A stretch of 64,000 bases of DNA from a virus, in the IMG/VR virus record IMGVR_UViG_3300044858_003284. One strand, 5' to 3'. A model generated the notes under the pieces. That model was given only the letters and a program-made list of their open reading frames with translations. It did not search any database and had not been told where the DNA came from. The stretch's first letter is position 1. Each line of letters opens with the position of its first letter. Positions 1-64,000 of the stretch are shown here, one piece after another. The position numbers were made by a program, and so were the translations under genes.

Positions 1-680
1 GAGAGGCGTTACACATTGCAGCTTACTCACACCTCATTGAAACACTAGGTCTACCTGAAACCACATACAATGAGTTCCTAGAGTATGAAGCGATGCGTGA
101 GAAACATGATTACATTATGGACATCTCTAGTAAGAATACCACAAGAGAGAATACTGCCACACATATTGCTGTGTTCTCCGCCTTTACTGAAGGTATGCAA
201 TTGTTTAGTTCGTTCATCATGTTATTAAACTTTGCTCGTCATGGTAAAATGAAAGGTATGGGACAAATTATTACTTGGTCGATTGTTGATGAAACTCAAC
301 ACGCAGAATCCATGATTAAATTATTCAGAACATACATAGAAGAAAATCGTGAGATTTGGAATGATGAACTCAAAGGAAAAATCTACACGGTTGCTGAGAG
401 AATGGTTCAACTAGAAGATAAGTTTATTGACCTAGCATTTGGTGTAAATCAAATGGAAGGACTCTCAGCAGAAGATGTTAAGAAGTATATTCGTTATATT
501 GCAGACCGCCGATTGATTTCATTAGGACTCAAAGGTGTGTTTAAAGTGAAAAAGAATCCTCTACCATGGGTAGAAGAAATGATTAACGCACCAACACATA
601 CTAATTTCTTTGAAAATCGTGCTACTGACTATGCAAAAGGAGCTTTGTCTGGAAATTGGGGAGATGTTTGGGCTCATTAA
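1..680 (+). CDS. nrdB: Ribonucleotide reductase class Ia beta subunit (5' truncated by window edge)
   Basis: Frame open from window start (EALHIAAY, an ExxH iron ligand). Also contains EGMQLFSSF, DETQH and the C-terminal NFFENRATDY motif. Confidence 0.95.
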   Translation, partial: EALHIAAYSHLIETLGLPETTYNEFLEYEAMREKHDYIMDISSKNTTRENTATHIAVFSAFTEGMQLFSSFIMLLNFARHGKMKGMGQIITWSIVDETQHAESMIKLFRTYIEENREIWNDELKGKIYTVAERMVQLEDKFIDLAFGVNQMEGLSAEDVKKYIRYIADRRLISLGLKGVFKVKKNPLPWVEEMINAPTHTNFFENRATDYAKGALSGNWGDVWAH

Positions 681-689
681 GGAATTTAA

Positions 690-878
690 ATGACAAACAA
701 ATCATTATCAGGTGAATGCCTGAGTTGTGAATCAACTTATAACGTATCGTATATGGAAGAAATGGTATCTCAAGACTTACCAGAACATTGTCCATTCTGT
801 GGTGAACAAATCGAAGAATTATCCGAGGACTATATAGAGGATGATGACGATGATTTGGACACTAAGGAATGGGACTAA
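690..878 (+). CDS. Small zinc-ribbon protein with acidic tail
   Basis: CxxC...CPFC; AAGGA RBS upstream. Confidence 0.7.
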   Translation: MTNKSLSGECLSCESTYNVSYMEEMVSQDLPEHCPFCGEQIEELSEDYIEDDDDDLDTKEWD

Positions 879-1282
879 ACTGGCAATATGATGGTAAAGA
901 TTTTACGGAAGACTTGATTGGTGATAATTACGGGTTCGTGTATCAGATTACTAATCTGACGAATGGTAAAAAATACATAGGCAAGAAATTTTTTTATTCT
1001 ACCAAAACCAAACAAGTCAAAGGTAAAAAGAAAAAACTCAAAGTCCAATCTAATTGGCAAACTTACTATGGAAGTAGTGACATCTTACAGAAAGATGTGT
1101 TACAATTAGGACATGAAAAATTTGTCCGTGAAATACTTCATTTATGTAAATCAAAAGGTGAATGTGGTTATCTCGAAGCAAAAGAGCAATTTGTTCGTGG
1201 TGTAATGGAAAGCGATGACTATTACAATACATGGATAATGGTACGAGTTAGAAAATCACATATAAAAGGATTACAATGTTAG
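869..1282 (+). CDS. GIY-YIG endonuclease (T4 endonuclease II-like)
   Basis: GFVY...KKYIGKK, YYGSS, E...YYN motifs. Confidence 0.85.
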   Translation: MGLNWQYDGKDFTEDLIGDNYGFVYQITNLTNGKKYIGKKFFYSTKTKQVKGKKKKLKVQSNWQTYYGSSDILQKDVLQLGHEKFVREILHLCKSKGECGYLEAKEQFVRGVMESDDYYNTWIMVRVRKSHIKGLQC

Positions 1283-1623
1283 AAATGTTAAAGCCTCTGA
1301 AAGATGAAAAATTAGATTTTCTTTATTTTTTGGCAGGTGAAACAGAAGATCAAATTCACATCATGAGTTCACAGTATGCAAATCCTGGTGAAAAGATTGG
1401 TGGAAATTCATTAGGTGATTTATATCACATTGTATTGTTCCGTGAGAGTAAAGAGAATTCGGAAGAATATGATGATGTTGATGAATTTGAAGCAATTCTT
1501 GCCTGTCCGTTAGAATACGCTTCTGGTTTAATACCAGGTGGATTTTTTGGTATAATTGCCAGAAAGACTACCACATCAGACAAACTCGTAAACAAAATTC
1601 TTGCCTTAATGAAAAAGAAGTGA
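1276..1623 (+). CDS. Hypothetical protein
   Basis: 115 aa ORF with AAAGGA RBS, overlapping the upstream stop. Confidence 0.7.
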   Translation: MLEMLKPLKDEKLDFLYFLAGETEDQIHIMSSQYANPGEKIGGNSLGDLYHIVLFRESKENSEEYDDVDEFEAILACPLEYASGLIPGGFFGIIARKTTTSDKLVNKILALMKKK

Positions 1624-1629
1624 TATAAT
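1601..1629 (+). promoter_or_regulatory. sigma70-type promoter for rnh
   Basis: TTGCCT, 17 nt spacer ending TGa, TATAAT. Confidence 0.6.
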
Positions 1630-1656
1630 ATAATTTTGAAACTGTGAAAGTTTGTT

Positions 1657-2502
1657 ATGATTCTCGTTGACTTAAATCAAGTATTACTGGCCGGTCTTAT
1701 GGCTCAAATTGCCAACCATAAAGGCAAATTAGATGAAAACCTAATTCGTCATATGGTGTTAAACATCATTCGTAATCACCTGAAGAACTTTAGAGGTGAA
1801 TATGGTGAAGTTGTTCTTTGTTGTGATAACCGTAAATACTGGCGCAAAGAATTCTTTCCATTCTACAAAGCATCTCGCAAAAAGAATCGTGAAAAGTCGG
1901 ATTTAGATTGGCATCTGATTTTCGACATTCTTGCTAAACTAAAGCAAGAACTCAAAGAAAATTTCCCATATAAAGTAATTGATGTAGAAGGTGCCGAAGC
2001 GGATGATATCATTGGCACCCTGGTACCAATTTATTCACCACACCAAAAGGTTTTGATTCTTTCAAGTGATGGTGACTTTCTACAATTACAAATGTATGGT
2101 GAGAATGTCAAACAATACAACCCATCTCAAAAGAAATTCATAAAGTCTATAGACCCACTCTCAGAACTAAAAGAGAAAATCATTCGTGGCGACAAAGGTG
2201 ATGGCATACCAAACATTTTCTCTCCAGCTGATTGTTTTGTCCGTGATTTAAGACAGAAACCTATTACTCAAAAGGTCATTGAGAAATACATGGCCGAACA
2301 TTATGGTGAATGGCAAGATGAATCAGCGAGAACTGGTTTCTCTCGTAACCAGACACTAATCGATCTTAGAAACATTCCCGGCGACATCAAACAGAAAATT
2401 ATAAATAGTTATGAGGAGACAAAACCTGCCAGAGGTAAGTTACTCAATTATTTTATTGAACATAAACTGAAAAATCTGATGGAAGTGATCGAGGAATTTT
2501 AA
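1657..2502 (+). CDS. rnh: RNase H / 5'-3' exonuclease (T4 rnh family)
   Basis: MILVDLNQ, WRKEFFPFYKASRK, EADDIIG, SSDGDFLQL, GDKGDGIPN motifs. Confidence 0.93.
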   Translation: MILVDLNQVLLAGLMAQIANHKGKLDENLIRHMVLNIIRNHLKNFRGEYGEVVLCCDNRKYWRKEFFPFYKASRKKNREKSDLDWHLIFDILAKLKQELKENFPYKVIDVEGAEADDIIGTLVPIYSPHQKVLILSSDGDFLQLQMYGENVKQYNPSQKKFIKSIDPLSELKEKIIRGDKGDGIPNIFSPADCFVRDLRQKPITQKVIEKYMAEHYGEWQDESARTGFSRNQTLIDLRNIPGDIKQKIINSYEETKPARGKLLNYFIEHKLKNLMEVIEEF

Positions 2503-2924
2503 TGAAGAACATTTATGAAATATTTGATGAATTTGAAGAAGCTACATCTAAAAAAGACAGAATGGCGGTAATTGAAAAGAATTTATCAAAAACATTGGTA
2601 CAAGTTTTAGAATTGGCATTTCATCCAGCATATGAATGGTTAATAACCGAAATGCCGGTTGAATATAAGATACCTGATACATTACCTGGAGTTTCAAGGT
2701 GTCAGTTATCAACAGAAATTCGAAAATTGTATTTGTTTAGAAAAGGTGATGCATCTGCTGAAAAATTGTCGGATGAAAAGAGAAAACAATTACTATTACA
2801 GTTAATTGAATCTATTGAACCGAGAGAAGCAGAAGTTGTTATTGGTATATTGAGTAAAGACTTAGGTGTTAAAGGTTTAAACTATAAGTTTGTCAAAGAG
2901 GCTTTTCCACAACTTTTACCATAA
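2502..2924 (+). CDS. Conserved T4-like hypothetical protein downstream of rnh
   Basis: Translationally coupled (TAATG); pattern typical of the gene following rnh in aquatic T4-like phages. Confidence 0.7.
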   Translation: MKNIYEIFDEFEEATSKKDRMAVIEKNLSKTLVQVLELAFHPAYEWLITEMPVEYKIPDTLPGVSRCQLSTEIRKLYLFRKGDASAEKLSDEKRKQLLLQLIESIEPREAEVVIGILSKDLGVKGLNYKFVKEAFPQLLP

Positions 2925-3295
2925 TGTATCCGAAAGACAGAATAATAGTAGTAACAGGAAAATTTGATCCACTAACAAATCACGAATTAAGTTATCTACA
3001 GAAGTGTAGGAGAAAAGGTGATTGGCTTGTTGTCGGTGTTCATTCAGATTGGTACTTAGCCTGGTGTGATGGTGGCTTTATGCAAAACTACGAATCACGC
3101 AGAAATATCATAAAAGCTCTAAAATGCGTAGATGAAGTCTTTTCATTTAACGATTCTGATGGCACCGTCTGCCAACTTCTCAAAATTATAAAAGCTTGTT
3201 ATCCTGATGCAAATATAACTTATATTTCTGAAGATGACATGTTTAATATGCCAGAAACAAAAATAAAAGGCATCAATTTTGAAACCATGAGATAG
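2924..3295 (+). CDS. Cytidylyltransferase-like protein (degenerate HxGH motif)
   Basis: VVTGKFDPL...GDWLVVGVHSD...R..II.ALKCVDEV fold signature. Confidence 0.75.
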   Translation: MYPKDRIIVVTGKFDPLTNHELSYLQKCRRKGDWLVVGVHSDWYLAWCDGGFMQNYESRRNIIKALKCVDEVFSFNDSDGTVCQLLKIIKACYPDANITYISEDDMFNMPETKIKGINFETMR

Positions 3296-3304
3296 GAGAA
3301 CTAA

Positions 3305-3487
3305 GTGACAAAATTTGTAGGCAAGTTTCGTAAAAATAAAGACTACAATGATGATTATAACTACGCCAAAACAGCATTACACACAAAAAGACGTAGAGGC
3401 GAACATCCAGAAGTAAAAAAGCAGTTAAAGCATTGGCAAGACGAAGAATACGAAGAATTAGAAATTTCACATAGTAAGAATTTGTAA
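3305..3487 (+). CDS. Hypothetical protein
   Basis: AGGAG RBS, GTG start. Confidence 0.6.
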   Translation: MTKFVGKFRKNKDYNDDYNYAKTALHTKRRRGEHPEVKKQLKHWQDEEYEELEISHSKNL

Positions 3488-3561
3488 GTTTACCACTATT
3501 TTTTCGATTTTTGAGCATAAGTAAGTATGCTGCCGTTTCAAATAAAAGGTATTGGTATTAA

Positions 3562-3614
3562 TGTTGTTCCAATACAACACATCTATTGACTTATTCTCTT
3601 TTCCGTGATACAAT
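3562..3614 (+). promoter_or_regulatory. Early promoter with TGTTG-N8-CAACA operator
   Basis: Palindrome 3562-3579; TTGACT 3586-3591; 17 nt spacer; TGa-TACAAT 3609-3614. Confidence 0.8.
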
Positions 3615-3640
3615 GGTTCTTCTACAATGGAGAATTGTTT

Positions 3641-3985
3641 ATGATGATCTACGGATATATTCCAAAATCCAAAAAACGTAAAGTTTCAAAGTTAGTTCAA
3701 CAGCGTAATGCAGAATGGTTGGCTTCTATCGAAGCAATATCACCAAAACGTAATATTACCACTTCCATCAAAAAATCAATCACAGATTATTCTCCAAAGA
3801 TTCCTCCTGGCCGTGAAACTCCCCGTTATGCGTCCTCAGATACAGGTTTTGTGCCTTGCACGAAAAAACTTCCATTTTCTTATACAGGTGACAAAATGAA
3901 AGGTGTGGCAACAATGCACAAGTCAAATGCCGTGCCGGTTTTCACGGATATAGAAGCAAAAGAAATTTCTAGCATGCGGAGATAG
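3641..3985 (+). CDS. Hypothetical protein (conserved in aquatic T4-like phages)
   Basis: GGAG RBS before ATG 3641; C-terminal YTG..MKGVATMHKSNAVPVF...ISSMRR motif. Confidence 0.7.
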   Translation: MMIYGYIPKSKKRKVSKLVQQRNAEWLASIEAISPKRNITTSIKKSITDYSPKIPPGRETPRYASSDTGFVPCTKKLPFSYTGDKMKGVATMHKSNAVPVFTDIEAKEISSMRR

Positions 3986-4474
3986 TCAAAAATGAATCCA
4001 AAAGGTTGGAATAATGAAGATTGGGACGATTATGAGGAATATTTGCAAAATTTGTCTGCCAAGGAGCTAGAAATTGAGTTAAAATTGCTTAAATCGCTCG
4101 GAGAAGCGAAAAAAGAAGGCAAAATTATCGTTCCGAATGAAACTTTTTATAAAATGTGAGGTAAATATGTTAACACAATGGGAAGAAACGCAAATTTATC
4201 GTGGAATTGACGAAATTATGCATAATCTGCGTCATATACCAGCTGATGATGTCGCTCATTTTCTGGTAAAATTCAATCCGAAGCTTGCCGAAGAGCTGGC
4301 AACTGCAATTGAGCAACGAATTTTCGATAAAATAGAAGGAAAAAGACATGAATGAGATTCCTCAAAATATTTGGATGTCAGCGATTGCAGAAGATGAAGA
4401 AATTCCTGCGTGGAAACGCTTGGATATCGTAACTCGCAAGTGGGCTGTTTTGTCTGGAATGGAAAAAGACTTAA

Positions 4475-4681
4475 ATGACTATCAAAAACGCAAAGAATAT
4501 TACCAATAAGAGATATTCAACAAAAATTGTTGATGCAAACGATGGTACGGGTGATGGTATTCTAATTCTTCCTGAAGAAATTGTGAAATACAATCATTGG
4601 AAAGAAGGACAGGCCATTGAAATGGAATATAGAGAAGGAAAACTCTACCTAAAAGCCTTACCGGAACAGAGTGTTGCTTAA
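4475..4681 (+). CDS. AbrB/MazE/SpoVT-like DNA-binding protein
   Basis: DGILILPEEIV...WKEGQAIEM...LYLK pattern. Confidence 0.55.
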   Translation: MTIKNAKNITNKRYSTKIVDANDGTGDGILILPEEIVKYNHWKEGQAIEMEYREGKLYLKALPEQSVA

Positions 4682-4734
4682 AAACAACAGTATGAAAGTT
4701 ACCGCTTGACGGTAGATGATTTTTATGAGATAAT
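4672..4734 (+). promoter_or_regulatory. Early promoter with TGTTG-N8-CAACA operator
   Basis: Palindrome 4672-4689; TTGACG 4706-4711; 17 nt spacer; TGa-GATAAT 4729-4734. Confidence 0.75.
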
Positions 4735-4757
4735 ACTATTATTAACTCGGAGAATCT

Positions 4758-6866
4758 ATGGAACTAATTCAATCTAAATCACTACTTGCCAAACTAATGG
4801 CAAATGAAAATCTTACTATCGAACAGCGTAACACTAACACTGCTGCATTTGATGTAAAGAATCGTATTCTTACGGTTCCTGTCCTTGACAAAAATATCTC
4901 AGGTTATCTCTATGACCTTTTTCTAGGTCATGAAGTTGGTCATGCACTCTATACTCCGTTAGATGGTATGATGAAAGCACACGAAGAAAAAATACCAATG
5001 GGTATTATGAATGTGTTAGAAGATTCTCGTATTGAACGTAAAATCAAAAACAAATATCCTGGCATTCGTACCTCTTTTGTTCGTGGTTATCGTGAGTTGA
5101 TTGAAAAAGATTTCTTTGGTACCAACGGTGTCGATTTGAATGATATGAATTTTATTGACCGTGTAAATCTCTACACCAAAGGCGGTGCAGCACAAGGTAT
5201 TAAATTCAATGATGAAGAACGTGGTTTAGTTAATGAGATTGAATCTACTGAAACATATGATGATGTAATCCAGTTAGCATACAAAATAATGGCGTATATG
5301 AAAAAAGAAAAAGAAGAACGCCAAGTAACTATTCCTGAATTCGAAGAAGATCCAGATGGTGATTTTTCGGCCGATGGTTATGAAGATTCGGATGAGTTTG
5401 ATGATGAAACAATTGAAAAGTTTGGTCAACCAAATTCAAACACCGATGAATCGATGGAAGAAATTGATGATGGTCGTAAACAAGATTTACGTGGCCACGA
5501 AGGTGGTGATGAATCTGGTTTAGATTCTCAAACAGATAAATCGTATCGTCAGAATGAAAGCAAACTATTTGAATCAAGTAACAGGCATTTCTATTATGGT
5601 AATATCAACGATATCGATTTGAAGAAAGCCGTTGTACCATACAAACAATTGTGGACTGAATACAAAAACGATTTGGCCAAATACAGTATTTCTGGTATCG
5701 ATACAAATGAATTCTTAAAAATTCGTAATGATGCTAAAAAAGTTGTAAGTTATTTGGCTAAAGAATTCGAGTTGCGTAAGAATGCCGACCAACAAAAACG
5801 TGCATCGATTGCCAAAACTGGTGAACTGAATCTCAACAAAGTTTATGCTTATAAATTCACCGAAGATATTTTCAAACGCATGACTGTGTTACCAGAAGGC
5901 AAATCACATGGTCTCGTAATGTTCCTTGATTGGTCTGGTTCTATGTCTGACCACATGGAAAACACCATGAAGCAATTAATCAATCTGGTCATGTTCTGTA
6001 AGAAAGTAAATATTCCTTACGAAGTATATGCTTTTACTTCTGAACATTCTGATAAGTATAATGTTGAATTCAAAGAAGGTGATTTAGATTTACATGGTTT
6101 CAAACTAATGAATTTGTTATCAAGTAAAATGTCCGCTTCTGAATTCACATACGCTTGTTCTGCTTTGGTGTGTTCTGCTAAACCTAGAGCAATGCGACCA
6201 CACTGGATGCAACTCGGTGGTACTCCATTGTATGAGAGTGTAATTGCTGCCATGAAGATTATTCCAGAATTTCAGAAGAATTACAAATTACAAATTGTAA
6301 ACACCGTGTTTCTTACCGATGGCGAAGGCAATCCTGTAAGAAATATTATGTTCTCACATACAAATAGTGATGGCAAAGAACAACGTTTATCTGGTTACAA
6401 CAATGCAGATTTGGATTTCGGTAATTCATATGGTAGAGATAAAGTTTTCGTGATTCGTGATCCAATTACTAAACACGAAGAAAAAGTTTACAATGGTTAT
6501 GGTAATGAGTTGATGAGTGCTTATATCAAAATGTTGAAAGTAAGAACACAATGTAATATCATTGGTTTCTATGTGTTATCTGGCCGTGAGTTTGGTCGTG
6601 TTGCACATAACTTTTATCCAAGATCATCAGATCATGCCAAACTAAAAGCAGAGTTTCGTAAAGAGAAATATAAGATTGTGACCAATGCTGGTTTCGATGA
6701 ATATTATCTCTTACGATCAGAAGGCCTAGATACGGATGATGATACTGAATTCGTTGTAAAAGAAAATGCAACCACTCGTGGTCTTGTATCCGCTTTTACA
6801 AAGTATGCAGGTAATCGTTTATCAAACCGTGTTGTATTAAATCGATTTATTGGACTTATTGCATGA
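4758..6866 (+). CDS. Metallopeptidase-like plus VWA domain protein (CobT-like MoxR partner)
   Basis: HEVGH (HExxH) and NVLEDSRIE; acidic linker; MIDAS DWSGSM, GGTPL, FLTDG. Confidence 0.88.
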   Translation: MELIQSKSLLAKLMANENLTIEQRNTNTAAFDVKNRILTVPVLDKNISGYLYDLFLGHEVGHALYTPLDGMMKAHEEKIPMGIMNVLEDSRIERKIKNKYPGIRTSFVRGYRELIEKDFFGTNGVDLNDMNFIDRVNLYTKGGAAQGIKFNDEERGLVNEIESTETYDDVIQLAYKIMAYMKKEKEERQVTIPEFEEDPDGDFSADGYEDSDEFDDETIEKFGQPNSNTDESMEEIDDGRKQDLRGHEGGDESGLDSQTDKSYRQNESKLFESSNRHFYYGNINDIDLKKAVVPYKQLWTEYKNDLAKYSISGIDTNEFLKIRNDAKKVVSYLAKEFELRKNADQQKRASIAKTGELNLNKVYAYKFTEDIFKRMTVLPEGKSHGLVMFLDWSGSMSDHMENTMKQLINLVMFCKKVNIPYEVYAFTSEHSDKYNVEFKEGDLDLHGFKLMNLLSSKMSASEFTYACSALVCSAKPRAMRPHWMQLGGTPLYESVIAAMKIIPEFQKNYKLQIVNTVFLTDGEGNPVRNIMFSHTNSDGKEQRLSGYNNADLDFGNSYGRDKVFVIRDPITKHEEKVYNGYGNELMSAYIKMLKVRTQCNIIGFYVLSGREFGRVAHNFYPRSSDHAKLKAEFRKEKYKIVTNAGFDEYYLLRSEGLDTDDDTEFVVKENATTRGLVSAFTKYAGNRLSNRVVLNRFIGLIA

Positions 6867-8128
6867 GCAGAGAGATTGCATCATTCTTGGGTGAAGAAGG
6901 TAACCTAAAAGCTACCGTATATCACGATGAACGCTACGATAAACCTTATGTTGTTGAATACAACATTTGTGATGAATATCATGCAAAACTACATTATGAA
7001 AATGAGAATGATGCAATCGAAGCTGCCAAGCAATTCACTTTATAAGGATTAAAATGAAACTTTCCACTTTTATGAATGGTGATAAGAAAGCAATTGTTGA
7101 ACGTGCTGAATACACTTATTCAATCGTATATTATCTTAATGACAAAGTAATTAAAAAAGAAACAACGAATGATTATCAGCGAGCCGAAGATTTGGCTGAA
7201 GATTATGTTTTGGCTGAAGAAAAGAAAGGTCCTGATTTTTTAGTTGAAAGGTGGAACAATGTCTAATATGATTGCTGAAGATGGATTTGATCCTAAGAAG
7301 ATTGCTGATGAAATGATCAAACGGTGCCTTGATGCCAGAGAATGGCACATCCAATGTTATGTGCAAGAAGAATGGTTTATTAATGGCGTTGTTCCGTTTA
7401 CGATTTCTATGAAAGATGGTTTATATACGTGCAAAGTGATTGCACCAACCAGACAAGATGCAATTCGTAAAGTAGAAGAATATATGCCTGTAATTAAAAT
7501 TGTAGAGAATGATGGAAAATAAAACAAGAGAAACACTTATTATATTACAAGAAGAATGTGCCGAAGTAATTCAAGCCTCATCTAAGATATTTCGTTTTGG
7601 TTTTGATTCATGTTATCCAACCGAAGATTCACCAACAACAAGAGAATGTCTAACGATGGAACTAGGTCAATTACTTTGTATGGTTGCTTTATTGGTTGAC
7701 CAGAAGGTAGTTGATGAAAATGAATTAATGAATTACATGGAACTCAAAAAGAAGAAGTTAGAAAAATGGTCGAGTATTTTCAAAGATGCATCCTGACGAA
7801 CTATTGAAATTTCTGAAGCATCTTTTGCCTTGGGCACCTCACGGTTCATATATCAGAAATCAGATACAAAATATGATTAATCAGATAAAGGCAAGCAGGC
7901 AATAACATATATAGAGGTATGTTAGAATATCTCCGTTTATCTCTCTTTATTATTGCCATTACGATGGCCTATGCCTATACGTCTAATGATGATTACCACA
8001 AAAGATTTGACAAAATGATTGAAATACAGTATAATTGTAGTAAGTTGAGCTATGATGCTCCAATAGATGTGGTAACTATGTGTAACGATGGAAGGAGATT
8101 TGTAATTGTTAAAGCCTATCAAGAATAA
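6863..8128 (+). other. Cluster of small hypothetical ORFs (6863-7045, 7054-7266, ~7259-7522, 7509-7796, 7919-8128)
   Basis: Tightly packed, coupled ORFs. 7509-7796 has a MazG-like pattern (LQEECAEVIQA.SK..RFG...ELG). Confidence 0.6.
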
Positions 8129-8366
8129 TGTAATTGTTGAGTTGATCGAAAAAGAAAAGGTTACCAGCTCTGGTATTGTCCTTTCATCGGCCGATCCAGC
8201 AGAAGCCAATCGTGCTAAAGTAGTTTTCCTTGGACCTGATGTAGAAACTGTTCAGAAAGGTGACTTTGTATTACCTAACTGGAATTCAGCCCGCAAGACA
8301 AAATATGATGGTACAGACTATTATATTGTAAGTGAAGAAGAAATTGTTTTAATTTTTGGAGATTAA
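8106..8366 (+). CDS. groES: GroES/Cpn10 co-chaperonin
   Basis: LKPIKNNVIVE...TSSGIVL...VVFLGPDV..V.KGD.VL...EEEIV; AGGAG RBS, TTG start. Confidence 0.85.
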   Translation: MLKPIKNNVIVELIEKEKVTSSGIVLSSADPAEANRAKVVFLGPDVETVQKGDFVLPNWNSARKTKYDGTDYYIVSEEEIVLIFGD

Positions 8367-10449
8367 TATGCCATTTGATATTACTAATGAAGAATATATT
8401 GCCGTTTTAGAAACTGAAAAAGAAACACTTCTACGACACTATTACAAACCTCAATCTGAAGGTACAGGACATTTTAATACGGCTGCTTCCGTATTACAAC
8501 ACCGTATTGATGAGATTCGTAAAGAAATGGGTTCAACACTACAATAGGAGAATGGTATGACCACGTTTACAACTGACGATAGAAAATCAGCCTATGATCC
8601 AGGTTTAGGTTGTGTAACACCATCTTCTGCCAATGGCATGGAAGAACCAGACCTTGTTGCAGAAGCACCTTATCATCCAGGTTATGAAGATGCGGTCATT
8701 GAAAGTAAACGATTAACTATTCTATCAAAAGAATTTGATGAGTTACTTAAAGTGAAAGATCGTCATGTTACCACCTCGGCTAAGATTATTGAGTTTCTGA
8801 AAGGTGGTCAGAAATGGGATCGTTAGTCCAACTTGATTTATTTCCAGACAATGAACAACTCTCTTTTAACTTTGAACAAACCATGCAAAAATTAGGACCG
8901 TCTTTTACAGTTACCACAAATAATCTTACCGCTGCCACCGAAGAAGAGGCAATAACCATTTCTAATGAATATGTGAAAGAAACAACATGATTACATTTTT
9001 AGGCATTATTGGCTTTATCATCACCGTGTTAGTGGCCATACCAGCAACACTCATCGCTTTCGCAACACTCATTGAGCATCCGATCCGTACCGTGATTACT
9101 CTCTGGATGACTCTCATCGAGACCTACAAGGACCTCTGGCGTAACCTCACTCAATAACGAAACGCAGCTGCGAAACGTAACATTATATCATGGCAAAACT
9201 CCTAATACCATCTCTCTTAATCCTCTGCGTTTCCGCCGCCTCCGGCCAAGAAGCGCCTTCCGCATCCGAGATCGCAAAAGATTCTAAAGGTAAAGAAATT
9301 CTTCTCCAATGTCGGCCTCAGAAGCCGCTGAGCCATACTTGGATTTGCACCGACCAGAATGGTAAAATAATTTCCAATTTACTCATTAAAGAGAGGGACG
9401 CTAAATGAGGCTTCTACACATCTTCCAGTTCTGGACTTATCCGTCCCTCTGGCTCACTACTCGATTCTGGTATTGGAAAGAAACCACACCTAAAGGTTAT
9501 CTTCTTCTGACTATCTGTGGTATCGCAATGGTCTTTGACCGAGCAGATAGGTTTATATGAACGGCCGCCAATGGAAAGACGGAGAGACCGCTGCTCACTT
9601 TCTCTATTACGATGAAACTGGCCGAATCGTTGGTGAAGTGAACCGTGCTGGACATCAGATTAATACGAAACATACCACCACCGTTTATCCTAATGCCAGT
9701 CAAACACTTTCATTAGGCATGTATATTAATTCTGATACCGCTAAGGCAGCCGTAGAGAAATTCTGGTTAATACAAGAAAGGACTTTAATTGAACATGAAT
9801 AACGAAATGAAAGAATTATTAAAGAAACACAATATTGGATATAACCAACAAACCATTCATATTTCAGGTACCAGAATGGTTGAATTCTGTACCGATATCT
9901 CAGGTAAATGGGTACCAATCCAGGATGTGATGCAGCTGGTAGAGAGAATCAATGAACTAGAGAAACAACTCCATGGGAGTAGATAATGAAAGTAATACTA
10001 CAAGAAGTACCAGAAATATCAGGATCCACCTATCGGTTAATTGCTGAGACCGAACCTGGTCTTGGTGGCTATACCACTCTGACCTTCTCTAGTATATGGA
10101 CTGGTGCCAAGAAACCAGACGAACCACACATTAAGTACCGAGTCCACCTCACAGATGAAGCAAAGAAACACCTTAAAGAAATACTATGAAAATTCTATTA
10201 TTATGCCTCTCTGTGATCCTTACTGGATGCTCTACGATTGCACAATATCCAGTCACAGCGGCTTCAATGACTATATGGGGAACCACAGGTAAGACTACAG
10301 GTGACCATGTGCTTTCTTTTGTAACTGGTAAAGACTGCGTAACTCTCCGTATTTTTTCACAATATGAAAACGAGTATATCTGCGAAGAAGTGGTAGAAGA
10401 AAAAATCTATGAGATACGAGGACTGGATAAAGTCTTGGCAAAAAAGTAG
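8356..10449 (+). other. Cluster of small hypothetical ORFs, including secreted/lipoprotein-like ones (9190-9408, 10186-10449)
   Basis: Coupled small ORFs. 10186 begins with a lipobox (LTGC); 9190 has a signal-peptide-like N-terminus. Confidence 0.55.
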
Positions 10450-10791
10450 GATCCTCTGGGGCCACCTGGAAAAAAATTTAGGAATTCGAAAATCCTGAAA
10501 AAATAGCCGAGAAAAAAAGTTACTGAATATCCAATCCGACCACCAGCAAAACTTTTTTAGCACTGCTATTCTGCGCTGAATAGCCTGTATTACTCCCCGA
10601 GCCGTGCCCCGTATACGATTCGGAGCAGCCTCTCAGAGCACCGCACCGTTCCGACTCAATCCCCACACGGACTCCACAGGGGCTCCCGTACCAAAATCCA
10701 CGAAAAATCTCGGTGGCCACCAATACCTGACCAATCCGGTCAAGAATTATCCTCAATGGCCTCAATGGCTTACGGCATGCAAAAATACCAT

Positions 10792-10819
10792 TTGACAAGC
10801 CCGCCAATACCTGTATAAT
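10792..10819 (+). promoter_or_regulatory. Consensus sigma70 early promoter
   Basis: TTGACA, 16 nt spacer, TATAAT. Confidence 0.8.
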
Positions 10820-10852
10820 AATCTCATTAACTCAGAAAAGAAAGGTATTAAA

Positions 10853-11128
10853 ATGTTTTCATATATTGACACCATCCAGAATTTAACCGTTGCAGAAAAA
10901 CGCAATTTGGTCAAATCCATTAAGCTCATGATTAAAGAGCATATTGCTGCTAACCGTGATGCAAATTTCCAGCGTAAGCAGAATTCCGCTTTATTGCGTG
11001 CTCAGAAAAAAGCTGACCGCATCGCCGCTCTTGAAGCAAAGCTCGAAGCGCTTCGCAATCCAGTCGGTGCCAAAGCTATCAAGGCTAACAAAAAGCCTTC
11101 CAAAGTGGTAGTTACCAAAACGGCGTAA
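10853..11128 (+). CDS. Basic hypothetical early protein
   Basis: AAGG RBS; Lys/Arg-rich, with a coiled-coil segment. Confidence 0.7.
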   Translation: MFSYIDTIQNLTVAEKRNLVKSIKLMIKEHIAANRDANFQRKQNSALLRAQKKADRIAALEAKLEALRNPVGAKAIKANKKPSKVVVTKTA

Positions 11129-11552
11129 GCTGCTGTTTTTAGTGATTTTATAGTGGCGCTTCTCAGTAGGCGCCATTAGTAAGATTATTAGGATATTATG
11201 TTAGAGCAAATTAAATTATTACCACTTAACGATAAAAAAACACTATTGGCCATGCTTCAATCGGACATAGGGTTGACCGTCAAGGTGGATATAGTAGTAG
11301 AAAAACCAAGTATTTTTACATTGGAGTCCAGGCGCTGTAATGATATAGCCTTAGTAAAGCGCCATGGCCGCTCAGTAATTTACACGGAATTAAATGAGAT
11401 ACTCTGAAATGCTTAGGAGCTTTTCTCTAGGATACTCAGGAAGTGGTAGGAAATGTGCGGAGAATCGTGGAAACAAACTAAGAGCCGCAAAGAGCACCTA
11501 TATGGCGACTGGTATAGCGACTATATTACGGAAAGTAATAAAGAGGCCTCTA

Positions 11553-11613
11553 TGTTGTTTTTATACAACGGATGTTCGATTTTTATTGACATCCACCGCC
11601 ATTCTGGTATAAT
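11553..11613 (+). promoter_or_regulatory. Early promoter with TGTTG-N8-CAAC(G) operator
   Basis: Palindrome 11553-11570; TTGACA 11586-11591; TGg-TATAAT 11608-11613. Confidence 0.8.
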
Positions 11614-11643
11614 GGTATTTTGAATTGATTGGAAATTTTTATT

Positions 11644-12417
11644 ATGAAATTATTATCTACTGGTAATCCTAAGGTTTTGAAAGGATTGGCACAAGGTTAC
11701 AATACTTACATATTGCACCTTGCTCCCTCTACCTTATCTGGCCATAATACCTGTCCTAAGGCTACTGCAGGTTGCATTGCTTCTTGCCTTAATACGGCAG
11801 GTCGTGGTGGTATGTTTAAGCGTGGTGAGACCACTAATACTATTCAGCAGGCTCGTATCCGTAAAACCAAATTATTCTATGAGTTCCGTTCGGAGTTTAT
11901 GTCTATGTTGGTTGCTGATATTGAGCTCGGTATTAAACAATCGAAGCGGTTAGGTTTAATTCCCGTATTCAGATTAAATGGTACCTCGGATCTCTCATGG
12001 GAAAAATATGAGGTTGTGCGTAATGGTGAAGTTTTCACTAACATATTTGCAGCATTTCCTGATATCCAATTCTATGACTATACCAAGGTTATTGGTCGTA
12101 AGGTATCAGGTATCAAAAATTACCATTTAACCTTTTCTATGGCGGATGGTAATTATATGGATTGCAAGCGTGCCGTGGTTGAAGGTTTGAATATTGCTGT
12201 GGTATTCGGTATCAAGAAAGGTACTGCAATGCCTAAGAAATTCTTCAACCATAATCTATCCGTATTTAATGGTGATGATAGCGATTTACGCTTTCTTGAT
12301 CCAAAAGGTTGTGTGGTTGGTCTATATGCCAAAGGCAAGGCCAAAAAGGACACCAGCGGTTTCGTAAAATATCCTGTTGGTGATTATAAGTTTACTATGA
12401 AATTGGAGGCAGCATGA
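11644..12417 (+). CDS. Gp88-like protein with Cys triad (putative Fe-S protein)
   Basis: TCPKATAGCIASCL, FRLNGTSD, FYDYTK, LTFS, GDDSDLRFLD motifs typical of this phage family. Confidence 0.65.
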   Translation: MKLLSTGNPKVLKGLAQGYNTYILHLAPSTLSGHNTCPKATAGCIASCLNTAGRGGMFKRGETTNTIQQARIRKTKLFYEFRSEFMSMLVADIELGIKQSKRLGLIPVFRLNGTSDLSWEKYEVVRNGEVFTNIFAAFPDIQFYDYTKVIGRKVSGIKNYHLTFSMADGNYMDCKRAVVEGLNIAVVFGIKKGTAMPKKFFNHNLSVFNGDDSDLRFLDPKGCVVGLYAKGKAKKDTSGFVKYPVGDYKFTMKLEAA

Positions 12418-13304
12418 GCGGTATGAAAGCATTTCTGGATGAAGTCCAGGTATTATTGGAGTGTGGTTACAATGCCGACCAAATCTCCCAAGCATTAGGT
12501 TGTTCCTTGGAAATGGCAGAGCAGGCAGTAGAGTATTGGACGGACTTTGCGGAGTAATTATGTTATTATCGTATAAGTTGGATTTATATGTGTTTTTATT
12601 TGGTTTATTATTAATGGTGGTGGTACTATGAATGTGTATATTGTAAAATCTGGCCAGTTGGTTGATTTTGCTGGTTGGGAATGGTTGAACCTACGAGCTT
12701 TTGCTGACTATGACAAAGCCGTGGCATTTATGCAATTGGTTCAAAATCAGATACCACGAAAGAACCTTGGGAATACCGAGGATGTAGAAATTGAAGAATT
12801 AACGCTGGAGTAAAATTATGACTGAAAAACAATTGGTATTGGCAGCGATCCGTGAGTTCCACTTCAAAGGTCGTACCAATGAGCAGATAGCCAAGGTATT
12901 GCATATGCCATTGGATCAAGTAATTGAAGAGGTTAAATTTATTGTATTTTCACCTGGTTATATTGGGAGGTAATATGTTTGGTGGTAAATTGTTAGTAGG
13001 TACTCGTAAAATGATTCAAGGCACCCATCGGATGCATGCGTATCAGGATACATGGGAAGATTCTGTGGATATTCAATTCGATGGTGAATTGACACCAGCC
13101 GTATGCTTGGCCATCTGTGAGGCATGGAAGAATTCTGGTCGCCTTGGTGAGAACCAAAGTGGTTATGGCAAACTCCGATGGGGTAATGCTGATACCATAC
13201 TTGGTGTGGATGTGGCAAAGCGCCAATTACGCCTTGGTTGCTCGGTTAATCTGTGTGATTAATCCACAATAGTTGACCGATTTGGTCGACTATTATACAG
13301 GGTA

Positions 13305-13333
13305 TTGACATTTATACCAGTTTCCTGTATAAT
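13305..13333 (+). promoter_or_regulatory. Consensus sigma70 early promoter
   Basis: TTGACA, 17 nt spacer, TATAAT; preceded by palindrome 13269-13293. Confidence 0.8.
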
Positions 13334-13560
13334 GGTTTTTTAATGTGGAGAAATGTATGACATTTTATGTATGTGATGGTTTACTTTTTGATTCGTATCA
13401 AATGGCGGTGAATTATGCCAATGAGCAATTTCGTAAGTTTGATATTGCTTTGAATATTGAGCGGGTAATCAAGGTATGATGCTCGCAATCAATGTAGGTA
13501 TTTTGTTGTATATGGTAGCAGCAGGTTATTTAATTTATTATGTGATTAAGGAGTATTGAT

Positions 13561-14094
13561 ATGCCAAACTGGTGTAATAATAATATAGAATTGTCCCATC
13601 CTGATAAGGCGATGGTAGAGCGTGCCGCTAAAGCGTTTGCTGACGGTACATTATTGAATGAGTTTATTCCATTACCAAAAGAATTGGAAGACACCACGGC
13701 ACCTGCTCGGCAGTCCGATGAAGCCTTGGTCGCCAAATACGGCCATTCTGATTGGTATTCGTGGTGCATCGCTAATTGGGGTACCAAGTGGGATATCTCG
13801 CCATATGGTGTAGAAATCAATGAGTTTGGTACTTTGGTCGGTGCCTTTGATTCACCATGGGGTCCTCCAATCGAAGCATATTCAAAGCTTGAGGAGTTAG
13901 GTTTTGAGGTTCGTGCATATTACTGTGAACCAGGCATGGGTTTTGCTGGAATGTATGAAGGATTTGATGAGTGCTATGATTATTCTGGCATGAATGCTGA
14001 TGAAGCGGAAGAATACATTCCTGAGACCTTAAACGAAATGTATGGCATCACCGAATCAATGCGTGAATGGGAAGAGGAGAATTCTGATGAGTAA
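13561..14094 (+). CDS. DUF1281/YubB (Api92-like) ferredoxin-like domain protein
   Basis: MPNWCNN, WY.W...NWGTKWD, FDSPWGPP, YCEPGMGFAG motifs; AGGAG RBS. Confidence 0.8.
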   Translation: MPNWCNNNIELSHPDKAMVERAAKAFADGTLLNEFIPLPKELEDTTAPARQSDEALVAKYGHSDWYSWCIANWGTKWDISPYGVEINEFGTLVGAFDSPWGPPIEAYSKLEELGFEVRAYYCEPGMGFAGMYEGFDECYDYSGMNADEAEEYIPETLNEMYGITESMREWEEENSDE

Positions 14095-14582
14095 AGAATT
14101 TGAAAGCAAAGTCACTCTTGTGTTTGAAGGTAACAGTATTGAAGCCGATTCTAAAGAAGAATACCTTGAAAAGCTCAAGGAACTATTCTACGATGAATTT
14201 AACATTGAATTGAGAGATTCTGAAATTACTGAAATTATGGAGGTTGTATGAGTAGAAAATTTGAAATGATTGAGGTATTGATTGATAATGATATCGATAC
14301 CATTGTGGCCGATGCAGTTTGTAATGATATGTCATTATTGGCACAAATGCTACACTCTGGCTTCAAAGGTTATGAAAACTACACCGAAGAAGAATTGGTT
14401 CAAGAAATGAACGAGCGTGGCCTTTGGAATGAATGGTTTAAGGAAACTGTATGAGTAGATGGGAATTCACAATCAAAGAATTAAAGGCACTACAGCAGGA
14501 AACGCCAGATACACCATTAATCGTTGAGGCGTATGTAGAATGGGTTCTATTAAAAGGTTATTCCATCAAGAAAACCAAATAG

Positions 14583-14633
14583 TGTTGTATTTTTACGACA
14601 GGGGCTTGAAAATCCCTGTGGTAAGAGTATAAT
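14583..14633 (+). promoter_or_regulatory. Early promoter with TGTTG-N8-CGACA operator
   Basis: Palindrome 14583-14600; TTGAAA 14606-14611; TATAAT 14628-14633. Confidence 0.75.
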
Positions 14634-14644
14634 GGTACAATTAA

Positions 14645-15556
14645 TTGAGTGAAGGATATATTATGTTGAAATTTGAAGGTATTGCAAAAGTTGGTGATGT
14701 GATTCGTGCATACGATTTTGCACCATGTGCTGGTCGTGATGATGCATTTATTGAAGGTGTGGTAGAGCAGGCTAATTGTAATGAACCTGGTTTTAATTGC
14801 TATAAGGTTACGGTGACTGCTGACAAATTTGTTAAGTTTGAAACCAAACCTAATAAAAAGAATCGTGTTGGTAAAATTATGTTTGTGCCACACCAGACCA
14901 GTTTTATGGAATTTGATTTTCGTGTGATTAATTTGAGTAGAGGTTAATATGGATTTATACGAAGGCATTGATGCATATATTAAACACTTGGCGGATGATT
15001 ACGGCACCAACGTTTACAATAATAAGAAGTTTTATGCTGCTGTTGGTCGTAAGTATGTGCATATCATCATGGAAGATAACCAACGCAGTTCACATTCGTG
15101 GGTGATGTTGGCAGATGATAAGAAGTTTAAGCAAGGTGACATTCTTAAATCAGCATCATGGAATGCACCAGCAAGAAACTTTGCTCGTGGTAATGTATTG
15201 TGTGGTGGTTTTAAACATATTAGATGGTGTGGAGCGTAATTATGAAATTAAATTATAATGAAAAAGAAGCGGTGATGCAGGCAATATTTGGCAATCACAA
15301 ATCACCTGCTGGCTTTCGGTCAACCTACAAAGGTGTGCCAATTGGTAACTATGAAATGGTAAAACAATTTATTGATTTTACCAAATATTTTGTAATGTTC
15401 CGTGGTCCTCGTAGGCGTGGTGCCAGTTCCACTCGGAAATGTGATGCTCATTCATTTGATGTGTATCAGCGTGATATGACATCGGTTCGTGAGATTCGTA
15501 TTGAGCATGAAGCATTTCAGCGTGGCGTTAGGTGGGCTAATAATCGTAGCCATTAA
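14645..15556 (+). other. Three small early hypothetical ORFs (~14663-14947, 14949-15239, ~15242-15556)
   Basis: Contiguous ORFs. 14949 carries the GDILKSASWNAPARNFARGN motif seen in small aquatic phage proteins. Confidence 0.6.
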
Positions 15557-15752
15557 TTGGAAATCGCATAAGGTGTAACTAGTTTAAGCCGATATGCGTG
15601 GTGATGTGTGGGAAAATCACATTGCTTGGTCTTACTGGAGGAATATCCGTGGCAGACCTTAAAGAGCCAAAACAGCGGCTGATAGTTTGTTGGTTTCAAC
15701 TGAGATAATGTAAACCAAACCCTATTTTGTTATTTTATTGATTGGAGTTTGT

Positions 15753-16202
15753 ATGGGTACCAGAAGTTTAACATTCGTTTATAATGAATCGAAGAGCGGT
15801 GAGGCCGCAGAGCGTATTATCAATATGTACCGCCAATACGATGGTTATCCAACAGGCCATGGTGCCGAGTTGGCAGAGTTTCTATCGAGTGGCAGTATGA
15901 CCAATGGACTACGCCTTGGTACAAATGAAAGATTCTTCAACGGTATGGGTTGTTTGGCTGCACAGATGGTAGCAAACTTCAAAGATGGTGCAGGTCAATT
16001 CTATTTGCATCCTGTTGTTCAGCAATCATGTGGCCAAGATTATGAGTATCACATTTTCAATATTGATGGCGTGATGTTAATTGATGTATATTATTGTGGT
16101 TGCAATCTGTTTGGTATGAGCAGTGATTATGAGAGTGAAGTTATATTTTCAGGTTCATTACCTGAATTTGTGGAATTCTGTAAAGAAAAGGAAACAGCAT
16201 GA
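15753..16202 (+). CDS. Hypothetical protein
   Basis: GGAG RBS; MGTRS...MYRQYDGYP.GHG.EL..FL motif common in phage early genes. Confidence 0.7.
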   Translation: MGTRSLTFVYNESKSGEAAERIINMYRQYDGYPTGHGAELAEFLSSGSMTNGLRLGTNERFFNGMGCLAAQMVANFKDGAGQFYLHPVVQQSCGQDYEYHIFNIDGVMLIDVYYCGCNLFGMSSDYESEVIFSGSLPEFVEFCKEKETA

Positions 16203-17194
16203 AGAAGAAAACGATTCAAGAATTATTTCCTGGTATCATGGTACTAGATAAAGAGCCAGTTGAGGTGCAAAACCCTTTTAGTGGTGAAAGCACAGTTCTA
16301 ACACCTGATGAGGTTGCGGTTTATGATTACCTCAAAGGTTGTGAATTGATGGGTGATTACAAAGGCGTGCGTAAAGGCCTTGATTGGTTTCGTAGCAACA
16401 ATGCTTCGGCATATATGGTTTTGTTAGATTAACATTATGGAGTTATAATGAGTTTCGAATATCAAGTATACATGGTTGAAACAGTTGAAGGTAACCAATA
16501 TCACATTGGCGCTGAAGATTTGGAAGATTGTAAGCAACAATTTTTTAAATATCATGGTGATGAAAATATTTACATCATCTATCAAAATGTATATGAAGCT
16601 TTGGCTCAGGAGGAAGAATGAGAAAAGTTAGTCCCGCCTTTGGTACGAAAGGCTTTATAATTCGTGTTGGTGATTGCCATATGTTTCGTGTATATGATGA
16701 AAACCACGAATTCATAGACTATGATATTACTCACCATGATTTGCAAGTTCAAATAATTGAAGAAGATTCATGTTTTTATTCTAGTGAATTTGGCAATTAT
16801 TTGGATTATAAACCAATTGATGAAAGTAAATAATGCCAGTAAGATATAGTACCAATTGGATGGGCGTGGCCAATCTACAATGGTATAGAGACCGTGGACT
16901 CACCGAAAGAGTGAGCAGAACATTAACCGAAGATTCGGAATTAACTAACCGAAAAGCTGGTGATGTATTTGAATATGATAATATTACACAAGAATATTCC
17001 TGTGGCCGTATTGACTGCCGTGGTGAAGATTTAGGTCCGTTTGGTGATGAAATTGGTGTACCGCCAATGAAGGCAGAAGATTGGCACCGATTTGGTAAAT
17101 GGTTGAGTACCTTTGAAACTGATTTTATGTGGTCATTGGAAGAATTGGTTGAATTGTATGAAAGAAATAATCCTAAAATTGAATGGTGGGTAGA

Positions 17195-17599
17195 ATGAGT
17201 ATCTCAGCATATAAAGAAGTTACCGAATGGAATGAATCGGAGTTTATTGTGCCGAATCATACTTATCTTTTTGATGGTAAGTCCAACATATTGGCCTATG
17301 CTCGTGAGAGTGATGGCGAGGTAATGGTATTCAAGAAACCATTACCAATGGATACTCGTAGGCGTAAGTTCATCAAGGTCAAACATAAAGAATTGGACGC
17401 TATAGGTGCAACGGTGGTGGTTCAGCAACCAGAGGCTCTGAATGTGCCTCATTGGCAGGTTAAGAGTGATTCTGGCAAGACCTATACAGTCACCTTAGAA
17501 TCTGGTAAGTACCAATGTAATTGTGTTGGGTATTCTTATCGTGGTAAATGTAAGCATTCCGAAAGTGTTGCTAAAAAACAACAGTCGATTGACATTTGA
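17195..17599 (+). CDS. SWIM zinc-finger protein
   Basis: YTVT...CNCVGY.YRGKCKH (CxC...CxH). Confidence 0.75.
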   Translation: MSISAYKEVTEWNESEFIVPNHTYLFDGKSNILAYARESDGEVMVFKKPLPMDTRRRKFIKVKHKELDAIGATVVVQQPEALNVPHWQVKSDSGKTYTVTLESGKYQCNCVGYSYRGKCKHSESVAKKQQSIDI

Positions 17600-17616
17600 T
17601 GTGGTTTTGTTATAAT
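17566..17616 (+). promoter_or_regulatory. Early promoter with TGTTG-N8-CAACA operator, driving tRNA-Tyr and MoxR
   Basis: Palindrome 17566-17583; TTGACA 17589-17594; TATAAT 17611-17616. Confidence 0.82.
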
Positions 17617-17629
17617 GGTAGATTAAATT

Positions 17630-17715
17630 GGGTAAGCCGTAGAGTTGGAGAGCTACAGCGGACTGTAAATCCGTTGCCTCAGGCTGAGTTGGTTCGAATC
17701 CATCCTTACCCACCA
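17630..17715 (+). tRNA. tRNA-Tyr (GTA)
   Basis: Acceptor GGGTAAG/CTTACCC followed by ACCA; D stem GTAG/CTAC; anticodon arm GCGGA-CTGTAAA-TCCGT; long variable arm; TTCGAAT T-loop. Confidence 0.93.
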
Positions 17716-17744
17716 GTATTTTATTATGTTTAATTGGAGAATGT

Positions 17745-18893
17745 ATGAATAAAAATGCAAAAGCTTTTGTAACAGCAGCAGAATCGATTTTTGGTGTTGA
17801 ACCAATTATCAATCGTGATGACATTACAAGAGTATGTAATGAATCAGGTGCACCATATCCGTATTGGTTGGTGACCAAGGCACAATATCGCCATGACCGA
17901 GGCCAATACAAAGTACCTGCATCAGGTGAAGCTGTTGTAAAACAAACACAGCAAGAACCTGAAGCCGAAATGGCTTATGCACAAGTTTTAGAGTTCCGCC
18001 AACCAAAACTGGTTGATGAGAATGAACCATCGGTGCCACAAAAATGGCCTGACTATGTGCCATTTGGTTTCTATAAAGATTTACGAAACATTGTATCAAG
18101 CAAAGCATTCTATCCAATTTTCGTTACTGGTTTATCTGGCAACGGCAAGACCTTGATGGTTGAGCAAGTGTGTGCCGAATTACAGCGTGAATGTATTCGT
18201 GTAAACATTTCAGTAGAAACAGATGAAACTGATTTGCTTGGTGGTCCTACATTGGTCAATGGTAATGTGGTCAATCGTGATGGTCCTGTTATCACCGCTA
18301 TGAAGCGTGGCGCAGTATTGTTGATTGACGAAGTTGACCGTGGTTCAAACAAACTAATGTGCTTGCAAGGCATTATGGAAGGCAAACCACATTACAATAA
18401 AAAATCAGGTGAGATGGTGTATCCAAAATCTGGATTTACTATCATCGCTACTGCCAATACCAAAGGTCGTGGTTCAGATGAAGGCAAGTATCTATCACAA
18501 ATTCTTGATGATGCTTTCTTAGAACGATTCCCTATTACGGTAGAACAGGAATATCCTGATGCCAAAACTGAGAAGAAAATTCTATCACCATTGATTGATG
18601 ATAAAGAATTTGTGGATCATTTGGTACAATGGGCGGATGTGGTACGCAAATCGTATGACGAAGGTGCTACTGATGAGATTATTTCCACTCGCCGATTGGT
18701 ACATATTGCAAAAGCTTTTACCATTTTCAAAGACCGCATGAAAGCCATTACCTTGTGTGTGAATCGCTTTGATGAAGAAACGAAAATGGCATTTCTAGAT
18801 TTGTATTCGAAGGTTGATAGTTCGGTAGAATCGCCTGCCAATACAAGTACCATTTCTACCACATCTGAGGTTGCCAACCAACCACAGGTATGA
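17745..18893 (+). CDS. MoxR/CobS-like AAA+ ATPase
   Basis: Walker A GLSGNGKT, Walker B LLIDEVD, ATANTKG, AFLERF. Confidence 0.92.
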   Translation: MNKNAKAFVTAAESIFGVEPIINRDDITRVCNESGAPYPYWLVTKAQYRHDRGQYKVPASGEAVVKQTQQEPEAEMAYAQVLEFRQPKLVDENEPSVPQKWPDYVPFGFYKDLRNIVSSKAFYPIFVTGLSGNGKTLMVEQVCAELQRECIRVNISVETDETDLLGGPTLVNGNVVNRDGPVITAMKRGAVLLIDEVDRGSNKLMCLQGIMEGKPHYNKKSGEMVYPKSGFTIIATANTKGRGSDEGKYLSQILDDAFLERFPITVEQEYPDAKTEKKILSPLIDDKEFVDHLVQWADVVRKSYDEGATDEIISTRRLVHIAKAFTIFKDRMKAITLCVNRFDEETKMAFLDLYSKVDSSVESPANTSTISTTSEVANQPQV

Positions 18894-18993
18894 TAAAATG
18901 GTGTTGATTGTATCGTATTGTTCACATGAACCTAGGTTATTGTGTATAATATGATACATTATTTTATTATGTTTAATTTGAAGGAGTATCACA

Positions 18994-19320
18994 ATGGCAT
19001 TAACAGTTCGCAAAGGTAAGGTAAACCGTCATGAGAAAATTACCCAAGTATTATTGTCTGGCAAACCTGTAAGTCCTGCTGAAATCGAGGCAGTATTCAA
19101 AGGCACCACGCAAGAAAAAGTATTGTATCGCCTCTCTACCAACATCTATAACATTCGTAAAGATGGTGGTATTGTTAAGGTAATCAAAGATGGCCGTAAA
19201 GTAAAGGCATATCAATTGGTTAACTTTGATCAGTTCGATGCAAATGGTCGTTTCAAAGGTGCTGTTGCTAAGGCACAACCTAAAGTAGCTGCGGTTCAAT
19301 CAGAATCAGTTGCTGCTTAA
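18994..19320 (+). CDS. Putative winged-helix DNA-binding protein
   Basis: HEKITQVLLSGKPVSPAEIEAVF...RLSTNIYNIRKDG.IV....G...AYQL resembles a wHTH; AGGAG RBS. Confidence 0.55.
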   Translation: MALTVRKGKVNRHEKITQVLLSGKPVSPAEIEAVFKGTTQEKVLYRLSTNIYNIRKDGGIVKVIKDGRKVKAYQLVNFDQFDANGRFKGAVAKAQPKVAAVQSESVAA

Positions 19321-20033
19321 TATCTCTGCCATCATATAGTTTTTTAGACTCGTTGTGAAACGCTCGGGCTATATGATTGGCACCCTTTTATATTATGGAG
19401 AATACTATGACACTTGATAAAGAAGAAATGTTTGAGTATCTTGATGTGTTGCGTGAAACTGGCGTAACCAATATGTTTGGTGCTGCACCATACTTACAAC
19501 AAGCTTTTGGTATCAATAAGAATGAAGCAAAAACAATTTTACTTGATTGGATGAAAAACTATGCCGTCAGATAGGTTTGATTTTGAACAACAAATACTAA
19601 AATGTTGGAATGTCATTGAAGATTTGAAAGAAATCAATGAAGAATTGAATTCTGAACAAATTGGGGCCATTACAATATTGTATGAAATCAAATTTCAAAA
19701 GCTTTGGGAACAATTTGAAAATGTGATGATGCATCTTGTTCGTGAAAACAAAATGTTAAACGAAGAATGTGCCGCAATGCGTGGCCAATTGGCAAAAAAA
19801 GAAAAAGGTAAGAAATGAAATATATTGCAAAACCAAATTTATGTAATAATGTAGGTAAAAAAGAGTTCAACAATCCTGTTGATGCTTTGACCTATTTAAA
19901 CGGCGTCCTTGCGCCTAAGGACGGTGACCATCAGGACTATGTGTTCGTGGCACCATCGACCTCCAAGCGCAACCTAAAGAAGTCCATTGAAGAATATGTG
20001 GGTATTGGTAAGTTGGAGTTGGTACCAGAATAG

Positions 20034-20084
20034 TGTTGTGTCCATACAACAGTCGCTTGTGTTATTCTGTGGTTGTGATATAAT
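20034..20084 (+). promoter_or_regulatory. Promoter with TGTTG-N8-CAACA operator
   Basis: Palindrome 20034-20051; weak -35 TTGTGT 20057-20062; TGa-TATAAT 20079-20084. Confidence 0.72.
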
Positions 20085-20419
20085 GGTACCTATAAAGTGA
20101 GAGAGGAATTATATGATTAACTTTGTATTAGGTTGTATTTTGGGCTTTGTTGTTGCTACTGTAGGCTTTACAGGTATTGCTCAGGCATTAGATACTGGCA
20201 TCGATAAAGTAAAATCAATCAATGTTGAGGTGGCCAAATGAAGTATAAACGATATCCATCACAAACACCATTGAATGTAAACAATTTAAAAACTGTGGTG
20301 GTTGCCATGCACTTAAATTATTTACATACTATTCAATTGGACATGATTGATGAAGCTGTTGAGAAGTCCGATTTGAGTGAAGCGAAAGATGTTATTAGTT
20401 ATATTATGGAGAAATCTAA

Positions 20420-20656
20420 ATGAAAAAAGTTGTATTGGTAGTTATTGCTAGTGTTGGTATTGTTGGTTGTTCTTCAACACCATCATACAAACTAAAAGGT
20501 TATTCTGGTCCAGAAGCCATGGAACGCAACGAGGTTGTGCAGGCATCTAAACAATGTATCTACGCTAAACTGCGTCCTAATGTCGAATTCGTGACCGCCA
20601 AAACTAACAGCGGTAAAGTTATGGTGCCAGTTAATGTTCATTGTCAGCCTTACTAA
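20420..20656 (+). CDS. Putative lipoprotein
   Basis: MKK, hydrophobic stretch, IVGC lipobox. Confidence 0.65.
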   Translation: MKKVVLVVIASVGIVGCSSTPSYKLKGYSGPEAMERNEVVQASKQCIYAKLRPNVEFVTAKTNSGKVMVPVNVHCQPY

Positions 20657-20670
20657 TTGATTGATATATT

Positions 20671-21000
20671 ATGACTATATTTGAAACTCTTAATTCATTT
20701 GGTATTACACCAATTCACCTACAGTTAGGCCTCTTGGCTCTTGCTGCAGTGTTTTTGGTTGCAGTATATTGGAAATTAATTGTGATTGGTGTAGGCATGA
20801 TTTTTTGTGTGGTTGTATTTGCTATGCCACATAAACTTGATTTGAGTAACCAATCAAATGAACCAATACTTAACAAAGTACCACCACCGCCTGCTGAATA
20901 CATAAAAGATTGTATTCGTTACACTGGCCATACCGCAGATGATTGCAGAAAGTTATGGTATGCAGAGCGTGGTGAAGGTGAAGAATTGAAGGAACTATAA
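20671..21000 (+). CDS. Membrane protein
   Basis: Two hydrophobic segments at the N-terminus. Confidence 0.6.
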   Translation: MTIFETLNSFGITPIHLQLGLLALAAVFLVAVYWKLIVIGVGMIFCVVVFAMPHKLDLSNQSNEPILNKVPPPPAEYIKDCIRYTGHTADDCRKLWYAERGEGEELKEL

Positions 21001-21221
21001 TGAATGATTCTGAATTAGAATTATTATCAAAAGATATTGATGAATCACTGGTGAGGTGGGTTGCTACATACAAAACCTCACCATTGAATATTTGTGGTGT
21101 AATGTTGGCAAGATTATTGTGGTTATCTAAACTATCAGATAGCCAAGAAGATTTTATTAAATTATTGGAAGCTCCAAAAGAAGTGTTTGAGAAAGAAAAA
21201 GAAAATAGACAGGTACATTAA

Positions 21222-22025
21222 ATGAAATTAGCATTAGCATCAGACCTCCATCTAGAATTTGGTCCTATCGTATTGGAAAATACGGAAGGTGCTGATGTAT
21301 TGCTCCTTTCTGGTGATATCTGTGTTGCTAAAGATTGCCTTGAACATGATAGTCCTATGCCTACAAAAAGGTCACAGGATATCCATGATTTCTTTTATGA
21401 TTGCTGCAATAAGTTTCCTCATGTTGTGTATATCATGGGTAATCACGAACATTATCATTATGATTACCAATATACAGTTAAAGATTTCAAAAAGAATTTG
21501 AAGTATTTACCTAATCTACAAATTCTGGACAAAGAAACATGGACTTTATTTGATGAGGTTACATTCATTGGTGGTACATTGTGGACGGATATGAACAATG
21601 AAGATCCAATTACTATGTGGCATGTTGGTAAGTCAATGAATGATTTTCGTTGTGTGAAGAATGGTGAAAGTGCCAGATTCTTGACCGATGATGCGGTGAA
21701 AGAACACCGTGCAATGGTTGAATTCATTTCTAAAACTGTTGAAGGCAAATTTGACCAAAAGTTTGTAGTGGTTGGACATCATGCACCAAGCCGTTTATCT
21801 ACTCATCCTCGCTATAAAGAGGAGGCCTTGATGAATGGTGGTTACAGTTCAGATTTGAATGACTTCATTTTAGAACGACCACAAATTAAATTGTGGACTC
21901 ATGGTCACACACACGAAGATTTCGATTACATGATTGGCACAACCAGAGTGGTTTGTAATCCTCGTGGTTACATTGGTTATGAGAATCGTGCCGATAATTT
22001 TGCATTGAAATATTTGGAAGTATAA
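21222..22025 (+). CDS. Calcineurin-like metallophosphoesterase
   Basis: SDLH, GD, GNHE, HHAP, HGHTH, NPRGY motifs. Confidence 0.92.
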   Translation: MKLALASDLHLEFGPIVLENTEGADVLLLSGDICVAKDCLEHDSPMPTKRSQDIHDFFYDCCNKFPHVVYIMGNHEHYHYDYQYTVKDFKKNLKYLPNLQILDKETWTLFDEVTFIGGTLWTDMNNEDPITMWHVGKSMNDFRCVKNGESARFLTDDAVKEHRAMVEFISKTVEGKFDQKFVVVGHHAPSRLSTHPRYKEEALMNGGYSSDLNDFILERPQIKLWTHGHTHEDFDYMIGTTRVVCNPRGYIGYENRADNFALKYLEV

Positions 22026-22716
22026 TGAAAGTTGCAATTAATAAACAACATGGTGGTTTTGGCCTCTCCGACAAAGCCTTTGAAAAGCTTTTGCAGTTGA
22101 GAGGCATTGAATTTGAAAGTGTTGAAAGTAAATATGGTGGCATAGATTACTATGTTAAAGGTTATGTTGGTGATGATAATTATTTCATTTCACAATATGA
22201 ACATTACTCACCACGAAATGATGAGAATTTAATTTCTGTCATTGAGGAATTTGGTGTCGAAGCCAATGGCTTTGCCGCTTCACTAAAAATTGTGGAAATT
22301 CCAGATGACGTGGAATGGCAAATTGATGAGTATGATGGTTGGGAATGGATTGCCGAAAAACATAGAATTTGGGAATAATTATGGGAATGTTTGATTATAT
22401 TACTTACGAAGGACATGAATATCAAACCAAAGATACTCCTGCTCAGGCGTGTGATAATTATAAGATTGAGAATAATATTCTTTGGTATGAAAACTATGAT
22501 GCCGAATGGATAGATGATAATGATGGTCTTTTGGGTGGTTACTTAAAGAAGTTTAATGAACGCTGGGATATGTGTGATAAGTTTGATGGACTGGTCCGAT
22601 TCTATCGTGAAGATGAAGATAATGGTGGTTATAAGGCCGATAAGTGGATAGAATACAAAGCTCTATTCATGGATGGTAAAATATTAAAGATTGAGAAAAT
22701 CGATAACCAGAATTGA
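22025..22716 (+). other. Two hypothetical ORFs (22025-22378; ~22381-22716)
   Basis: MKVAINK.HGGFGLS...EIPDDV.W.I.EYDG.E family, and MGMFDYI...YQTKD family. Confidence 0.65.
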
Positions 22717-22755
22717 AAAATATCATTAGACAAAACCACATTATAGTGATAAACT
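22690..22755 (+). promoter_or_regulatory. Putative OxyR-type (LysR) binding site abutting a sigma70 promoter
   Basis: ATTG-N7-CGAT-N7-ATTG-N7-TCAT (22690-22726), directly followed by TAGACA, 17 nt spacer ending TGa, TAAACT. Confidence 0.65.
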
Positions 22756-22800
22756 ATGTATACATATTATTGTTAGTTTTTAACTATTAAAGGAGATAAT

Positions 22801-22947
22801 ATGGAATTGCAGTATATTTGTACCGTATGTGGCCATGTCCACGATGATGAAAAAGAAGGCAAGTTTGAGGAGTTGTCTGACCTCTTTACTTGTCCAGAAT
22901 GTGGTTGTTTTAAAGATGAATATTATTCAATAGTAAAGGAGAAATAG
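22801..22947 (+). CDS. Rubredoxin (48 aa, missed by the ORF track)
   Basis: MELQYICTVCGHVHDDEKEGKFEELSDLFTCPECGCFKDEY..., two CxxCG knuckles; AAGGAG RBS. Confidence 0.88.
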   Translation: MELQYICTVCGHVHDDEKEGKFEELSDLFTCPECGCFKDEYYSIVKEK

Positions 22948-22948
22948 T

Positions 22949-23389
22949 ATGGCAAAATCAGTAAAAGGTACTCGTACCGAAGCAGCATTGAAAGAGGCAT
23001 TTGCAGGTGAATCACAGGCCAATCGCCGTTATTTGTATTTCGCAAACATGGCCGATGTGGCAGGTTCACCAGATGTAGCCGCTGTGTTCCGTTCTACCGC
23101 TGAAGGTGAAACAGGTCATGCACATGGCCACATGGAATATCTATTGACTGGTGGTGCTGGTGATCCAGGTACTGGTCTATCGACTGCAACTGTAGCAGAA
23201 GCATTAGAATCGGCCATTCACGGCGAAACCCATGAATACAGCGATATGTATCCTGGTATGGCCAAGACCGCTCGTGATGAAGGCTTTGATGAGATTGCTG
23301 ATTGGTTCGAAACATTGGCTAAAGCAGAGCGTAGTCATGCCAATAAATTCCGTAAAACTTTAGAAGCACATAAAGCAGAACAAGCTTAA
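22949..23389 (+). CDS. rbr: Short-chain rubrerythrin (no fused rubredoxin domain)
   Basis: [47 protein letters not shown] diiron ligands. Confidence 0.93.
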
Positions 23390-24225
23390 TGAAAAAAGTA
23401 TTGATAACCGGCAGTTCTGGTTACATTGGCCAACACCTCGTAAAACTCCTCAAAAAGGATGACTACGAGGTTTTTGGTCTTGATAAGAACACCAGATTTA
23501 ATGATTACTTGTCACCAAATCATTTTATCAAATTAGATATTGCTGAGAACTTTGTAAAGTGGCCAACCACAGTATTTGATACTGTTGTGCATCTTGCAGC
23601 TCTTGTAAAAGTAGGTGAATCGGTAACGAGACCGATATCATACTACGATACCAATATCAATGGTACTGTAAATGTATTACAAGAAACATTTTTTAAGAAT
23701 TTTGTGTTTGCATCGACAGGCACAGCCGCTAATCCCATCAACCCATACGCTTTGAGTAAAAGATGTGCTGAAGATGTGGTCGAAAGATATTGTATTGAAA
23801 ATTCAAAAACTTTCACCTCTTTCAGATTTTATAATGTGATTGGGTCTGATGGGATTGCACCAACGAATCCAGATGGTTTAATGGCCAATTTAATCAAAGC
23901 CAAAGAAACTGGCGTATTCAGCCTGTATGGTGGTGATTACAATACAGAAGATGGTACACCAATTCGTGATTATGTTCATGTGAATGAGATATGTGAGTCT
24001 ATTAAAATGGCAATCGAAACACCAGCAAACAAATTAGAGAATCTAGGTCATGGTAAAGGTCATTCGGTATTACAAATGGCTACCACATTTAGATTGGTAA
24101 ATGAATGTAATTTCCAAATCAACTATTGCCAAAGGCGTGAAGGTGATTTAGAATATAGTGTGTTAGATAATCCATCGTCTTACCTAAAACCTGTTTATAC
24201 ATTACCACAATTATTGAAAATATAA
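23389..24225 (+). CDS. NAD-dependent epimerase/dehydratase (GalE-like)
   Basis: ITGSSGYIG, HLAA, YALSK (YxxxK), RFYNV, RDYVHV, RREGD. Confidence 0.9.
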   Translation: MKKVLITGSSGYIGQHLVKLLKKDDYEVFGLDKNTRFNDYLSPNHFIKLDIAENFVKWPTTVFDTVVHLAALVKVGESVTRPISYYDTNINGTVNVLQETFFKNFVFASTGTAANPINPYALSKRCAEDVVERYCIENSKTFTSFRFYNVIGSDGIAPTNPDGLMANLIKAKETGVFSLYGGDYNTEDGTPIRDYVHVNEICESIKMAIETPANKLENLGHGKGHSVLQMATTFRLVNECNFQINYCQRREGDLEYSVLDNPSSYLKPVYTLPQLLKI

Positions 24226-24226
24226 A

Positions 24227-24856
24227 ATGAAAGTTTATTTGTCATGTTACCGTAGTCATTGGATTTCTCCATATAAAATTATGGAGAAAATTATCTTTTG
24301 GCGTGAGATTGATTATGAAGAGCCTTTCATTGAGAAATGCAATACCATTCTCTCACCTATTTGCACCGCCATTCACAAGGTGCTTGACTTCATTCATCCA
24401 CAAATTAACTATGTGAAGATTGACCGATGGGATACATGGTCAATGGATCATACATTGGCTGAAATCATTCTACCAATGCTTAAGCAACTCAAAGCAGAAT
24501 CACATGGTTCACCTTTTGTTGATGAAGAAGATGTACCAAAAGAAATGCGTAGTGGCAAAAAGAAAAGTAAAAAGATGGTTGATCCATCTATACAAGCATT
24601 AGAATCAAGTGAAGATGATATGATTCATGAGCGCTGGCAATATGTCCTTGGTGAAATGATTTGGGCATTTGAACAGAAAGTAATTGATGATGCAGAAAGC
24701 AAGTTCTTTGATTACTCAGAAAGTAAAGGCAAGTTGCCATGGCATGAAGATTATGTTGGACCTAAAGTAGATTGGGACGGCTTGAACGCACACAATGAAA
24801 GAAAGCGTAACGCATTTAGACTATTTGGAAAATATTACGAAAACCTTTGGGATTGA
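24227..24856 (+). CDS. Conserved phage hypothetical protein
   Basis: 209 aa; DTWSMDHTLA.II.PML...RW.YVL.EMIWAFE...LFGKYYENLWD. Confidence 0.7.
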   Translation: MKVYLSCYRSHWISPYKIMEKIIFWREIDYEEPFIEKCNTILSPICTAIHKVLDFIHPQINYVKIDRWDTWSMDHTLAEIILPMLKQLKAESHGSPFVDEEDVPKEMRSGKKKSKKMVDPSIQALESSEDDMIHERWQYVLGEMIWAFEQKVIDDAESKFFDYSESKGKLPWHEDYVGPKVDWDGLNAHNERKRNAFRLFGKYYENLWD

Positions 24857-25028
24857 TATGATATCATACTATCGTTATTGGCAGGCAGTGAATCGTTTAG
24901 AATCATCACAAAAGACCATCGATATGATGGAACCAGATGTACCAAACATGGTACAGGCACAGCATGAAATGATTCAAAGAGAAGTGGAATATTACCAGGA
25001 AGAATCACAGAAGTTTACCTTAATTCTA

Positions 25029-25057
25029 TTGACATTGGCTGCTTTTGTTGGTATAAT
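25029..25057 (+). promoter_or_regulatory. Consensus sigma70 promoter
   Basis: TTGACA, 17 nt spacer ending TGg, TATAAT. Confidence 0.7.
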
Positions 25058-26037
25058 GTTAATATTATATACTCAAGGAATGATTCATGTTTAAGAAAAT
25101 TAATGAATGGTTACAAACAAATAAAACTTTGTTTTTTGTTGCCGTTGTTGTGTTTGGTCTAACTTTCTATTACACGCCATACTTTATGAATTTGCCGGTC
25201 AATGGTAACTTTGACGGTGGTATTCAAAACAAATTAGTTTGGTCGGTGAAAGGTGAATGTTTTTTTGTTCGACCATTGAACCAAACTGATACATTGTTAG
25301 TTCGTGTTAAAGATTGTGATAAAGTTGAAGTAATTCAAAAGGTAGGTAAATGAAAACCAATAAAGATTTTAGATTAAGTAAGTCAACAAAGCGTATACTC
25401 GCTCTAATGCCACAGGATAAACGTGGTCATTGGAAGAATATGATGATCGAAGCAGAAGTAATGGAAAAACGTGCCAAGATGGCCAAATTAACTATGAAAG
25501 AAAAGGGAGATGAGTGATGTCATTATTCGTTGAAGTAGATTCTATTGAAAAAGATTGTAAAGTAATTATAAACCTAGATGGTATTGGTGAAATTGCACCG
25601 TTATCTGCTGGTGGTTGTGCCTTGTTCTTATTACAAGGTGGCGTAATCAAGGTCAAAAATTCGTATGACGATTTCAAACAATTTGCCATGCAAACTGTAT
25701 CATCAGCCGATATTGCTAAACAAGTTAAGGCATTGAAAGGTTCTACCAAAAATTTGGAGATTCCAACACTATGAGCAAGTTTACATTTATTTGTGAAGAT
25801 GAACCAATGCCATTTGCGGATTCTGTAATCACCAAAAGAACATTTGAATTCAATGCTGATTGTTTAGATTCTGTCATTGGTGAATTCGAATCGTTTCTAC
25901 GTGGTTGTGGTTTTAGTTTAGATGGTTACTTAGAAGTTGTGAGACCTGATCAAAAAATTGTTGAAGATGATGACGATATGGATGATTTAGATTCAATTTT
26001 TGGTGGCAAAAGCCTCATCAAATCGAATGAGTGTTAA

Positions 26038-26322
26038 TTGAACGATTTATTCTACAATTTATTTGATTGGATCCGTGATGATTGGAAATCTGGTAAAATC
26101 CGTTTTATTGTGGAGTTATTGGCGTGGGCGATATCTATTGGATGTTCTATTGTTATGGCTCTTACGGTACCAACACCACCCCTCCTCATTTTATATCCTA
26201 TTTGGATTCTTGGTTGTGCTATGTATGCTTGGGCTGCCTATACTCGCAAATCATTTGGTATGTTGGCTAACTACATTTTGTTAACCACTATTGATACAAT
26301 CGGTTTAATTAGAATGCTATGA
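26038..26322 (+). CDS. Small integral membrane protein
   Basis: Three hydrophobic helices. Confidence 0.65.
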   Translation: MNDLFYNLFDWIRDDWKSGKIRFIVELLAWAISIGCSIVMALTVPTPPLLILYPIWILGCAMYAWAAYTRKSFGMLANYILLTTIDTIGLIRML

Positions 26323-26921
26323 ATATTTTTTATCTTGATCATTGTCCTGTAAAATGTGCTGAGTATCATGTTGATAAACATTGTGTCAAAATGATCCTTG
26401 AATATTGCCAATTACTCTCAACGGCACACCGTATTCTTGATGGCCAAGAAGTGATTGCAGAATCTAAAACTGGTCGTAAAGTTAAACGCTGGATTTTACC
26501 TGACGAAAGAGAAACGATTCTCTATTCAGCCACACACATCAACCATCCATCGGCTGTGTGGTGTCGCCAATCGGATTCAAATTACATTTGGCTGAGTAAG
26601 CTACTGAAGGAATTGTGTAAAGAATATACCTATCGCTATGGCAAGGTACACAAATGTGAAGCTGATGGTTTGGTCAAAGCATTATTTTGGAATCTACCAA
26701 AGAACTTACCAAAGGCGGTAAGTTTTACTGGTCCCACACCTGCTATGCCTGATGCCTGTAAGGTACCAGGTGATTCATTAAAATCTTATCGTAATTACTA
26801 TATCATGGAAAAACAAAGAATGTGGTCATGGAAAGGAAAGATAAATAAGAGAGAGGTGCCACCTTTTATGAAGGATTGGTTCCGACAAATGAATGAATCA
26901 CTTGCACATGAGTATAGTTAA
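26319..26921 (+). CDS. Pyrimidine dimer DNA glycosylase / endonuclease V-like
   Basis: MNIFYLD..P...A..H.DKH.VKMILEY.QLLSTAHR, THINHP..VW, Y.YRYGKVH, SYRNYY. Confidence 0.8.
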   Translation: MNIFYLDHCPVKCAEYHVDKHCVKMILEYCQLLSTAHRILDGQEVIAESKTGRKVKRWILPDERETILYSATHINHPSAVWCRQSDSNYIWLSKLLKELCKEYTYRYGKVHKCEADGLVKALFWNLPKNLPKAVSFTGPTPAMPDACKVPGDSLKSYRNYYIMEKQRMWSWKGKINKREVPPFMKDWFRQMNESLAHEYS

Positions 26922-27202
26922 TGCCAACCTATGATTTTTTGAATAAACAAACAAATACAATCGAAGAACACCGTATGTCCTACACGGTGTTAGAAGAATT
27001 CAAACAAAATAATCCACACCTAGAATTACACATTTCTGCTGGCAATCTACCAGTATTCTCTGACGCTGGTCGTATGAATGTGCCTGGCACAAAGACTGCG
27101 GATGCTGCCTTTGAACGTGGTGTGATTCAGCGTATCAAAGATACGGTGCCTGGAAATACTCTACACAAATCACACAAAACAAAGATGCCTAGAGAATGGT
27201 AA
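26921..27202 (+). CDS. FmdB-like small protein
   Basis: MPTYDF.N..T start, as in the conserved T4-like FmdB-type gene. Confidence 0.55.
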   Translation: MPTYDFLNKQTNTIEEHRMSYTVLEEFKQNNPHLELHISAGNLPVFSDAGRMNVPGTKTADAAFERGVIQRIKDTVPGNTLHKSHKTKMPREW

Positions 27203-27486
27203 TAGTGAATAACCAACTCCCTTATCTACTTAATATTAGGAGGTCAGACAATGGCAAAGTTAATCCTGTAGAAAAAACTCATAAAATTCCCAAGTATAAT
27301 AAAAATAACACAAGGAGTTTGGATGAGCAAAAAGAGAATGATGTCAAAGCAGCAGCGGTTATATTACGAACAAAACAGGAAAGAAAGAGTTAGAGAAGAA
27401 CTTGTCGAATATATAAAAGACAAACACTCATTAGAAAAAATAAGACCTGATGGATTAGCAAAAAATATATTATATTGAGGATTTAA

Positions 27487-28086
27487 ATGAATAAAAATGT
27501 GCAGTTTGATAATTTTGTTGGCATATATGATGGATTTTATTCCAGTGAGTATTGCAAAGCGATGATTGATTATTTGGAATTTATGGATTCCATGGGTAAA
27601 ACATGGCAAAGAGATTACACAACCGAGATAAAAAAATCAGACACCTCCCTTAATCTTCTAGAACCAACTTCAATATCATTTTCTAGGGACAATTTAGGTC
27701 CTTATTTCGATACTTTCACCAATACATTATGGCAGGAATGTTATCCACAGTATTCTAAAGAATATTCTGTATTACAAACTTTGCCTCAGCAAATGATCTA
27801 CACCATAAAAATACAAAGAACAAAACCAACTGAAGGTTATCATATTTGGCATTGTGAATCTAGTGGCCGTGATATGACATCTAGAATGTCGGTGTTCTTA
27901 TTGTATTTGAATACGATTCGAAGTGGTGGTGAAACAGAATTCTTATACACAGGACAGAGAATTGAACCAGTAGAAGGACGATTATTGATATGGCCAGCAT
28001 CATACACACATACACATCGTGGAAATCCACCACTAGGCGGACAAACGAAGTATGTTATTACTGGCTGGATTGAGTATGTGAACTAA
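27487..28086 (+). CDS. 2OG-Fe(II) oxygenase
   Basis: WHCE (HxE), YLN...GGETEF, HTHRGNPP..TKYVITGW. Confidence 0.88.
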   Translation: MNKNVQFDNFVGIYDGFYSSEYCKAMIDYLEFMDSMGKTWQRDYTTEIKKSDTSLNLLEPTSISFSRDNLGPYFDTFTNTLWQECYPQYSKEYSVLQTLPQQMIYTIKIQRTKPTEGYHIWHCESSGRDMTSRMSVFLLYLNTIRSGGETEFLYTGQRIEPVEGRLLIWPASYTHTHRGNPPLGGQTKYVITGWIEYVN

Positions 28087-28087
28087 A

Positions 28088-28747
28088 ATGTTTAAATATT
28101 GTCCACCAAAAAATCTAGATGATTTAGAAGCAGAAACTTTTCCTGATGGCAGGAGATTTTATGTATTGCCAGACGGCACAAAACTACCATCAGTAACAAC
28201 AGTTCTTGGTGCTCAAAAGAAACAGGCCATCATGGAATGGCGCAAGCGTGTTGGTGAAGATGTTGCAAATCAAATAACGAAGAAAGCGACCTCTCGTGGT
28301 ACGGCAGTGCATTCGTTATGTGAAGATTATCTAAACAATAAAACAATTACACCTGGTATTAAATTAGATGCTTATGAAATGTTTTTATCGATTAAACCAT
28401 TTCTTAATCGTATTAATAACATACATTATCAAGAACAGGCATTATGGTCTAAACAATTAGGCATGGCAGGTCGTGTAGATTGTATTGGTGAATATGATGG
28501 TGTATTATCGGTGATTGATTTCAAAACTTCTAAGGCACCAAAAGATAGAAGCAGCATACAAGAATATTTCTGGCAAACTGCCGCATATGCTTTGATGTAT
28601 GAGGATATGATTGGTAAACCCATAGACAATACGGTAATCATTATGGCGGTAGAGAATGAAAAACCATTGGTCTTCCAACAGAAAACGGCAGAGTATATCG
28701 ATGGATTAGTGGAAGCTATCGTTTATTACAATAAAAATAAGAAATAA
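28088..28747 (+). CDS. PD-(D/E)XK exonuclease (Cas4-like phage exonuclease)
   Basis: PSVTTVL, RGTAVH, AGRVDC...IDFKTS, Q..AYA motifs. Confidence 0.88.
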   Translation: MFKYCPPKNLDDLEAETFPDGRRFYVLPDGTKLPSVTTVLGAQKKQAIMEWRKRVGEDVANQITKKATSRGTAVHSLCEDYLNNKTITPGIKLDAYEMFLSIKPFLNRINNIHYQEQALWSKQLGMAGRVDCIGEYDGVLSVIDFKTSKAPKDRSSIQEYFWQTAAYALMYEDMIGKPIDNTVIIMAVENEKPLVFQQKTAEYIDGLVEAIVYYNKNKK

Positions 28748-28771
28748 AGTGGTAAACTTGTAGCTTTCTGG

Positions 28772-28800
28772 TTGCCTATATAAGTATAAACACTTATAAT
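28772..28800 (+). promoter_or_regulatory. sigma70 promoter upstream of two small membrane ORFs and the tmRNA
   Basis: TTGCCT, 17 nt spacer, TATAAT. Confidence 0.6.
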
Positions 28801-28809
28801 AGGAACACT

Positions 28810-28938
28810 ATGCAAAACAAATATTGGAAAAAACTCTGCACTCCCGAGCAGAATCGGCAACAAATGGGAGCTCTCAAAGTATTGGCTGGGGGTTTAAGTT
28901 TTCTTTTTATTATTTGGTTGTTAGAAAGGATTCTGTAA
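28810..28938 (+). CDS. Small membrane protein (42 aa)
   Basis: AGGA RBS; MQNKYWKKLCTPEQNRQQMGALKVLAGGLSFLFIIWLLERIL. Confidence 0.55.
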   Translation: MQNKYWKKLCTPEQNRQQMGALKVLAGGLSFLFIIWLLERIL

Positions 28939-29048
28939 TGCCTAGCAAAGATTGTGTTAAAGAATATAAAGTAAGAAGTTTTGCTTTCTACATGGGTGCT
29001 TGTGCATTTGCTGTAGGTGTATTGGCAATACTTTTTGCATTAACTTAA
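28938..29048 (+). CDS. Small membrane protein (36 aa)
   Basis: TAATG coupling; MPSKDCVKEYKVRSFAFYMGACAFAVGVLAILFALT. Confidence 0.55.
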   Translation: MPSKDCVKEYKVRSFAFYMGACAFAVGVLAILFALT

Positions 29049-29049
29049 T

Positions 29050-29356
29050 TCGTAGAAGTTGTTTGAAAGTTGTTGTGGACGGCAGTTCAATTCTGCTCAC
29101 CTCCACCAAAAGTATATTGACAAACCAGGTTCTTGGTAGCAAACTCGTAAGAGGCAATATACTTCTGATGGGGGTGCAAGGTTTCGACATAGCGATTAGT
29201 ATAACAATGGAGAATCGTCAAAGCTAAAGACGTTAGGGTTGAGGATACTCGGCCGAAGAAGCAAAAACTATAAATGCAAATGACGAAAGTTATGCACTTG
29301 CTGCCTGATAGGTAAGCGGAGTTTCGCCAGGTGAACTTAGCAACAGAATCACCTGG
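29050..29356 (+). ncRNA. ssrA: Circularly permuted (two-piece) tmRNA; outer ends approximate
   Basis: T-arm GGCAG-TTCAATT-CTGCT and CACCTCC-A-CCA (ends 29108) lie upstream of the 5' GGGGGTG...TTCGAC (starts 29170). G3:U70 pair present. Tag ANDESYALAA* at 29276-29308. Confidence 0.92.
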
Positions 29357-29426
29357 ATAAATAATATATCAGCAACACACAAACCGCTGATACATTACAC
29401 ACATTAACACACACAAGGAGAAGTAA

Positions 29427-29705
29427 ATGAGTATGACACCCTATGAGATACGGCTAGAACTCTTAAAAATGGCCAAAGATATGCTTTCTGATGAGTATTA
29501 CAGTAAGAAAGAGATTATATCAAACCAGTGGTCAACCAAGGTAGAAGAATCCAAAATTAACGGAACAACTTCACCAGAACATCCAGGTTTTCCACCATTT
29601 CCCACAGAAGATGAAATTGTAAAGAAAGCGGAAGCTCTCAATCAATTTGTTTCTCAAACCCCTCCACAACCTGAAGTTAAAGTAAAGACGAAAACGAATT
29701 CGTAA
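29427..29705 (+). CDS. Conserved hypothetical protein
   Basis: TPYEIRLELLKMAKDML...P...EI..KAE.LN.FVS; late-promoter-like GATAAATA at 29356-29363; AAGGAG RBS. Confidence 0.75.
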   Translation: MSMTPYEIRLELLKMAKDMLSDEYYSKKEIISNQWSTKVEESKINGTTSPEHPGFPPFPTEDEIVKKAEALNQFVSQTPPQPEVKVKTKTNS

Positions 29706-29759
29706 TTGGAGACCAAGGCGGTCAGAAGATTTGGCCGCCGTAATCAATAAGGAAGAAAG

Positions 29760-30302
29760 ATGTTTAAATTTAACACACAGAAGTTTAACACATTAGCAGT
29801 AATATTAGCAGTATTAACGATTGTATATACAGCACCAACTCTTTCGAGAGAGTTTGTTACTAGTGCAACACAGAAACAAGTATCTGCAGATTATCAAAAG
29901 CAAGTAGAATGCCTTGCTAAAAACATTTATTATGAATCTGCCGGTGAAACATATGAAGGAAAACTAGCCGTAGCACAGGTCACATTGAATCGTGTAAATA
30001 GTGGCATTTTCCCTAAAGATATATGCTCGGTTGTTTATCAAAAAACAACTGATCAAAATTTAAGAACAGTTTGCCAATTTTCTTGGACTTGTATGGTTAA
30101 AGAAATGGTACACATTCATGATCGGTATAGATGGGAAGAATCTCATTTAATTGCAAAAAGAGCATTGACAGTTCCAGTCCTACATGATAAGATAGCAGAA
30201 ACAAATGCGTTGTATTACCACGCCACTTATGTAAATCCTGGTTGGAATAAAAATAAGGTCGTAACAAAAATAGGTAATCATATATTTTACAGTAGAATTT
30301 AA
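29760..30302 (+). CDS. SleB-like cell wall hydrolase (Hydrolase_2) with N-terminal membrane anchor
   Basis: CLAKNIYYES.GE...AVAQVTLNRV, CQFSW, YYHATYV.P.W, IGNHIFY. Confidence 0.9.
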   Translation: MFKFNTQKFNTLAVILAVLTIVYTAPTLSREFVTSATQKQVSADYQKQVECLAKNIYYESAGETYEGKLAVAQVTLNRVNSGIFPKDICSVVYQKTTDQNLRTVCQFSWTCMVKEMVHIHDRYRWEESHLIAKRALTVPVLHDKIAETNALYYHATYVNPGWNKNKVVTKIGNHIFYSRI

Positions 30303-30303
30303 T

Positions 30304-30525
30304 ATGCCCACCCGTGATGAAATTAAGAAGTTTAGTATGATGATTGAAGAAATGACGGCAGATAAAAAGATAGGTTATATGGATGCTATCTGCCATCATT
30401 GTAAAGAAACTGGACTAGAAATAGAAGTAGCAGCAACTTTAATATCTTCTGCTTTGAAAGCAAAAATTAAAGAAGAAGCACAAGAAAATAATTTATTGAA
30501 AAAGAGTTCGAAACTGCCTATATGA
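30304..30525 (+). CDS. gp33: Late promoter transcription co-activator gp33
   Basis: YMDAI...C....EIE....IS..LKAKIK.EA...NLL; lies upstream of gp59. Confidence 0.85.
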   Translation: MPTRDEIKKFSMMIEEMTADKKIGYMDAICHHCKETGLEIEVAATLISSALKAKIKEEAQENNLLKKSSKLPI

Positions 30526-31121
30526 AAAAAATGTTGTGTAAGATACCACACATTATTCATATAGAAAACTTTTTAACAAATGAAGAATGTGATGATATTA
30601 TTAAACATGGTGATCCATTATTAACAGATTCAAATGTTGTAAATGTTGATACTGGCTTCAACGAAAAGATGGATAGTTTTAGAATCAGTAAAGACTGCTG
30701 GTTTGACCACAACAATCCATTGGTAGTAAATCTCCACGATAAAATAGAAAAAGAAATAGGCATCAGTAAAAAGAGATTTGAAGCACTTACAATGCTTCGA
30801 TATGATATTGGTGGTCGATATGTGCCACATTGGGATTATTTTGAAGATGTGATACCAACATACCATGACATCGTTAAAGATATTGGTAATCGAGTTGGTA
30901 CGGTCATAGTGTATCTCAATGATGTGGAAGAAGGTGGCCACACCACTTTTAATAAACTAAATCTATCGGTTGAACCACAAAAAGGAAGTATGTTATACTT
31001 TCGTTATGATTACAAAAATAAATCAGACAATGCAAACACAATGCACGCTGGTGAACCTGTAATCAAAGGACACAAATACATTGTAACCACCTGGATTAGG
31101 GAGTTTCCGTTTTCGTTATGA
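30522..31121 (+). CDS. Prolyl 4-hydroxylase-like 2OG-Fe(II) oxygenase
   Basis: FLT.EECD, PHWD (HxD), YLNDVEEGG.T.F, HAGEPV.KG.KY. Confidence 0.88.
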   Translation: MKKMLCKIPHIIHIENFLTNEECDDIIKHGDPLLTDSNVVNVDTGFNEKMDSFRISKDCWFDHNNPLVVNLHDKIEKEIGISKKRFEALTMLRYDIGGRYVPHWDYFEDVIPTYHDIVKDIGNRVGTVIVYLNDVEEGGHTTFNKLNLSVEPQKGSMLYFRYDYKNKSDNANTMHAGEPVIKGHKYIVTTWIREFPFSL

Positions 31122-31726
31122 TTGAGAATTCTGGCTTTGCTGCATTTGCAATGTTTCATGCTTTGAAACTGCATTTCACTTCTGATAGTTATGATTATGT
31201 CAAATATAATGGCAAGACAAATGTTACCAAGACAACATTCTCTACCAGAAAAGACAAGTATTCATTCTATCGACTATCACGTAAATTTGGATTGACAGAA
31301 TTACGAGATTACTATATTGCCAATTTTATGGTAGAAGATATTCAATGGGTTGGTGATATTCTAGGACCAGAATCCGAGGACAACTACAAAAAGTGGCAGA
31401 AAAGAACTCAAAGCTTGACTTATACCTTTGAAAATGATATAATTAAACTGTTAGATAGAGTTGATAATCCAAATGATTTATTGATTGTGAGAAACAATGA
31501 GTTTCCACTTCTAATGCAGTGTGTTCAACAAAAAGATATTGCACTAGAAACATTAATAATTCTAAATGATTTGATGAACTTCTTTCCCATGTGGGAAAAA
31601 GAAATATATGATGATCTTGTTTGGCCTAACTTTAAAAGAAAGTGTGAGAAATACAAACCATTTCTTTCTTATGATAAAGTAAAGTTCAAACAAATTTTGA
31701 AAGAAAAGATAAAAGAATATGCATAA
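31118..31726 (+). CDS. gp59: Helicase loader gp59
   Basis: ALKLHFT...YDY.KYNGK....TF..RKDKY.F.RLS, LETLIIL, KYKPFL. Confidence 0.88.
   Translation: MIENSGFAAFAMFHALKLHFTSDSYDYVKYNGKTNVTKTTFSTRKDKYSFYRLSRKFGLTELRDYYIANFMVEDIQWVGDILGPESEDNYKKWQKRTQSLTYTFENDIIKLLDRVDNPNDLLIVRNNEFPLLMQCVQQKDIALETLIILNDLMNFFPMWEKEIYDDLVWPNFKRKCEKYKPFLSYDKVKFKQILKEKIKEYA
31415..31443 (+). promoter_or_regulatory. Internal sigma70 promoter within gp59, serving downstream genes
   Basis: TTGACT, 17 nt spacer ending TGa, TATAAT. Confidence 0.55.
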
Positions 31727-32210
31727 AGTAAAAATCACAAAAATCTATCTCGACATGGATGGTGTGATTGCTGACTTCAATAAACGATACAAAGAATTGT
31801 ATAAGATTGAACCAAAAGAGGCAGACACATATAAAACTTTTGATAAGTTTTTCACCATGTTTATTGCTGACAGGCAATTTGCAACACTAGACTTGATGCC
31901 TGATGCCATGATCTTAATTAACTATTTGAGGTCGTTGCCTATTCCTACAGAGATTCTATCTTCAACATCATCTGAAAAACGTGATGCTGATATTAGAGAA
32001 CAGAAAATTGAATGGCTGAAAAAGCATAACATTGAGTTTCCTGTTAATCTGGTGCCAGGTAAAAGATTGAAGAAAGCTTTTTCAAACCAAAATTCACTAT
32101 TGATTGATGATACTTCACAAAATATTGATCAATGGCGAGTAGAAGGTGGTGTTGGTATACTTCACACAGATACCATAACCACACTCGGTATTTTGAAAAT
32201 GTATGTTTGA
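31719..32210 (+). CDS. HAD-family 5'(3')-deoxyribonucleotidase
   Basis: YLDMDGVIADF, K..WL, LIDD...NI..W...GG.GILH. Confidence 0.85.
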   Translation: MHKVKITKIYLDMDGVIADFNKRYKELYKIEPKEADTYKTFDKFFTMFIADRQFATLDLMPDAMILINYLRSLPIPTEILSSTSSEKRDADIREQKIEWLKKHNIEFPVNLVPGKRLKKAFSNQNSLLIDDTSQNIDQWRVEGGVGILHTDTITTLGILKMYV

Positions 32211-32235
32211 CATTGGATAAATACTATTATATAAT
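32207..32235 (+). promoter_or_regulatory. sigma70 promoter overlapping a late-type GATAAATA, for gp32
   Basis: TTGACA, 17 nt spacer, TATAAT, with GATAAATA inside the spacer. Confidence 0.75.
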
Positions 32236-32298
32236 GAATAATGTGGATAAGTCGTTTTTATATACCGTTAATACTCCGTTTATACGAAAGGAAATACT

Positions 32299-33177
32299 AT
32301 GAGTTTTGCTAATCTCAAACGCCAATCTGGCAACCTCGACAAACTATCTAAAGCAATCGAGGCACTCAATACCACAGCAGAAGGTTCCGATAAACCCGAT
32401 AATTTTTGGAAATGTGAAGTAGACAAAGCTGGTAACGGCATGGCTACAATTCGTTTTCTTCCCGCATCTGAAAAAGATGGTGAAGATGGTTTGCCATGGG
32501 TTAAGATGTTCTCACACGGATTCCAAGGTCCTGGTGGTTGGTTAATTGACAACTGCTTGACAACCAAGGAACAAAAATGTCCAGTATGTGAACACAATAC
32601 TGCATTGTGGAATTCTGGCATCGAAGCGAATAAAGAAATTGTTCGTAAACAAAAGCGTAAACTAAATTACATCGCTAACATTTATGTTGTTTCTGATCCG
32701 AAACATCCTGAAAATGAAGGTAAAGTATTCTTGTTTAAGTTTGGTAAGAAAATCTTTGATAAGATTTCTGAAGCCATGAATCCACAGTTTGCTGATGAAG
32801 AAGCAATCAATCCATTTGATTTGTGGAAAGGTGCCAACTTCAAGTTAAAGATTCGTAAAGTTGAAGGCTATCAGAATTATGATAAGTCTGAGTTCGAATC
32901 ACCATCGGCTTTGTTGAATGATGATGAAGAACTAGAGAAGGTTTGGAAATCACAATACTCTCTAACTGAGATGATTGGTGATAAAGAATTCAAATCATAT
33001 GATGTTTTGAAACAACGCCTTGATAAGGTTCTCGGTTTAAATGGTGAAGTACCTGCCGCTAAAACAACCGTTGAACAAATCAAAGAAGCACCTAAGAAAG
33101 TTCAGCGTGAAGTTGAACCTGATTTAGAAGAAGATGATGATATGGCTTATTTCAGTAAGCTAGCTGAAGAAAATTAA
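32299..33177 (+). CDS. gp32: Single-stranded DNA-binding protein gp32
   Basis: GNG.A.IRFLPA, HGFQGPGGW.I.NCLTT, KRKL.YIANI, GKKIFDKI, NYDKSEF, acidic tail. Confidence 0.96.
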   Translation: MSFANLKRQSGNLDKLSKAIEALNTTAEGSDKPDNFWKCEVDKAGNGMATIRFLPASEKDGEDGLPWVKMFSHGFQGPGGWLIDNCLTTKEQKCPVCEHNTALWNSGIEANKEIVRKQKRKLNYIANIYVVSDPKHPENEGKVFLFKFGKKIFDKISEAMNPQFADEEAINPFDLWKGANFKLKIRKVEGYQNYDKSEFESPSALLNDDEELEKVWKSQYSLTEMIGDKEFKSYDVLKQRLDKVLGLNGEVPAAKTTVEQIKEAPKKVQREVEPDLEEDDDMAYFSKLAEEN

Positions 33178-33209
33178 ACCAAAACTCCTTTCCTCAGAAG
33201 TTGGTTTAG

Positions 33210-33232
33210 ACCCCGCTACGGCGGGGTTTTTT
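33210..33232 (+). terminator. Rho-independent terminator between convergent transcription blocks
   Basis: ACCCCGC-TACG-GCGGGGT followed by a T-run. Confidence 0.88.
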
Positions 33233-33235
33233 ATT

Positions 33236-35206
33236 TTATACTGGCCGCATGTTCTGCCGTTGAATTCTGAGTAGTGTTGGATCATCTATTCGAGTAGAAA
33301 CTGTGGTCTCTACAGAAATATTACCACCGCCACCAGAACCGTTACCAATAGTTTGAGAGTTATCGATAACTGTTGTGCTCATAGAAGGTTTGGCTGCCAT
33401 CTTAATTTCAGCATTCTTACTCATTGTAGATTCTAATCGTGTATCAGTACCACCACTAGAAGATACTGGTGTGACCATTGGTGCAGGTGCCGAAACTTTT
33501 GGTGTTGCTGATGTTGTTGGTGCGGCTGCAGGTGCCGTTTGATTTACTTTTGGAGTTTCTGTTGAAACGGGCTCTACAGGTTTATTATTTTCTTCTGGTG
33601 TGGCAGTAACCATAGGTTCCACATCAGCACTAGAATTTGCAATATGTTCAAATAGTTTTTCACTAATTGCTTTACCTGCCTTCTTACCACCAACATAACC
33701 CAATGCTGCGCCAGTTGCACCACCTAAGAAAGCACCTATTGGGCCACCAACCGATCCAATCGTTGCGCCTATCGTTGCACCCATAGAAGTACCAGCACCA
33801 GCGGCAATTATCTGTGCTGCACTTGATACCATAATCTCTCGTAATTGTTTATCATCTATCTTACCTTCTTCACGGTCAGCAATCGCCTGTTTCATTGTAT
33901 CCATGAGTTCAAAAGCACCAGCAATACCACCAATGAAAGGTAGCTTAGCAAAATACTTTAATACACCTTTAGCACCTTTTAATATTTTCGATATCTTTGT
34001 TGCTTTTGGTTTTTCTTCAACCTTTTCTACCTTTGTGGTTTTCTTTTCTTCTTCGTATTTCTCTTTGCCTTTTTTGGTGGCCTTTTCTGCCGTCTTTTTA
34101 GTTTTTTCTTCGGTCTTTTTCTGTTCTTCTGGTTTCGGTTCAGCAGGTTTTTGTTCTGCTGGTTTAGGTTCAGCTGGCTTAGGCTCTGCTGGTTTTGGTT
34201 CAGCAGGCTTAGGTTCAGCTGGCTTTGGCTCAGCAGGTTTAGGCTCTGCTGGTGCAGTTGGAGTTCTAATGCCTCTTATTTTATCAAAAGCCTTTTTTAA
34301 TCCTATTGCAGCTGCTATTTCACCTACAAACGTAAATAGTGGCCCAAGCAAAGACCATAATCCATTCCATATACTCGTTACAACTCCCAATAACATATTT
34401 TTTGCTGATTCGATTAGACCTTTGATAAAGTCAATAATACCACCACCTTCTTGTTTTTTCTCTACAGCTTTTACAGTTACAAAAGATCCTAAAGATTTAA
34501 TTGCTTCAATCAATTCTTTATTACGTTTTTCTTTTTCTTTCTCACGAATCTTTTTAAAACTCTTTTCTATTTGATATCTCTTTAAAGAATTAATCTGTTC
34601 AGCTTTTATCATGTTATACATGCGAGCCAATATGGTAGCAATACCATCACCTTTTTTCATAGACTGTGTATTACCTTCTGCAATAGAAGAATATAAACCC
34701 ACATCAGATTTGTTTAATTTTTCGTTAATGTATGCTGGTTTTTGTTTAGTTTCTTTTACTTTTTTACCAGAAAAATAACTAATATCTTCTTTACTTCTTC
34801 CTGTCATACCACCAAGTAAAGCAGAACCAAAACCACCAGTTAACATTCTGGCAATATTTAAAGGATCGAATTTTTCTTTTAATCCTAATGATCGTGCTTG
34901 AGATTTTTCTGATATACTGGAACGAATAGAAGAAAACACACCTTCTTGGCCTTCTATTATTTTTTCAGTAATTAAGTCTTTGAGAGATTTCTTTCTAATC
35001 TTAGATGCCTGCTGATATGACATCTTTTTATCGGTCGATTCGATAGTGTCCTGCTGTTTTGGTTTACCTAGTTGGGACATCTCTTTCTTTGTAGCTGGTC
35101 GAATATAACTGCCAGTTTCAGCCAAAAGAAACCAATGGCCTTTCTTATTAAAGGCATTTGGATTCCACGAAAAAGTATCTTGACCTATTGTTTTTATTGT
35201 AACCAT
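33236..35206 (-). CDS. Tape-measure / baseplate hub-like protein (gp29-like) with PAEPK repeats
   Basis: Helical protein with a glycine-zipper segment (GATIGATIGSVGGPIGAFLGG); located after gp26/gp51. Confidence 0.6.
   Translation of the reverse strand: MVTIKTIGQDTFSWNPNAFNKKGHWFLLAETGSYIRPATKKEMSQLGKPKQQDTIESTDKKMSYQQASKIRKKSLKDLITEKIIEGQEGVFSSIRSSISEKSQARSLGLKEKFDPLNIARMLTGGFGSALLGGMTGRSKEDISYFSGKKVKETKQKPAYINEKLNKSDVGLYSSIAEGNTQSMKKGDGIATILARMYNMIKAEQINSLKRYQIEKSFKKIREKEKEKRNKELIEAIKSLGSFVTVKAVEKKQEGGGIIDFIKGLIESAKNMLLGVVTSIWNGLWSLLGPLFTFVGEIAAAIGLKKAFDKIRGIRTPTAPAEPKPAEPKPAEPKPAEPKPAEPKPAEPKPAEQKPAEPKPEEQKKTEEKTKKTAEKATKKGKEKYEEEKKTTKVEKVEEKPKATKISKILKGAKGVLKYFAKLPFIGGIAGAFELMDTMKQAIADREEGKIDDKQLREIMVSSAAQIIAAGAGTSMGATIGATIGSVGGPIGAFLGGATGAALGYVGGKKAGKAISEKLFEHIANSSADVEPMVTATPEENNKPVEPVSTETPKVNQTAPAAAPTTSATPKVSAPAPMVTPVSSSGGTDTRLESTMSKNAEIKMAAKPSMSTTVIDNSQTIGNGSGGGGNISVETTVSTRIDDPTLLRIQRQNMRPV
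34118..34252 (-). repeat. Nine 15-bp units encoding PAEPK-type pentapeptides
   Basis: PAEPK x6, PAEQK, PAEPK, PEEQK, with synonymous codon variation. Confidence 0.92.
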
Positions 35207-35207
35207 T

Positions 35208-36890
35208 TTACATTGTAGCTAACATTGGAGAATCATCCATTACTGTGGTACTTATAATTTGTGGTTGTTGACCACCACCGGAATTAATGAATGTTTTTGT
35301 ATTATTTACTGCAACATTTGTTACAGGCACCTGTTCTTTTAAATCTTTATTTTGTGTAGACATGGCATACACTGCGTCACCTGATGGTGCATTTGTATAC
35401 GCTTCAACTTTGGCCATCTGTTCAGCACCAAAACCCTTTGTCAAATCAACACTAGCACCAACCACGGCCTTAGTGACTTCTTTATTGGCCTCAGACTGAC
35501 TCTTAAATGAGTTTACTTTATCACCTAATTTGTTCTTAACAAAGGCAGCAACAACTTTTGGTCCTATTTTTGAATCAAACACTAAGTCTGGATTGGAAAC
35601 TAAATCAACACCAATTTGTTTACCAATTCTTTTGTAATTATCTTTACCTGTCAACATAATTAAACCACGGCCACGATATTTGAATCCGTCACCAGGTTCT
35701 TTATTACCTAATTCTTGGCCTTTTTCAGTTTGATAACCATAAACTGTTTCAAAGAATTTAGAATCATCTTTTTTGATTTCATTTAACTGTTCATCAGATA
35801 GGTTTGCAACTCTACTGCCAAATATTTTACGAATTCTATCGTTTGAAGTTTTACCGTAACCAGTTTCATACTTTGCACCGAAACCAGATTCTTTACTGAC
35901 GTTGCCTAAAATGGCTTTCTGTGCATATTCATTGGTTATACCAACTTCAGCCAATGCTGTTCCGATACCGGCGATCACTGCAGCTGTACCACCAATTGCT
36001 GCAGCACCTCCTGCGGAAGGTGTTGGAACTTTTGTTGCTACTGGTGCTTGTGGTTTAATTTCTGTTGGTATAGATGGTGTTTCTTTTGTTACTTTGGGTG
36101 TAACTGTTGTAGGTTTAACAATTTCTTTGGCTTTACTAATGGCAGATGATACAGCTGGAATTTCTTTAGCTTTAGTGATAACACGAGCTGCAACTGGTGC
36201 AGCTACAACTGCGGCAGTAACAACAGCGGCTTCTGTTTTAGGTTCTGCTGGCTTTGGTGTTGGTGGTGTGGTTACAGTAGGTTGTTCAATATTTAAATCT
36301 TTTTTAGTTTTATCGATATCAATCTTTGTGGGCTTTTTATCTTTTAATTTTTTAATTTCAGCAATTAAATTATCGTGGCGTCTTTGATCTTCGGATTCTA
36401 TTTCTTCTTCAAAGTTGTGTTCTAATTCTCTATTGAGATTTTCTTTCTCATAAAAGAATTTTATTGTATTGGCCAATTTGGCTGCCACGGTTGCAACATT
36501 GTCGCCTTTTTGTAGAGAACTTCTTTGACCTTCTCTGATATTGGTATAGAAAGCAGTTTCAACATTACCGACCTTTGTTTCTTGTGGCCGAGTAATAGAA
36601 TATTCTTTATCACCTTTTTTTCGTCCTTTGTTTGCAAAGTATTGCATATCTTCAGGACTTCTACCAGTAATTTTACCCAATAGACCAACACCAAGATTAC
36701 CCGTAAACATTTTTGCTATGTTTAACGGGTCAAATTTCTCTTTTAGACCAGTTGTTCTGGCTTTAAAAGATTCTGATATACCACCACCAATCGATTGACC
36801 AACACCTTGGCCTGAGGTTAGTCTATTGGTAATTGTACCTAAGACACCTCGTTTTCTTGTGGCAGCTGCTCTTTCGTAATTGCTTATCAT
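35208..36890 (-). CDS. Tail-associated protein with GH19 (chitinase/lysozyme-like) domain
   Basis: KESG...LGNKEPGDGFKYRGRGLIMLTGKDNY..IG....VDLVSNPDLV GH19 signature. Confidence 0.82.
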   Translation of the reverse strand: MISNYERAAATRKRGVLGTITNRLTSGQGVGQSIGGGISESFKARTTGLKEKFDPLNIAKMFTGNLGVGLLGKITGRSPEDMQYFANKGRKKGDKEYSITRPQETKVGNVETAFYTNIREGQRSSLQKGDNVATVAAKLANTIKFFYEKENLNRELEHNFEEEIESEDQRRHDNLIAEIKKLKDKKPTKIDIDKTKKDLNIEQPTVTTPPTPKPAEPKTEAAVVTAAVVAAPVAARVITKAKEIPAVSSAISKAKEIVKPTTVTPKVTKETPSIPTEIKPQAPVATKVPTPSAGGAAAIGGTAAVIAGIGTALAEVGITNEYAQKAILGNVSKESGFGAKYETGYGKTSNDRIRKIFGSRVANLSDEQLNEIKKDDSKFFETVYGYQTEKGQELGNKEPGDGFKYRGRGLIMLTGKDNYKRIGKQIGVDLVSNPDLVFDSKIGPKVVAAFVKNKLGDKVNSFKSQSEANKEVTKAVVGASVDLTKGFGAEQMAKVEAYTNAPSGDAVYAMSTQNKDLKEQVPVTNVAVNNTKTFINSGGGQQPQIISTTVMDDSPMLATM

Positions 36891-37075
36891 TTACCTTGTC
36901 TTTGTTTTATCTTTTCGTTTTCTTCTTCAATAAATTGTATAAGCATATTAACGTAGATATCACGTTCCCAAGGTATCATATTTTCAAGTTCAGTTAAACT
37001 ATACTTGTGATGTTGCATCAAAGAAAAGTTTGTTTTATAATAATTTCTTAAATTGTCATGACGAAATGTTAACCG
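36887..37075 (-). CDS. gp51-like baseplate hub/tail assembly chaperone frame (probably reached by -1 frameshift from gp26; internal ATG at 37018)
   Basis: RLTFRHDNLRNYYKTNFSLMQHHKYSLTELENMIPWERDIYVNMLIQFIEEENEKIKQRQGK; not in the ORF track. Confidence 0.8.
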   Translation of the reverse strand, partial: RLTFRHDNLRNYYKTNFSLMQHHKYSLTELENMIPWERDIYVNMLIQFIEEENEKIKQRQGK

Positions 37076-37794
37076 AAAAAATTGTCTAACCCTTCCACCT
37101 CTATCGTGTGGTTATAACCACACTTACTACAAGTAGTTTTAATAACTTTATTCATTGTTGGTAAGTTATTAAAAAAGTTTTCTATTTTTGCAAACTGATC
37201 TTGATTCAGAGATTCGACAAACTCAATCATTTCTGTTGGATCGGTCTCTTTGGCATAGTAATATTGTTCACCGTCAAAGATATATTCGATACTCTCAACA
37301 ATCATTTGAAATGCCATATCGGTGGCACTATTAAATTTTGTTGCTCTTTCTAACAAAGAAAATTCTGGATATTTCAACTTGATTGCAATCGCATCAGTTA
37401 ATTGAATAATATCTTTGGCATCTTCTTTGTATTCAACCTTAATATCTAAAAGATTAATAGATGTATCCATTAAATTACCACAAGGTTTTTCATTAACTTC
37501 ATTCTCACAACGATATTTGGTTTCAATTACTTCACCAACTGATCGTGCTCTGAGATTAATAAAATAAAACTCAACGTCAATAATTGGTAATGAATCAATA
37601 TCAACGTTTGGTGTCAATGTGCAATTATGTAAAACTTGCCGAATATTCTTTTCAATTGTTTCTTTATCATCCGACTCCATCGCCATCATTAGGTTTCTTT
37701 GTTCTTTTACAAGAAACGGTCTGAATCGAATGTGTTTCTTTGATAACGGTAAATCTACTTCATATACAGGCGAATCAATTTTTGGTAAAGCCAT
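37069..37794 (-). CDS. gp26: Baseplate hub assembly protein gp26-like
   Basis: MALPKI..P.Y...LP.S...I.FRPFLVKE, LRARSVGE, C..CG, ...EGLDNFFG; AAGGAG RBS. Confidence 0.85.
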   Translation of the reverse strand: MALPKIDSPVYEVDLPLSKKHIRFRPFLVKEQRNLMMAMESDDKETIEKNIRQVLHNCTLTPNVDIDSLPIIDVEFYFINLRARSVGEVIETKYRCENEVNEKPCGNLMDTSINLLDIKVEYKEDAKDIIQLTDAIAIKLKYPEFSLLERATKFNSATDMAFQMIVESIEYIFDGEQYYYAKETDPTEMIEFVESLNQDQFAKIENFFNNLPTMNKVIKTTCSKCGYNHTIEVEGLDNFFG

Positions 37795-37818
37795 TTTATT
37801 ATCACTCCTTAAAAATTA

Positions 37819-38697
37819 TTAATAACCGTCCCATTCTGAATATTGAAACGGACCACTTTCTTCATAATAATCTTGGCCTGATTCATACTCTAAAGGAAAA
37901 GGTTCTTCCACTAAATCATCTGAACCACCAAACCATGAGGATCCAGAATCATCGTAACCATCATAACCACTTCTACCTGTGTTGTCATTTCCAATTGTTG
38001 TAAAAGGATTATCTAAATCTGCTTCATCACCAAAAGTGCCTAATGAACCAATGCCACCTAAAGCAGCAGTGATTCTAGATATAACACTTAACAATAATGA
38101 TGTGCCTAATGCTTGAACAGAGTTATTCATCCAATACGAATAGGCAAACACAACGGTTAGTTTGTGGTGTCCATCAGCCGACCAATCTAAATCTAATTGA
38201 TTGACTGAAACTGGATAAGCATCTATCAATGTTACAGAATAACTTTTATCATTCTCTACATCATACTGATTAATTGTGATGTTTGAAACATAATCAGTTT
38301 TATATGTAAAGTTAAACGAATAGGTTGGGTTTATAAATTCTTGCCATGTGTCAAAGAATATTCTTTCATTCATATCATCACCAACAATGAATGTTAACGC
38401 TACATCATTGTATGTTGGTTGATACGGAAACTTTTCAACGGGATTAGAACCTATTTTTCTATCTGCTGTAGCAAATGTTCTACTTGGCAATTCTGCGTTC
38501 TCACAGCGCATCTTTAATATTCTTGACATACCTCTAAAAGGTATCAATGTGATAGGTACAGGTATCTCCACATCAAATTTGTTTGGTCTTGCAACGTCAG
38601 TAACAAAACTTGATTTGAAATCGTTAATACTACCACTAGTGCCTGGTTCGTTACCAAAAAGGCCAATATTGCCAAATAGGTTATCGAAAATTGCCAT
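37819..38697 (-). CDS. Tail tube initiator / tube-family protein (gp54-like)
   Basis: ARPNKFDV, C...ELP.R, KFPY..TY.DV.LTF, FFDTWQ, L.DAYP.SV...L.W......L.V.FAY. Confidence 0.78.
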   Translation of the reverse strand: MAIFDNLFGNIGLFGNEPGTSGSINDFKSSFVTDVARPNKFDVEIPVPITLIPFRGMSRILKMRCENAELPSRTFATADRKIGSNPVEKFPYQPTYNDVALTFIVGDDMNERIFFDTWQEFINPTYSFNFTYKTDYVSNITINQYDVENDKSYSVTLIDAYPVSVNQLDLDWSADGHHKLTVVFAYSYWMNNSVQALGTSLLLSVISRITAALGGIGSLGTFGDEADLDNPFTTIGNDNTGRSGYDGYDDSGSSWFGGSDDLVEEPFPLEYESGQDYYEESGPFQYSEWDGY

Positions 38698-38708
38698 TTA
38701 AACTTTCC

Positions 38709-39302
38709 TTATTTCCTTATTTCGTCCAGTGATTCTTGCCAGACTGTGGCTGGCTGTGCTTTGGCAAACATATGAATAGGCAAATATGCCGCAACGTCCC
38801 ATTCATTTGGCTGTATGGCAAGTAATTTTGACTGGATTTGACCATACAAATACTTTTTAAGACATGGCCGAAACTCTTTAAACCGCTTGGAGGCGCCAAG
38901 AATCTCATAGGTGACTCTCATCTTCTTAATATCGTCTTTCCTATCAAGGACAGCGAAATCCATCAGTTTTCCCAAAAATGCCAGTCTATACTGTAATGGT
39001 AGGTAATGTAGGTTTAATCCTAAAATACCATCTGAATACTTCTCTAATACCAATACCAAAGGGAATTTATCATAATAAGGCAAATCTTTTTTACCGATTG
39101 GACTATAATAAAAAAAGTATAGTCCACCTAGACCAAAGTTATTCTTTTGTCTAAAATCTTCACGGTTGATGGTTGATCGTATGGTTGCTGGATTTCCTAA
39201 ATCAGAAATTTTAGATTTTAACCATTTTAACGAGTCTTTCGACATCGTTTGAATTTCATCAGCCGATTTTTGTTTTGCGAGTGTTGTAAGTTTAGACGCC
39301 AT
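38709..39302 (-). CDS. gp2: DNA end protector protein gp2
   Basis: YFFYY.P..K..LPYYDKFPLV, GLNLHYLP, PCLKKYL. Confidence 0.88.
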   Translation of the reverse strand: MASKLTTLAKQKSADEIQTMSKDSLKWLKSKISDLGNPATIRSTINREDFRQKNNFGLGGLYFFYYSPIGKKDLPYYDKFPLVLVLEKYSDGILGLNLHYLPLQYRLAFLGKLMDFAVLDRKDDIKKMRVTYEILGASKRFKEFRPCLKKYLYGQIQSKLLAIQPNEWDVAAYLPIHMFAKAQPATVWQESLDEIRK

Positions 39303-39310
39303 TTGATTAT

Positions 39311-39748
39311 TTAGTTGATTCCCAGATGATCTTCAGTTAGAATCTTGAACTCCCAACCACGATCCAGGCAGAACTCAGTTGCGGCCTTCCATTTGGCTTG
39401 GTTAACTCCCCAAGTGGCTACCTCATTAATGTATTGTTTGGTGATTCTTTTTCTTTGTTCTGGTTTCTCAGTTTGCTTCTTTGGCTTCACTTCTAATATC
39501 ATAGTTTTTACTAAACCATCACGGGTTTTAACTTTGACCAGAAAATCAGGAAAGTAACGGTGCCTTCTACCGTCTACGGGAGATATATAAGGAATAATAA
39601 GTTCTTCAGAAGCCCAAGAAACAATGTTATCGTTTCTATCAAGCCAAGACATTACCTTACATTCCCATGAGGACCTGTAAATGATGTTATTTGCATCCCC
39701 AACATACTTTTGGGGGTTTTTAGGTGTAAATCGTCCAGAATATGCCAT
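39311..39748 (-). CDS. gp4: Head completion nuclease gp4
   Basis: MAYSGRF.PKNP.KY.GD...I.YRSSWE, WASEE, RYFPDF, EVKP, NQAKW.AA. Confidence 0.92.
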   Translation of the reverse strand: MAYSGRFTPKNPQKYVGDANNIIYRSSWECKVMSWLDRNDNIVSWASEELIIPYISPVDGRRHRYFPDFLVKVKTRDGLVKTMILEVKPKKQTEKPEQRKRITKQYINEVATWGVNQAKWKAATEFCLDRGWEFKILTEDHLGIN

Positions 39749-39753
39749 AAATA
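39746..39753 (+). promoter_or_regulatory. T4-type late promoter for the baseplate operon
   Basis: CATAAATA about 28 nt upstream of the gp48 ATG, at the divergence point. Confidence 0.65.
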
Positions 39754-39781
39754 ATATGTATAACTTTTTTTAGAGGAATCA

Positions 39782-40981
39782 ATGGCTATCTTATCCATTC
39801 CAACATCTATAGCTGGTGTATCGATACCATCAGGTCTATTTAACCCAAATAGTCCACTAGCTTTGCTGTATGGAGGTCTTGGAGTTCAAACATATAAGTA
39901 TCCTTCAGATTTAGCAACAAGTCCATCAAAATCTCATTACGTTCAGTTTTCTATATCAGAAATCATACCAGCACATTACGCTGGTGGTGGCCAAGTTCCT
40001 TTGAATGAAGAATTGATTGAAGGTGAATCTGTTGGTTTACCTGGATTTGGTGGCCTAGTGGGTGAAATAGAATCAATGAGTGGTGAACAAAGCACATGGA
40101 CAGAATCTAGCACAGGTCTTTATGAATTGACCGAGGAATCTGGTGGCGGTGGATTTTTCTCAGAAGTTATAACAAAAGGATTAAAAGTAACTCCTACACG
40201 GACTAAACCTAAAGCATTTGTATCTTTGTATATGCCAGATACAGTCAATGCACAATATAATTCAACATACGATGAATTAAGATTAACAGATTTAGGTTCT
40301 TCAATCAACACACTCAGAACACTTGACCAATTAGCTCAAAGACGGTCTCAAATTGGTGGTTCAGTTATGGATGCATACAATAGTGCTGGTGGCGGTGTAT
40401 CTGGCATTATGAGTGGCCTAAAACAAGTAGGTAACATTGTATCTACTGATCCTGCTGCCATATCTTTAATCACTAAAGGTGTTCTTGGTCGTATTCCTGG
40501 TGTTAATGGTGGTGCTTTAGAAGATGTTATGTTAAAGGGCCAAGGATATGCAATCAATCCACAGTTACAAATGATCTATCGTGGTATTGGTCTAAGAAGT
40601 TTTCAATTGTCATTTGTGTTCACACCAAATTCACAAGGTGAAGCAAATGAAGTAAACTATATTGTTAATCTATTCAAGTATCACTTTGCACCAACATTAA
40701 TCTCCGCAAAAGAAGTTTCTTCAGATTCAATGTATTTGGTGCCGCCATCAATCTTTAATGTTGAGTTTATGATTGATGGTAAAGAAAATCCATTTCTACC
40801 AAAATATGGAAATTGTGTATTAACAGACATTGATATTAATTTTGCACCAAATGGTTGGGCAGCTTACGATGACGGTGCGCCAATACAAACCACACTAACC
40901 ATGACATTTAAAGAAACAGAGATACTCGACAAACTCAAGATACAAAAGGGTTATTACGGTGTCGAAGGAGGTTTACGTTAA
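39782..40981 (+). CDS. gp48: Baseplate tail-tube cap gp48-like
   Basis: LYMP, NPQLQMIYRG...RSF..SF.FTP.S..EA, CVLT.I..N.APNG, L...FKETE. Confidence 0.8.
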   Translation: MAILSIPTSIAGVSIPSGLFNPNSPLALLYGGLGVQTYKYPSDLATSPSKSHYVQFSISEIIPAHYAGGGQVPLNEELIEGESVGLPGFGGLVGEIESMSGEQSTWTESSTGLYELTEESGGGGFFSEVITKGLKVTPTRTKPKAFVSLYMPDTVNAQYNSTYDELRLTDLGSSINTLRTLDQLAQRRSQIGGSVMDAYNSAGGGVSGIMSGLKQVGNIVSTDPAAISLITKGVLGRIPGVNGGALEDVMLKGQGYAINPQLQMIYRGIGLRSFQLSFVFTPNSQGEANEVNYIVNLFKYHFAPTLISAKEVSSDSMYLVPPSIFNVEFMIDGKENPFLPKYGNCVLTDIDINFAPNGWAAYDDGAPIQTTLTMTFKETEILDKLKIQKGYYGVEGGLR

Positions 40982-41613
40982 TGTTATATTTTGAAAATTT
41001 TCCAAAAGTAGCATCGAGTGACTACAAGAACAATGCGGTATTGGCCACAAATTTAATGGCCAGAACAACGTTCATTCCGTCACTTTTAACCAATCCTTTA
41101 TTATTTTATTCTTATGATATACAAGAAGGTGATACACCAGAGATTGTGGCCAGTAAATATTACGGAGATGTGAATAGGCATTGGTTAGTATTGTATGCCA
41201 ATCAAATTATTGATCCACAATGGCAATGGCCTCTTACATCACAACAGTTAAAAATATATATTGAAGATAAGTATGCTGCCGAAGCAGAAGAAGCCGAAGT
41301 ACCAAGCGTTATATCATATGCTCAACAAACAGTAAAGCATTATCAAAAAATATTTGGCACAAACAATAGTGAAGGTGGTAGGACTTCTAGAACAATGATT
41401 ATCGATAAAGAAGAATATGATTCATTGACACCAGAAACAATAACACAAAATTTTGCAAACGGTACTGTTGTTCAAAGAATTATATCGATAAAAGCTTTGA
41501 GTATCTATGATTATGAGGTTGAACTAAATGAAAGAAAAAGAAAAATATATTTGGTCAACAATATCTATGCCTCACAAATAGAAAACCAATTTAAAGAGTT
41601 GATGAGTCAATAA
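40981..41613 (+). CDS. gp53: Baseplate wedge protein gp53
   Basis: YF..FP, Y.I.EGDTPE.VA.KYYG....HW.VL..N.I.DP...WPL, YE...NE.KR.I. Confidence 0.87.
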   Translation: MLYFENFPKVASSDYKNNAVLATNLMARTTFIPSLLTNPLLFYSYDIQEGDTPEIVASKYYGDVNRHWLVLYANQIIDPQWQWPLTSQQLKIYIEDKYAAEAEEAEVPSVISYAQQTVKHYQKIFGTNNSEGGRTSRTMIIDKEEYDSLTPETITQNFANGTVVQRIISIKALSIYDYEVELNERKRKIYLVNNIYASQIENQFKELMSQ

Positions 41614-41616
41614 ACC

Positions 41617-42960
41617 ATGGCAGGTATTCTATATCCTAAGGACTATGCTCTAGTCAATTTGATGTTGGTCAATTCCGTGCAAAACATGGACTTGAAGAAT
41701 ATCATGGTTGAACTATCGTATCACGAAGATATATTCAACAATACTGCTTCAGGATATGTGATGGTTGCAGATTCTATGGGTTATATTGAGTTGTTGAGTA
41801 TGAATGGTACAGAATTTCTGAGAATGACTTTTGCTAAAGTAAATGGTGTGGCGGAAGTTGATAAAACATTCCGTGTATACAAAGTTGATAAAAGAAAACT
41901 TGAAAACAATATGTATACTGAATCGTATTGTTTATATTTTTGTTCAGAAGAAATGTTATTGTCTGAACAATATAAGATTTGTAAATCATATCCACAATCT
42001 ACCATATCTGAAAATGTATATGACATATTGAGTAATGAATTGGGTATACCTGATGATAAAATGGAAATAGATGAAACATATGGTGTATATGATTTCAATA
42101 TACCAACAATCAAACCATTTGATGCAATCAATTGGATGTCAAACTATGCTCGACCATCTTCAGGTGTACCTGGTGCTGACATGGTGTTTTTTGAAAACAA
42201 ATATGGTTTCAATTTTAAGTCGTTACAAAAGTTGATGACACAACCACCATATTATAATTACAGTTATAATCCAAAAAATACCGATGAGAAGAATATGCAC
42301 AGTAATGTATATAATGTTACCACATACGAGATATTGAATTCATTCGATACATTACACGGAATTAATTCGGGAATATTTGCAAATCATTTGTTGTCGATTG
42401 ATGTATTAACACGAAGATTAAAAACAACAGAGTTTGATTATAAATCATATGACAAAAAATCAAAATCTTTGAACAGAGCACCTATTGTCAATGATTATTC
42501 GAATCGATATGGTGACAGTTTAACAGATACATCGAGAGCTGTTTATAAATTAACATTCTCAAATTTTAATCAAAAAATTGTAGAATACATAGAAAATAAT
42601 GGTCGTGATCCTGAAGATGAAGAGGTTGAAGGTGGTACGGTAGAAGGATCAGCAACAGCTGCCGATATATTTGCTGAAACTTATATACCCCATAGAACGG
42701 CACAATTGTCGTTGACCAATTATATTAGAATAAAGATATCGGTGCCTGGAGATCCAGCTTTGACAGTTGGCCAAACTTTAAACTTTTCTTTATTGTCTTT
42801 GACACCAGAATCTAAGAAAGCGGATTCTTACTACTCAGGCAAATATTTGATTACAGCAGTGCGTCATATGATTACTATGAATGAATATAAAACAGTATTG
42901 GAACTGGCCAAAGATAGTGTACCTACAAAGTATGCTGCTTCGGCTGGATTTACAGGATAA
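41617..42960 (+). CDS. Baseplate hub protein (gp27/VgrG N-terminal-like)
   Basis: YHEDIF...SG, FFENKYGFNFKSL, VPGD..L.VG, YSGKYLITAVRH; located between gp53 and gp5. Confidence 0.72.
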   Translation: MAGILYPKDYALVNLMLVNSVQNMDLKNIMVELSYHEDIFNNTASGYVMVADSMGYIELLSMNGTEFLRMTFAKVNGVAEVDKTFRVYKVDKRKLENNMYTESYCLYFCSEEMLLSEQYKICKSYPQSTISENVYDILSNELGIPDDKMEIDETYGVYDFNIPTIKPFDAINWMSNYARPSSGVPGADMVFFENKYGFNFKSLQKLMTQPPYYNYSYNPKNTDEKNMHSNVYNVTTYEILNSFDTLHGINSGIFANHLLSIDVLTRRLKTTEFDYKSYDKKSKSLNRAPIVNDYSNRYGDSLTDTSRAVYKLTFSNFNQKIVEYIENNGRDPEDEEVEGGTVEGSATAADIFAETYIPHRTAQLSLTNYIRIKISVPGDPALTVGQTLNFSLLSLTPESKKADSYYSGKYLITAVRHMITMNEYKTVLELAKDSVPTKYAASAGFTG

Positions 42961-42966
42961 AATGAG

Positions 42967-43425
42967 ATGTCAAAAACAGTTAATAATTTTGCTGGATTAA
43001 ATGGTTTTATTTGGTGGGTTGGTGCTGTAGAGAACCGAGTTGATCCTTTGGGACTAGGTCGTTGCCAAGTGAGGATATTTGGTTGGTATGGTAAAGAAAT
43101 ACCGACAAAGAATTTGCCTTGGGCTCAAGCAGTATATCCAATCAATCACTCAAAACATTTTTCAGCACCGATGTTAGGTGATTGGGTTCTAGGATTCTTT
43201 TTAGATGGTGAAAGTGGTCAAGCACCTTGTATGTTAGGTGTTATGCCGGGTATTTGGCAAGATCCAGATAGTTATAAGTTTGAACAATCTGAAGAACCAG
43301 ATATGACAGATACACAAAAAGAAGAATTTGCTGATCCAGAAGAATTAGAAGGAACAGATCCAAACAATAACGTAGATGCTTATAATGCAGAACCAACAGA
43401 TACACCTGAAGAACCAGAGGAATAA
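42967..43425 (+). CDS. gp5 N-terminal OB-fold domain (stand-alone)
   Basis: FIWWVGAVENRVDPL.LGRCQVRIFG...LPWA, G.WV.GFFLDG...Q.P..LG; acidic tail. Confidence 0.85.
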   Translation: MSKTVNNFAGLNGFIWWVGAVENRVDPLGLGRCQVRIFGWYGKEIPTKNLPWAQAVYPINHSKHFSAPMLGDWVLGFFLDGESGQAPCMLGVMPGIWQDPDSYKFEQSEEPDMTDTQKEEFADPEELEGTDPNNNVDAYNAEPTDTPEEPEE

Positions 43426-43436
43426 GAGGAGATAAA

Positions 43437-44180
43437 ATGCCAGTATTAGCGGAAATCGAATACGATGAAAGTAAATATAATAGTGTCGTAGAAACTAATC
43501 CACCACGACCATTGGTGGTTGGTGATCGTATGAATGTTCCTGGTCGTCCAACAACACCAGAATTAGCCAGAGGTCATAGAAATGGCACAATTGTTTCTTT
43601 TACAAATTATCATACAGTAGCAATTAGTGATCCTAAAGTTACATTACCTTATTATGTAAAAAATCAACACACTGCAATCAGAAATTCAAATCGAACAAAA
43701 AGAGATTCGACAGAGAGTGCACAGTTAAATGAATCGAAAAGTGGCGCTATTAAAACTCAATTGAGTGAAGCAATCAAATGGGTGAAGGCTAAATTGAAGT
43801 TAATAAATAGATTGTTAAAAACGATTGATAACTTTTTCAAAATGTTGGCAACTGTTGTTATGAAAATTAATCAGTTGATAGCATGGATAAAAGCACTGCC
43901 TGTTATGATTGTTCTTTTAATGGCCAAAGTTTTAGCTAGGTTGATTGCAGCTGGTAAATCTGCAGCAGCTGCCGCAATTGGTAAAGTTGGTGGTAGTGGT
44001 TCAAACAAAAGCTCTGGTTCTGAATTTGGTGGCCTATTGAGAGAAACAAAAAGAACTTTGACAGGTGCTGCTTCGGTCGCTAAGAGTGCTCTATTATTAG
44101 GCACCAGTGTTGCATTATTAGCTTCAACATTTTCTGGTTCAGCACCATCAAGCAAAAAGAAAGCTAAAAAAATACTATAA
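43437..44180 (+). CDS. Hypothetical basic, helix-rich protein between the gp5 halves
   Basis: AGGAG RBS; long amphipathic and hydrophobic helices. Confidence 0.7.
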   Translation: MPVLAEIEYDESKYNSVVETNPPRPLVVGDRMNVPGRPTTPELARGHRNGTIVSFTNYHTVAISDPKVTLPYYVKNQHTAIRNSNRTKRDSTESAQLNESKSGAIKTQLSEAIKWVKAKLKLINRLLKTIDNFFKMLATVVMKINQLIAWIKALPVMIVLLMAKVLARLIAAGKSAAAAAIGKVGGSGSNKSSGSEFGGLLRETKRTLTGAASVAKSALLLGTSVALLASTFSGSAPSSKKKAKKIL

Positions 44181-44188
44181 GGTAAATT

Positions 44189-45001
44189 ATGGCAGAACAA
44201 GCGAATAATAGTAGTATTTGGTACACACAGTATGATGTGAGACCAGGAAAATATCCGTATGTGAACATGACACAAACGGAATCTGGCCACATACAAATGA
44301 TGGATGATACACCAGAGAACGAAAGAATTCGAACTCAACATAGAACCGGAACATTTTATGAAATGTTACCTGATGGTTCTACTGAACACATTGTTTTAGG
44401 TGATGGTTTCTCTGTTTACATGAGAGATAGAAACATTGTTATCAAAGGTACCTGTAATATAGAGATTCATGGTGATTCCAAACTTCACGTAATTGGTGAT
44501 TGTTACTCGCAAGTTGATGGTAAGTTATACTCACAAGTTGGTGGTGATGTTAAAATTAACTCAGACGGAAACATTGATATTGTTGCTGCAAAAGAAATTA
44601 CAATTGATGCTGGCGGTGAAGGCGGAGATATTACATTCTCTTGTGAAAATGCTTTGACAATCAAAGGTGACTTGGCCGTATCAGGTAGTATAACAAGTGG
44701 TGGTTCTGTTAATGCAACAACAAACTTAACTTGTGGTTATAAAGTATTCTCACAAGGCGGTATAGATTCGATTGGTGGTGTAAACGTAGGATTTACTGTA
44801 GGCGGTTATGAAAATCCAGCCGGTAAAGTAGTCGCAAACGATTCAGTATTATCACCTCAGGTTACAGGAACAAATACTGTTCAAGGTGGCGTAGTAAAAG
44901 ATTCGATGGGTTCAATGCAATCAACACGAGCAAAATTTAACGGACACAACCATAGTTCTCCAAAAGGTGCAACGTCTGGCCCACTACAACGGATGCCATA
45001 A
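44189..45001 (+). CDS. gp5 C-terminal beta-helix spike protein
   Basis: YPY....TESGH....DDTP..ERI...HRTGT..E..PDG, V.G repeats, terminal HNH iron-binding tip. Confidence 0.83.
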   Translation: MAEQANNSSIWYTQYDVRPGKYPYVNMTQTESGHIQMMDDTPENERIRTQHRTGTFYEMLPDGSTEHIVLGDGFSVYMRDRNIVIKGTCNIEIHGDSKLHVIGDCYSQVDGKLYSQVGGDVKINSDGNIDIVAAKEITIDAGGEGGDITFSCENALTIKGDLAVSGSITSGGSVNATTNLTCGYKVFSQGGIDSIGGVNVGFTVGGYENPAGKVVANDSVLSPQVTGTNTVQGGVVKDSMGSMQSTRAKFNGHNHSSPKGATSGPLQRMP

Positions 45002-45004
45002 CAC

Positions 45005-45952
45005 ATGACATCTTTATTCGATAGATTACAATTTAATTTTGATCAAACTAAGTTTGGCACTAATCTTGATTTATCTGAAGAATCATTAAATACGTTAGAG
45101 TCCATGGCCACCGACATCGAATTGTCTGATTGGCAATTAAATGACATGGCTAACAATAATGTTGTTACTACAAATTATTTTGTTAATCCTATAGCAAACG
45201 TATGTAATAGTATTTCTGCAAATGTTTCAAATTTAATCTCAACAATATATACAATTCCTGATCCTAATCAAAATGTATTGAGTTTATTAACGACATCTCT
45301 GAATTGTATTATTCAATTAGATAGATTTAAATCGCACACAGATAATATATCTGGCATTTCAGAAACCACTGGATCACAAACAATACCAACATATTCTACA
45401 GCAATTGATACAGGACAAGTATTACTGACAATATTAAACAAAACCGATGGATTTGCAAACAGTTTACCTGCTATGGGATCATTTACTAGTTTGTTTATTC
45501 TCGATGAATTATTATCTAATAACATAACGATTGGAGCAAATTGTAATTATTTTATTGCTGCAGCAGGTGGATTTATTGCTTCAACGTCATTAACAGCAGA
45601 TTTAACATCAGTAACATCAGATACAATAACAATAACGGCTGATTCGGGAGGTTTGTCGATTTCAGAAATAAATACAATTAAAAATGAAATAGACAATTTC
45701 AATGCCTTTCTTTACAATAGGTGGACTCACGATTGGACATTTTACGAAAACTCCAATAAACTAATTGATGATTACACAAAGGTAACAAATTTAAGTAATA
45801 TCGGAACAACACAAAAGTTTTTAATTAATAATCACATTGGTACTGAAAAAATTAAAACCGATATTGCCAATAATATTGTGGTCATACCTGTCACGGAGCC
45901 TCCGGTGGTCGTTCCGCCACCATCTTATTATGATTATTTTAATCAATTTTAA
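45005..45952 (+). CDS. Hypothetical virion protein
   Basis: 315 aa ORF within the baseplate operon. Confidence 0.65.
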   Translation: MTSLFDRLQFNFDQTKFGTNLDLSEESLNTLESMATDIELSDWQLNDMANNNVVTTNYFVNPIANVCNSISANVSNLISTIYTIPDPNQNVLSLLTTSLNCIIQLDRFKSHTDNISGISETTGSQTIPTYSTAIDTGQVLLTILNKTDGFANSLPAMGSFTSLFILDELLSNNITIGANCNYFIAAAGGFIASTSLTADLTSVTSDTITITADSGGLSISEINTIKNEIDNFNAFLYNRWTHDWTFYENSNKLIDDYTKVTNLSNIGTTQKFLINNHIGTEKIKTDIANNIVVIPVTEPPVVVPPPSYYDYFNQF

Positions 45953-45967
45953 CGACATAAATATTAA

Positions 45968-46360
45968 ATGGCAACAATTAAGAAACTATACTCCGATTTG
46001 GATTTGACCTTCAGAAGGTTACCTGTGTCAAATGACGTAGCTTTAAGTTACGATGAACAGGCGGTCATTCGTTCAGTCAGAAATCTATTGTTAACCAATT
46101 TTTATGAAAGATTGTTTCAACCAACTCTAGGGTCAAATATTGACACACTTTTGTTTGAACCAATTACAGTCTTAACTGCTGGTCTGATTAAAGCAGAAAT
46201 TCGAAATGTTATTAACAATTTCGAACCAAGAGTTAATATACAGGATATTGTTGTAGATCCAGCACCAGATAAGAATGCTTTTAAAGTTACTTTATCTTTT
46301 TTTATAGGAAACAATACTTTGCCAACAGCATTTAATTTACTTCTTGAAAGGTCAAGATAA
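45968..46360 (+). CDS. gp25: Baseplate wedge subunit gp25
   Basis: YSDLDL.F, AVIRSVRNL.LT...ER.FQP..GS....LFE, FEPRV. Confidence 0.92.
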   Translation: MATIKKLYSDLDLTFRRLPVSNDVALSYDEQAVIRSVRNLLLTNFYERLFQPTLGSNIDTLLFEPITVLTAGLIKAEIRNVINNFEPRVNIQDIVVDPAPDKNAFKVTLSFFIGNNTLPTAFNLLLERSR

Positions 46361-48441
46361 TGGCAACAGCCAATTCTAACATAAAAGTTGCTGATTTAGA
46401 TTTCAGCACTATCAAAAGAAACTTTATACAGTTTCTTCAATCACAAGACACACTCAAAGACTATAACTTTGAGGGTTCAACGATGTCTGTTCTTTTAGAT
46501 GTTCTGGCATACAATACACATTACAATTCTTTCTATTTGAATATGGTTGCCAATGAGATGTTCTTGGATAGTGCTTTACAAAGAGGTTCTGTAGTTTCTC
46601 ATGCCAAACTATTAAACTATGTACCAAGGTCATCGGTCGCACCAACAGCCACCGTCAATATAACTTTTAGTGGTGTTGCCAATAGTTCGTTTACTTTACC
46701 AAAATTTACTAATTTCTTATCCGAAGCCATTAACGGAGTAAACTATAATTTTGTTACAACAGATGCTTCTACTGTGGCTGTGTCAAGTAATACTGCAACA
46801 TTTACAAATGTTCAATTGAAACAAGGTGTGCCCATCACAAGACGTTATACTGTAAACAGCACGACTAATCCTAAGAAAAAATTTGAAATCACAAATACTT
46901 TAATTGACACGACAACATTAAAGGTGTTGGTTCAAGAGAATAGTGGCAATACTGCTTATGACGTATATCAGTCAGCTACAAACTATCTAACACTCGATAA
47001 AGAATCAAAGGTATATTTTCTACAAGAATTAAACAACGGAAACTATGAAATATCTTTTGGTGATGATATACTAGGAAAAGAATTGAGTGACGGTAATATT
47101 ATTACTGTATCATATATTGTAACAGATGGCAGTAAAGCTTCTGGTGCAAATAACTTCTTATTGATGGATCGTGTGCCTGGTTACACATCTCTATCGATAC
47201 AACCAAGAGTTAGAGCTTCTCAAGGATCGCCAAAAGAAACCATAGAGTCAATTAAATATCAGGCAGTCAAGTCATATTCAGCACAAAATCGTGCGGTATC
47301 TAAAAATGATTATATTTCTGCCATTCAACAGAATGATTTAGGTTTTTCTTTTGATGCTGTTAACGTATGGGGCGGAGAAGAAAATGAACCGCCAGTCTAT
47401 GGTCAAGTGTTTATCTCATTGAAACCAACAGGTGGTTACAGTTTAACACAGGTACAAAAGCAAAGAATTGCTGATGATGTTATCAAACCAATTAGTGTTC
47501 TAACTGTTACACCAACGATTGTTGATCCGGATTACACATATATCAAACTGGATGTCAATGTGTATTATGATCCAACAAAAACATCTCTATCTGCTTCCGA
47601 AATGCAAGTGGGTATTAAAAATGCCATAGCAGCTTTTGGTAGAAGGACTTTGAATACATTCAATTCAACATTTAGTAGTTATGATTTGTTGAACACAATT
47701 CAATCTTTTAATAATTCTGTTATCACCAGTGATTATAAAATAAAGTTACAGAAAAAGTTTTATCCGAATCTGTCAACACCAACTACATATAAACTTTATT
47801 ACAATGTGCCTTTACAAAAAGGATTGTTTCAATCTGGTACAAGCAGTTCACCAACTCTACAATATCTAGATCCAGCCAATCCACAGAGAACAATTAATAA
47901 TGTATACATTGACGAAGTTCCTGTTGCAACTTTTGGTGTCGAATCGATTTCAGTTATTAATCCTGGTTACGGTTATCAATATGCACCAAAGATTGATATT
48001 CTAGGTGATGGCACCGGTGCAACAGCAATGGCCGTTATGGCTAGTGGAAGTATAAAAAATGTTGTCATTACAAATGCCGGTAATAATTATACAAGTGCAA
48101 TCGCCACAGTAACTCCACAACCAGGAGATACAACAGGACAATTAGGTTCTTTAGTTGTCAATCTTGAAGGTAAGTATGGAACATTAAGAACATATTATAA
48201 TAACAATAACAACGCTAAAACTGTTTTAGATAATAACATTGGTAATATAGAATATGATAAAGGTATTATAACTTTAGATGCTTTCAAACCCGTTAGTGTC
48301 AATAATGAATTTGGTTTATTAACAGTTACGGCAACACCAACGGTTGCAACAATTTCATCTTCTTACAATAGAATTGTTACAATTGATGAATATGATTCGA
48401 ATGCAATTACTGTCAATGTTATACCTAGAACCAACTTTTAA
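46360..48441 (+). CDS. gp6: Baseplate wedge subunit gp6
   Basis: LDF..IK, DYNFEGS...LLDVLAYNTHY, NEMFLDSA..R.SVVSHAK, QNRAV...DY, WGGE.N.PP.YG.VFI. Confidence 0.93.
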   Translation: MATANSNIKVADLDFSTIKRNFIQFLQSQDTLKDYNFEGSTMSVLLDVLAYNTHYNSFYLNMVANEMFLDSALQRGSVVSHAKLLNYVPRSSVAPTATVNITFSGVANSSFTLPKFTNFLSEAINGVNYNFVTTDASTVAVSSNTATFTNVQLKQGVPITRRYTVNSTTNPKKKFEITNTLIDTTTLKVLVQENSGNTAYDVYQSATNYLTLDKESKVYFLQELNNGNYEISFGDDILGKELSDGNIITVSYIVTDGSKASGANNFLLMDRVPGYTSLSIQPRVRASQGSPKETIESIKYQAVKSYSAQNRAVSKNDYISAIQQNDLGFSFDAVNVWGGEENEPPVYGQVFISLKPTGGYSLTQVQKQRIADDVIKPISVLTVTPTIVDPDYTYIKLDVNVYYDPTKTSLSASEMQVGIKNAIAAFGRRTLNTFNSTFSSYDLLNTIQSFNNSVITSDYKIKLQKKFYPNLSTPTTYKLYYNVPLQKGLFQSGTSSSPTLQYLDPANPQRTINNVYIDEVPVATFGVESISVINPGYGYQYAPKIDILGDGTGATAMAVMASGSIKNVVITNAGNNYTSAIATVTPQPGDTTGQLGSLVVNLEGKYGTLRTYYNNNNNAKTVLDNNIGNIEYDKGIITLDAFKPVSVNNEFGLLTVTATPTVATISSSYNRIVTIDEYDSNAITVNVIPRTNF

Positions 48442-51269
48442 TGATTCCAGATAACACAAAAACTTCTCTACTAATACCTTATCAACTTCCCGCTTACATT
48501 CGGGACGATCCGGCTTATGGAAATTTTGTATTGTTCCTACAAGCATACTATGAGTGGATGGAACGAGAAGGTCAGGTAACTAATCGTTCAAAGAATATAT
48601 TAAACTACACTGATATCGATAATACCACAACAGAGTTTATTGACTACTTCATAAATGATTTTTTACCGTTCTTTCCTAAAGATATATTAATTGATAAGGC
48701 GAGAGCAGTAAAATATGCCAAACAATTTTATCAAGCCAAAGGCACACCGGCTTCTTATAAATTTCTATTTAAAATATTATACAACTCCGATTTTGATGTA
48801 TTCTATACAAAAGAATCGGTATTGAGGGCTTCGGCTGGTACTTGGTATATTGCCAAAAGTCTTAAACTGGCTTCATTAGATGATAACCTATTAAACATAA
48901 AACAATATCGTTTACTAGGTGAGTATTCTAAAGCGATTGCAACAGTAGAAAATTCTGTAGTTTCTGGAAATAAAACAGAAGTATTTTTGTCAAACATTCA
49001 ACGGCTGTTTGAGTCTGGTGAGTTTGTTCGTGTTGTCGATGCAAACAATCAAGATGTCTTGTTTGGTGGCCAACCACTCAGAGCAAAAATTGTTGGTCAA
49101 ATTAGTAGTATAGTAATTAGTCCAACCGCTCGTGGTTTATATTATCAACCAGGAGATCCTGTAGTTGTTTATGGTGGACTAAATGAAGATGTATTGTTTC
49201 CTATTGGTGCCAATGCAGAGATTGAAACTGTCACAACAGGACAAATTCAATCAATTAATGTAATCGATGGTGGATTTGGTTACAGTTTAGAATCTCCAAT
49301 CATCATCACACCAGATAAAGGTGCCATTGCTTTTGTTGCTTCTCTCGATCCAACTAAAGCTTCACAAATTTTAATTGCCAATAATGCTATTGCCACCAAA
49401 TCTGGTATACAAATTGGTGTTGCAAACTATGGATTTAAAAGTTATACAACCAATTTGTATTCAACAATCTATAATTCTTTAGATTTTGAAACTGTATCTG
49501 TGGCACCAATTTCTTCAGTTTTAGTTACTAACGGTGGTGGAGGTTTCTCTGCACCACCACAAATTACCACAAAAGCTTTATATTCCACAAACAATGACGA
49601 TGAAGTTACGGCAAACAATTATAGTGATTTAAAGTTTTTAGGTATTCTTGGTCCAATGGCTATCACAAACGCTGGCACAGGATACCAAGCAAATGATACA
49701 ATCGTTTTCTCTGGTGGATCAGGATATGGTGCATATGCGAATGTTATTACAGTAAGTGCCAACGGTGCCATTACAAACGTGGCCTATGTTTACGGTGAAC
49801 AGCTTTATCCAAAAGGCGGCCTTGGATATAAATTAACTGCTTTGCCAACCTTGACTGTCGTATCAGCTAATGCTAATGCAGCCAATGCCTTAATTACTGT
49901 CGCTGGTGTTTTGGGTGACGGTGCTGAATTTGAAGCAAATACAACCAGTATTGGTGCTGTATCAAAAATTAAACTGAATAGTAACGGTGAAGATTACGTT
50001 TCTACACCTATTATTTCTTTAAAAGTTCAAGATATTGCTGTATCAAATCTAAGTATTTTGAATATTCCACAAAAAGGTGATATTGCTTATCAAGGCAGTA
50101 ACGTAAACGTTGCTTCTTATTCATCGACTGTAGAATCGATTGCTCTTTTGGCACCAGATGCAAATCCAGCAAATACATTGTATAATCTACGAGTGTTTAA
50201 TTATAGTGGTCGTTTGAATACGAATGAAGAAATTAAAGTAGGCACAGTTGATCAAAATATTAACCTGAGAATGGCCAATGTTGCTTATGGTGGCCTGTAT
50301 AATTCTAGTGGTATTAAAACTTACGGTGACGGCCGTGCTCGTGCAAACACCAGATTCTTAAATGGTCTCGTTTTCAGTCAAGGACAATATCTTGATAAAA
50401 AAGGTCAACTAAGTTCGTTTGACGTATTACAGAGTGAAAACTTTAACAATTACACTTATCAAATAACCGTTGAGAAAGAGATAGCCAAGTATCGTGAAAC
50501 TTTATTAGGCCTTCTACATCCAGCCGGTATGAAAGTTTTGGGTAGATATGCTCTCAGAGCCAACTCTAATTTTACCGTCACAGAAGAAACTTTATTGTTT
50601 ACTGGTCGACCAATCATCAATTACACTGGTGAATTGTCTTTAGCCACAATCAACACAAGTTTTAATACAACCAGTAATAATATGGTTGTATTTGAAGATT
50701 TAGCTGGTGCCAATATTGCACAATTCATATTTTCAACCGGTGATGACTTATCTGTAAAATCAAATTCTGTTGTGGAGTTAACTCCAACCAATGGTCCAAA
50801 TGTTCGGTCAGAGGTAATTCATGTAGATTATACATCGAACACAGTCTATCTCAAAGACAATGTTCTATTGACTTATGCAAATGTTGCATTTGTTTCAGGA
50901 AATGTCAATTCAAACACGATAAATATAGAGACCTTGACTGGTTCTTACGATTTCGTCAACAATGGTAATTATAGCAATACACAAAATAAATTAGCAGATA
51001 TCGTATTTACAGGTGATACGGTACGAATAAGTAATGCCAATAATGATACGTTTGTAGTCGGTTCTGTCAACTATGCAAACGGTACAGTTACTTTGGTTGG
51101 TAATCTTACAGCCAATGCTAATAATGTCTTATTGTCAGTTAAAAGAACTTTATCAACCAGAGCAATACGAATATTTGGACCTGTTGGAATCCAGTTCTAT
51201 CCAGAACTCACAACAGAAGATGGACGATCTATAATAACAGAAGATGAAAGATTAATCATATTAGGATAA
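48441..51269 (+). CDS. Baseplate wedge protein gp7-like
   Basis: QLP..I, F..FL.AYYEW.E, FY.AKGT..S..FLF..LY, C-terminal LLHPAGMK. Confidence 0.78.
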   Translation: MIPDNTKTSLLIPYQLPAYIRDDPAYGNFVLFLQAYYEWMEREGQVTNRSKNILNYTDIDNTTTEFIDYFINDFLPFFPKDILIDKARAVKYAKQFYQAKGTPASYKFLFKILYNSDFDVFYTKESVLRASAGTWYIAKSLKLASLDDNLLNIKQYRLLGEYSKAIATVENSVVSGNKTEVFLSNIQRLFESGEFVRVVDANNQDVLFGGQPLRAKIVGQISSIVISPTARGLYYQPGDPVVVYGGLNEDVLFPIGANAEIETVTTGQIQSINVIDGGFGYSLESPIIITPDKGAIAFVASLDPTKASQILIANNAIATKSGIQIGVANYGFKSYTTNLYSTIYNSLDFETVSVAPISSVLVTNGGGGFSAPPQITTKALYSTNNDDEVTANNYSDLKFLGILGPMAITNAGTGYQANDTIVFSGGSGYGAYANVITVSANGAITNVAYVYGEQLYPKGGLGYKLTALPTLTVVSANANAANALITVAGVLGDGAEFEANTTSIGAVSKIKLNSNGEDYVSTPIISLKVQDIAVSNLSILNIPQKGDIAYQGSNVNVASYSSTVESIALLAPDANPANTLYNLRVFNYSGRLNTNEEIKVGTVDQNINLRMANVAYGGLYNSSGIKTYGDGRARANTRFLNGLVFSQGQYLDKKGQLSSFDVLQSENFNNYTYQITVEKEIAKYRETLLGLLHPAGMKVLGRYALRANSNFTVTEETLLFTGRPIINYTGELSLATINTSFNTTSNNMVVFEDLAGANIAQFIFSTGDDLSVKSNSVVELTPTNGPNVRSEVIHVDYTSNTVYLKDNVLLTYANVAFVSGNVNSNTINIETLTGSYDFVNNGNYSNTQNKLADIVFTGDTVRISNANNDTFVVGSVNYANGTVTLVGNLTANANNVLLSVKRTLSTRAIRIFGPVGIQFYPELTTEDGRSIITEDERLIILG

Positions 51270-51272
51270 CAA

Positions 51273-53345
51273 ATGTCAACAGTAAAAATATCACAATTAC
51301 CTTTTATAACTGAATTAAACGCTAACACAGAAAAAACTCTGATGGCTGGTGTTGATCTGGTTTCTGGTTTAACAGGTAAAATTTCAGTTCGAACTTTGGC
51401 AGAAGGTCTTTATTCCAATGATGTTTTAAATGTGGGTTCTAATCCAATTATATTAGAAAATGTTGTAGCTCAATTTACCGATTCCAGTAGTGAATATATT
51501 CAAATCAACCTACAGAACTTTGATGGTGTAGGTTCAAGTGACTATGTGGCGTCTGCAAATAATAGTGACGGTTCAAATAATTATATCGATATGGGATTTA
51601 ACGGTCCTGGTTTCAATGATCCTGTTTATTCTTCTATGTTACCTTATGATGGTTATCTATATTCACATGGACCATCACACAATGATTATCGTGGTAATTT
51701 AGTTATTGGTACAGCATCATCTAACGCTAATGTTGTGTTAATTGCTGGTGGCACACAATCAAATAATATTGTTGGTCGTTTTAATGCCAACAAGTTTAAT
51801 TTCTTTAATCAAGTAGATATTAATGATGACCTTGTTGTTACTGGTAACGTTTATGTTGATAATATTATCTTTGGTGACAGTTCAATACAAGAAACGTCAT
51901 TAACTAATCGACTTGATGCTGCATTCTTAAAAGCTAATAATGCTTTGGCAAATGTGGCAAACGCAACATTTGGGTTTAGTTTAACCAGCCCACAAACAAT
52001 TACAGCCAATATTCTTACTGCTGTTCATCGATTGAGTTTTTCTGCAAACGGATTAATTAGAACCGAAACAGGTACAGGCAACTTTAAAAACCTTTCACTT
52101 TTAACTGGTGATGAAGTCAGTACAGGTAATAGTGGTTCAATCAATATTACAACAGGTTCAGGTGGTGCAGTTAGTGGTTATGGTGGTGACATTAATATAG
52201 TTCCAGGTACCGGTAATTCTGGTTACGGAAAAGTTAATATCAATGTTGCAAGTAATGTTTGGACATTTAACACAAACGGCAGTATAAAATTCCCAGATAA
52301 TACTACACAGATTACTGCATCCGCTCCGTTCTCTTATTCAACAGCAAGTTATGGTCACGCAAATGCTGCACACGAGGGAGCAAATGTAGCATTTATTCAC
52401 GCAAACAATGCTTACGAACATGCCAATGTGGCTTTTGATGAAGGTAATGTGGCTTATGCTTTAGCTAATAGTGCATATTATATTGCCAATAATGCAATTG
52501 CAAATACTGCTGATGTGTTTACTGCTGGTAATTTCAACGTATCTGGTAATTTAACTGCCAATGGCACACTGGTTTTAGCTAATTCAAATTTTTCAGCATC
52601 AGAAGCTGCCTTTAGAATCACGGCCGCAGGAAGTTCACAAACTCCAACACAAGCCGGCACGTTAATGCAATTGACCAATAAACCAAATGTACCTGCTAGA
52701 GTGCTGATTGATTCTTTTGGTACTTCAAATTCATCATACTCTATCATTGCTGGTAGAGCTGCCAGAGGTACAGTAGATGCACCAACAGCAACACAGAACA
52801 ATGATATTCTGTTGCGTATTGCTGGTAACTCTTATGGTACTACAGGATATGCACCATTTGGTGATGCAAGAATCGATTTTGTTGCTACTGAAAATCATTC
52901 AGACACCGCTCGTGGTTCTAGAATAAGATTTTGGAATACACCAACGGGTTCAAATGTTGTTAATGAAATTGCTTCATTTAATGCCGATTCTGTTTATTTT
53001 ACTGGTACTGTGGCACCAGAAAAAGGATTCATTTATTCACCAACAATTTTGGTAGGCAACCAGACGGCTTTTACGATTGATTTTGCAACAACATCATTGA
53101 TTAAAGCAGAACTTATAGCTGATTGCACAATTACACTTTCAAATTATAATTATGGTAAAGTGGTTGAAGTTTGGTTAACTAATACTAGTGCAAATCCAAG
53201 AACAGTTACTCACGGATGTTCAGCGTTAAATTCAACCACCAATTCTACAACAATCACTATGGCAGCAACCAGTTCTGCATACCTAAGGTACTTCAGTATT
53301 AATGGTGACTTAGCAAATACATTTGTATCAGTTCAAAACGCTTAA
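51273..53345 (+). CDS. Tail fibre / virion structural protein
   Basis: MSTVKISQLP N-terminus, HANAA coiled-coil repeats, beta-rich modules. Confidence 0.65.
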   Translation: MSTVKISQLPFITELNANTEKTLMAGVDLVSGLTGKISVRTLAEGLYSNDVLNVGSNPIILENVVAQFTDSSSEYIQINLQNFDGVGSSDYVASANNSDGSNNYIDMGFNGPGFNDPVYSSMLPYDGYLYSHGPSHNDYRGNLVIGTASSNANVVLIAGGTQSNNIVGRFNANKFNFFNQVDINDDLVVTGNVYVDNIIFGDSSIQETSLTNRLDAAFLKANNALANVANATFGFSLTSPQTITANILTAVHRLSFSANGLIRTETGTGNFKNLSLLTGDEVSTGNSGSINITTGSGGAVSGYGGDINIVPGTGNSGYGKVNINVASNVWTFNTNGSIKFPDNTTQITASAPFSYSTASYGHANAAHEGANVAFIHANNAYEHANVAFDEGNVAYALANSAYYIANNAIANTADVFTAGNFNVSGNLTANGTLVLANSNFSASEAAFRITAAGSSQTPTQAGTLMQLTNKPNVPARVLIDSFGTSNSSYSIIAGRAARGTVDAPTATQNNDILLRIAGNSYGTTGYAPFGDARIDFVATENHSDTARGSRIRFWNTPTGSNVVNEIASFNADSVYFTGTVAPEKGFIYSPTILVGNQTAFTIDFATTSLIKAELIADCTITLSNYNYGKVVEVWLTNTSANPRTVTHGCSALNSTTNSTTITMAATSSAYLRYFSINGDLANTFVSVQNA

Positions 53346-53355
53346 TAAATAAATC

Positions 53356-54723
53356 ATGGCCAATAAAACACTATTAACAACTTTTGCTAAACAATTTTCG
53401 GTTGAACAATTTTATTTTTCACCGGTGACAGTTGTTCCACCATATCTTAATGTTCCATTAGCATCGTTATATTGTTTTCTTTCTAAAGTTGATCCATGGG
53501 ACGATGAAGATAATCCTCCAATACCACAACAAGATCAGAGATATATTAAACAAACATTTAAAAATATGTTTGTTGCTAAAAAAATAACAGCAAACGATAT
53601 TTCTCCAGTTGTACCAAGAGTTGATTGGAAATCTGGTGTGGTGTATGATTATTATCAAGACAATGTTAACATATTTGAAGTAGATGAAAACGGCTTTGCA
53701 AACTACAAATTTTATGTTTTAAACAAATATGGTCAGATATTCAAGTGTTTATGGAATGACAATGATTCACCTTCAACTGTAGAGCCGTTCTTTGAACCTG
53801 GTACTTATGGCACAAATAATATTTTTAGAGGTGCTGATAATTACAAGTGGAAATATCTTTATACCGTTGATGATGGATTAAAGATTAAATTTTTAGATAG
53901 TAACTGGATTCCTGTACCAATCGGTACAAAGAATCCAAATCCATTTGGTAGTGATGCCGGTTATGGAGATATACCTGCCATTAATATTACAAACTCTGGT
54001 TCTGGTTATGATCCTTCAAATGCAGCAATTTCAGTTGTAATCACTGGTGATGGAACAGGTGCCGCAGGAACGGTCGAATTGTCGAATACTTCCATTGTTG
54101 ATGTAATTATTACAAATCCAGGTACAAATTATACATATGCAAACGTTGCAATTCAATCAGCAATTGGCAATGGCGCAACAGCAATTGCATCAGTTTCACC
54201 TGTTTCTGGCCATGCCTACGATCCGATCTCAGAATTAGGTTGTACCAAAGTAATGATTTCTGTTGAGTTTAATGCCGATGAAAATGGTGCCATACCGATT
54301 GATATTGATTATCACCAATTGGGTATAATTGTTAATCCAACGACAAGACAATTATCTCCGAATCCAGCAAACGGACAAATATATAAAACAACAACAGATT
54401 TAGTTCTTGCTGCTGGCCAAGGGGTATACACTAATGATGAAATAGTTTATCAAGGCAGCACACTAGAAGGTGCATACTTTACTGGTCGTGTTCTGAGTTT
54501 TGATTCAGGAACCAACACATTAAAGCTGATAAATACAGAAGGAACATTAGCCTATAACGATTCAGTTCACGGAACGGTATCAGGCACAGTTAGAACTCTA
54601 TTAACATATAGCGTACCAAATTTTGTACCAATGTCTGGTTACATGGCATTTATTGAAAATAGAACTGGAATTACAAGAAGTGAAGATGGTATTGAACAAT
54701 TTAAGATTGTATTAGGTTACTAA
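53356..54723 (+). CDS. gp8: Baseplate wedge subunit gp8
   Basis: PW.DE..PP, VVPRVDW.SG.VYD.Y, FYVLN....FKCL.N, D.YKWKYLY, ENR..ITRS.D..EQFKIVL. Confidence 0.88.
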   Translation: MANKTLLTTFAKQFSVEQFYFSPVTVVPPYLNVPLASLYCFLSKVDPWDDEDNPPIPQQDQRYIKQTFKNMFVAKKITANDISPVVPRVDWKSGVVYDYYQDNVNIFEVDENGFANYKFYVLNKYGQIFKCLWNDNDSPSTVEPFFEPGTYGTNNIFRGADNYKWKYLYTVDDGLKIKFLDSNWIPVPIGTKNPNPFGSDAGYGDIPAINITNSGSGYDPSNAAISVVITGDGTGAAGTVELSNTSIVDVIITNPGTNYTYANVAIQSAIGNGATAIASVSPVSGHAYDPISELGCTKVMISVEFNADENGAIPIDIDYHQLGIIVNPTTRQLSPNPANGQIYKTTTDLVLAAGQGVYTNDEIVYQGSTLEGAYFTGRVLSFDSGTNTLKLINTEGTLAYNDSVHGTVSGTVRTLLTYSVPNFVPMSGYMAFIENRTGITRSEDGIEQFKIVLGY

Positions 54724-54732
54724 AGGACAAAA

Positions 54733-57700
54733 ATGGCTTTAAATTTCAACGTTGACCCTTACTTTGATGATTTTGATGATACTAAGAATTTTCATCGAAT
54801 TCTTTTCAGACCTGGTTATGCAGTTCAAGCCAGAGAATTAACTCAATCTCAAACAATACTACAAGATCAGATTTCTAAATTTGGTGCTGGAATCTACGTT
54901 GATGGTTCTAAAGTTACCGGTGGTAACATCTTTGTTGACACAAATATTATTACATGTAAATTAACTTCGGATACTACGTCAGAAGATATTTTAAACTATG
55001 TTGGTTATTATGCTGTAGGAACGACTTCAAAATTCATAGCCAGAGTCCTTTCAGTTGATGATATTAATCTTTATATTCGAACAAAATCAATTAATACCAA
55101 TAACAATAAAGCGTTTTCATCTGGTGAAACAATTAGTTTCTTCGATTCAAAGAGTGATGCTCTTAATTCTGTTATGGGTTACGAAATTGCTCCAACATAT
55201 ACAGCCACAGCCATTACAGAAACCAGTTTTACACGATTTGTTTCAGGAACATTTTTATCTAAAGATATAACTGTTTCCTCTGCTAGTATTAGTGTTGGTG
55301 ATAATATTGTTCTCACATCAATTGGTCTGAATGCTTACGTTACAGCAATTACAGGCGTTAATTCTATTACTATCAATACACCATTAACACAAGACTTGGC
55401 CAATGCAACCGTAACTGTGTATAAAAAGGCTTCAGTTCGTGCATTGGAAGTTTCTGTTGATGATGGTGTTTGGTTTACAAATGGTTATTTTGTTCGTTAT
55501 GTTGCTGACAGTATTATTCCTGACCAACTTAATGCTTTCCCATCAGTTGTTGTTGGTTTTGAAGTTACAGAAGAAATTGTTGATGAATTTACTGATTCTT
55601 CATTGTTGGATCCAGCGATTGGTGCATCAAACTATCAAGCTCCTGGTGCCGCACGTTACAAAGTGTCTTTAGAACTAGTTTACAAACCCTATGTCAGCAC
55701 ACAAGAAGTTACAAATTTAACTACAAACAAATTTATTGAATTAGTTCGAATTAATTCTGGTATTGTAGAGTCGATCAATGATACCCCAATATTTTCAGAA
55801 GTTCAAAAATCAATTGCTCGTGGTATCTACGATCAATCAGGTGATTTTTTCGTTAATCCATTTACATTATCAATTCAAGATTATTTCCAAGATGCTAACG
55901 TAATGCCTGCTGCTATTTCAACAGGTAAAGCATATATCAATGGTTTCCGTGTTGAAAAGATTGCACCAACACAATATTCTTTAGAAAAAGCAAGAGATAC
56001 AGAAAGTCTAACGGATCAAAATATTTCCACATATTATGGAAATTATACTCTAATTAAAAATATTAGAGGATCAATCATTAATTTTCAACAAGGTGTTCAA
56101 GTTGAATTACACAATGCTGCATTTGGTGCAGCAAGTTCTGCAACAAAGATTGGTACTGCTCGTATTCGTAATTTTGATTATTCGAGTGATACAGGACAAA
56201 ATTCACAATATAAAGCATTTTTGTTTAATGTTGGCTTGAATAGTAATCCATTCTCAAATGTTCGCTCGATGATTATTCCTGGAGCTTCAAACAATTATAC
56301 TAGCGTAACTTTCTCAGCCAACACTATTTCACCATATACATTGGTTGATAGTAACTACAATTCATTAATATTTGCTCTACCACAAAACAATATTGCAAAC
56401 GTAACAAATATAAATTATGAAACTCGTAGATTCTTTACTGCTCCAACATTTGTAAATGGTTCTTATACCATCAACACAAATGGTAGTAATGAGGACTTTG
56501 TTGGTGGATCCGGATCAATTAGTGCGGCTCTACGCCAATTAAACTTTGGTGTTGTTACCACTTCAGCTGGTGGCAATTATGCAGCTGGTACATTCATACC
56601 AATGGATCAGGCCAATGTTAGTATTAGTATAACAAACTCTGGGGCCGCTGCAGGACAGGCGACCATTAACATCGGTGGTGGCTTTGACGGTTCTGCTACG
56701 ATCTACGCTACCATTAGTGTGGTTGGCGATTCCATCAAGAATAAAGTTATTCAATATGATACCGCAGTTCAAGTTTCGGCAAATGCAATTGGTACACCAA
56801 TCAGTTTAGGTGTGGCAGATATCTATAACTTTAAAGGTGTCTATGAATTAGGTAATACTTCCACCTATCTTGGTAACTGGTCTCAGTATTCCACATACGA
56901 TCAAGATGTAGCAGTTGTTTATGAAAGTAATGTATACATTTCATTAACGAGCAGCAACGTTAATCAAAATCCTGAAACAGCAAATGCTTATTGGTCACAA
57001 ATTACAAATGATATCAGTCAATATTATTTAAATGATGGTCAAAAAGATGCTTTCTATGATCACGGTACAATTACAAACTTGACTGGATCTGCACAAGGTA
57101 ATGTTGTTGTCGTATTTGATCATTTCACACATTCTGGTGGTACAGGTTTCTTTACAGTAGATTCGTATCCTGTTGATTATGCTGATATTCCTTCGTTTAC
57201 ATCTCCACAATATGGTACAACATATAATTTACGAGATGTAATTGATTTTAGGCCTCGTAGAGAAGATGGCATAGGTACCTCAACATTCAGCACATATCAA
57301 CTACCAGCACCATATGAAAATATCATTACAGACTATGGATATTACCTTGGTCGTAAAGATAAGATTGTTTTATACCCAACTGGTGTATTCAAAACATTAC
57401 GTGGTGTAAGTTCTTATATTAATCCTGTTGCACCTGCTGATATACCTGGTGCATTGACATTGTTTACTTTAGAATTTCCACCATACACATTCAGTAGCAA
57501 TACAGTTATTAATACACCTACTACACTCAGACGTTATACAATGCGTGATATTGGTGTTTTAGATAAACGTATTGGTAACTTGGAGTATTATACTTCGTTA
57601 TCATTACTCGAAAAAGAAGTAACTGGTTCTGACGTTACTGATGCTAGCAACGAAAATATTTTATTTAAAAATGGATTTTTAGTTGATGGTTTCACAAGTC

Positions 57701-60700
57701 ACATTGTTGGTGATGCAGCAAATCCAGATTATAAATCATCTATCGATACATTTGAAAAATGTTTAAGGCCAACATTTAGTGCAAACGTAGCTAATTACGT
57801 AACAAATCCAACACAAGGTGCATTTAAATTAACTGCCGGTAAACAAAATAACTATTTGTTCTTGAAAAACAATATTGTAACATTCTCTTATAATGAAGTG
57901 CCTATGGTATTTCAAAATGTTGCAACAGAGATTATTAATGTTAATCCATTTGAATTGAATCGATTTGTTGGCCACGTAGATTTAACACCTTCAAGTGATG
58001 TTTGGTATGATACTAAAACAGTTCCAGTAATTACTTACAAAACTGAAGAAACATCGGCTTGGGATAATTTTGTAAGAAACGTTGGTTTAAATTCTCAAAC
58101 ATGGCAAGATTGGCAGATTCATTGGGCTGGTAGTTCAACTTATTTGACAAGACAAGTTGAAGAAAAATCAATAATTACCACTGCTGCTGGCTTTAGTGGT
58201 GGTTCATATTTCCAACAACAGAATGCGCCATCGATAAGAATGACATCTCAGAGAATGAGTTGGACACAATTACCTGGTGTTCAGTCAACAACAAGAACTA
58301 ATCAAATAGTTTCTAGCGCTGTTGTTCCTTACGCCAGAAGTAAGCCAGTTCAATTCAATGTTTATGGCATGGCACCAAATTGTAAATTGCATGCATTTAT
58401 GAATGGAATCTGTATTGATTCTTACGTTACTCCAGATTATAATTCTACAACTGGTATTCCGTTTATCGATATCGTAAGTGGTGGTTCTGGATTAACTAAC
58501 GGAGATAATTTATCAATCATACAGGTTACAGGCGCAAATACGATTCCTGCAATTGCACGTGCAAACGTTTCTGGTGGTACAATTACAAGTGTTCGTATGT
58601 TACAAAACGGCCGTGGTTATGATTTGACTACTGCAAACGTGGCTTTGACAACATCTTCTTATGCTGTTGCTCCTGTTCTAAGAATTAGACAATCTGCATT
58701 TACTGGTGCAGAACTTGTAACGAATATTCACGGTGCAGCTTCTGGTACAATTAACATACCAAACGATGCTCTTGTTCATTTTCCAACTGGACAATTACTA
58801 GTCGAGTTCTCAGATAACTTTTTAAGTCCATCTAAGTCACAAACATATGCAAAAGCAATATTTACCGCAAAAGGTTTGTTGCCCGAAAGTGAAGATGTTG
58901 TTAGCACAAGGCCTCCTGTTACAACACCACAAATTCCTCCTCCACCTCCACCACCAATTAAGCCTGTGCCTCCGCCAGCACCTCCGGCACCTCCAGCTGT
59001 GGTATTGCCTCCACCACCACCTGCACCAACACCTGGTCCAGGAACTTATGGTGTTGCAATTCGGCCATCTACACAAGTTTATGGTGGTAGCACAACAATT
59101 TATGCTTATTTGAATTCTGCTGCTGGATCAAATACAACATTTAGTGTTCCTATTGTTAGCACGATTCCTGGTGTTTCAGACTTTACTGCCAACGTTACTG
59201 TATATACAGGTAGCACGTCAGGTCAAACAACATTGAATCTCTCTGGTGCTTCAGGTGGAACAGGCGGTACATTGTCTGGTACATCAACGACACAAAATGG
59301 TTACACATTTACAGGAAGTCAAGCTAGCTTTACAATGTATAACCAAGCAACAACAGCATCAACTGTAACTGCAGCAGCTGCATTTGTTGCTGACGCTTAT
59401 AATAACACATCTCTGAGTTTTGCTGATGGTAAAGCATTGATAACATCACAAATACAAACATTGATGACAACAAGTGGTGTATCTGCTGCCAATTCTGATA
59501 TATTAATAGATATCACCGAAAGCTTTGGTACAGGAACAAGCGCATCCAATGATGGATTATATGGTGCTCTATACTCTGCTACTGGTCAAATACCAACAGG
59601 AACACAGATGGCGGCTGCTTATCTGTATGCTTATCAATTGGCACTATCTGGTGATGAAGGTTGGGAAGCAAATACTGTTGTTAAGATTAATGACACAGTT
59701 TCGCAATATGGTCCAGAACAATTAGGAACTTTGGCTGGACAATTTGCTACTGATCCAAGTAATTCTTCTCAGTATTCAACTGCAAAAGGATCTGTTGGTA
59801 ATTGTGCATTAGATGGTATTGATCCATTATCACAAAACTTCTTTGTTAATCCAATACAATTCCCAAGAGGTGTATTCATTTCTTCTGTAGATTTACATTT
59901 TGCTACAAAAGATTCTGTTTCTCCTGTTAGTGTTCGTATTCGTCCAACAGTTAATGGATATCCTGATGCTGAGACCGATATTCCAGATTCGGTTGTTTAC
60001 TTGAATCCGAATGAAGTTGTTGTTCCAGATTCAACACTTATATACGAAAGTCTTGGATTACCAACAACATTTACATTTAGAAACCCAATCTATTTAAAAC
60101 CAGGTCAATATTCTTTGATGGTTGCAACAGATTCTAAACTCTATAGTGTTTATGCTTCTAAAGTTGGTGAAGTTCAATTTGGTACAGACAAGATAGTTTC
60201 ACAAGTAACTTATAGTGGATCATTATTCAGATCACAGAATGCTTCGACATGGGTTGCTGCACCAAATGAACAGTTAGCATTTAAACTTAATATTTGTGAT
60301 TTTGCTGGTGGTCGTGCAACATTTGATACTACATCATTAGCATCTGCACCGGCTATCGAATATGACTTACTGAATTTGATGACACAAGATTTAACATTTA
60401 GTAATTATGGATCAATTGGATATAAAACTCTGACTGTAGATAAAGGAACTTCTGTTCAATCTGGTGAAGTTAGTGTTTTTGCCAATGAAGATAATGCTTA
60501 TAACACAAGACAAATTCAATCTGCTAATGGTAATATTATTATTCGTTCAACAATTGAAAACGTTGATAAATGGACTTCTCCAGTTATTGATTTAGAGCGT
60601 TTGAATGCAATATTAGTTAAAAATAATATCACACCTTATGTTAACGAAGCTTCCAATACTGCATTAGAACTTTTACCTGGATTTGGTAACAATGGAAGTG

Positions 60701-61086
60701 TTGCTAAATATATAACAAAGCGAGTAACACTTAATAATAACTTTGATTCTACTGGATTAACTGTGTTCTTAGATGTAAACCGTAGGCCAGGAACCAAAAT
60801 TGAAGTTTATTACAAAGTTCTAAACTCAACCGATCAGAATAGTTTTGATAACCAACCTTATGTGTTGATGAATCCTAAATTTACAGTAGGTGGTGCTTTA
60901 CAGTCTACAGGTGTAAATGATTGGACAACCGATACATATCAGGCACTAGATATCACCTATAATGATGTTACCACTGGTTCTTTATACACAAACTTTAAAG
61001 TATTTTCTATTAAGATTGTAATGTATTCAGATAATCCAGCTATTGTTCCTAGAATCAAAAACTTTAGAGCAGTTGCAACGGCATAA
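54733..61086 (+). CDS. VrlC/DUF4815-like large virion structural protein
   Basis: NVDPYFDDFD..KNFHRILFRPG.AVQARELTQSQTILQ, RYTMRDIG.L..RI.NLEYYTSLSLLE, DPLSQ.F, P.I.NFRAVA. Confidence 0.88.
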   Translation: MALNFNVDPYFDDFDDTKNFHRILFRPGYAVQARELTQSQTILQDQISKFGAGIYVDGSKVTGGNIFVDTNIITCKLTSDTTSEDILNYVGYYAVGTTSKFIARVLSVDDINLYIRTKSINTNNNKAFSSGETISFFDSKSDALNSVMGYEIAPTYTATAITETSFTRFVSGTFLSKDITVSSASISVGDNIVLTSIGLNAYVTAITGVNSITINTPLTQDLANATVTVYKKASVRALEVSVDDGVWFTNGYFVRYVADSIIPDQLNAFPSVVVGFEVTEEIVDEFTDSSLLDPAIGASNYQAPGAARYKVSLELVYKPYVSTQEVTNLTTNKFIELVRINSGIVESINDTPIFSEVQKSIARGIYDQSGDFFVNPFTLSIQDYFQDANVMPAAISTGKAYINGFRVEKIAPTQYSLEKARDTESLTDQNISTYYGNYTLIKNIRGSIINFQQGVQVELHNAAFGAASSATKIGTARIRNFDYSSDTGQNSQYKAFLFNVGLNSNPFSNVRSMIIPGASNNYTSVTFSANTISPYTLVDSNYNSLIFALPQNNIANVTNINYETRRFFTAPTFVNGSYTINTNGSNEDFVGGSGSISAALRQLNFGVVTTSAGGNYAAGTFIPMDQANVSISITNSGAAAGQATINIGGGFDGSATIYATISVVGDSIKNKVIQYDTAVQVSANAIGTPISLGVADIYNFKGVYELGNTSTYLGNWSQYSTYDQDVAVVYESNVYISLTSSNVNQNPETANAYWSQITNDISQYYLNDGQKDAFYDHGTITNLTGSAQGNVVVVFDHFTHSGGTGFFTVDSYPVDYADIPSFTSPQYGTTYNLRDVIDFRPRREDGIGTSTFSTYQLPAPYENIITDYGYYLGRKDKIVLYPTGVFKTLRGVSSYINPVAPADIPGALTLFTLEFPPYTFSSNTVINTPTTLRRYTMRDIGVLDKRIGNLEYYTSLSLLEKEVTGSDVTDASNENILFKNGFLVDGFTSHIVGDAANPDYKSSIDTFEKCLRPTFSANVANYVTNPTQGAFKLTAGKQNNYLFLKNNIVTFSYNEVPMVFQNVATEIINVNPFELNRFVGHVDLTPSSDVWYDTKTVPVITYKTEETSAWDNFVRNVGLNSQTWQDWQIHWAGSSTYLTRQVEEKSIITTAAGFSGGSYFQQQNAPSIRMTSQRMSWTQLPGVQSTTRTNQIVSSAVVPYARSKPVQFNVYGMAPNCKLHAFMNGICIDSYVTPDYNSTTGIPFIDIVSGGSGLTNGDNLSIIQVTGANTIPAIARANVSGGTITSVRMLQNGRGYDLTTANVALTTSSYAVAPVLRIRQSAFTGAELVTNIHGAASGTINIPNDALVHFPTGQLLVEFSDNFLSPSKSQTYAKAIFTAKGLLPESEDVVSTRPPVTTPQIPPPPPPPIKPVPPPAPPAPPAVVLPPPPPAPTPGPGTYGVAIRPSTQVYGGSTTIYAYLNSAAGSNTTFSVPIVSTIPGVSDFTANVTVYTGSTSGQTTLNLSGASGGTGGTLSGTSTTQNGYTFTGSQASFTMYNQATTASTVTAAAAFVADAYNNTSLSFADGKALITSQIQTLMTTSGVSAANSDILIDITESFGTGTSASNDGLYGALYSATGQIPTGTQMAAAYLYAYQLALSGDEGWEANTVVKINDTVSQYGPEQLGTLAGQFATDPSNSSQYSTAKGSVGNCALDGIDPLSQNFFVNPIQFPRGVFISSVDLHFATKDSVSPVSVRIRPTVNGYPDAETDIPDSVVYLNPNEVVVPDSTLIYESLGLPTTFTFRNPIYLKPGQYSLMVATDSKLYSVYASKVGEVQFGTDKIVSQVTYSGSLFRSQNASTWVAAPNEQLAFKLNICDFAGGRATFDTTSLASAPAIEYDLLNLMTQDLTFSNYGSIGYKTLTVDKGTSVQSGEVSVFANEDNAYNTRQIQSANGNIIIRSTIENVDKWTSPVIDLERLNAILVKNNITPYVNEASNTALELLPGFGNNGSVAKYITKRVTLNNNFDSTGLTVFLDVNRRPGTKIEVYYKVLNSTDQNSFDNQPYVLMNPKFTVGGALQSTGVNDWTTDTYQALDITYNDVTTGSLYTNFKVFSIKIVMYSDNPAIVPRIKNFRAVATA

Positions 61087-61087
61087 T

Positions 61088-61285
61088 ATGAGATTATATA
61101 AAATCGAAGAACACGCTAATTTGGTAAAAGATATGGACAGCAAAGCTGTATTAAATACAAATGTTGCTGCGTTGATGGAATACAAAAAGAAACAAGAGAT
61201 GCAAAAAGATATTGATTCTTTGAAATCCGACATTGGTGAAATAAAAGATATGTTAAATAAAATGTTTTCAATGTTGGACAAATAA
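61088..61285 (+). CDS. Small conserved protein following the VrlC-like gene
   Basis: NLVKD.DS.A.LNTN....EY....LKSDI.EIK.ML coiled coil. Confidence 0.7.
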   Translation: MRLYKIEEHANLVKDMDSKAVLNTNVAALMEYKKKQEMQKDIDSLKSDIGEIKDMLNKMFSMLDK

Positions 61286-61303
61286 TATTAAACAGGAATT
61301 CAA

Positions 61304-63307
61304 ATGGCCAATACAGTTTTTCTATTAAATTTAAATAATACTTTTGAAGATTGGGTATCTGTTACCAATAATCTTGCAAAAGAAAACAATGATATAGCTG
61401 CAAACAACTATATCAAACCAACAGGAACACTTTATTTAAATGATCCAACTCTAGGTTTACAAGTTGCAAACGTAGCTGTTATTGCTGGCCAATTACAAGT
61501 TCAAGGAACAGGTTCTTCTGCTTATATACAAAACAATCTCCGTGTTGATCAACAAGTATATTTCACAAACACAACATTAGGTCTTACAAATGCTGGTCCA
61601 TCAATTTTTAGTGGCTTAATCACAGCAAATAGTTCAAATACAGGTTTACTAGTTTCAAATAACGCCACAATTAATGGTTTTGCTAATATCAATAGTGTTA
61701 TTGCAAATACAGTAACATCTTCTGTAATTAATGTCAACACTTTAAATAGTTTGTATGTAAATGCTGCATTTTTACATGCAAATACAGGATTTAGTAAAGC
61801 AAATGCAGCCAATATTCTTGCACAAGCAGCTTTTTATCACGCAAACGCTGGTTTTGTTCATGCCAATGCAGCTTTTGATTTAGCAAATACAAAATTTGAT
61901 GCTGATGGTGGCACAGTAGATGGTACAGTATCAATTACTGGTGGATTAACTGTTGGTGGCAATTTTACAATCAACGGTGTAACAATCACCGACTCAAACA
62001 CATTTACTCTTAGAGCAAATACAGGAACAAATGACGGTCAATCATCTTATTTTGTAATCAATAGAATTTCAGGTATGAGTCCAGCATCAATGAATGCTGA
62101 AATTCGTTGGAACGATGCAAATTCATATTGGGACTTGCGTGATGTCAATAGTCCTAACACAACAACATATAATCAGATTATTACAACAAAACATGTAGAT
62201 AATTCTGTATTGTCGACTAATACATTTAACGTAGCCACATCATTTGCAGCAAATACGATACTGAGATATGCTCAAGCAGGATATAATGCAACAAACGCAG
62301 CATTTATTCATGCTAACGCTTCTTATGATTATGCAAATACTGTTAATGCCTATGCTCACGGTGCATATGCTTTTGCAAATACCACAAATGTGACTATAAC
62401 GTTATATGCAGCAAACACAGAAAGATATGCTCAAAGTTCTTATCAACACGCAAATTCTGGATTTAATCATTCTAATGCAGCATATTTAACCGCCAACTCT
62501 GCACAATCCAATACTATTATTACTCAAGGTGTTGACACATGGCAAAATACTCGAATTACTGCTGTAGACACATACGCTGCTTCTGGTTACTCTCAAGCAA
62601 ACGCAGCAAATCAGTATGCCCATTCAGCATACTCACAGGCTAATGCTACTAATAATATTACATTCTCTGCATATACACATGCAAATGCAGCTTATGTTCA
62701 TGCTAATGCTTCATTTGCAGCTGCCAACAACGTATTCCCACAAGTTCAACCTGCATTTGCTCAGGCTAACGCAGCTACACTATTAGCACAAGCTGCATTC
62801 AATACGGCCAATCTTTCTGTTGGAACAAATGCTACACAGAATACTCGATTGACTGCTGTTGAAACATATTCTACTTCTGGATATGGCCAAGCAAACGTAG
62901 CAACCAATTTAGCTCAAGCGGCTTTCAATTCTGCCAATGCCTCAGCAGCTGCTTTACAAAGTGTTCAATTACGAGCATATAAAGAATATGTAAATACTGC
63001 AACAGTTACAACAGCAACATATGCTCTTAATTTAGCAGACTCAAACATCTTTAATATAACATTAGGTGCTAGCACAACACTTTCATTTACTGGTGCACCA
63101 ACATCTGGAAATCTATTTTCAGTTACATTGATTTTAACACAAGATGTTACAGGTGGTAGAGTTGTAACCTTGCCAACTGCTAAATACTCGGATGGAATTG
63201 CTCCAGCATTGTCGATAGGTGCAAACGCAACAGACGTTTTGACCTATTTTACGTTTGATGGTGGATCAACGTATTTTGGTGCTTTTGCTATGGCTAATGC
63301 TTACTAA
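61304..63307 (+). CDS. Tail fibre-like protein with Ala/Asn-rich coiled-coil repeats
   Basis: NNTFEDW..VTN N-terminus, HANAA/QANAA repeats, C-terminal L.QD.TGGR....P......ATDVL.Y.T.DGG.TY.G domain. Confidence 0.75.
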   Translation: MANTVFLLNLNNTFEDWVSVTNNLAKENNDIAANNYIKPTGTLYLNDPTLGLQVANVAVIAGQLQVQGTGSSAYIQNNLRVDQQVYFTNTTLGLTNAGPSIFSGLITANSSNTGLLVSNNATINGFANINSVIANTVTSSVINVNTLNSLYVNAAFLHANTGFSKANAANILAQAAFYHANAGFVHANAAFDLANTKFDADGGTVDGTVSITGGLTVGGNFTINGVTITDSNTFTLRANTGTNDGQSSYFVINRISGMSPASMNAEIRWNDANSYWDLRDVNSPNTTTYNQIITTKHVDNSVLSTNTFNVATSFAANTILRYAQAGYNATNAAFIHANASYDYANTVNAYAHGAYAFANTTNVTITLYAANTERYAQSSYQHANSGFNHSNAAYLTANSAQSNTIITQGVDTWQNTRITAVDTYAASGYSQANAANQYAHSAYSQANATNNITFSAYTHANAAYVHANASFAAANNVFPQVQPAFAQANAATLLAQAAFNTANLSVGTNATQNTRLTAVETYSTSGYGQANVATNLAQAAFNSANASAAALQSVQLRAYKEYVNTATVTTATYALNLADSNIFNITLGASTTLSFTGAPTSGNLFSVTLILTQDVTGGRVVTLPTAKYSDGIAPALSIGANATDVLTYFTFDGGSTYFGAFAMANAY

Positions 63308-63425
63308 AATACAAAAAAGGTCTGGACGCTCGGAGCCCCAAAATTAATTTTTTGCGATTCCAAGATTCCAAAAAGCGATTTTAGTTTTTAGTAGTTTTTA
63401 ATTAATTAAAAGGAGTAATATTAAA

Positions 63426-63758
63426 ATGTCTTTTGTCAAAATTGATGATATTCATTTGTATGCTGGCTTAACCGCTGATGCAGTTGATTGTTATCGTGTC
63501 AAAAAATGGATGGACGACAACAACATCAAATTTGTTCATCTTTTTTACACCGATGAGAATCAATGTCAAGAAGTTATTGATACAGTAAACCTTTGGTTTG
63601 TAACTCCAGACCAACCAGCCGCTATCACTAAACTTCCTTTTGTTGTTTATTGTGAAGTTGTTGAAGATTTGCCAATTTCTCAATATCCAAGAAAAGTTTT
63701 AGTTGGATATGACGAAATTACAAGCAAATTAAAAGACCTTTACGCAATAGGCAGGTAA
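63426..63758 (+). CDS. Glutaredoxin/thioredoxin-like fold hypothetical protein
   Basis: AAGGAG RBS; C..VKKW.D.NNI.F...LPFVV pattern. Confidence 0.5.
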   Translation: MSFVKIDDIHLYAGLTADAVDCYRVKKWMDDNNIKFVHLFYTDENQCQEVIDTVNLWFVTPDQPAAITKLPFVVYCEVVEDLPISQYPRKVLVGYDEITSKLKDLYAIGR

Positions 63759-63759
63759 A

Positions 63760-64000
63760 ATGCCTGTCGCATTTCGCACACTCAAACAAGGTGTAGTCAG
63801 CTCCGGTTCAAGGACGTTTAACACTTCAGGAAGTTTTCAAATTCCCCTAGGTATAACTGAAGTTAACCTATCAGGATTTGGTGCGCAAGGTGTTCAAGGT
63901 GCAAGAGGAAATACAGGTCAACCTGGTAATATTGGTAATCAAGGAAATAGTGGAAATCCTGGATCAAATGGTGTAGGAGGTCCAGGTGGTGTTGGCGGTA
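63760..64000 (+). CDS. Collagen-like / glycine-rich fibre protein (3' truncated)
   Basis: MPVAFRTLKQG...FNTSGSF.IP.G..., then GxY triplets (GAQGVQGARGNTGQPGNIGNQGNSGNPG). Confidence 0.75.
   Translation, partial: MPVAFRTLKQGVVSSGSRTFNTSGSFQIPLGITEVNLSGFGAQGVQGARGNTGQPGNIGNQGNSGNPGSNGVGGPGGVGG

What the first reader, a model, noticed from the sequence alone, without database searches (positions are those of the whole stretch)
36887..37100. Probable -1 programmed ribosomal frameshift fusing gp26 to a gp51-like frame: a lambda G/GT-type tail chaperone pair in a T4-like phage
Seen: on the minus strand gp26 ends GAC AAT TTT TTC GGT TAA, placing a canonical U_UUU_UUC slippery heptamer (37081-37075) one codon before the stop. 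The -1 frame is open from there to 36887 and reads RLTFRHDNLRNYYKTNFSLMQHHKYSLTELENMIPWERDIYV... The gp51-like motif I recognise (NYYKTNF.LMQHH) begins upstream of the first ATG (37018), which has no Shine-Dalgarno. SD-like GAGGTGGAAGG lies about 9-20 nt before the slip site. Known: most long-tailed phages make a G/GT chaperone pair by -1 frameshift in the gene between the tail tube and tape measure genes, and T4 is usually cited as lacking it. Here the order is tube-family gene, gp26, gp51-like, tape-measure-like genes. Inference: a 241 aa product and an approximately 302 aa fusion are made, and gp26/gp51 in these phages are G/GT equivalents.
Basis: partly seen in the sequence, partly recalled or inferred. 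Interest (0 to 1): 0.85.

Follow-up and report, generated by a model that had tools for sequence, protein, structure and literature searches.

The report
Frameshift in T4-like baseplate-hub chaperone gene
One tail-assembly gene of this uncultured T4-like phage very probably makes a short and a long protein, because some ribosomes slip back one base on a strictly conserved TTTTTTC; phage T4 makes the same pair from two genes (26 and 51), and the shared front part is predicted to fold like the tail assembly chaperones that use this trick in lambda-like phages.

Summary
gp26 (37794-37069, minus strand, 241 aa, PF12322) ends AAT TTT TTC GGT TAA. The heptamer T_TTT_TTC lies at 37081-37075, and the -1 frame is open for 62 more codons to 36887.

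Evidence for a programmed -1 frameshift giving 241-aa and 302-aa products:
- TTTTTTCG is invariant in 56 distinct junctions of close relatives and in 44 of a marine cyanophage-like clade. Neighbouring synonymous sites vary freely.
- Sequence variation follows the -1 frame from the heptamer onward.
- About half or more of the relatives have no start codon ahead of the conserved tail residues.
- Three relatives have a -1-frame stop directly before the heptamer.
- The window and three large related contigs carry only one PF12322 gene.
- T4 gp51 is the in-frame equivalent: PF12322 plus the same tail.

New here: models of the window's gp26 and of a fused homologue were each compared with 48,161 solved chains. 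In both cases the three best matches were the three solved tail assembly chaperones (Z 6.8-7.9; next best 4.5-5.4). So the lambda G/GT reading rests on predicted fold as well as on logic. No sequence-level link was found.

Not shown: frameshift efficiency, binding partners, and whether the downstream genes are tape measures. No conserved downstream RNA structure was found. I found no paper that reports the slip. This scan had already noted the same feature on other DNA (at least 67 genomes).

The parts
37069..37794 (-). gp26-like gene (241 aa, stop included). This is the short product. Residues 1-95 have a predicted tail-assembly-chaperone-like fold. Residues about 96-240 form a beta-rich domain with four Cys (C96, C105, C223, C226 by my count).
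   Evidence: ORF list. PF12322 T4_baseplate E 2.5e-58 over residues 9-240, and phrog_150 E 6e-64. AF2 model pLDDT 84.4. Fold matches.
37090..37101 (-). Shine-Dalgarno-like purine stretch GAGGTGGAAGGG, 8 nt upstream of the heptamer. It is a possible stimulator of the slip, as in E. coli dnaX. It also encodes the conserved E-V-E-G.
   Evidence: Sequence. GGAGGG or GAAGG is conserved at this spacing in both clades. The Glu codon here is GAG in 23 of 32 genes, against 21% GAG elsewhere in gp26. Its function is inferred, not shown.
37075..37081 (-). Slippery heptamer T_TTT_TTC (U_UUU_UUC), the site of the proposed -1 tandem slip of the two tRNA-Phe.
   Evidence: Sequence. Invariant, together with the following G, in 56 + 44 distinct relatives. 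F239 is TTT in 32/32 and F240 is TTC in 32/32, while other invariant Phe columns mix both codons.
37069..37071 (-). Zero-frame stop codon of gp26, exactly one codon after the heptamer.
   Evidence: The stop is at the same position in all relatives of both clades.
36887..37075 (-). -1-frame extension (62 codons plus stop), the Gp51_C module. Joined to gp26 residues 1-240 it gives the 302-aa long product.
   Evidence: Translation. phrog_634 'baseplate hub assembly catalyst' E 5.6e-30. Aligns with T4 gp51 residues 201-244. Homologues carry PF28602 Gp51_C. -1-frame codon periodicity starts at the heptamer.
37819..38697 (-). Upstream neighbour: a tail-tube-fold protein (292 aa), most like the T4 gp54 tube-initiator type. 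This is synteny context.
   Evidence: phrog_45 tail tube E 4e-37; Pfam gp19 family is weak. The gene at this position is annotated gp54-like or tube initiator in Aeromonas phage Ahp1 and Rhizobium phage RHph_I34.
35208..36890 (-). Downstream neighbour (560 aa) with a GH19 lysozyme-like domain. Its ATG overlaps the stop of the -1-frame extension (ATGA). It is a candidate tape-measure or hub protein, unverified.
   Evidence: ORF list. PF00182 and phrog_181. No similarity to T4 gp29 or the Cr30 tape measure.
33236..35206 (-). Second downstream gene (656 aa). It is paralogous to the 560-aa protein over an N-terminal domain of about 180 aa, and it carries PAEPK repeats and a Gly-rich hydrophobic region. 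It is a candidate tape-measure or ejection protein, unverified.
   Evidence: BLASTP 40% identity over 181 aa, E 3e-31. Only unnamed PHROGs match. No similarity to T4 gp29.

Best explanation
The gp26-like gene is recoded by a programmed -1 ribosomal frameshift.

Most ribosomes read ...AAT TTT TTC GGT TAA and release a 241-aa protein. A fraction slip back one base while the two tRNA-Phe sit on U_UUU_UUC (37081-37075). They then read CGG in the -1 frame and add 62 residues (the Gp51_C module). The long product is 302 aa: gp26 residues 1-240 followed by RLTFRH...QGK.

The purine-rich GGAAGGG/GAGGTG stretch 8-15 nt upstream may stimulate the slip by pairing with 16S rRNA. The nearby zero-frame stop may also help. 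Both stimulators are inferred.

The two products are the counterparts of T4 gp26 and gp51, the non-structural baseplate-hub assembly chaperones. T4 encodes these as two diverged paralogous genes.

The shared N-terminal 95 residues are predicted to have the tail-assembly-chaperone fold. The pair therefore most likely works like lambda G/GT or P2 E/E+E'. Under that model, both forms would bind the tape-measure or hub core through the common domain, and the rarer long form would use its short C-terminal module to recruit or release another hub or tube component. This last, functional step is inferred by analogy and is not shown.
For: Shown directly or by comparison:

1. The heptamer plus the next G (TTTTTTCG) is invariant in 56 distinct junctions of 80 IMG/VR relatives (70-98% aa identity). 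It is also invariant in 44 of 44 distinct junctions of 80 marine cyanophage-like loci.
2. In GenBank, phages P-RSM4, ACG-2014e and Aeromonas Ahp1 have the same heptamer, and Cr30 has T_TTT_TTT.
3. Only 11 of 236 degenerate codons keep an invariant third base across 32 distinct genes. Three of them are the consecutive codons 238-240.
4. The residue before FF varies (N/S/D/A/G), but its codon always ends in T.
5. The codon after the heptamer varies in the zero frame (G/V/D/A/E) but is always CGN = Arg in the -1 frame. Third-position variability switches to the -1 frame exactly at the heptamer.
6. No ATG, GTG or TTG precedes the conserved tail residues R3-F19 in 29 of 53 distinct window-clade sequences and 43 of 56 cyanophage-clade sequences.
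7. In L030, L037 and L052 a -1-frame stop lies directly before TTT TTT, which excludes an upstream start.
8. There is only one PF12322 gene in the window, in three large related contigs, and in the complete genomes that have the adjacent tail ORF.
9. T4 and Acinetobacter phage Melin have two PF12322 genes each. Their gp26 ends non-slippery: TTC TTT in T4, TTT GTC in Melin.
10. T4 gp51 residues 1-201 cover the full PF12322 model (E 4e-52). Residues 201-244 align with the window's -1 peptide. A tblastn of T4 gp51 against the window gives two aligned segments (HSPs) in the two frames, meeting at the heptamer.
11. Fold: the window gp26 model (pLDDT 84.4) matches YqbN 3klu (Z 7.4, 86 aa aligned), Rbstp2171 3fgx (Z 7.3, 86 aa) and HK97 gp13 2ob9 (Z 6.8, 80 aa). 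These are the top three of 48,161 chains; the next best is Z 4.5. The fused homologue P0006 gives the same three on top, at Z 7.9, 7.4 and 7.3. PMC9603447 names these three as tail assembly chaperones.
12. T4 gp26 and gp51 are listed as hub assembly chaperones, and gp51 is absent from the particle (PMC3004832).
Against: - No conserved RNA structure follows the site. RNAalifold predicts 0 pairs over 26 sequences, and the window's own fold has z = -1.28. Lambda G/GT is said not to need one, but that is from my memory.
- The SD-like element overlaps conserved E-G codons, so its conservation is confounded.
- In Ackermannviridae (Dickeya phage Ds16CZ, Vibrio phage 207E48.1) the tail ORF has an ATG overlapping the gp26 stop and no canonical heptamer. 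Cr30 and Rhizobium phage RHph_I34 have both a T-run and such an ATG. The tail may therefore work as a separate peptide in some lineages.
- The chaperone-fold match is between predicted models and crystal structures at Z below 8. The tool warns that such values can reflect a common arrangement.
- There is no sequence-level link: none in Pfam or PHROGs, and hhalign against the HK97 gp13 family gives probability 0.14%.
- The downstream genes are not demonstrably tape measures.
- Metagenomic in-frame fusions (P0012, P0015, P0018) come from long-read contigs and look like indel errors, so they are not evidence.
- There are no protein or ribosome-profiling data.
Confidence: 0.85

Rival explanations
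1. Separate small protein. The gp51-like ORF would be translated on its own, giving a peptide of about 44-62 aa that is never joined to gp26. Translation would occur by termination-reinitiation after the gp26 stop, or by initiation at TTG 37021 or ATG 37018.
For: In Ackermannviridae, Cr30 and Rhizobium phage RHph_I34 the tail ORF has an ATG overlapping the gp26 stop (TAATG or TGATG). GenBank records annotate a separate 50-60-aa gp51. About 45% of window-clade relatives have an ATG, GTG or TTG within the first 11 tail codons.
Against: In this window the first start-like codon lies inside the conserved motif. That is after the conserved R3, H8, L11, Y14, Y15, N18 and F19, and there is no SD. The start is absent in 29 of 53 and 43 of 56 distinct relatives. 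This reading does not explain the invariant heptamer, the NNT wobble before it, or the -1-frame constraint beginning at the heptamer. T4 gp51 shows that the tail is naturally attached to a gp26-like body.
Confidence: 0.07
2. Transcriptional slippage. RNA polymerase would add one U within the T6 run, so a minority of mRNAs would encode the same 302-aa fusion in frame without any ribosomal slip.
For: The site is a homopolymer (T6; T7 in Cr30). The protein product would be identical, so the comparative data cannot separate the two mechanisms.
Against: From general knowledge, efficient transcriptional slippage usually needs runs of about 8-9 or more. Here the conserved unit is precisely the zero-frame-phased X_XXY_YYZ, with the run fixed at 6 T followed by C and G in 100 distinct sequences. 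That pattern fits tandem tRNA slippage. An SD-like element at dnaX-like spacing is enriched.
Confidence: 0.05
3. Relic. The downstream frame would be a decaying remnant of a former gp51 gene and would not be expressed.
For: No start codon and no annotation in some records, for example ACG-2014e.
Against: The 62 codons are under clear purifying selection with -1-frame periodicity across two clades and 547 GenBank records. The frame is open in every relative.
Confidence: 0.01

Closest known systems
Phage T4 gp26 (208 aa) and gp51 (249 aa), baseplate hub assembly chaperones (Leiman et al. 2010, PMC3004832)
   Same: Same protein family: PF12322 in gp26, in gp51 and in the window protein. T4 gp51 residues 201-244 are homologous to the window's -1-frame tail. 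As here, there is a short and a long form that share a body.
   Different: T4 encodes the two forms as separate, divergently transcribed, about 20% identical paralogues. It has no slippery site at the end of gene 26 (TTC TTT). Here one gene plus a frameshift gives two proteins with identical bodies.
Lambda gpG/gpGT and the conserved -1 frameshift of tail assembly chaperone genes. Examples: HK97 gp13 and its frameshift product, annotated in NC_002167, and P2 E/E+E'. The reference, Xu, Hendrix & Duda 2004, is cited from memory and from reference lists.
   Same: A -1 slip on a heptamer close to the end of the upstream ORF gives a short abundant form and a C-terminally extended form. The gene sits just after a tube-fold gene. 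The N-terminal domain is predicted to share the chaperone fold. In T4 the products are non-structural.
   Different: No detectable sequence relation to Phage_TAC families. gp26 carries an extra C-terminal domain of about 145 aa with four Cys. The extension is only 62 aa. The proteins act in hub assembly of a complex baseplate. The tape-measure identity of the downstream genes is unverified.
E. coli dnaX -1 frameshift (A_AAA_AAG with an upstream SD-like element and a downstream hairpin); from general knowledge
   Same: A tandem-slip heptamer with a Shine-Dalgarno-like element about 8-10 nt upstream.
   Different: No conserved downstream hairpin was found here. The heptamer is U-rich, and the shifted product is longer rather than shorter.

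Membership tests
T4 gp26/gp51 baseplate-hub assembly protein family (Pfam PF12322 T4_baseplate, plus PF28602 Gp51_C) | Significant match to PF12322 over the whole domain | tested here: met
   E 2.5e-58, residues 9-240 to profile positions 2-218 of 219. T4 gp26 and gp51 match the same model.
T4 gp26/gp51 baseplate-hub assembly protein family (Pfam PF12322 T4_baseplate, plus PF28602 Gp51_C) | gp51-type C-terminal module following the PF12322 body | tested here: met
   The -1 peptide matches phrog_634 at E 5.6e-30. It aligns with T4 gp51 201-244. Homologues carry PF28602 Gp51_C in precomputed annotation. The module follows the body only through the frameshift.
T4 gp26/gp51 baseplate-hub assembly protein family (Pfam PF12322 T4_baseplate, plus PF28602 Gp51_C) | Required for hub assembly but absent from the virion | not testable with these tools
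   Known for T4 only (PMC3004832).
Programmed -1 ribosomal frameshift site | X_XXY_YYZ heptamer in the zero-frame phase with an open -1 frame downstream | tested here: met
   T_TTT_TTC at 37081-37075; -1 frame open for 62 codons.
Programmed -1 ribosomal frameshift site | Heptamer conserved beyond what the encoded amino acids require | tested here: met
   Invariant in 56 + 44 distinct sequences. The wobble positions are fixed, while 95% of other degenerate codons vary at the third base.
Programmed -1 ribosomal frameshift site | Purifying selection in the new frame begins at the slip site, with no independent start | tested here: met
   CGN = Arg is conserved. Most relatives have no start. Three relatives have a -1-frame stop directly upstream of the heptamer.
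Programmed -1 ribosomal frameshift site | Stimulatory element (downstream structure or upstream SD-like sequence) | tested here: inconclusive
   No conserved downstream structure. An upstream GGAGGG or GAAGGG lies at 8-9 nt with GAG enrichment, but it overlaps conserved E-G codons.
Programmed -1 ribosomal frameshift site | Trans-frame protein detected | not testable with these tools
   Needs mass spectrometry, a reporter assay or ribosome profiling.
Tail assembly chaperone pair (lambda G/GT type) | Tail-assembly-chaperone fold of the shared N-terminal domain | tested here: met
   For two AF2 models, the three solved tail assembly chaperones (2ob9, 3klu, 3fgx) are the top three of 48,161 chains. 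Z is 6.8-7.9, with 80-86 residues aligned, covering most of each target. The next best is Z 4.5-5.4. This compares predicted models and is not a solved structure.
Tail assembly chaperone pair (lambda G/GT type) | Sequence membership in a Phage_TAC Pfam or PHROG family | tested here: not met
   No tail-assembly-chaperone family among hits even at E up to 10. hhalign against a PF06222 (HK97 gp13) alignment gives probability 0.14%. The known chaperone families are themselves mutually undetectable by sequence (from memory).
Tail assembly chaperone pair (lambda G/GT type) | Gene located between the tail tube gene and the tape measure gene | tested here: inconclusive
   The upstream gene has a tube fold. 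The downstream 560-aa and 656-aa proteins have tape-measure-like size and composition but no detectable similarity to T4 gp29 or the Cr30 tape measure.
Tail assembly chaperone pair (lambda G/GT type) | Short form binds the tape measure; the extension of the long form binds the tube protein | not testable with these tools
   Needs pull-downs or co-expression.

The most novel reading that the evidence does not exclude
gp26 and gp51 would be the missing G/GT-type tail assembly chaperones of the T4 superfamily, homologous in fold to those of lambda-like and HK97-like phages.

The one-gene-plus-frameshift arrangement is seen here, in cyanophages, in Cr30-like phages and in some Straboviridae. On this reading it would be the ancestral state. 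T4's two separate genes (26 and 51) would be a derived resolution of the frameshift by duplication. The coupled small ORF of Ackermannviridae would be a third solution.

That would make the frameshifted chaperone pair universal among long-tailed phages. It would also explain the old 'catalytic' gp51 phenotype as that of a low-abundance GT-like form.
Probability: 0.5. Interest if true: 0.75.

Novelty: new member of a known kind. Interest (0 to 1): 0.7.

Why it matters
T4 is the reference model for contractile-tail assembly, yet the roles of gp26 and gp51 have stayed vague ('hub assembly chaperone', 'essential protein of unknown function'; PMC3004832).

If most T4-like phages make the pair from one gene by a conserved -1 slip, and the shared domain has the tail-assembly-chaperone fold, three things follow:
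- Hub and tape-measure assembly in T4-like phages follows the same logic as in lambda-like, HK97-like and P2-like phages.
- Hundreds of genome records mis-annotate a start-less 'gp51' stub or leave it out. For example, it is not annotated in ACG-2014e.
- The function of gp51 becomes directly testable as a GT-like form.

The finding also adds a clean, deeply conserved U_UUU_UUC recoding site without an obvious downstream structure. I found no paper describing it.

Tried and rejected
- Downstream stimulatory RNA structure. RNAalifold on 26 diverse relatives predicted no pairs. The window's own fold is not better than shuffles, z = -1.28.
- Natural in-frame fusions as proof of the long form. P0012, P0015 and P0018 (299 aa) come from long-read contigs (two of them named '_pilon'). 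At the DNA level they show a displaced gp26 C-terminus in another frame, or altered T-run lengths. I treat them as likely indel artefacts and do not use them as evidence.
- Complex prediction of the 64-residue tail with the upstream gp54-like tube-fold protein (residues 1-200). The verdict was 'no answer', score 0.00. This is uninformative either way.
- Sequence-level link to tail assembly chaperones. Pfam at E up to 10 on 49 family members, PHROGs on seven N-terminal domains, a PDB profile search and hhalign against an HK97 gp13 (PF06222) alignment gave nothing.
- Tape-measure identity of the downstream genes. There is no similarity to T4 gp29 (phrog_1283) or to the Cr30 tape measure.
- Whole-genome search. 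No genome is held for this window. I used the 64-kb window and three large related contigs instead.
- A megablast of the locus against GenBank phages found no near relative.
- T4-type controls from IMG/VR gave only 7 loci, nearly all T4 itself. The non-slippery control therefore rests on T4 and Melin only.
Full report
**Observation**

On the minus strand the 241-aa ORF 37794..37069 ends GAC AAT TTT TTC GGT TAA. In the zero frame this places T(37081) TTT TTC(37075) as a canonical X_XXY_YYZ heptamer, one codon before the stop. From CGG (37075) the -1 frame is open for 62 codons to the stop at 36889-36887. The only start-like codons in it (TTG 37021, ATG 37018) lie inside the conserved NF-LMQHH motif and have no purine-rich leader. 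GAGGTGGAAGGG lies at 37101-37090.

**Identity of the parts**

- The ORF is a gp26-type protein: PF12322 T4_baseplate, E 2.5e-58, residues 9-240, so the domain ends at the last codon of the heptamer; phrog_150.
- The -1 peptide matches phrog_634 'baseplate hub assembly catalyst' at E 5.6e-30. It also matches the C-terminal 40 positions of phrog_150.
- Homologues in the large protein collection carry the newer Pfam family PF28602, named Gp51_C.
- Neighbours on the same strand, upstream: gp4 and gp2 homologues and a tube-fold protein of the gp54 type.
- Neighbours downstream: two paralogous large proteins of 560 and 656 aa.
- The opposite strand carries gp48, gp53 and further baseplate genes.
- The phage has no close relative in GenBank. 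The best gp26 identity there is 37%, to cyanophages. It has many relatives in IMG/VR metagenomes.

**Is the heptamer more than chance?**

In the window's own ORFs of at least 100 aa, in-frame slippery heptamers occur at 0.44% of codons. Only this ORF, 1 of 59, has one in its last four codons.

The decisive evidence is comparative. I fetched 80 relatives at 70-98% gp26 identity, which gave 56 distinct junction sequences.

- Positions -10 to -3 relative to the stop (T TTT TTC G) are invariant in all 56. Every other zero-frame third position nearby varies.
- Across 32 distinct full-length genes only 11 of 236 degenerate codons keep an invariant third base. Three of them are the consecutive codons 238-240.
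- The 8-nt run is the longest invariant stretch in the gene.
- The residue before FF changes (N, S, D, A, G), but its codon always ends in T.
- F239 is TTT and F240 is TTC in 32 of 32 genes, whereas other invariant Phe columns mix both codons.
- A second clade, 80 marine cyanophage-like loci with about 30-37% gp26 identity to the window, has TTTTTTCG in 44 of 44 distinct junctions. The stop is again exactly one codon later.
- GenBank phages P-RSM4, ACG-2014e and Aeromonas phage Ahp1 show the same. Cr30 has T_TTT_TTT.

**Is the -1 frame read from the heptamer?**

- The codon after the heptamer is G, V, D, A or E in the zero frame, but always CGN = Arg in the -1 frame.
- From there on, variable positions fall on -1-frame third positions.
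- Tail residues R3, H8, L11, Y14, Y15, N18 and F19 are conserved.
- Yet 29 of 53 distinct window-clade sequences and 43 of 56 cyanophage-clade sequences have no ATG, GTG or TTG before residue 19.
- In L030, L037 and L052 a -1-frame stop lies directly in front of TTT TTT, so translation cannot enter from an upstream start.
- A tblastn of the tail against GenBank phages finds 547 records. The alignment typically starts at the first residue after FF and overlaps the annotated gp26.

**The T4 connection**

T4 gp51 (249 aa) matches the whole PF12322 model with residues 1-201 (E 3.9e-52), as gp26 does. Its residues 201-244 align with the window's -1 peptide. A tblastn of T4 gp51 against the window gives two aligned segments (HSPs) in two frames that meet at the heptamer.

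T4 gp51 is therefore the in-frame equivalent of the predicted 302-aa product. T4 genes 26 and 51 are divergently transcribed paralogues at about 20% identity.

The distribution of gene copy number is complementary.

| Genome | PF12322 genes | End of gp26 |
|---|---|---|
| T4 | 2 | non-slippery (TTC TTT) |
| Acinetobacter phage Melin | 2 | non-slippery (TTT GTC) |
| This window and three large related contigs | 1 | T_TTT_TTC |
| Ahp1, P-RSM4, ACG-2014e | 1 | T_TTT_TTC |
| Cr30 | 1 | T_TTT_TTT plus an ATG overlapping the stop |
| RHph_I34 | 1 | T_TTT_TTG plus an ATG overlapping the stop |
| Dickeya Ds16CZ, Vibrio 207E48.1 (Ackermannviridae) | 1 | no canonical heptamer; ATG overlapping the stop |

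Sources.

**Test of the G/GT idea**

I modelled a fused homologue (P0006, pLDDT 80.8) and the window's gp26 (pLDDT 84.4, pTM 0.79). I then aligned each model to 48,161 representative solved chains without a prefilter.

| Solved chain | Z, P0006 model | Z, window gp26 model |
|---|---|---|
| HK97 gp13 (2ob9) | 7.9 | 6.8 |
| B. subtilis YqbN (3klu) | 7.4 | 7.4 |
| Rbstp2171 (3fgx) | 7.3 | 7.3 |
| Next best match | 5.4 | 4.5 |

For both models these three chains are the top three. They align over 80-86 residues of model residues 1-95. PMC9603447 states that these three are phage tail assembly chaperones. In HK97, gp13 is the short product of an annotated -1 frameshift gene lying between the major tail and tape measure genes.

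The G/GT reading therefore has structural support, not only analogy. The limits are these:
- The Z values are below the level the tool regards as safe on their own.
- The structures compared are predictions.
- No sequence method links the families.

The remainder of gp26 (about residues 96-240) is a beta-rich domain with four Cys. It has only weak matches (Z 3.5-4) to DnaJ/Hsp40 C-terminal regions.

**Mechanism: what is shown and what is inferred**

Shown by comparison:
- the site;
- the frame;
- the absence of an independent start;
- the equivalence to T4 gp51.

Inferred:
- That the slip is ribosomal rather than transcriptional. The phased X_XXY_YYZ with a fixed T6-C-G argues for tRNA slippage.
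- That the upstream GGAGGG or GAAGGG, 8-9 nt before the site, stimulates it. GAG is used in 23 of 32 genes at this Glu codon, against 21% elsewhere in gp26. The element also encodes conserved E-G.
- That the long form is the minor one. This fits the 'catalytic' gp51 of the T4 literature, which is absent from the particle (PMC3004832).

No conserved downstream RNA structure exists in this clade.

**Complications**

- In Ackermannviridae the tail ORF, still in the -1 frame, has its own ATG overlapping the gp26 stop and no canonical heptamer.
- Cr30 and RHph_I34 have both a T-run and such an ATG.
- The wider family thus shows at least three arrangements: frameshift, two full genes, and a coupled small ORF. 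In some lineages the tail may act as a free peptide.
- The tape-measure identity of the downstream proteins is not supported by sequence.

**Prior knowledge**

Seven full-text searches found no paper that reports a frameshift between gp26 and gp51. The T4 tail review does not mention one. None of the GenBank records I opened for phages with a gp26-adjacent tail ORF annotates a frameshift join.

Earlier agents of this scan reported the same frameshift on other DNA, 72 notes in at least 67 genomes. None of the notes retrieved mentions the match to the solved tail assembly chaperones.

**Verdict**

This is a new member of the known class of frameshifted tail-assembly-chaperone genes, found in the phage group where the class was thought to be missing.

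Noticed in passing
window 33236-36890 (minus strand): The two large genes after the frameshift cassette are paralogues over an N-terminal domain of about 180 aa (40% identity, E 3e-31). The 560-aa one carries a GH19 lysozyme-like domain. The 656-aa one carries eight or more PAEPK repeats and a Gly-rich hydrophobic segment. Neither resembles T4 gp29. The start of the 560-aa gene overlaps the stop of the -1-frame extension (ATGA), not the gp26 stop.
   Followed up: partly
window 37069-37510 (gp26 residues about 96-240): The C-terminal domain of gp26 has four Cys in two pairs (C96/C105 and C223/C226). It gives weak structural matches (Z 3.5-4.0) to DnaJ/Hsp40 C-terminal and zinc-finger regions. 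The second Cys pair is missing in the cyanophage clade.
   Followed up: no
L089 (Vibrio phage 207E48.1) 2148-2348; L091 (Dickeya phage Ds16CZ) 2232-2393: In Ackermannviridae the Gp51_C-like ORF is still in the -1 frame. It starts with an ATG that overlaps the gp26 stop (TAATG), and no X_XXY_YYZ heptamer is present. This looks like a coupled separate ORF or a different recoding signal.
   Followed up: partly
L093, L094, L095 (ENA long-read contigs), around 2150-2250: Gene callers report 299-aa 'fused' gp26-gp51 proteins on these contigs. The DNA shows shortened or lengthened T-runs, or a displaced gp26 C-terminus in another frame. This is typical of homopolymer indel errors and could mislead protein databases.
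   Followed up: partly
fold search of the gp26 models: ORF19 of the Vibrio cholerae PICI-like element (PDB 5ir0) is the next phage-related match to the chaperone-like domain (Z 4.5-4.6, 75-82 residues aligned).
   Followed up: no
L002 3211-3393 (Synechococcus phage ACG-2014e, KJ019054): The 182-nt 'gap' between the annotated gp26 and the next gene holds the start-less Gp51_C frame. The GenBank record annotates nothing there.
   Followed up: yes
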